From an uncultured Acidobacteriota bacterium (GTDB taxonomy: Bacteria > Acidobacteriota > Terriglobia > Terriglobales > Acidobacteriaceae): a DNA stretch of 24,000 nucleotides. The stretch is taken from positions 886,011 through 910,010 of the forward strand of contig CAWHTG010000002.1 in assembly GCA_963832245.1 (NCBI GenBank). The letters are read 5' to 3'. The position numbers were made by a program, and so were the translations under genes. A model generated the notes under the pieces. The model saw only the letters and a list, made by a program, of their open reading frames with translations. It made no database searches and was not told where the DNA came from. Position 1 is the stretch's first letter, and each line of letters begins with the position of its first letter. Positions 1-24,000 of the stretch are shown here, one piece after another.

Positions 1-244
1 CATTGAAGTCAGGCGGAATCGCCTCGAACGAAGCTTTGCGATATTCCAATCCGCCCAATTGCCGGATCAGCTCTTCGCCATACTGCGACATCTGGTCCAA
101 CAGCGGCTTAGGGAAGAAGCAAGGCGTCTCGGAAAGCTGAAAGTTGACGGGCACGCCGCAGCGCTCTTCCATCAACTTGAGAAAAGCGTGGTATTTCTCC
201 GGCGTGAAGTTCGCGTTGAACTGCTGTCGCAGGGCAGGAATCAT
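1..244 (-). CDS. partial CDS, 5' end only (81 codons, then runs off the window start); hypothetical protein
   Basis: Hand translation of the minus strand from the ATG at 244-242 gives MIPALRQQFNANFTPEKYHAFLKLMEERCGVPVNFQLSETPCFFPKPLLDQMSQYGEELIRQLGGLEYRKASFEAIPPDFN. There is no stop before position 1 and third positions are G/C-rich. It is absent from the ORF track because it is open-ended. It is co-directional with the M29 peptidase gene and 86 nt downstream of it. No family recognised and no clear SD. Confidence 0.5.
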   Translation of the reverse strand, partial: MIPALRQQFNANFTPEKYHAFLKLMEERCGVPVNFQLSETPCFFPKPLLDQMSQYGEELIRQLGGLEYRKASFEAIPPDFN

Positions 245-264
245 TGCGTTCTGTGCAATCTGTG

Positions 265-336
265 GAGACGTAGCTTGCTACGTCTCTACGGGCAGCGCCT
301 AACCGTTGCAAGCAACGTTTCTACGGGCGGTTAGGC
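265..336. repeat. twin REP-like palindromes, family A (GAGACGTAGC-TT-GCTACGTCTC then CGTTGC-AA-GCAACG, each followed by CTACGGG)
   Basis: Perfect 10-bp arms at 265-274/277-286. A second palindrome sits at 304-317, nested in an outer inverted repeat GCCTAACCG (297-305) / CGGTTAGGC (328-336) that overlaps the stop codon of the upstream gene. The same unit types recur at 6038-6101. Confidence 0.8.
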
Positions 337-1377
337 TTCCAGCAAGAACTTCCCATCCCGCATGATCTGTTCGTCGTCCACCCAAATGTCGAACTTCCTG
401 CCCACCACATCGATGTGCGTCGACGAATACCACTCCGCCCCAGTATGCGCGCCATAAGGATTGCCAAAGGCAATATGGACACCGGGATATTTCTCATCCT
501 GAAGAATCTGCCCAATCACATCCTTCAGTTCAATATTGGTGCCGATAGCAAATTCGCCCACGCGGTCGCTGTTCTCATCGGTGTGGGTATAGGCCCAGAA
601 ATCACTTTCCAGATCATGGTTCGCGGAATGAGCCTCGACCACGCGATTTGCCTTCACCCGAATGGTTAGCGGGTTCTCTCGCAAGCTGCCAAACTTTGCG
701 CAGAGCCAATCGCCCACCACGCCATCGATTACAAACGTGCCATTCACCTCGCCTGGAGTAGTGAAAACCTCTCCGCCCGGCAGGTTCCCCCATTTGTCCG
801 GGCTGATAATGCCGCTGGTTTTTACCCAACGATAATTCGGATTCAAATCGGCGACCAGATCGGTCCCTGCCGCCGTCCGAGCCCGAACCTGTTTCGCCCC
901 CCGCAGCATCTCGACCACCTTCACGCTGATGCGATCTACCTTGAGAAAGTCCGCCCGCATCCCCTCGAGCATGATCTGCCGGTTCACGTTTACCATGTGG
1001 GCATGGCGAATCCTGCGGCGGTTAACCACGTCCGTCATCTGCATGCGCGAACGCAATTCATTGGCCTGCACCTGCACCGCAAAGATGCTGACCTGGCTGG
1101 TCTCGAGATCCTCAATGATTTCGGAGGGCAGATCGCTAAGCGGCCGCGGCGCCAAGTCCTCCAGTGCCCACGCGCGATACGGAGCTCCCACAGCTTCCAG
1201 TTCGCGGACCATGCTGGCCGCGATTTCCTTGGTGGCCTCGTCGGTGATGACCGTGACTTTCTCCTCCGGCTGCACGCGCAAGCATACGTTTACCGCGTTG
1301 CGGGCTCCGGGAGAAAGTTCAGGATCGAATGGAATCGTATTAAACTTCCGGTTGGCTTCACTGACAGGAACGCTCAT
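331..1377 (-). CDS. aminopeptidase, M29 family (AmpS/PepS-like thermophilic metalloprotease)
   Basis: 348-aa ORF. The length and sequence pattern (NAVNVCLRV..., GGEVFTTP, FVIDG, EFAIGTN, VHIAFG) match my memory of the M29 aminopeptidase T/S family. Its start codon overlaps the stop of the upstream ligase by 1 nt (TAATG at 1375-1379). Confidence 0.8.
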   Translation of the reverse strand: MSVPVSEANRKFNTIPFDPELSPGARNAVNVCLRVQPEEKVTVITDEATKEIAASMVRELEAVGAPYRAWALEDLAPRPLSDLPSEIIEDLETSQVSIFAVQVQANELRSRMQMTDVVNRRRIRHAHMVNVNRQIMLEGMRADFLKVDRISVKVVEMLRGAKQVRARTAAGTDLVADLNPNYRWVKTSGIISPDKWGNLPGGEVFTTPGEVNGTFVIDGVVGDWLCAKFGSLRENPLTIRVKANRVVEAHSANHDLESDFWAYTHTDENSDRVGEFAIGTNIELKDVIGQILQDEKYPGVHIAFGNPYGAHTGAEWYSSTHIDVVGRKFDIWVDDEQIMRDGKFLLEA

Positions 1378-2519
1378 TACCCTACTTTTCTAGCGGAAGC
1401 CGCAACCGGCACATCGGTCACGCCCACTTCCGTCTCGTCGATAATGTAGTCCACCACTTTTTTCAGCTCGCCCGTCTCCTGAAACACGCGCAGCTGGCGA
1501 TCCGCCCCAGTTCCCATTTCCAGGATCTCGTGAATGTAGTTCAATTCCTCGCGCGAATCCAGTTCGTCCAGGACATCGTCCACAAACGCCAAATACTCCA
1601 GGATCAGTTCGCGCGCCGAAACTTCCTGCTGCTTTCCAAAATCAATCAACTTCCCAGCCAGCCCATAACGCGCAGCCCGCCACTTGTTCTCCATAATAAG
1701 GGCGCGGCGATAAAGCCGGAACCCGGTGTTCGCCGCATGAAGCTTATACAATTTGGCGATGGTTGCTTGGATGAGGGCAGCCAGGGCAATGGTTTCATCC
1801 ACCCGCATCGGAATATCGCAAACCCGGAACTCCAGCGTGTTAAAAAATGGGTGCGGGCGAATGTCCCACCAGATCTTTTTGGCGTTGTCGATGCAATTGG
1901 TCTTGATCAGCAGCTTAATGAAGTTTTCGTATTCTCCCCAGCTAGGGAAGTAATCCGGAATATTGGTTCGCGGGAACTTGTCGAAGACCTTGCACCGGTA
2001 CGACTTCAGCCCGGTGTTCATGCCCAGCCAAAAAGGAGAGTTGGTAGAAAGCGCCAGAATGTGCGGCACAAAATAGCGCGCGTGGTTCATCAACTGGATA
2101 GCAATTTCGCGATCTTCGACTCCGATGTGCACATGCAACCCAAAAATCAGATTCGCGCGCGCCACCAGTTGCATGTCCTCAACAATATTCTTGTAGCGCT
2201 CATCAGGAGTAATTTCCTGCACCCGCCAGTCGGCAAAAGGATGGGTCGCCGCCGAGGCCAGCCGCAGCCCATTATCTTTGGCCAGGGTAATCATGTCGTG
2301 CCGCAGCTTCTTAACCTCTGTCTTGGCGTCTTTAATGTTGTGGCAGACCGAAGTCCCCACCTCGACCACCGCCTGGTGCAGTTCCGCCTTGACCCGCTCC
2401 TGCAAGCGCATCCGCCCTTGTTCCATCATCTCGGTGTGGATGTGTGAGCGCAGATCGCGCGAAACCGGATCGACGGTCTGATATTCCTCTTCGATCCCGA
2501 TAGTAAAGGTAGGTCTCAT
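1377..2519 (-). CDS. carboxylate-amine ligase, YbdK / glutamate-cysteine ligase family 2 (GCS2)
   Basis: 380-aa ORF. The N-terminal FTIGIEEEYQTVD motif, GLHVHIGV, and overall length are typical of the YbdK/GCS2 family. Confidence 0.85.
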   Translation of the reverse strand: MRPTFTIGIEEEYQTVDPVSRDLRSHIHTEMMEQGRMRLQERVKAELHQAVVEVGTSVCHNIKDAKTEVKKLRHDMITLAKDNGLRLASAATHPFADWRVQEITPDERYKNIVEDMQLVARANLIFGLHVHIGVEDREIAIQLMNHARYFVPHILALSTNSPFWLGMNTGLKSYRCKVFDKFPRTNIPDYFPSWGEYENFIKLLIKTNCIDNAKKIWWDIRPHPFFNTLEFRVCDIPMRVDETIALAALIQATIAKLYKLHAANTGFRLYRRALIMENKWRAARYGLAGKLIDFGKQQEVSARELILEYLAFVDDVLDELDSREELNYIHEILEMGTGADRQLRVFQETGELKKVVDYIIDETEVGVTDVPVAASARKVG

Positions 2520-2844
2520 GCTCAGAAGGGCAGCCAGCCGAGCATAAGTATAACAATGAGACGAGAATTAATCCCGATGTTTTGTGCCGGGTTCAGATAT
2601 AACAGTTCGAACTCGACCCTGCCGACAGGGTTGGCAAGGCTCAACGTATCGGACACAGACCGGTATCCGAAGCGGGGGATTTTGAGTGTAATGGGGATTT
2701 ATCGCCAATTACGGCGTCGGTGGCTTGCTAGTTGACCTGCGTCAGAACTCTGGGTTTAAGCAGGAGATCGCCTTTTACCCCTGCTACCGGCGTAAGATCA
2801 AAGGCAGAATACTTGCGGTAAGCCGACCGTGGGGCTGTGATGAA

Positions 2845-3507
2845 ATGATCAAACATGGAGCGGCAGTAGTTCTATTGCTAAACGCATGTCTCGCATATGC
2901 TGCGACTGGCAGGATCAGCGGAACTGTGGTGGATGAATACGGCAATCCGGTGCCGCACGTGATCCTCGAAGCGTTGCCCGAGAACGTGGAACTCGTGCAA
3001 ACGATGTCGAAGGCGATTACCGACGCGAATGGATGGTTTGTACTTCGAGTAGATGCGGGACGCGGACCTGACGGAAGGCACTGGTCCGTGTATCCGAGTA
3101 AGCCGACGAGCTATTTTCGCTGGAGCTTGATCGATGGCCGCACAGGTGACAGTCATGGGCAAGAAGTTACGCTCACGCCCCAAGCTCCCGACGCTACAGT
3201 TCAATTGCGGCTTGACCGCAGAGTCGCTTTGTTGAAGGGTCAAGTTACCGATGCAGTGACTGGCGTTCCTTTAAGGCCACAATTCGAGTTGTCATGGGCT
3301 TCGCACCCGATCGCCGCAATGCGTGAATCTACGCTGAGCCTTTACCGCATTTCGCTTCCGGCTGACATCGAGATAACTGTGCAGGTCACTTCCCCCGGGT
3401 ACAAACAGTGGTCGTACCCAGGCACGATTCGCGTCAGATCGGGCCAAGAAATAACGCTCGACATACAGATGGAATCAGAGACGACTGCGGCACTAGCCAG
3501 ACCGTAA
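2845..3507 (+). CDS. secreted carboxypeptidase-regulatory-like (CarboxypepD_reg) domain protein
   Basis: The internal ATG at 2845 gives MIKHGAAVVLLLNACLAYAATG (signal peptide). It is followed by RISGTVVDEYGNPVPHVILEA, and a second LLKGQVTDAVTGVPL module follows; both are typical CarboxypepD_reg beta-sandwich starts. The track ORF begins at 2725, but that extension has no signal-peptide logic. Confidence 0.65.
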   Translation: MIKHGAAVVLLLNACLAYAATGRISGTVVDEYGNPVPHVILEALPENVELVQTMSKAITDANGWFVLRVDAGRGPDGRHWSVYPSKPTSYFRWSLIDGRTGDSHGQEVTLTPQAPDATVQLRLDRRVALLKGQVTDAVTGVPLRPQFELSWASHPIAAMRESTLSLYRISLPADIEITVQVTSPGYKQWSYPGTIRVRSGQEITLDIQMESETTAALARP

Positions 3508-3861
3508 ACTTCGCGAGGCGGCACGAAACTGATTTCAGTCTTTCCGTCCAGATTTCTTCTCGATAGATTGGAGTGCTATTCGTGCCTTCTCGGGCATGAG
3601 TTTCCGTTTGGTTTTCAACTGGCGAAACCAGGCGATAGCGCTCAAAATCCCTCAATGAGCGTTATGGAGGTTTATCCACCAGTTGAGATGGTTGCCTAGC
3701 GGTTGGCGACTGCTTGCCTTAGGTGCGAACGTGTAATCTTATCTCGGTAATTCCGTATTTCCCTGTTTTCGCTGCCATCGTGTCAGCTCCCGGTTATACT
3801 TTTCGCGGGGACGCGGGCCACGCTCCAGTGGCAGCGCAGAAGCACGGAACAGGGGCAAATT

Positions 3862-4815
3862 ATGAGCACCCGAGTAGCCAACGAAGTTTCGCGGCGTCAG
3901 TTTTTGATTTCGAGTGGGGTCGCGGTTGCGGCGGCGTGTCTCACTCCACCCCGACTCTTTGCGCAGAAAGGCCTGGTTGAAATCGCTCTAAAGGAATCCG
4001 CCACAGCCAAGGTCACGGTGCAGGTGCTTCGGCGCAATATCAGCGTCCTGCTTGGCCCCGGTGGAAACATCGCCGTTCTTACTGGTCAGGACGGAAAGCT
4101 TCTCGTCGATGCCGAAGTCGTCACCGCGCGGCCGAACGTTACGGCGGCTCTCGCCAGCATCAATGCGGACCCCATCAAGCAACTCATCAACACGCACTGG
4201 CACTTCGATCACACCGGCGGAAACGAGTGGGTGCACCAGGCAGGCGCAAGCATTTTGGCTCACGAGAATACCCGCAAACGTCTTTCGGTGGACACGCGCG
4301 TGGAGGGCTGGGTTTACACATTTCCGGCCGCGCCCGCCGGAGCCATCCCCACAACTGCTTTTCAGGACGAGCACACGGTTTACTTCAACGGTTCGACCCT
4401 CGCCCTCAAGCACTACACCCCAGCTCATACCGATTCGGACATCTCAGTACACTTCACCGAGGCTGATGTTTTGCACACCGGAGACACGTTCTGGAATCGC
4501 GAGTATCCTTTTATCGACTACTCGACCGGAGGCAGCATCGATGGTCAGATTCGTGCAGCGGAAGCGAACCTTGCGAAGGCGAGCGCAACTACAGTCGTGA
4601 TTCCAGGCCATGGCAAGGTCGGGGGGAAAGCCGACCTAACGTTGTTTCGCGATGTGCTAATCGAGGCGCGAGAGAAAGTCGCCAGGTTCAAGAAGCAGGG
4701 CAGGACCGTGGAAGAGGTGATCTCAGCCAAACCGACCGCCGCCTATGATGCGGAGTGGGGACAGGGCTTTCAGAGTCCCAAGTCGTTCTTGGGATGGGTG
4801 TATCAGGGTGTCTGA
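3862..4815 (+). CDS. MBL-fold metallo-hydrolase with twin-arginine (Tat) signal
   Basis: SRRQFLISSGVAVAAACL Tat-type leader. HWHFDHTGG (HxHxDH) metal motif, with later H/D ligand positions (PAHTDSD, HTGD, PGHG). AGGGG SD-like sequence 7 nt upstream of the ATG. Confidence 0.85.
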   Translation: MSTRVANEVSRRQFLISSGVAVAAACLTPPRLFAQKGLVEIALKESATAKVTVQVLRRNISVLLGPGGNIAVLTGQDGKLLVDAEVVTARPNVTAALASINADPIKQLINTHWHFDHTGGNEWVHQAGASILAHENTRKRLSVDTRVEGWVYTFPAAPAGAIPTTAFQDEHTVYFNGSTLALKHYTPAHTDSDISVHFTEADVLHTGDTFWNREYPFIDYSTGGSIDGQIRAAEANLAKASATTVVIPGHGKVGGKADLTLFRDVLIEAREKVARFKKQGRTVEEVISAKPTAAYDAEWGQGFQSPKSFLGWVYQGV

Positions 4816-4985
4816 ATACAGTATCGGCCAGCGTTGTGCCCGTCAACGCGAGCAATCGCGATAACGTCCGGAAGTAGCTGTTGTAAGCAGGCTTTTACGC
4901 AACTTTGCGCGGTTTGTTCGCCCCTTAACGATTACGCCTAAAAACCCTGTTGCGGCCTGACAGTAGCGACCCTATCCGGCATCTT

Positions 4986-5018
4986 GCCCGTCCAGCCGGG
5001 CGAGGAGGCCCGGCCTCC
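4986..5018. repeat. interspersed repeat family G (GCCCGTCCAGCCGG core) plus GGAGGCC-C-GGCCTCC palindrome
   Basis: The 14-nt core at 4986-4999 is identical to 6887-6900, and both are followed by CTCCGAG. The palindrome lies at 5004-5018, between the convergent MBL and ATP-grasp genes. Confidence 0.6.
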
Positions 5019-5030
5019 GAGATCTCGGAC

Positions 5031-6020
5031 TCAGGCCTGGGCCCGCTTCCGAGCCGGAGCCTTCGTCATCGGCGCTTGCACAGGCGGTTCTCCGGCCAAG
5101 AATGCTGACCACTTCAACTCGCAGGCCGGATCCTCTTCGCTAAGCGCCTTTTTTACAGCCATTTCGGCGACAGCATTCACCACCCACTCGAAGTTTGCCT
5201 GACCCACGGAAGTAGCCTCCGCATCGGGCGCCGGATTCATAAAGTCAATGGCATAAGGAATCCCATCCTCGACCGCAAACTCAACCGTGTTGAGATCATA
5301 GCCCAGCGCCCGGCAGAGCGTGAGCGCATCGCGCTCCACGCGGTCCAGCAACTTGTCGTCGGCAGGAACCGGATTCCGCACATACCGGTCATGAAACGGC
5401 AGCCGGGGATCGTAATACATGATCCGCACCTTCTCCTGCCCAACCACATAACAGCGGAAGTACTCCTTGAACTCCACTCCATGCTGCAAAGTCATGCACA
5501 GGTCGCCGGTCTGGTTGTAATGGTGAAAGAATTCCTCCGGCGAGTGCACCTTATAAACGTGCTTCCAGCCTCCGCCGGAGTACGGCTTCAGAAACGCCGG
5601 GAAGCCGACATACTCGAAAATTTCCTCCCAATTCAAAGGAAAGATCAAATTGCGCATGGACCTGTCCGTCGTTCCCTCGGGATGCTTGTTGTGGGGCAAG
5701 ATGACTGTAGGCGGAATCGCCACGCCCAGCTTGCTCCCCAGCGCGTAATTGAAGAACTTGTCATCCGCCGTCCACCAGAAAGGGTTGTTGACCACGATAG
5801 TCCCGGTCAACGCAGCGTTCTTCAAATAAGCCCGATAAAAAGGAATATCCTGCGAAATCCGGTCAATGATCACCCGATACCCGCTAGGGTCCGCCATCTT
5901 CACCCCGCCCAGCTTCACAAACTCAGCCGTCACGCCATCGACCTTCATGCCGTTGATCTTCTCCACCACAGCCGGCGGAAAAGTATTTTCCATCCCAAAC
6001 AAGATTCCAATTTTCTTCAT
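5031..6020 (-). CDS. ATP-grasp domain protein (amide-bond ligase type)
   Basis: Start moved to the ATG at 6020 (MKKIGILFG), which has a GGAGA SD 6-8 nt upstream. GFPAFLKPYSGGGWKHVYKV and EFAVEDGIPYAIDFMNPAPD resemble the ATP-grasp nucleotide-binding and C-terminal Mg/ATP motifs. Confidence 0.7.
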   Translation of the reverse strand: MKKIGILFGMENTFPPAVVEKINGMKVDGVTAEFVKLGGVKMADPSGYRVIIDRISQDIPFYRAYLKNAALTGTIVVNNPFWWTADDKFFNYALGSKLGVAIPPTVILPHNKHPEGTTDRSMRNLIFPLNWEEIFEYVGFPAFLKPYSGGGWKHVYKVHSPEEFFHHYNQTGDLCMTLQHGVEFKEYFRCYVVGQEKVRIMYYDPRLPFHDRYVRNPVPADDKLLDRVERDALTLCRALGYDLNTVEFAVEDGIPYAIDFMNPAPDAEATSVGQANFEWVVNAVAEMAVKKALSEEDPACELKWSAFLAGEPPVQAPMTKAPARKRAQA

Positions 6021-6037
6021 CAGCGATTCTCCTGTAC

Positions 6038-6101
6038 AGACGTTGCTTGCAACGTCTCTTTCCATGCGAGACCAAGACGTAGCAAGCTACGTCTCTACGG
6101 G
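6038..6101. repeat. twin REP-like palindromes, family A
   Basis: AGACGTTGC-TT-GCAACGTCT at 6038-6057 and AGACGTAGC-AA-GCTACGTCT + CTACGGG at 6075-6101. Together they fill the 84-nt spacer between the esterase stop (6105) and the ATP-grasp start (6020). Confidence 0.8.
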
Positions 6102-6104
6102 TCC

Positions 6105-6815
6105 CTAGAAGTACTTCCCCGCCATCCTTTCCCACAACGGCCAATCGTGCTTCAAATTATCGCCCCACACATCCAGCCAATGTGGAACTCCCTTCTGATG
6201 CAGCACCGCCGACAGCTTCACATTCTGATCCAAACACATGTCCCAGTGTGCCGATCCCAGCACGATCTGCATCTGCCGGTAGCGGCTCAGAAACCACTCA
6301 TCATTCATATTCGGCAAATAATCCGCCGGGCAATTGAAATAACAATCGTCGTCGTAGTACCCATCCAGAAACTGGTGAATGTCATACGCCCCGCTCATGG
6401 CTACGCAATGGGTCACCACATCCGGATGCTTCAACGAAAAGTTCACCGCATGATACCCGCCAAAGCTGCATCCAGTCACCGCCAGCCGTGGCGACTGATT
6501 CTTCCAGCGCAAGAACGGAAGAAATTCGTGCAGAATGTAGCGCTCATACTGCAAATGCCGCAGCACGCGCTGGCGCGGATGAATGCTCTTGTTGTACCAG
6601 CTCTCGGTATCCACGGCATCGGGACAAAATATCTGTAACTCACCACTTTCAATCTTCGGCGCCAGCACCCCAATCATGCCACGATCTTCATACTCAAAGA
6701 ACTTCCCCATCGAAGTCGGAAACACCAACAGCGGCGAGCCCCCGTGTCCGAAGACCAGCACATCCATGTCGCGACGAAGTTCCTGACTATACCCTCGATG
6801 ATATTCGCGGTTCAT
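6105..6815 (-). CDS. esterase family protein (alpha/beta hydrolase, PF00756-like)
   Basis: 236-aa ORF with a GCSFGG nucleophile elbow (GxSxG) and a late conserved H (LKHDWPLW). Its size and pattern fit the 'putative esterase' family that is often found next to ATP-grasp genes. Confidence 0.75.
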   Translation of the reverse strand: MNREYHRGYSQELRRDMDVLVFGHGGSPLLVFPTSMGKFFEYEDRGMIGVLAPKIESGELQIFCPDAVDTESWYNKSIHPRQRVLRHLQYERYILHEFLPFLRWKNQSPRLAVTGCSFGGYHAVNFSLKHPDVVTHCVAMSGAYDIHQFLDGYYDDDCYFNCPADYLPNMNDEWFLSRYRQMQIVLGSAHWDMCLDQNVKLSAVLHQKGVPHWLDVWGDNLKHDWPLWERMAGKYF

Positions 6816-6859
6816 TTCTCAGCAGTACAAAATGCCGAAATATCTTACCTGATTCCGCT

Positions 6860-6915
6860 ACCGGCTGTGTGGGGACTGGGCGACTCGCCCGTCCAGCCGG
6901 AACCAAGCTCCGAGC
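6860..6915. repeat. interspersed repeat family G copy
   Basis: GTGGGGACTGGGCGACTCGCCCGTCCAGCCGGAACCAAGCTCCGAGCG. It shares the GCCCGTCCAGCCGG core and the CTCCGAG motif with 4986-5021. Confidence 0.6.
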
Positions 6916-6973
6916 GTTAGTCCACAAAAAAGCCCGCCTCCAAAGAGGCGGGCTGCGTAGAAACGCTCAAAGC

Positions 6974-8077
6974 TTAGCTGCCGTTCGAACACACAGACAG
7001 CGACGAGTTTCCCTGGAAGCTCAGCCACCCATTCACCGACGTGCTCGTCGGCGCCCCAAAATAGGGCAGGGTGACCAGATCCTGCAAGTTGTAAGTAAAG
7101 CCGTTCACCGTGTAGGGGAAGCCTCCATAATTCGCCTCGCCCTCCAACGGATCGCCCACTTCCAGAATTCCGCACGGCGTGTTGTTGCCATTGACGTTGA
7201 CCACCAGCGGGTCGTCCGCCCACTCGCCGGTTTCATGCGACAACGCCGAAACATCCTGCGCAAAGTCGCCCGGATGGTCGACATAAGTGAAATGCGCATA
7301 GGCTTGCGGATTGCTGATGCTGCCTTCCGAGCTGTGATAGCCGCCAATACAGCATTGCCCGTTCTGCGTGAGGTAAACGTCGTAGGTAAGGAAGACAGGG
7401 AAGGTGTTGGGCTGAATCTGGGTGAACTTGGTGATCAGGCTCTGCACCTGCGCGTCAAAATAGTTGATATCCACCAGTCCCGCCTTGAACCCAAATACCG
7501 TTCCCGTTTTTCCGTAGCGCGAAGACGGACTCAGCGTCTGTTCCGCCAGCACCGTTGGTCCGCCCAATAGCAGGTGGTAGTTCGAATTGCTCTGCACCGT
7601 GCCCCAGAAATTCGCCCGTTGAAAAGCATCAATATACTGAGTCGTGCCCACGTTCACTCCACCTTGAACGTAGGTTGTGCTGGCATTGAAAATCGGCGAT
7701 ACCACGGTATTATTGGTCACCGTCCTTCCGTTCGACAGCACGTGAGACGGGTCATATGTAGTCTTCGCTCCCGTCCTTGACGTAATCACCACCTTCAGCG
7801 GAATGATATAAACCTGAACCGTAGTCGACGTATTGGTCGAAGGCGCGGTGCCGACCATGTTGTAGCTGTAATTCGTTCCCTGATAGTTAAAGGAGCCATT
7901 CCAGGTCTGCAACGAAGCTGGTGGCGCGACCACGTCATAGCGCAGCCGCGGCGGCAGAACTACGTATCGACCCTTTGGCTGTACCTGACTATCCTGACCT
8001 GAGGCAATTCCGGCTAGGCAAGCGCAGACCAGCACTGTGGTCCCAACCAGTAAACTGAGGCGTGCAAAAGTCTTCAT
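6974..8077 (-). CDS. secreted hypothetical protein
   Basis: 367-aa ORF. Signal peptide MKTFARLSLLVGTTVLVCACLAGIASG and a strong AAGGAGAG SD. Asn/Thr/Ser-rich beta-type composition. Conserved-looking CCIGGYH and SHETGEWADDP motifs. No family recognised. Confidence 0.75.
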   Translation of the reverse strand: MKTFARLSLLVGTTVLVCACLAGIASGQDSQVQPKGRYVVLPPRLRYDVVAPPASLQTWNGSFNYQGTNYSYNMVGTAPSTNTSTTVQVYIIPLKVVITSRTGAKTTYDPSHVLSNGRTVTNNTVVSPIFNASTTYVQGGVNVGTTQYIDAFQRANFWGTVQSNSNYHLLLGGPTVLAEQTLSPSSRYGKTGTVFGFKAGLVDINYFDAQVQSLITKFTQIQPNTFPVFLTYDVYLTQNGQCCIGGYHSSEGSISNPQAYAHFTYVDHPGDFAQDVSALSHETGEWADDPLVVNVNGNNTPCGILEVGDPLEGEANYGGFPYTVNGFTYNLQDLVTLPYFGAPTSTSVNGWLSFQGNSSLSVCSNGS

Positions 8078-8190
8078 AGTTTTTCGAACTCTCCTTTAGG
8101 AATTGGCGTAGTGGCGGATGAACATCTCTGAACTTGTCAAAGTTCATGGTGCTCCAGAGGGAGAGGTGCTGTCAGGAGCAGCCGTTCAGA

Positions 8191-8226
8191 ATTTTGAATC
8201 TGCTTGTTGACGAATGTCAATGTCAA
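8191..8226 (-). promoter_or_regulatory. candidate sigma70 promoter for the 6974-8077 gene
   Basis: The minus strand reads TTGACATTGACA (two overlapping -35 hexamers at 8215-8226), then an 18-nt spacer, then CAAAAT (8191-8196). Confidence 0.35.
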
Positions 8227-8307
8227 TCGGCTAATTTAGCTACCCACCTTTTCAAATCAGGACACTTAGCCGATTTTTCGCCCGCGACAGCTGTCTAAAT
8301 TCGAGAC

Positions 8308-8362
8308 AGATGTAGGCGCCGAGCGTCCAGATGTAGGCGCGAGCCTCCACCCTCGTGCAGCG
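8308..8362. repeat. interspersed repeat family B, 1.6 tandem copies (AGATGTAGGCGCGAGCGTCCACGCTCGTGCAGCG type)
   Basis: Truncated copy at 8308-8328, followed by a diverged full copy at 8329-8362. It has the same orientation as the copies at 9885-9918 and 10658-10683. Confidence 0.75.
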
Positions 8363-8395
8363 TCATTGGCAGCTAATGTCGAGCCAGGTTTTTCC

Positions 8396-9793
8396 TTATT
8401 CCTTGCCCGCATCGAATGGTCGCAGAAAAATCGCCGGATGAAACTTGAAATAAGCAGGCGGCACATGAACATTTTTGCCATTCACAGACAAAACATTGAA
8501 CTTTGATCCTAGCCCAGTAGCGGCCTCATTCAGCGTACCCGACCCAAGCTTGGGCCACTTGCCCGTATCCAAGCGGCTGACCAGCGCTTCAAACGCGACT
8601 ACGGTTTCAGCCGGAGTAAACTCGCAATGCCCGGCGCGATGCACAAACACCTGCCGCAAAAACCCACGATCATGCTCCTCGTCGACGACATCCTTGTAAG
8701 CGCTCTCGTCTTCAACCACCACCAGACCATCGCCTTTGGTGTGCAAGGTGAGCACCGGGATATCGATCTCCCCGTTGTAAATAATATTGTGCTCCAGGTA
8801 AGTGACCGCTGATGCCTTCGCCTTGATCCGTGCCACATTGTTGACTGCCTGAAGGTCAGCCTCCAGACTGAGACCTGCCTTCTGGTAGAGTGCCTGCACC
8901 TCGCGATAATCGACCGAGTTCTTCAGTTGCTTCTCATAGTCGACGCCATTGTTCCACGACCCATTCCCACCCGCGCGCGCCTCCAGTTCGGCCCGAAGTT
9001 CGAAAGCAAAAGGAAAGTCGATCTCAGAAAGCCAGAGAAATTGATTCGCTTCCTGAGCGGCGTAAGCAGTAGGAGACGGTTCCGGAGACAAGGGATCGAA
9101 CCACCCCGGCGTGTCGGCGAGCGCCGCGGACAGAGCAATCCGCGCCCTCCCCTGCTCAGTCGCTTGTGCCTGGTTAAGAATTCCTTCAGCGATGCCGATG
9201 TTCTTAACCGGGTCGGTGATGTTCACCACTTTCAATCCCGAACCCGCGCCCAGCAGCACGTCAAAAGCAAAAGCCGAGTCTAGCGCCTGGTTCCATGTTC
9301 CCACGCTTCCCGCCACCACTCCACACATCGGCAGCGCCGCATCAAAGCGTTCGGGATATCTCTGCACCAATCCAGCCGTGACCATGCCACCCAGCGAATG
9401 GCCCCAGGCAATCGTCCGGGTCGGCTTTCCCACCAACTTCTGGAAAGTGTCGAGCACTCTAATCTGATCGGGCAACGCCTGCTGAATCGCCCACCCGGTA
9501 GATGCGTATGAAGACCCGCCCAACGCATAACCATTCGCCAGCAGGTAAGCCCCGGTAATCGGATCACCAACATCCAGAGCCGGATTGGAGAACCCCGGGA
9601 CCACATAGCCATGGCTGTAGAGCACCAGAGTCCCATTCCAGTTCGAAGGAACCTGAATCAGGTAAGTTGCGCCGTCCGGAAACTTACCCCGATAGGTCTT
9701 AACCCCCGACGCCCAGCCGCGTCCGACGGACAGCGCTAGCATCCCCGCCAACAATGCCGCCAAAAAAACTGTGTGCCGGATCGTCTTCCACAT
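8396..9793 (-). CDS. secreted alpha/beta hydrolase
   Basis: Start moved to the ATG at 9793 (MWKTIRHTVFLAALLAGMLALSVG signal peptide), which has an AGGAGG SD. WGHSLGG nucleophile elbow and a C-terminal HRAGHCEF candidate catalytic His. Confidence 0.8.
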   Translation of the reverse strand: MWKTIRHTVFLAALLAGMLALSVGRGWASGVKTYRGKFPDGATYLIQVPSNWNGTLVLYSHGYVVPGFSNPALDVGDPITGAYLLANGYALGGSSYASTGWAIQQALPDQIRVLDTFQKLVGKPTRTIAWGHSLGGMVTAGLVQRYPERFDAALPMCGVVAGSVGTWNQALDSAFAFDVLLGAGSGLKVVNITDPVKNIGIAEGILNQAQATEQGRARIALSAALADTPGWFDPLSPEPSPTAYAAQEANQFLWLSEIDFPFAFELRAELEARAGGNGSWNNGVDYEKQLKNSVDYREVQALYQKAGLSLEADLQAVNNVARIKAKASAVTYLEHNIIYNGEIDIPVLTLHTKGDGLVVVEDESAYKDVVDEEHDRGFLRQVFVHRAGHCEFTPAETVVAFEALVSRLDTGKWPKLGSGTLNEAATGLGSKFNVLSVNGKNVHVPPAYFKFHPAIFLRPFDAGKE

Positions 9794-9844
9794 AGCCTGC
9801 CTCCTGGGAATAAGCATCGGACGATGAACTAAAATCGGAGGCAA

Positions 9845-9873
9845 ACTTTATTCCGGATGACCGGCTTTGTCAA
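9845..9873 (-). promoter_or_regulatory. candidate sigma70 promoter for the alpha/beta hydrolase gene
   Basis: The minus strand reads TTGACA (9873-9868), a 17-nt spacer, then TAAAGT (9850-9845), about 50 nt upstream of the ATG. Confidence 0.45.
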
Positions 9874-9884
9874 TCGGTGTGTGA

Positions 9885-9918
9885 AGATGTAGGCGCGAGC
9901 GTCCACGCTCGTGCAGCG
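9885..9918. repeat. interspersed repeat family B copy
   Basis: AGATGTAGGCGCGAGCGTCCACGCTCGTGCAGCG with a core palindrome GAGCGT-CC-ACGCTC at 9897-9910. Confidence 0.75.
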
Positions 9919-10099
9919 CCACGATAAAACCTTCGCATCCTCACCCATTTCGGCATCAATCCAAACTCCCGCAAAATCCTGTCAAGCCCCCTTTCACCCT
10001 CAATTCCCTCCAGACCCCACATTCCACAAGAGAAATAAAGTTACAAAATTGGCGGGTTTGCCCCCTCCCATGTGCTAGCCTATATCTATAAGAACAAAT

Positions 10100-10135
10100 A
10101 AAGGCGCAGCCAATAGCTGCGCCTTTTTCCTTTTC
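10100..10135. terminator. orphan intrinsic-terminator-like hairpin
   Basis: AAAGGCGCAGC-CAAT-AGCTGCGCCTTT followed by TTCCTTTTCC on the plus strand, and by a TTTATTTGTT tract on the minus strand. It lies 22 nt upstream of the nuclease ATG, and no obvious gene ends here. Confidence 0.5.
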
Positions 10136-10156
10136 CACCCGGAAGGCCCCAAATAA

Positions 10157-10645
10157 ATGAAGCCATTAACCACAGCCGCCCTGCGCCCACCCATCCACCG
10201 CAACACCAAGCGCACCGGAGAACTCTCCGAAGCCGCCTTCCTGCTAAAAGCCGAAACCCTCGGCTTCCACCTAGCCAAACCTTGGGGAGATAGCGAGCGC
10301 TACGACTTCATCCTCGACACCGGCCCCCGCCTCTGGCGCGTCCAGCTGAAATGCACCGAAGTCCTCCGCGCCCGCGGCTACGACGTGCAACCCATCTACA
10401 GCATCTACGGCAAGGGCAAAGTCGTCTACACCGCCGACGAAATCGATGTCCTCGCCGCCCACATCGTCCCCCTCGACGTCTGGTACATCCTGCCCGTAGA
10501 AGCCTTCACCCCGAACAAGAGCCTCCGTTTCTACCCCAGCAACGAGTGCAAGCGCGCCCGCTGGGAAACCTACCGCGAAGCCTGGCACCTCCTGGACCCG
10601 AATGACGCCCCGTGTGGGGCGGACATTCCTGTCCGCCGCTTCTGA
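10157..10645 (+). CDS. stand-alone PD-(D/E)XK endonuclease (PDDEXK_5 / 'group I intron-associated' type)
   Basis: 162-aa ORF. GELSEAAFLLKAETLGFHLAKPWGDSERYDFILD...WRVQLKC gives the D...(V)Q(L)K catalytic-core pattern. ADEIDVLAAHIVPLDVWYILPVEA matches the conserved C-terminal half of that family as I remember it. The last ~10 codons are encoded by a palindromic repeat. Confidence 0.65.
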   Translation: MKPLTTAALRPPIHRNTKRTGELSEAAFLLKAETLGFHLAKPWGDSERYDFILDTGPRLWRVQLKCTEVLRARGYDVQPIYSIYGKGKVVYTADEIDVLAAHIVPLDVWYILPVEAFTPNKSLRFYPSNECKRARWETYREAWHLLDPNDAPCGADIPVRRF

Positions 10646-10962
10646 TTCCCGCTCCAACGTAGACGCGAGCGTCCACGCTCGTGTAACCAGAACCCCACCG
10701 TGAAATCCACCCACGCCAAAGAAGAAAAGGTGGGAAACGATAAACCCATCGTGAAATTGTCATCCTGAGGCGGCGGAGTCGGTCGCTCGCGAGCGACTCC
10801 CAACGAAGGATCTCTGTACTTCCCGCGGCCCGGTTAAGTATGCCGGCTGTCCTCGATGCGCGCTTCGTGGAAGGGCATGGCTTCAGCCATGCCGTCAAGC
10901 CACAGATGCGATCTAGGCCCGCACGGATTAGATTTTGGGTGGCGCAGCGCTTCCAGCGCTGC
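10618..10962. repeat. mosaic array of five different REP-like palindromic units
   Basis: The units are: GGCGGACA-TTCC-TGTCCGCC (10618-10637); a family B copy (10658-10683); the TGTCATCCTGAGG... unit with GGAGTCG/CGACTCC arms (10775-10800); GGCATGGCT-TC-AGCCATGCC (10874-10893); GCAGCGCT-TCC-AGCGCTGC (10944-10962). Confidence 0.8.
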
Positions 10963-11030
10963 GATAAAAAGCCATAAATTCGACTCAGGCCCCGCAGGGA
11001 ACAAGGCTCTCCAATTCGCTCCGGATCCCC

Positions 11031-11059
11031 TTGACTCCCACAAACCCTCAGAGTATGTT
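11031..11059 (+). promoter_or_regulatory. candidate sigma70 promoter for the DUF5131-TcmP cassette
   Basis: TTGACT (11031-11036), an exact 17-nt spacer, then TATGTT (11054-11059). It sits directly after the repeat array and upstream of the sORF and cassette. Confidence 0.45.
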
Positions 11060-11288
11060 TCCCCTTCCCCCAGAAATCAGACCCCGGAGTGTTTCTAAAG
11101 TCGCAGTCTGTCCGGAGGAAGCATGAACCAAGCGCGAGCCGGCGCGGCGCGGACGGTGTTGTCGAATCGAAGCTCGGCGGATTCAAGCGCGATGAGCCAT
11201 CGCCAAGAACGACCAAATGACTCAGGCGAATAAACAACGAATACTTTAATTTCCTTCATAATAGATCAAGGAGGCCGAGCGTTGCCTT

Positions 11289-12101
11289 ATGAGCAGCCAA
11301 TCATCGATTGAATGGACCGACGCAACTTGGAATCCCGTTCGAGGATGCACGAAGATCAGTCCTGGCTGCAAGTATTGCTACGCGGAAGTCTTTGCAGAAA
11401 GATTTCGCGGCGTAGCGGGACATGCTTATGAACGAGGCTTTGATCCGAGGCTAGTACCGGAGAAGCTAGCCGAGCCACTGCGCTGGAAAAAATCACGAAT
11501 GATTTTCGTCAATTCCATGAGCGATCTATTTCACAGCGGTGTGCCTGATGCGTACATCGTGAAAGTCGCTGGTGTGATGTCATTGGCAAATTGGCACATT
11601 TTCCAAGTGCTCACGAAAAGATCAGAGCGTTTGGAACAGATGCTAAAAACATCGCTGAAGCCGTACGCTTTGGAGCAACATATCTGGTGGGGCGTAAGTG
11701 TTGAGAACCAGAAACATGGGCTTCCGAGAATCCAGCACCTTCGGAGAGCCCCAGCGAAGGTTCGCTTCTTGTCTATCGAGCCGCTACTGGAGGACGTGGG
11801 TAGAATCGATTTAGATGGCATCTCTTGGGTCATCGTCGGAGGAGAAAGCGGCTCTAGGGCAAGGCCCATCAAGGAGGAATGGGTCGTCTCCATTCGTGAT
11901 CAATGTCAAGCCGCGAGAGTGCCGTTCTTTTTCAAACAATGGGGAGGCAAGTATAAGAAGAGAGCGGGGCGAACGCTAGACGGCAACACTTATGGTGAAT
12001 TCCCAGCCGTTGTTCGCGGTTTGGTGCCGGCCAACTCTGTCCGCGATGGTCACATCGCGAGCATCGAGAGGCTATCGGAATTAACGCCGATCTCCCTATG
12101 A
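11289..12101 (+). CDS. DUF5131 (phage Gp37/Gp68 family, PF07505) three-Cys-motif protein
   Basis: IEWTDATWNPVRGCTKISPGCKYCYAE (C20-x6-C27-x2-C30), FLSIEPLLE, WVIVGGESG and VPFFFKQWGG are the hallmark blocks of this family. AGGAGG lies 14 nt upstream of the ATG. The stop overlaps the next start (ATGA at 12098-12101). Confidence 0.85.
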   Translation: MSSQSSIEWTDATWNPVRGCTKISPGCKYCYAEVFAERFRGVAGHAYERGFDPRLVPEKLAEPLRWKKSRMIFVNSMSDLFHSGVPDAYIVKVAGVMSLANWHIFQVLTKRSERLEQMLKTSLKPYALEQHIWWGVSVENQKHGLPRIQHLRRAPAKVRFLSIEPLLEDVGRIDLDGISWVIVGGESGSRARPIKEEWVVSIRDQCQAARVPFFFKQWGGKYKKRAGRTLDGNTYGEFPAVVRGLVPANSVRDGHIASIERLSELTPISL

Positions 12102-13240
12102 ACGCCTCCCCTTATGAAGATCGCGAGCAGACGGAAGTTAAGCATCAAATCCTGCAAAGATATCTGTCCGCCTTTGTCCCTATCGTAGGAGACTGGGCAT
12201 CCGACATCGCGTACATCGACTGCTTTGCTGGTCCCTGGCGATCCGTTGATCCCGATTTAAGGGACACTTCATTCTCGCGCGCTGTCGAAGTGCTCCGGTC
12301 CACGCGTAAAGTATTGGCAGACCGTGGAAAACGTCCCACAATCAGATGCCTATTCATAGAGAAGGAACCTGTCCCGTTTCAGCAACTCAAGAAATTCTGC
12401 GAGGGGATCAAAGATATAGACGTCACGCCGAAGCACTGGGACTTCACGGCACACGTCGCAGATGTTGTCCAATTTGCAAATGGACGGAGGAATTCATTCC
12501 CTTTTATTTTCATCGATCCCAAAGGCTGGGAACCGCTTGAAATAGAGCTAATCGCCCCCATCCTCAGGCTAGACCCAGGCGAAGTCCTTATCAACCTCAT
12601 GACGTCATGGATTAGACGCTTTCTCTCCGACGAGGCCAAACCTTTTGACCGTCTCCTTGGCTCGGATTTGCCGAGGCTAAGGCAGCTGCGCGGAGAGGAG
12701 CAGGAAGAAGAACTCGTGCGGTCCTACAAGGATGCCGTAGTGAAAGCCGGAAAGTTCAGGTACGCTTGTACGCTTCCCGTGATGAAACCGGATCAAGACG
12801 CTTTTCATTTCCACATGATTTACGCGACGCGCAACATTAAAGGTGTTGAGGTCTTCAAAGAAACCGAGAAAGCCATCATCCCCTTTATGCATGAAACCCG
12901 TGCGAAGGCTCAGGAGAGAAAAAGAGTTGCGCAATCTGGTCAAACGTCATTCCTTCCTGCTGAGGCACACTACAAGGAGAAGCGATTCACTCAGTATCAG
13001 CTCAAAAACCTAGAAGTTGCAAAAAGCGAACTGAGAGAACTGCTTGAACAGAGCGAACGAGTCCTCTTTGATGATGCTTGGGCGAAGGCGATGCAGCACT
13101 CCACGGTGACCCAGGGCGACTTTCGCGAGTGGATCAACGAATGGAAGTCTAGTGGGTCGTTGACGTTTGTGAATCTCGAGCCGGGGCAGAAGGTACCTCG
13201 AAAGCACGAAGGTCAATACCTAAAGTGGATCAAAAGATGA
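12098..13240 (+). CDS. tcmP: three-Cys-motif partner protein TcmP (TIGR04474-like)
   Basis: 380-aa ORF immediately coupled to a DUF5131 gene, which is the defining context of TcmP. N-terminal TEVKHQILQRYL. YIDCFAGPW (Rossmann/methyltransferase motif-I-like) and FIFIDPKGW (motif-IV-like) blocks. Confidence 0.7.
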   Translation: MNASPYEDREQTEVKHQILQRYLSAFVPIVGDWASDIAYIDCFAGPWRSVDPDLRDTSFSRAVEVLRSTRKVLADRGKRPTIRCLFIEKEPVPFQQLKKFCEGIKDIDVTPKHWDFTAHVADVVQFANGRRNSFPFIFIDPKGWEPLEIELIAPILRLDPGEVLINLMTSWIRRFLSDEAKPFDRLLGSDLPRLRQLRGEEQEEELVRSYKDAVVKAGKFRYACTLPVMKPDQDAFHFHMIYATRNIKGVEVFKETEKAIIPFMHETRAKAQERKRVAQSGQTSFLPAEAHYKEKRFTQYQLKNLEVAKSELRELLEQSERVLFDDAWAKAMQHSTVTQGDFREWINEWKSSGSLTFVNLEPGQKVPRKHEGQYLKWIKR

Positions 13241-13301
13241 TGTGCCTAAGATCCGGTTCGTTTCGATGGCAACTGGCTCACACCCGTGTAATAATCCGCT
13301 T

Positions 13302-13559
13302 ATGGCAACCAACCTTACCCTGGACGATGAGCTAATCGAAGAAGCCCGACGCGTCGGCCACCGCAAAACAAAGAAGGATGCAGTTACCGCAGCTCTCACC
13401 GAATACGTGCAGCGCCGCAAGCACCTCCGCATCCTCGAATCGTTCGGCACCGTCGACTTCAATCCCAAGTACGACTACAAAGCGGAGCGCCGGCGGTCGG
13501 CACGGCTTTCGTCACACCTAAAAAACAAAACCCCGAGCCGTTGTCGGCCCAGGGCGTAA
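13302..13559 (+). CDS. vapB: VapB-family (PF09957-type, RHH-like) antitoxin homologue with no adjacent toxin
   Basis: From the ATG at 13302: MATNLTLDDELIEEARRVGHRKTKKDAVTAALTEYVQRRKHLRILESFGTVDFNPKYDYKAERRR. This is the typical pattern of this antitoxin family. It is followed by a ~20-aa basic tail not typical of the family. No PIN/VapC ORF follows. Confidence 0.7.
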   Translation: MATNLTLDDELIEEARRVGHRKTKKDAVTAALTEYVQRRKHLRILESFGTVDFNPKYDYKAERRRSARLSSHLKNKTPSRCRPRA

Positions 13560-13676
13560 CCTGTCCAGCTACAAAATTGATTATCGATAGACGCAGATTG
13601 GAAGTCAAGATTACCTGGGGAGTCTGCCTGCCCTCAGACTCCCTGTCAGCTCCCCTACCAAAGCGGGGGAACGCTG

Positions 13677-13749
13677 TGGACCCGGCGGGATTCGAACCTG
13701 CACCTTGTAACTGGACAGGCTACCGTGCTCCCAGTTACACCACGGGCCC
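13677..13749 (-). tRNA. tRNA-like gene, anticodon GUC by position (Asp), with atypical features
   Basis: Hand fold of GGGCCCG-UG-GUGU-AACUGGGA-GCAC-G-GUAGC-CUGUCCA-GUUAC-AAGGU-GCAGG-UUCGAAU-CCCGC-CGGGUCC-A. This gives a 7-bp acceptor stem, D arm with GG, GGTTCGAATCC T-loop box and a 5-nt variable loop. No CCA is encoded. Oddities: G3-U70, A73, C37, and an A51-C63 mismatch. Confidence 0.6.
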
Positions 13750-13867
13750 CAGCGTAGCCTAGGAGGCCTGCTGGGCCTGAACAAGTTCGTCCGTCACATC
13801 GCCGCAAGCGAGTGCCAACTCGGGAAGCTACAGCTGATGACTCCGATGATTACGACGCCCCATTCGA

Positions 13868-13923
13868 CCCAGCCCGAAGCCGGAAGCCTGAAGCCCGCAG
13901 CCCGCAGCCTAAAGCCTAATCCC
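13868..13923. repeat. tandem heptamer repeat (NNNAGCC)x8
   Basis: CCCAGCC CGAAGCC GGAAGCC TGAAGCC CGCAGCC CGCAGCC TAAAGCC TAATCCC read directly from the sequence. It is intergenic, between the tRNA and the radical SAM gene. Confidence 0.8.
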
Positions 13924-14221
13924 CTCAATCACTTACATCCATCCAATGCACCATTCCGCCGCTAAACCCCGATTTTGCCCCTTTCATTGGGTTCCGCGTG
14001 TCATCCCCCAGTGCCTTCAATAAGATGGTTACACAATGAAACCCAGGGAGAGGTCCATCGAGAAGGCCTCTTCAGGTTGAGCCGTGAAGCGTAGAGAGTG
14101 AAGGTCAAACAGGGGTAGGTTCTACCGGTTCATACGTTTGCAGAATTTGAATTTGAGCCCCGGGGGAAAAGTGGCAGATGCCTGACTGGCCACAGTCCCC
14201 AGCGAAAGAAAGCGAGAGAAC

Positions 14222-16387
14222 ATGCACAAGCCAGTGAAGTATGTGGAGAAAGCAGTCACCGTTGCTGCCAGAGGCGTGTGGGCGGTGTTCGACCGGGTTA
14301 ACCGGATCAAACAGAATCCTTCGCCGACGCCCAAGTGGTCCGATAAGCCGCTGCTTAAGTCTTACGAGAAGACCAAGCCTCCGCTGGGCTGGCCGCGTAC
14401 CACAGACTCGCTGTGCCCGAAGTGTGTTCCCGAAATCCGCCAGCAGATTCTTGATGGCAAGCTCCCCGTCGAAGTTCTGAGCACTGAAAAGGTCGGCGAG
14501 ATCAAAGCCCAGATCATCGAGCGCGATGGCAAGATACTGATGGTGAAGGATTGCGAAAAACACGGCCACTTTGAAGATGTGATGTCGATTGACACCGACT
14601 TCTCGCGCCACTTAGAAGAAGTTTTTCCTGGCCGCGACATTGTTGCGCATAACGACGAGAAGCTGCACCACCACGGCTCGAGCACAGTAAAGTACGGACG
14701 CGGCTCAGTGCTCACCATCGACCTCACCAACCGTTGCAACATGATGTGCGACCCCTGCTTCATGGACGCAAACCAGGTCGGCTTCGTGCACGAGTTGGGC
14801 TGGGAAGATATCAAGACCATGCTCGACAACGCCATCACGATCAAGCCGAAGCGGCAGATGTCGGTGCAATTCTCGGGCGGCGAGCCAACGCTTTCGCCGT
14901 ACTTCCTGGATGCGGTGCGCTACGCGCGCAAAGTTGGATACAACAGCGTGCAGGCTGCGACCAACGGAATTGAGTTTGCCAAGAGCTTGGAGTTCGCGCA
15001 ACAAGCTGCCGAAGCAGGAATGCGCTATGCCTATCTGCAATTCGACGGCATCGGAAACGCCGCGAACGCCCACAGAAAAGTCGGCAACCTCTTCGACGTA
15101 AAGTTGAAAGCCATCGAGAACCTGCACACCGCCGGAATCGAAATCGTCCCGGTAGTCACGATCGTAAACGGAATCAATAACGAGCAGGTAGGACGCATCA
15201 TCAAGTTCGCCCTCGACAATCCCAAAAAGATCGGCTTCCTAAGCTTCCAACCAGTAAGCTTCACCGGCCGCGATGAAGCCGTTACCGACGACCGCCGCGA
15301 AGCCCAGCGCTACACGCTCTCCCACCTAGCCCACGACGTAAAAAATCAAACTGGCCTAGGCGAACCAAGCCGGGACTGGTTCCCAATCTCGTTCATGGGA
15401 ACTTTCTCTGACTGGGCCGACCTAATGCACGTAGACGACCCCAAAAACAACTGGGGCCAACTGTCATGTGGTTGCCACCCTAATTGTGGGACGGGGATGG
15501 CTGTGATGATTGATAAGGAGACTAAGGAGGCGGTTCCGGTCACCGCGTTTTTGAAGGGCGATCAACTCGCGAAGGACATTCAGAAGGTCAATGATGCGGC
15601 TCGGGGGAAGTTTCTGACGGTTGTGGGGATGGCTTTGTGTTTGATGAAGAACTACGATCCGTTTCAGTCGCCTACTCATTTCAAGTTGATGGATCTTTTG
15701 AAGAAGTTTGATAAGAACTTTAACGCCACCGGGAAGAATTATGGGAAGGTTGGTCCGGACCGGACGATTGACGACGTGATGAAGCGGCGGCAGGACCGGT
15801 GGAACTTTTTATTTATTGCGGGGATGTGGTTTCAGGATTTGTTCAACTACGATTTCCGGCGGACGGAGCAGTGCATTATTCCTTATGCGACGCAGGAGGG
15901 TGAGATTTCTTTCTGCGCTTACAATACCGGGGTGGGTTGGCGGAACATTATCGAGAAGATGCACATGACCGCTACTCTCACCAAGTGGTATGAGGAGCAT
16001 GGGCGGCATGAGATCTTTGCGGGTGGTAAGAATGTGAAGATGGAGTCGACGGCGCACTCTCTGCTGCTTAAGGATGAGTTGGTAACTAATGAAGAGCAGC
16101 GGGATCTCGATAAGCTGGGTATTGCCAAGAATTCGCGGGAAGAGAAGCTGCGGGCGCGGGATGCGAAGCAGCAAGCTTCCGGCGTCGGACTTCAGGCTTC
16201 AGGAAAGAAAGATGCACGCGGTCCGCAGAAGGATGATGCGGCTTACAATGCGCGCATGGCGGCTCTCTATCGCGAAGTGGTGTTGCAGGAGAAGCCGGCT
16301 GTGGCGGAGAACGGGTTTATTCCTTTGGGGGCTTTGACTGCTTCGAAACCTAAAGTGGACGTGGGAGAGCCGGTTTTGGGGGATTGA
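14222..16387 (+). CDS. radical SAM protein, MJ0619/COG1964 (Tes / GDGT-MAS-like membrane-spanning lipid synthase) type
   Basis: Canonical CNMMCDPC (CX3CX2C) followed by the FSGGEPTL SAM motif. An N-terminal CPKC...(42 aa)...CEKHGH knuckle resembles a rubredoxin/zinc ribbon. Downstream Cys clusters are CGCHPNCG and CIIPYATQEGEISFCAYN. The radical SAM call is solid; the Tes-family assignment is from memory of the family architecture. Confidence 0.85.
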   Translation: MHKPVKYVEKAVTVAARGVWAVFDRVNRIKQNPSPTPKWSDKPLLKSYEKTKPPLGWPRTTDSLCPKCVPEIRQQILDGKLPVEVLSTEKVGEIKAQIIERDGKILMVKDCEKHGHFEDVMSIDTDFSRHLEEVFPGRDIVAHNDEKLHHHGSSTVKYGRGSVLTIDLTNRCNMMCDPCFMDANQVGFVHELGWEDIKTMLDNAITIKPKRQMSVQFSGGEPTLSPYFLDAVRYARKVGYNSVQAATNGIEFAKSLEFAQQAAEAGMRYAYLQFDGIGNAANAHRKVGNLFDVKLKAIENLHTAGIEIVPVVTIVNGINNEQVGRIIKFALDNPKKIGFLSFQPVSFTGRDEAVTDDRREAQRYTLSHLAHDVKNQTGLGEPSRDWFPISFMGTFSDWADLMHVDDPKNNWGQLSCGCHPNCGTGMAVMIDKETKEAVPVTAFLKGDQLAKDIQKVNDAARGKFLTVVGMALCLMKNYDPFQSPTHFKLMDLLKKFDKNFNATGKNYGKVGPDRTIDDVMKRRQDRWNFLFIAGMWFQDLFNYDFRRTEQCIIPYATQEGEISFCAYNTGVGWRNIIEKMHMTATLTKWYEEHGRHEIFAGGKNVKMESTAHSLLLKDELVTNEEQRDLDKLGIAKNSREEKLRARDAKQQASGVGLQASGKKDARGPQKDDAAYNARMAALYREVVLQEKPAVAENGFIPLGALTASKPKVDVGEPVLGD

Positions 16388-16450
16388 TTCTCGAAAAGGC
16401 GTCAGCACCGAGTGTGTGGAAGAGAACGATTTGAGGACTTATATTGCGCA

Positions 16451-16476
16451 GGCCGCCAGTGTTGGCGGCTTTTTTC
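16451..16476 (+). terminator. rho-independent terminator of the radical SAM gene
   Basis: GGCCGCC-AGTGTT-GGCGGCT followed by TTTTTT, 64 nt after the stop codon. Confidence 0.7.
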
Positions 16477-16543
16477 AGTGCTGCTCACGGTGCGCCGACT
16501 TTCTGCAACTCTTTTCCACTGCCGACCTTACCGTCTCCCACCT

Positions 16544-16882
16544 TTACAAAAGGCGTAAAGGTGGGCCAGCCCCCGGTGTAATGATTTCCCAGGGGGACAT
16601 TCCTTCTAGGGTCTGTATCAATCCATTGGCGTCCTCCGGAGTCGAGAATCCCCTCCAAGTCCGCTCGCGACCCGCATCGCCAATGCGCTCGTCAACTCCG
16701 ATGAACAATTCCCCTCCGGCTGTATTCGCGAAGGCACTTACAGCCTTGGTAACGCTGGCTGGGCTAATATCGACTGCCTTCAGATCGACGAAATGACCTT
16801 CCTCAGTTGTGAGTAGGACTTCAACTTCATCGTCAGCCATCCTCGTTACGGTGATTGACATAGCATTCAGCAGAAAAAACAT
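16544..16882 (-). pseudogene. truncated AlbA_2 (Schlafen-like 'divergent AAA' DNA-binding) domain fragment
   Basis: EEGHFVDLKAVDISPASVTKAVSAFANTAGGELFIGVDE matches the N-terminal AlbA_2 signature (E..EFK...i.AfaNt.GG.l.iGv). Full-length relatives are several hundred aa, whereas this ORF stops after ~100 aa inside a 10-bp-arm hairpin (16538-16566). Only ~150 nt remain before the next gene. The start is uncertain (16882, 16861 or 16840). Confidence 0.55.
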
Positions 16883-17054
16883 TAGCGATACAGCAAATTT
16901 ATGTTTACAAATCTATCAGGTTCCCAAGTCAATGGAATATTTTCCAAACAGCGAAATAGCGGACATCTCGGTCGAAGACGCCAGCCCAGGGGGGATATTT
17001 AGATCGGGTCTCCGGTGAATGAGTGTAATCGCGATTTTGCACCAAGTTGGTGCA

Positions 17055-18344
17055 TCAATTCGTCTTACTCTGGCCGGTTGTGCTAGTGGAAGGCGCAAAC
17101 GCAATCTGTATGTTCTTCCTGAGGTCGTCGAGTCCAGATTGGCTGCCGTGCATGAACAACCATGCGATCCAGTAGTTGTTGTCTTCGGTGAAGATGACGG
17201 AAGTGAAGACATCGAGCGGCTGCTTTGTGTTCGGTATGTCGGCCTTGAACTCGCTGGAAAGGTCAAGCATCATCCGATTCTGTAGCATGAATGCTCTGAG
17301 CGTGTTTTGACCTTTGCCAAAGAACGGCGTTCGCGAAAGTGCCCTCGACATTTGCATACCCAACTGCCGGAGTACCTGTTGATCATTAATCGAACTCGGC
17401 AAGTGCATACCCGGTAGGCAGTCGGAGTCGAACGCCATAATCCCAACTAGCGGGTTGACTCCATCAGTCCTCGTGCCCTCAGGATATTGCGTGGTCGAAA
17501 GCAGTATCCTGCCACACTCTGTTGCGACCTCGTGTTCGCGCGCCGCAGCTGGGTCATTCCCGTACGCAAACTGATGCCCAGCTTCCACGACTTTATCCTG
17601 CGTTGCCTTATCAGCGACGATCCATCCGGCTGGAAATTGAAAAGAAAAACCGAGCGTGTTGTTCGTATACGTGTTGGCTGATACGATTCCGGGGTTTAGT
17701 TGAGCAATATGCGTGGGAGATACTGGAGCGTGAGACGTACCCTCAGTTTTCGCTGGAAAGAGGCGGGCGTTATTACCCGCCAAGACCTTCGCCTGAGCGG
17801 GATCAACGAACGTGATCGACTCGACGCTGTGCCGCAGTTCTTTGGCAAGCTTCCCATCGTAAGACACCACCATGAATTGTAACGTGTAACCGCTCATCGT
17901 GGTCGCATACATGAGCGTATGCATCGTGCCAGCGCGACTACTCTCCTCCGACTCAGATTTCCAGAACTCTCTGCCCCCGATCTCAACTTTTTTAACTGAG
18001 CCCCCTTTTACCCCCGCCGCCGCTTTCCGAGCCTCGTCAGTCGGGTTGCCAACGCTTTGAGTCGCGCTGACTCTCAAGGCGGTTAACCCGTTTCGCTGAG
18101 TTTGAACACCAAAAATTGAGCGGGACTTGCCCAACGGGGGAGGCACGAAATCCCGAAAATCGATATCTTGGGGAAGGGTCAGCGAAAATCCAGAAAATGC
18201 GTTGACATAACGCGAATCGGAAATGTATCCCGTTTCTGGTATAGGCGCTGGCCCTCGTTCTGCCTGACTCAGCATTCGAGTCTGGACGATCACGCAAAAC
18301 AGGAGCACTCCCACGCGTGCAACCGTACTCTTAGAGCAGATCAT
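17055..18344 (-). CDS. secreted hypothetical protein
   Basis: 429-aa ORF with an N-terminal hydrophobic leader (VARVGVLLFCVIVQTRMLSQA). No recognisable domain. G+C is lower than the flanks (29/60 in the line I counted). Confidence 0.65.
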   Translation of the reverse strand: MICSKSTVARVGVLLFCVIVQTRMLSQAERGPAPIPETGYISDSRYVNAFSGFSLTLPQDIDFRDFVPPPLGKSRSIFGVQTQRNGLTALRVSATQSVGNPTDEARKAAAGVKGGSVKKVEIGGREFWKSESEESSRAGTMHTLMYATTMSGYTLQFMVVSYDGKLAKELRHSVESITFVDPAQAKVLAGNNARLFPAKTEGTSHAPVSPTHIAQLNPGIVSANTYTNNTLGFSFQFPAGWIVADKATQDKVVEAGHQFAYGNDPAAAREHEVATECGRILLSTTQYPEGTRTDGVNPLVGIMAFDSDCLPGMHLPSSINDQQVLRQLGMQMSRALSRTPFFGKGQNTLRAFMLQNRMMLDLSSEFKADIPNTKQPLDVFTSVIFTEDNNYWIAWLFMHGSQSGLDDLRKNIQIAFAPSTSTTGQSKTN

Positions 18345-18478
18345 GATGTACCTGCATCAGTATTATGCCCTTTTCCGAAACTGACGCAAACAGCGATTAC
18401 ACTCAAAACTCCCGTTTGAAGGTAGTTTTCCGAGGGGGTGCAACTTTGGATGGCTCTAGCTCCTATCCCCATCCCAGA

Positions 18479-18507
18479 TTGACACTCACCCGAGGCGCCC
18501 CTAGACT
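18479..18507 (+). promoter_or_regulatory. candidate sigma70 promoter for nuoB
   Basis: TTGACA (18479-18484), a 17-nt spacer, then TAGACT (18502-18507), about 58 nt upstream of the nuoB ATG. Confidence 0.5.
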
Positions 18508-18565
18508 GGAATTGCTCTCGTGAAGTGCGAAAGCGAACCGTGGAATGGGAGCCTGAGGACTTTCA

Positions 18566-19126
18566 ATGGCCTGGCTGCAAAATAAGTTTGAAAAGAATTT
18601 TCTGATCACGACCGTGGATTATGTCTTTAACTGGGCGCGGAAGTCGGCGGTGTGGCCGATGACGTTTGGGTTGGCTTGCTGCGCGATTGAGATGATTGCG
18701 TCTTCGACGGCGCGGTTTGATATTGCGCGCTTTGGGTCGGAGGTGTTTCGGCCCAGCCCGCGGCAGAGCGATTTGATGATCGTGGCTGGGACGGTGACGC
18801 TAAAAATGGCGCCGGTGGTGAAACGTATTTATGACCAGATGCCTGATCCTAAGTGGGTGATCTCGATGGGGGCGTGTTCCTCGGTGGGCGGGCCGTTCAA
18901 TACTTATGCGGTGTTGCAGGGTGTGGACAAAATCGTGCCGACGGATGTTTATGTGATTGGATGTCCGCCGCGTCCGGAGAATCTGTTTTATGCGCTGCTC
19001 AAGCTGCAAGATAAGATCGACCAGATGACTTTGGCGAAGAAGCCTACGGAAGTGCGCCTGGATCAGAATATGGTGGAGAATTTCAAGCGGCAGGTTATGA
19101 TCGCGCAGACTTTGCAGCCGAAGTAG
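18566..19126 (+). CDS. nuoB: NADH-quinone oxidoreductase subunit B (NuoB / NDH-1 20-kDa subunit)
   Basis: [36 protein letters not shown] and [11 protein letters not shown] carry the four conserved N2-cluster Cys positions and the hallmark NuoB blocks. GAGGA SD 6 nt upstream. Confidence 0.9.
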
Positions 19127-19131
19127 AAAAA

Positions 19132-19195
19132 GCAGCATTCAGCAGTCAGCACTCAGTAAATCCGGTGTGACTGAATGCTGAGTGCTGAATGCTCG
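19132..19195. repeat. long imperfect hairpin built from CAGCANT heptads
   Basis: The 5' arm GCAGCATTCAGCAGTCAGCACTCAGT (19132-19157), the loop AAATCCGGTGTG, and the 3' arm ACTGAATGCTGAGTGCTGAATGCTCG (19170-19195). It starts 6 nt after the nuoB stop. No T-run follows. Confidence 0.75.
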
Positions 19196-19335
19196 TCAGG
19201 CTCACCTCCCAATCTGAACTTCCTCCTGAGGGCGAAGCTAAGGAATTTCCTTGTGGCGACAAGGTGATCTGCGGCGCCAAAGTTGCGGTCTACACGATCA
19301 AAGTGGAAGGTTCGGACGTGCTGATCGAAACATAG
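19189..19335 (+). CDS. 48-aa ORF, possible Rieske/NirD-like remnant
   Basis: Hand translation gives MLVRLTSQSELPPEGEAKEFPCGDKVICGAKVAVYTIKVEGSDVLIET. The N-terminal 'L-P-EGE-K-F' and C-terminal 'Y-I-V-EG-D-VLIE' resemble the first and last strands of small Rieske-fold proteins, but the Cys/His cluster-binding core is absent. The ATG lies inside the hairpin arm. An antisense 79-aa track ORF overlaps it. Confidence 0.25.
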   Translation: MLVRLTSQSELPPEGEAKEFPCGDKVICGAKVAVYTIKVEGSDVLIET

Positions 19336-19438
19336 TTTCCGATAGGGGCATGTTGCAGCTTGGTAAAGGCTTAGAAACGCTACTTTAGCCAAGAAATCAG
19401 GTTAACGACCCACCCCGGACAGGGCGCGGTCTTTCATC

Positions 19439-19467
19439 TTGACAGGTACCCCGGACTGGAATAATGT
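19439..19467 (+). promoter_or_regulatory. candidate sigma70 promoter for the 19576 gene
   Basis: TTGACA (19439-19444), then AATAAT (15-nt spacer) or TAATGT (17-nt spacer) at 19460-19467. Confidence 0.45.
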
Positions 19468-19575
19468 TCGCTCCGGCCAGAAAATCGAACCTCCCCCGGG
19501 GCCGGGTCCGAGCAAACCGCTACTCCCAGGCCCGCCCAGCAAAAGCGGCTTCCAACCGAGAAGGAGGAAACAGTG

Positions 19576-20325
19576 ATGACTTCGAGAAATCTCACCATGG
19601 CTACATTAATCTGTGCCGCCATGTTTTTCGCATCTGCCCAACGCGCAGCAGGTTGCTCGAATTCGAGCCTCACCGGCGCGTACGGACTCAGTTCCGGTGG
19701 CACCGATAAAGGCAGTTCGCCTAACAATACCGTCGGGCTGCTCAGTTTTGATGGAAAAGGCGGATTCACGGGAATCGTGACCACAAGCAAGGGCGGTGTG
19801 GTTCAGAATGGTCCCGTCAGCGGAACTTACCAAGTCAGTACAAACTGCACCGGCTCGGGAACCGTTGTGCTGGGTGGCAAGACCAGGCACCTCAACCTGG
19901 ACGTAACCTCCGGAGGCGCTGGCTTTGACTTCATTCAAACCGACTCCGGCCGGACTCTAAGCGGTTTCGCCATCGCGCAAGGAAAGCCCACCTGCACCGA
20001 TGCAGGAGTCAAGGGTACCTATGGATTCCAAGCCGCCGGACTCTTCGAAACGATTGGACCGGTTGCCTTCACTGGACAGCTCAAATTGGATGGCGCCGGA
20101 AACGTCACCGGGACCGAATCGGGCAGCCTCAATGGCACGATTTTCTCCAACCTGAAACTCACCGGCACCTACGCTGTCAATTCCAATTGCACCGGCAGCG
20201 CCAAGGTAACGCCGCAAGGCCTGTCGACCTTTAACCTGAATCTTGTAGTGATCGGCGGCGGAGCGAAAATGCTGGCCATCGAGACCGATGCTAATACGAA
20301 CGTATCGGGCTCCGCCCAAAAGTAG
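19576..20325 (+). CDS. secreted protein made of two tandem ~110-aa modules
   Basis: AGGAGG SD 8 nt upstream of the ATG at 19576 (a GTG at 19573 is also possible). Signal peptide MATLICAAMFFASAQRAAG. Two homologous modules each run Cys...GxYG...GTYxVxxNCTGSxxV. Confidence 0.75.
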   Translation: MTSRNLTMATLICAAMFFASAQRAAGCSNSSLTGAYGLSSGGTDKGSSPNNTVGLLSFDGKGGFTGIVTTSKGGVVQNGPVSGTYQVSTNCTGSGTVVLGGKTRHLNLDVTSGGAGFDFIQTDSGRTLSGFAIAQGKPTCTDAGVKGTYGFQAAGLFETIGPVAFTGQLKLDGAGNVTGTESGSLNGTIFSNLKLTGTYAVNSNCTGSAKVTPQGLSTFNLNLVVIGGGAKMLAIETDANTNVSGSAQK

Positions 20326-20342
20326 TTCATCGGTGAATAAAG

Positions 20343-20372
20343 AAGGCCGCAAGCCTGTTTGCGGCCTTTTCG
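20343..20372. terminator. bidirectional rho-independent terminator
   Basis: AAGGCCGCAA-GCCTGT-TTGCGGCCTT followed by TTCGTCT on the plus strand and CTTTATT on the minus strand. It lies between convergent transcription units. Confidence 0.75.
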
Positions 20373-20566
20373 TCTGAGCCAAATGACCTACCTTAAGTGA
20401 GCGGTGAAAATCCGTGGCCGATTTTCCTAGTGCTGGGGTCCGCCATGACCACCGCCGTGGCCACCACGCCCACTGCCACGAGAGCTGGCCATTTTTTTGT
20501 GCGCCGATGACCTGGTGACAGCGCTTGCTTGCGCCGATTGAAAAGGAATAAGACTGAAAGCAAAGG

Positions 20567-21808
20567 TTAGCTGAGAAATCCCAGGAATTTCCCCGGTTGA
20601 TTGTCGAAGCCTGGGAAGACCTGGTTCAGCGATTTGTTTCCCAGATGCTTGTAGACTGCTTCGCCTAGCACTTGGCGGAAGTCTGTGGTTACGGCGAGGT
20701 CGCGGGCTTCGTAGAGTTGGGATTGGTCTAAGCCGGGCCAGCGTCCGTAGACTTTGCCTCCTTTTAGTGGGCCACCCATTACGAACATCACGTTGGCGTG
20801 GCCGTGGTCGGTGCCGCGGTTTCCATTTTCGCGGGCGGTGCGGCCGAATTCTGACATGGTTACGATTATTGTGTCTTCGGTTAGATTGCCGAGATCGGTC
20901 CAGAAGGCGGCTAGCGATTGCGAGAATTCGTGGAGGACGTTGGCGATCTGGCCTTGGGTGCTGCCTTCGTTGACGTGATGGTCCCAGCCGCCGATGTCGG
21001 CGAACGCGACTTGCACTCCCAGGTTAGCTTTGATGAGTTGAGCTAGTTGCTTGAGACTGTCGCCGAAGCGTCCGTTGGGATAGTTGGCGGTGGCTGCGGG
21101 GGTGTATTTGGCTGGGTCGGCGGCCTTCAACATCTTTACCGCTTCGAACGTTTCCTGGCCGGTGCCGTGCAGAACGGCGTCGACCGAATGTTCGTACATG
21201 GCTTCGAACGTGTTGGCGTTGGGTGAGGCTTTGGGATTGTTTCCGCCTACGCCGAAATCGTTGATGTTGTTTATGGCTACTGCGGGCTCGCTGCCGGAAA
21301 GAATTCTCGGCATGGACGGGCCGAGGGCGATGGCGCGGAAGGCGGATTGGTTGGGTTGAGGTAAGGAATGTAGCGATCGGTTCAGCCAGCCGTCTTCGGT
21401 GGCCTTCACGCCGGGTGTGCCGGATTCCATGAAATCTTGGGCGTCGAAATGGGAGCGGGAGGGGTCGGGTGAGCCGGCGGCGTGGATGATGGCCAGGTGG
21501 CGCTGCTTCCAGAGCGGTTGCAGGGGTGCGAGGGCGGGGTGGAGTCCGAAGAAGCCGTCGAGGTCGAGGACTGCGTTGCGGGGGATGTTGATGGTCGGAC
21601 GCATGGCGTAGTAGGCGCGCTCGCCGTGGGGTACGACGATGTTGAGGCCGTCGGCCGCGCCGCGTTGGAAGATGACGACCAGGCGTTTGTTTTTGGCGCT
21701 TTGCAATTCGGTGGCGCATGCTGCGCGAGTGAGAAATGCGGGGATGGTTGCGGTGCCGACTACTGCGAGTCCGCCGTTTCTTAGGAATATCCGCCTTGTG
21801 ATTGACAT
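20567..21808 (-). CDS. DUF1501 domain protein (sulfatase-fold, Tat-exported)
   Basis: Start moved to the ATG at 21808 (MSITRRIFLRNGGLAVVGTATIPAFL, a Tat leader), with an AGGAG SD 8 nt upstream. The GWDHH, MSEFGRT and GTDHGH blocks are typical of DUF1501. The longer track ORF N-terminus is read through intergenic repeats. Confidence 0.85.
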   Translation of the reverse strand: MSITRRIFLRNGGLAVVGTATIPAFLTRAACATELQSAKNKRLVVIFQRGAADGLNIVVPHGERAYYAMRPTINIPRNAVLDLDGFFGLHPALAPLQPLWKQRHLAIIHAAGSPDPSRSHFDAQDFMESGTPGVKATEDGWLNRSLHSLPQPNQSAFRAIALGPSMPRILSGSEPAVAINNINDFGVGGNNPKASPNANTFEAMYEHSVDAVLHGTGQETFEAVKMLKAADPAKYTPAATANYPNGRFGDSLKQLAQLIKANLGVQVAFADIGGWDHHVNEGSTQGQIANVLHEFSQSLAAFWTDLGNLTEDTIIVTMSEFGRTARENGNRGTDHGHANVMFVMGGPLKGGKVYGRWPGLDQSQLYEARDLAVTTDFRQVLGEAVYKHLGNKSLNQVFPGFDNQPGKFLGFLS

Positions 21809-21814
21809 AAAAAC

Positions 21815-21849
21815 AGCTCCTAGCTCTTGGCTCCTGGCTTTTGGCTTTT
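21815..21849. repeat. tandem heptamer repeat, five units (plus strand AGCTCCT AGCTCTT GGCTCCT GGCTTTT GGCTTTT)
   Basis: Read directly from the sequence. On the minus strand these are NNNAGCC/T-type heptads, the same class as 13868-13923. The proximal unit supplies the SD of the DUF1501 gene. Confidence 0.75.
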
Positions 21850-21892
21850 CAGGCGATGCTCTCCTGCATTTGGCGCGGCCTGAACCGTCGGG

Positions 21893-21963
21893 ATGACAAT
21901 TCGTAGCGAGGACATGACAATTCGTGGGGAGCTTGTCACCGCTGAAACACTTACCGCTGAAAC
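21893..21963. repeat. two pairs of short direct repeats in the DUF1800-DUF1501 spacer
   Basis: ATGACAATTCGT at 21893-21904 and 21914-21925 (21-nt period). ACCGCTGAAAC at 21938-21948 and 21953-21963 (15-nt period). Confidence 0.75.
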
Positions 21964-21993
21964 GCCTTAAGAGATAAACGCGGATTGCCATAG

Positions 21994-23979
21994 CTATCTT
22001 CTCTGAAACTCTGGTGATCCTAATAGTAGGCCTGCGATCAGGCTTATGTTCGGCGGCCGGGCTGGATCGTCCAGCTTGCGGCGGCTGATGTTGGAATCCT
22101 GCAGGCGGGCGCTGATTACTTCGTGTGTTTGTTTGGAAACATCTCCTGCCAGCAGAGTGTTCTCCATCGTCGCCAAAATTTGCTGCGGATCGTTATTTTG
22201 CCCTGGATCTTGTCCGGGCACAGAGTCGGAATCGACTTGCACGCCTTTGACTTTTCCCGAGGTCAGGGCCAAGGCAAAATTCATGCGGCCCAGGAGCGCG
22301 GAGGAATTGACCCAGGCGTCCGCCTTCATGGAATAGCCGGTTGGGGGTTGCATGCCGTAGAGGGGCATTCCCATGTTTTGCAACTGGCGGGCGATGGGCA
22401 TGGCGTCGCGGACTTCGGCGCCGCTGGCGCGGACGGCGGAGACTACGAACTCGAGTGGTGTTTTTACTTTGGCGCGATACGCGTCCGGTGACCAAAATTC
22501 TGGGGAGTCCAGCATGGTCTTGAGCACCTCGCGAATGTTGCCGTCTTTCTTCAGGAATGTTTGGGTCATGCGATCTACCAACGGTTGCGGCGGATCGTCG
22601 GAGACGAAGCGCATGGCCAGTTTGGTGCACACGAATTTCGCAGTCGACGGGTGATGAGCCAGGATGTGCAATACTTCGAGGCCTTCTTTTTCTCCCTTTG
22701 GTTTGATGCGGTGACCGAGGACGATCTTGTCTCCGGGTTCGTGGGTGCGCTCTTCGAAGGTGAAGCCGCCGCCTTGTTTGGGTTGCTTCAGGGTCCATCC
22801 GGTGAAGACGCGGGCCACCTCGGTTACATCTTGTTGGGTGTAGCCGCCGTTTACGCCGAGGGTGTGGAGTTCCATCAGCTCGCGACCATAGTTTTCGTTC
22901 AGGCCGTTGCGCTTGCCTTTGGATTGGTTGGTCTGGCTCTTGCTTCTGATGCGCTGCTTTAATTGTTTGTTCGCCTGCTTGGGAATGCCGTTGGCGACGT
23001 CGGAGTTTGGTCCTACGCTCAGCCAATTATCGAGATAGAAAAGCATTGCCGGGCTCTGTGCGGTTGCGACCAGCAAGTCCTCAAATTTGCCCAGGGCGCG
23101 GGGGCGGATGACGTCGCGCTCATAGCTGGTGAGCAGGTAGTGATCGGCGCCCTTGCCGAGGAATACGTTGAAGTGATTGAACCAGAAATCGGTCATCACT
23201 TCCTGTAGCTGGCGATCGCTGTACATGGCGCGCAACAATTTGCCCTCGACGAGTTCGTTGTTGACGACCTGCTGCGGATAGTTGAGCGCCTCGACGGTTT
23301 CGCGTTGCCGCGGATTCATTCCTTCTAAAAACTCGTCGCGTTTTTCACCTTGCAGAGAGCTGGTCATCGAGCGTTGCTCTTCTGGCGACATCTTGAGGAG
23401 CGCCTTCATGCGCTGGTCTGGCGGCAGGTCGAGAAGGTCTTCGATTTTTTGCTCGGCTTCGATGCGTTCTTGCTGGCGGCGGGTACGTTCGTCTTCCGCG
23501 ACCTTGTCCGGGCCGGCAATGGCAGTTTGCTGTTTGCGGTCTTCTTTGTCCTGGTAGCGATCCAGTTGGGCTTGATAGACGGCGCGTTTTAGAGGATCGG
23601 AGGGAAGCGACTGCTCTCCATCGGCGACGGCTTTGATCATTTGCTCGGGCGGGAAATTTTCAACGATCTCGCGCGTGTCCATGCGCAGCGTGCGGAATGG
23701 GGAAAGGCGGGCGTCGAGCTGGGCGTCGTCGATCTTGTCGGGATGAAGTTGCTGGTCAATCCATTTGTCTATGCCCGTCGCCATCACGCGATCGACGTCG
23801 CCGGGCCGCGGACCGAAGGTGAGCCGGTTTAATACGTGCACCGCTTGTTTCCGCTTGTCCATTTGTGCGGCGGCAGGCTTTTCTTTTTTCTTGCCTAGAG
23901 CCAGTTGGGCGGAAACGGCAAATCCTAGAATCAGCAGCGCGAGGCCGGTTTGGATGCGTCCTGACTTCATATTGGACAC
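21994..23979 (-). CDS. DUF1800 domain protein
   Basis: 661-aa ORF with a signal/anchor GLALLILGFAVSAQLALG. LNRLTFGPRPGD near the N-terminus, DFWFNHFNV and NENYGRELMELHTLGV are characteristic DUF1800 blocks. Its position upstream of DUF1501 is the canonical pairing. The start may be the GTG at 23979 or the ATG at 23970. Confidence 0.85.
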   Translation of the reverse strand: MSNMKSGRIQTGLALLILGFAVSAQLALGKKKEKPAAAQMDKRKQAVHVLNRLTFGPRPGDVDRVMATGIDKWIDQQLHPDKIDDAQLDARLSPFRTLRMDTREIVENFPPEQMIKAVADGEQSLPSDPLKRAVYQAQLDRYQDKEDRKQQTAIAGPDKVAEDERTRRQQERIEAEQKIEDLLDLPPDQRMKALLKMSPEEQRSMTSSLQGEKRDEFLEGMNPRQRETVEALNYPQQVVNNELVEGKLLRAMYSDRQLQEVMTDFWFNHFNVFLGKGADHYLLTSYERDVIRPRALGKFEDLLVATAQSPAMLFYLDNWLSVGPNSDVANGIPKQANKQLKQRIRSKSQTNQSKGKRNGLNENYGRELMELHTLGVNGGYTQQDVTEVARVFTGWTLKQPKQGGGFTFEERTHEPGDKIVLGHRIKPKGEKEGLEVLHILAHHPSTAKFVCTKLAMRFVSDDPPQPLVDRMTQTFLKKDGNIREVLKTMLDSPEFWSPDAYRAKVKTPLEFVVSAVRASGAEVRDAMPIARQLQNMGMPLYGMQPPTGYSMKADAWVNSSALLGRMNFALALTSGKVKGVQVDSDSVPGQDPGQNNDPQQILATMENTLLAGDVSKQTHEVISARLQDSNISRRKLDDPARPPNISLIAGLLLGSPEFQRR

Positions 23980-24000
23980 AGGGACATCGTTAGCATTATG

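Follow-up and report, generated by a model that had tools for sequence, protein, structure and literature searches.

A horizontally acquired DUF5131/TcmP gene pair in an acidobacterial chromosome, encoding a putative two-subunit nucleic-acid base-modifying enzyme

The window (the whole stretch of DNA analysed, 24,000 nucleotides) contained a cassette of two overlapping genes, whose coordinates and sequence features had been given correctly in the original prediction, as read from the sequence. The cassette and its edges, the latter defined by blastn against the cassette-free locus L088, were composed as follows:

10937-10965, REP-like hairpin directly 5' of the cassette segment, common to L088.
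10966..11288, no strand assigned, non-coding segment upstream, cassette-specific (homology to L088 lost after 10965).
11270..11274, forward strand, Shine-Dalgarno-like GGAGG, 14 nt 5' of the ORF1 ATG, read from the sequence.
11289..12101, forward strand, ORF1, DUF5131 (Gp37/Gp68; PF07505), 270 aa, putative radical-SAM [4Fe-4S] enzyme.
12098..12101, forward strand, ATGA start/stop overlap, with the ORF2 ATG within the ORF1 stop (CTATGAAC).
12098..13240, forward strand, ORF2, TcmP (TIGR04474), 380 aa.
13241..13269, no strand assigned, right edge of the presence/absence segment (L088 homology back at about 13270-13286, just 5' of a VapB-like gene).

The ATGA overlap implies translational coupling of ORF1 and ORF2. 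Upstream, the sole promoter-like feature in the non-coding segment was a weak sigma-70-like site (11031-11059). This 323-bp leader, in which a promoter, a riboswitch or another RNA was looked for, showed no conservation in any other cassette-bearing locus, and Rfam gave no RNA match except the tRNA. Both family assignments were confirmed with profile searches: ORF1 matched PF07505 (E = 3.3e-99; 331.8 bits, cut-off 28.9; profile positions 1-243 of 243) and ORF2 matched TIGR04474 (131.7 bits, cut-off 53; profile positions 1-260 of 263). With its genes adjacent, the window copy was a full member of both families of the TIGR04474 and PF07505 'three-Cys-motif' pair.

In a blastn comparison of the window with L088, a close relative, the same flanks were found without the cassette. 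Because L088 keeps these flanks, the cassette was placed within a discrete 2.3-kb presence/absence segment, of which the upstream non-coding segment forms the left part. The cassette was present in 0 of 80 loci having the flanking gene. Between cassette-bearing loci, homology started at the ORF1 start and faded within or at the end of ORF2, with neither flank conserved. Horizontal acquisition had originally been proposed from G+C counts over 60-nt lines, one of which gave 62% for the gene at 6974-8077. These counts were unrepresentative, since the whole-gene values differ (ORF1, 51.9%; ORF2, 50.8%; window, 55.1%; gene 6974-8077, 55.2%). The GC3 of the cassette was truly atypical (0.56-0.57 versus 0.60-0.81, mean approximately 0.68, in 13 flanking host genes), and together with the empty site in L088 it upholds the acquisition on other evidence. 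We infer that the present acidobacterial chromosome acquired the cassette recently, as a stand-alone copy.

Two further genes flanked the pair:

10157-10645, gene for a PD-(D/E)XK nuclease (PDDEXK_5, E = 5.5e-18).
13302-13559, VapB-like antitoxin gene (VapB, E = 1.2e-15).

Together with a tRNA-Asp 436 nt downstream of the pair, these genes had suggested that the cassette belongs to an accessory or defence patch associated with a tRNA. This reading, to which we assign next to no probability, is contradicted by the present data. L088 has the PDDEXK_5 gene (95% amino acid identity) and the VapB gene (83%) in the same order, 5' of the same radical-SAM gene, and has neither the cassette nor the tRNA; because it keeps both genes without the cassette, they belong to the conserved backbone. 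The PDDEXK_5 gene was found 5' of the same radical-SAM gene in approximately 12 cassette-free loci and the VapB gene in two (L088 and L097), and neither recurred beside the pair in 64 other loci. The GC3 of the PDDEXK_5 gene (0.81, versus 0.56 for the cassette) suggests different histories. No VapC (PIN-domain) partner was adjacent to the VapB-like gene, no integrase was found within the 24-kb window and the tRNA 3' end did not recur as a direct repeat. The only tRNA-related repeat was a 19-nt inverted copy of the anticodon arm, and the conserved VapB gene stands between the tRNA and the cassette. A general tRNA linkage was also rejected: 7 of 65 loci had a tRNA at most 3 kb away from the pair, not clearly over background.

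No defence genes were detected in the window besides a generic nuclease match. The census of neighbourhoods for defence-island enrichment was negative: PADLOC models matched only 4 of the 143 neighbours examined across 25 diverse genomes, and the commonest Pfam families among these neighbours were housekeeping families. Chromosomes of Acidobacteriota, Planctomycetota and Verrucomicrobiota had housekeeping neighbours and almost no defence or mobility genes. Uniform housekeeping surroundings with no defence or mobile link had been named as evidence against a defence module; this was the picture in chromosomes, but elsewhere the pair occurred in prophages, plasmids and integrative and conjugative elements (ICEs). 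The pair was located in Gordonia prophage lysogeny modules, in a plasmid region with ssb, DUF932, radC and ParB, and, on an ICE-type plasmid, next to a DUF6094 methyltransferase and an SNF2 helicase. Phage DUF5131 genes were found amid recombination and replication genes, in phage Bakery directly 3' of a C5 DNA methylase and in prophiT36-2a two genes after a DNA methyltransferase. Some actinophage annotators label the DUF5131 gene 'RNA methyltransferase'. In Halopiger, TcmP comes after SplB/PA0069-type radical-SAM proteins instead. Overall, the two families form a large group spread across bacteria, archaea, phages and plasmids, with 2,957 TcmP clusters at 50% identity.

Of 64 related loci, 61 had the ORF1 and ORF2 homologues side by side, and the other three were cut by a contig end. 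When all ORFs up to 4 kb from the pair were clustered all against all across the 64 loci, no conserved third gene emerged. Synteny near the pair was seen only among close relatives, for example with ThrRS in five Terriglobales loci. At the junctions of the 57 loci with DUF5131 5' of TcmP, a 4-nt NTGA overlap (21 loci), a 1-nt overlap (3 loci) or a gap of 1-12 nt (18 loci) was found. The two proteins co-varied (Mantel r 0.62, reached by 0 of 999 permutations). Since the cassette stands alone, without partners, and TcmP was split or truncated in 6 of the 64 related loci (L010, L033, L048, L056, L058 and L064), the window copy could be a decaying mobile-element remnant, functionless in the present genome. 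We consider this very improbable: both window ORFs were intact with every family-invariant residue, the coupled ATGA junction was kept, and the dN/dS was 0.05 (ORF1 versus L048). Both cassette genes are under purifying selection.

ORF1 read VRGC20TKISPGC27KYC30YA and W180VIVGGESG188. The residues below were invariant in alignments of 61 close relatives and of 12 diverse members, including phage copies:

11346..11378, forward strand, codons of C20-x6-C27-x2-C30, predicted ligands of a SAM-binding [4Fe-4S] cluster.
11838..11852, forward strand, codons of G184-G185-E186-S187-G188.
11904..11906, forward strand, codon of C206, an additional invariant cysteine (the fourth) that is not part of the cluster motif.

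The GGESG block came after the fifth strand (180-183) of the predicted beta/alpha core in the AlphaFold2 (AF2) model of ORF1 and may correspond to the radical-SAM GGE motif. The fourth invariant cysteine, conserved across bacterial, plasmid and phage DUF5131 proteins, is an addition of the present analysis. In spore photoproduct lyase (SPL) and in RlmN/Cfr, a cysteine acts as a radical relay or methyl carrier, and by analogy C206 could have one of these roles.

The reading of ORF1 as an Fe-S/radical-SAM enzyme agrees with a published classification: RadicalSAM.org files DUF5131 as a radical-SAM subgroup (Megacluster-5-2) with the motif CX6CX2C, so the variant spacing of the three-cysteine [4Fe-4S] site in ORF1 is one accepted for the superfamily. 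SPL, a DNA repair enzyme, is in the same Megacluster-5, and SplB-type radical-SAM proteins (SplB/PA0069/Rv2578c) are the partners of the Halopiger TcmP. Unlike ORF1, the SPL/SplB group has CX3CX2C, and there was no sign of a repair function for the cassette. None of the curated radical-SAM models was matched above its cut-off. PF04055 gave no match to ORF1 at E ≤ 0.01, and hhalign against the window's own PF04055 protein gave no signal. Of the 'radical SAM mobile pair' models TIGR04470 and TIGR04471, the latter ('radical SAM mobile pair A') matched weakly (E = 4.3e-23), its 82 bits lying far below the cut-off of 355. The original prediction had proposed checking a model for a radical-SAM-like TIM barrel. 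The AF2 model was of moderate confidence (pLDDT 79; under 50 in the cluster loop) and consisted of alternating beta/alpha units, and Foldseek returned weak TIM barrels only (best E = 5e-3) and no radical-SAM structure.

ORF2 contained Y39IDCFAGPW47 and F136IFIDPKGW144. In its AF2 model (pLDDT 94.8, pTM 0.92), a class-I methyltransferase-like domain (approximately residues 1-245) was followed by a long helix (247-280) and a winged-helix-like domain (approximately 296-380). The first domain had a beta1-beta7 topology (strands 36-41, 81-87, 108-112, 133-139, 162-167, 222-229 and 236-244), giving a seven-stranded Rossmann-like fold with a beta6-beta7 hairpin. The main features were:

12218..12238, forward strand, codons of D41-C-F-A-G45-P46-W47, motif-I-like loop after beta1, from conservation.
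12515..12529, forward strand, codons of D140-P141-K-G143-W144, motif-IV-like loop after beta4, from conservation.
12983..13237, forward strand, winged-helix-like C-terminal domain of TcmP, from the model.

In an alignment of 104 diverse TcmPs (pairwise identity only 26-55%), D140 and P141 were invariant, and D41, F43, G45, P46, W47, G143 and W144 were at least 90% conserved. The motif-I-like loop, E88 and DPxGW lay at the positions expected for a methyltransferase, DPxGW at the C-terminal end of strand 133-139. Only one motif-I glycine was present, and motif IV departs from (D/N/S)PP(Y/F/W). According to the model, the most conserved TcmP residues (K15/H16, D41-x-F-x-G-P-W, E88 and D140-P-x-G-W) line up with the methyltransferase sites for SAM and for the flipped base. 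Given its degenerate glycine-rich motif I (AGPW), TcmP may bind SAM and yet transfer no methyl group.

The predicted fold upheld the methyltransferase-like reading of ORF2. In Foldseek searches against the PDB, nearly all of the best 20 matches were SAM methyltransferases with probability 1.0, led by RlmJ (6qe5, E = 1.7e-6), Trm1 (3axs, E = 6e-6) and DUF519 (2oo3, E = 1.8e-5). The best structural neighbours were RlmJ, Trm1, CmoA, NSUN5, Trm4 and KsgA. RlmJ is the 23S rRNA m6A2030 methyltransferase (PDB 6qe5 and 4blu) and Trm1 forms m2,2G in tRNA; both methylate exocyclic amino groups of RNA bases. By eye, both share with TcmP an N-terminal K-H helix, an xLDxxAG motif I, an acidic beta2 end and a D-P-x-aromatic motif IV. 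The verified RlmJ sequence has YLDTHAGAGRY and LILIDPPYE at the positions of motifs I and IV, in an alignment by eye and without statistical support. TcmP differs in having DPxGW where RlmJ and Trm1 have DPPY, and in its winged-helix tail and obligate radical-SAM partner, whereas RlmJ and Trm1 act alone on RNA. Neither phmmer nor hmmsearch (single sequence, close and diverse alignments) against the PDB linked TcmP to RlmJ or any other solved protein, and hhalign of the TcmP profile with the verified RlmJ sequence was negative. The similarity to RlmJ therefore stands at the fold level only. No Pfam methyltransferase family was matched by the window TcmP or by the 104 diverse TcmPs, and a fold search of BFVD gave only generic methyltransferase folds.

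The C-terminal domain was modelled with helices 296-318, 324-332 and 339-351 and strands 355-358 and 374-377. The TIGR04474 model spans only residues 10-258, and the window clade has a further ~120 aa, modelled as the long helix and winged helix, a domain also present in most of the best 150 TcmP family representatives. The Pfam family PF22560 (GMT-wHTH), for which no origin of the name was found in the literature, was matched by 6 of the 104 diverse TcmPs (best E = 4.6e-6), by the Halopiger TcmP at 30.1 bits (cut-off 27) and by the second P. aeruginosa TcmP-like protein weakly, below the cut-off, at 22.1 bits. MCM4_WHD was matched by two TcmPs, and no winged-helix Pfam family was matched by the window TcmP itself.

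In agreement with the original prediction, a literature search on DUF5131/PF07505, TcmP/TIGR04474, Gp37/Gp68 and PDC-M30/M41 found no biochemical or genetic test of any DUF5131/TcmP member and no published phage-protection test of PDC-M30. The original family calls were right, but two catalogue entries had been overlooked, the RadicalSAM.org filing of DUF5131 and the entry of the pair in PADLOC-DB as phage defence candidate PDC-M30/M41 (Payne et al., bioRxiv 10.1101/2024.01.29.577857). PDC candidates were chosen because they lay embedded in loci of BREX, DISARM or type I RM systems in RefSeq genomes (bioRxiv 10.1101/2024.01.29.577857). The window pair shares both protein families and their adjacency with PDC-M30/M41, here with overlapping genes. 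ORF1 matched M30B (E = 2e-104) and M41B (8.7e-104) and ORF2 matched M30A (4e-15) and M41A (3.5e-6), PADLOC's own thresholds not being applied. The window copy differs in standing alone amid housekeeping genes rather than beside defence systems, and in the weak match of its TcmP to the M30A models (53.7 bits). Since PADLOC-DB already lists the pair as a candidate anti-phage system, the window copy is an ordinary representative of a recognised candidate; new here are the confident TcmP fold and winged helix, C206, the pairing statistics and the empty site in L088.

We hypothesize that the cassette encodes a mobile two-subunit enzyme that modifies a base in nucleic acid, probably DNA, in conflicts between hosts and mobile elements; its chemistry and role are putative, and we put the chance of this reading at about even. 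The winged helix of TcmP would bind nucleic acid, most likely DNA, and TcmP would present a flipped base, possibly methylating its exocyclic amine. DUF5131 would reductively cleave SAM on its [4Fe-4S] cluster, and the resulting 5'-deoxyadenosyl radical, with C206 as a relay, would then alter that base or the methyl group on it. The product could mark the cell's own DNA within a defence, as in the PADLOC reading of PDC-M30, or alternatively shield phage, plasmid or ICE DNA from restriction. Counted for DNA as the target were the radical-SAM megacluster common to SPL, the winged-helix matches and the DNA-metabolism neighbours in phages and plasmids. Counted against the hypothesis as a whole were the RNA enzymes nearest to TcmP in structure, the housekeeping chromosomal neighbours, the moderate ORF1 model and the missing profile link between TcmP and methyltransferases. 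More tentatively, and with a clearly smaller probability, the product would be a chemically undescribed base mark, for which TcmP flips (and perhaps N-methylates) a DNA base and DUF5131 performs C-H chemistry via C206. Such a mark could be a portable label of self and non-self that serves cells in defence and phages and plasmids in counter-defence.

If a new radical-SAM-dependent DNA or RNA mark were made, it would represent new chemistry for epigenetic self/non-self discrimination, a radical-SAM-based analogue of restriction-modification methylation, and would explain the widespread candidate defence PDC-M30. The window's own contribution to this is small, a clean natural presence/absence pair useful for comparative modification analysis.

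An RNA target appears unlikely. In that case the pair would place a Cfr/RlmN-like, RlmJ-like or other modified base in rRNA or tRNA, and the benefit, an equally unlikely one, would lie in withstanding an antibiotic that targets the ribosome, a toxin that cleaves tRNA or a phage factor; such a benefit would account for the horizontal spread of the module. All of the best structural neighbours of TcmP are RNA methyltransferases, which fits an RNA target, as do the annotators' label for the actinophage genes and the housekeeping surroundings in chromosomes. The phage copies, however, lie within DNA replication and recombination modules and beside DNA methyltransferases, the radical-SAM clade is shared with a DNA enzyme, a winged-helix domain is typical of DNA binders, and the PADLOC candidates were picked out by their location inside DNA-modification defences.

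Prokaryotic viperins are validated radical-SAM defence effectors. They raise a further alternative, which we regard as improbable, in which the radical-SAM enzyme makes a toxic or chain-terminating nucleotide in a nucleotide-analogue or abortive-infection defence and TcmP is a non-catalytic sensor or regulator of phage nucleic acid. Nucleotide conversion as in viperins has been proposed for Ophion, a second radical-SAM defence effector (with PHP and PRTase; bioRxiv 10.1101/2025.09.30.679545). Like the cassette, these systems have a radical-SAM protein as presumed effector in a small, horizontally mobile cluster; the listing of the pair as a PADLOC defence candidate and the degenerate motif I of TcmP are also consistent with this alternative. 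Viperins and Ophion differ from the cassette in belonging to other radical-SAM clades, in their partners (PHP and PRTase in Ophion, none in viperins) and in being experimentally validated with free nucleotides as the substrate, of which the cassette gave no indication. ORF1 had no match to the viperin or Ophion models in PADLOC. That TcmP is most conserved precisely at the positions for binding SAM and the base speaks for an active site rather than a sensor. Finally, DUF5131 was common in phages as solo genes (181 phage records), which is hard to square with a toxic anti-phage effector.

The cassette consists of two overlapping genes on the forward strand, with the start of ORF2 and the stop of ORF1 both within one ATGA:
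11289–12101, + strand: ORF1, 270 aa, with C20-x6-C27-x2-C30-Y and W180VIVGGESG
12098–13240, + strand: ORF2, 380 aa, with YIDCFAGPW and FIFIDPKGW
ORF1 matched PF07505 (DUF5131) over its full length (E 3.3e-99, 331.8 bits; cut-off 28.9) and ORF2 matched TIGR04474 (TcmP; 131.7 bits, cut-off 53). No Pfam family was matched by ORF2 in the Pfam profile search, and no sequence relative of either protein was found among solved structures. Coordinates, motifs, overlap and both family calls were all as described in the original prediction.

The pair is an already catalogued unknown (TIGR04474 with PF07505, RadicalSAM.org and PADLOC PDC-M30), and the copy in the window is a typical new member. In RadicalSAM.org, after SFLD, DUF5131 constitutes radical-SAM Megacluster-5-2, for which CX6CX2C is named as the variant cluster motif and in which spore photoproduct lyase (SPL) is also placed (PMC9477430). 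PADLOC-DB v2 holds HMMs for both proteins, PDC-M30 (A and B) and PDC-M41, which were matched by ORF1 at 2e-104 and 8.7e-104 and by ORF2 at 4e-15 and 3.5e-6, respectively. PDCs, or "phage defence candidates", come from genes that recur within BREX, DISARM and type I RM loci, and most of them have candidate status only (bioRxiv 10.1101/2024.01.29.577857). Full-text literature searches turned up no experimental study of DUF5131, TcmP or PDC-M30. The sole functional hint is the co-upregulation of the Sinorhizobium meliloti TcmP gene SMa2243 with the adjoining Hna defence gene SMa2245 (PMC12445080). New here are the predicted TcmP fold with its putative winged-helix domain, the fourth invariant cysteine of DUF5131, the junction and co-variation statistics of the pair, and a natural empty-site comparison that might be used to detect the predicted modification.

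The AlphaFold model of DUF5131 was of moderate quality (pLDDT 79) and contained six beta/alpha units. The Cys loop scored below 50, a low value that is expected since the cluster is absent from the model. Foldseek returned weak TIM-barrel matches only, with no radical-SAM enzyme among the fold matches. When 12 diverse members were aligned, phage and plasmid copies among them, the three cluster cysteines and a fourth cysteine (C206) were invariant, as were D79, T109-K-R111, W133, G135, E139, S162, E164-P-L, G184-G-E-S-G188 and K216-Q. Radical-SAM enzymes that act on nucleic acids, SPL and RlmN/Cfr among them, feature an extra conserved cysteine; by analogy, C206 may correspond to it, which we regard as a lead.

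TcmP was modelled by AlphaFold from an alignment of 65 relatives (pLDDT 94.8, pTM 0.92). In the model, residues ~1–245 adopt the canonical seven-stranded class-I methyltransferase fold, followed by two further elements:
Residues 36–41, 81–87, 108–112, 133–139, 162–167, 222–229 and 236–244: strands
Residues 247–280: long helix
Residues 296–380: C-terminal unit, helix-helix-helix-hairpin
The modelled C-terminal unit looks like a winged helix, a reading backed by profile matches in relatives: PF22560 (GMT-wHTH) was matched by the Halopiger TcmP (30.1 bits vs a cut-off of 27) and by 6 of 104 diverse TcmPs, and MCM4_WHD by 2 more. The family comprised 2,957 clusters at 50% identity (E ≤ 1e-3), and most of the best 150 of the 2,957 cluster representatives spanned all ~380 aa, C-terminal domain included. 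The best Foldseek matches in the PDB were RlmJ (6qe5, E 1.7e-6), then Trm1 (3axs, 6e-6) and the DUF519 protein 2oo3; SAM methyltransferases accounted for almost all of the 20 best matches and for the majority of the 50 listed. As the nearest folds of TcmP are all RNA methyltransferases, RNA is a serious rival to DNA as the substrate of the pair. The RlmJ motifs HADVLKH, YLDTHAGAGRY, LTELHP and LILIDPPYE (sequence checked against PDB 4blu) parallel conserved TcmP motifs by eye only; sequence and profile comparisons gave no statistical link between the two, so TcmP is not to be called a "member of the RlmJ family". Across the 104 diverse TcmPs, with pairwise identities of only 26–55%, the best-conserved residues were Y6, K15/H16, D41-x-F-x-G45-P-W47, D56/S58, E88, D140-P141-x-G143-W144, E162 and N166. 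They map to the loops that follow beta1, beta2 and beta4, the sites of SAM and flipped-base binding in methyltransferases. With DUF5131 in the radical-SAM class and a methyltransferase fold predicted for TcmP, the earlier guess of a metallo/radical enzyme with a methyltransferase-like partner is reasonable.

Scanning a genome collection for TcmP relatives yielded 64 loci from Acidobacteriota, Verrucomicrobiota, Planctomycetota, Nitrospirota, Binatia and Dormibacterota. DUF5131 adjoined TcmP in 61 of them, the remaining three ending at a contig edge, and DUF5131 came first in all but two. The 57 usable junctions included 21 with a 4-nt NTGA overlap, 3 with a 1-nt overlap and 18 with a gap of 1–12 nt. 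No third conserved gene was found beside the pair in the 64 loci. DUF5131 and TcmP distance matrices were correlated (Mantel r 0.62, 0/999 permutations). TcmP diverged faster (mean distance 0.60 vs 0.39 for DUF5131), which fits a specificity subunit beside a conserved catalytic one, and the dN/dS of ORF1 was 0.05 vs its nearest DNA relative. In 6 of the 64 related genomes (loci L010, L033, L048, L056, L058 and L064), TcmP was truncated or broken into two ORFs, whereas DUF5131 was usually intact; TcmP is apparently the first of the pair to decay.

The window derives from a ~1-Mb metagenomic contig of an acidobacterium (ENA ERZ25039605), apparently assembled from long reads. The flanking 721-aa radical-SAM gene (14222–16387), used as a query, gave 80 related loci, the best of at least 597 relatives, and DUF5131/TcmP occurred in none of the 80. 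The closest of these 80, the cassette-free relative L088, has flanks 82–90% DNA-identical to the window and keeps, in the same order, the PDDEXK_5 gene (95% amino acid identity), the VapB-like gene (83%) and the radical-SAM gene. Features of this neighbourhood were:
8329–8365, 9885–9921 and 10655–10691, also 10937–10965: REP-like palindromic intergenic repeats
13302–13559, + strand: orphan VapB-like antitoxin gene (PF09957), kept in cassette-free L088 and L097
13530–13555, − strand: strong terminator-like hairpin, 11-bp stem then T-run, overlapping the VapB-like 3′ end
13676–13749, − strand: tRNA-Asp
Window positions 10966 to ~13269 (2.3 kb) correspond to an unrelated 168 bp in L088, and the left break lies directly after the REP-like hairpin at 10937–10965, common to both. 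The empty site places the cassette within a discrete presence/absence segment, for which a gain in the window's lineage is the simplest reading. Cassette GC3 was 0.56–0.57 vs 0.60–0.81 (mean ~0.68) in 13 host genes. The whole-gene GC difference was modest (51–52% vs 55%), and the 62% line originally used for comparison was not representative. Homology to other cassette loci began at the first base of ORF1 and faded within ORF2 or close to its end; neither flank was conserved among cassette-bearing loci, and searches for a conserved leader, riboswitch or RNA at the cassette gave nothing. The PDDEXK_5 nuclease and VapB-like antitoxin are local backbone, outside the cassette. The accessory patch proposed in the original prediction did not hold up: both genes are kept in L088, the VapB-like gene has no VapC partner, and the window has no integrase. 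The tRNA-Asp was missing at this site in 5 of 5 close relatives checked and in a further locus, L162, whose only tRNA is a tRNA-Lys placed elsewhere.

In soil-bacterial chromosomes, the pair lay among ordinary genes (e.g. BshC, IspG/GatC and DapB). The commonest Pfam families among 143 neighbours in 25 diverse genomes were housekeeping, PADLOC matches numbered 4 of 143, and a tRNA lay within 3 kb of the pair in 7 of 65 loci. The temperate Gordonia phages Fairfaxidum and Jablanski carry DUF5131 together with a homologue of TcmP (109–117 bits to TIGR04474) between integrase and immunity repressor, a classic site of prophage-expressed genes:
3992–5933 of phage locus L065: DUF5131/TcmP, Fairfaxidum gp42/gp43
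3947–5816 of phage locus L066: DUF5131/TcmP, Jablanski gp43/gp42
In both phages the two genes, TcmP being annotated as 'methyltransferase', are convergent with overlapping 3′ ends. Solo DUF5131 occurred in 181 of 50,697 phage records, typically in recombination and replication modules; in Bakery it lies directly 3′ of a C5 DNA methylase, and in prophiT36-2a a DNA methyltransferase lies two genes before it. TcmP was found in 20 of 72,556 plasmids. Its region on a Sulfitobacter plasmid contains ssb, DUF932, radC and ParB, a Halopiger plasmid carries SplB/PA0069-type radical-SAM proteins and then TcmP, and on a P. aeruginosa ICE-type plasmid the pair has a DUF6094 methyltransferase and an SNF2 helicase as neighbours. 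The order in the P. aeruginosa plasmid NZ_CP124633.1 (locus L070, 4944–11497) is DUF6094 methyltransferase, SNF2/DrmD-like helicase, TcmP, DUF5131 (a truncated 179-aa ORF that the gene table lacks) and another, divergent TcmP of 444 aa; the whole block adjoins ICE transfer genes.

The evidence is best explained if the pair is a two-subunit enzyme that modifies nucleic-acid bases and is carried on a minimal mobile cassette. In this reading, TcmP would bind the target, flip the base and provide a SAM-binding pocket, and DUF5131 would perform the radical chemistry; beyond the family and fold assignments, every step is inference. DNA is the more likely substrate: TcmP has a predicted winged helix, DUF5131 falls in one megacluster with SPL, SplB-type proteins serve as alternative partners, phage copies lie near DNA-methylase and replication genes, and the PDC genes are embedded in DNA-modification defences. 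The role may be defence, mobile-element counter-defence, or both by carrier; how common DUF5131 is in phage genomes and plasmid entry-type regions argues that "defence" is at best half the story.

The flanking 721-aa radical-SAM protein (+ strand) has an N-terminal HMPTM-type zinc ribbon (PF04055 + PF23545). It is 74–95% identical across the best 80 of at least 597 metagenomic relatives, which marks it as a core acidobacterial gene; it may be a tetraether-lipid-synthase-like enzyme. Downstream, a second ~2-kb presence/absence segment (16400–18469) separates the window from L088, where the radical-SAM gene is directly followed by a NuoB-like gene. The segment contains:
16544–16882, − strand: AlbA_2/Schlafen-like ORF, 112 aa, weak Pfam match, PHROG 'DNA helicase' 3.7e-9
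17055–18344, − strand: family-less protein, 429 aa, GC3 0.60

The REP-like repeats have the core CGAGCG-TCCA-CGCTCG, with a second type GCGCAGCGCT-TCC-AGCGCTGCG. Two copies bracket the PDDEXK_5 gene, which has the highest GC3 of the window (0.81) and is homing-endonuclease-like according to PADLOC. L088 has sequence like window 10726–11062 on both sides of this gene, which suggests that the nuclease gene is itself a small mobile insert. The tRNA-Asp with its ~430-bp surroundings (13497–13925) has no counterpart in L088, and the hairpin at 13530–13555 appears to serve this tRNA. Positions 13556–13574 form a 19-nt inverted copy (17/19) of its anticodon arm (13705–13723), 130 nt from the tRNA. 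The related locus L140 (CABEEC010000039.1) has 20 tRNA genes within ~1.9 kb, 2–4 kb upstream of the 721-aa radical-SAM gene.
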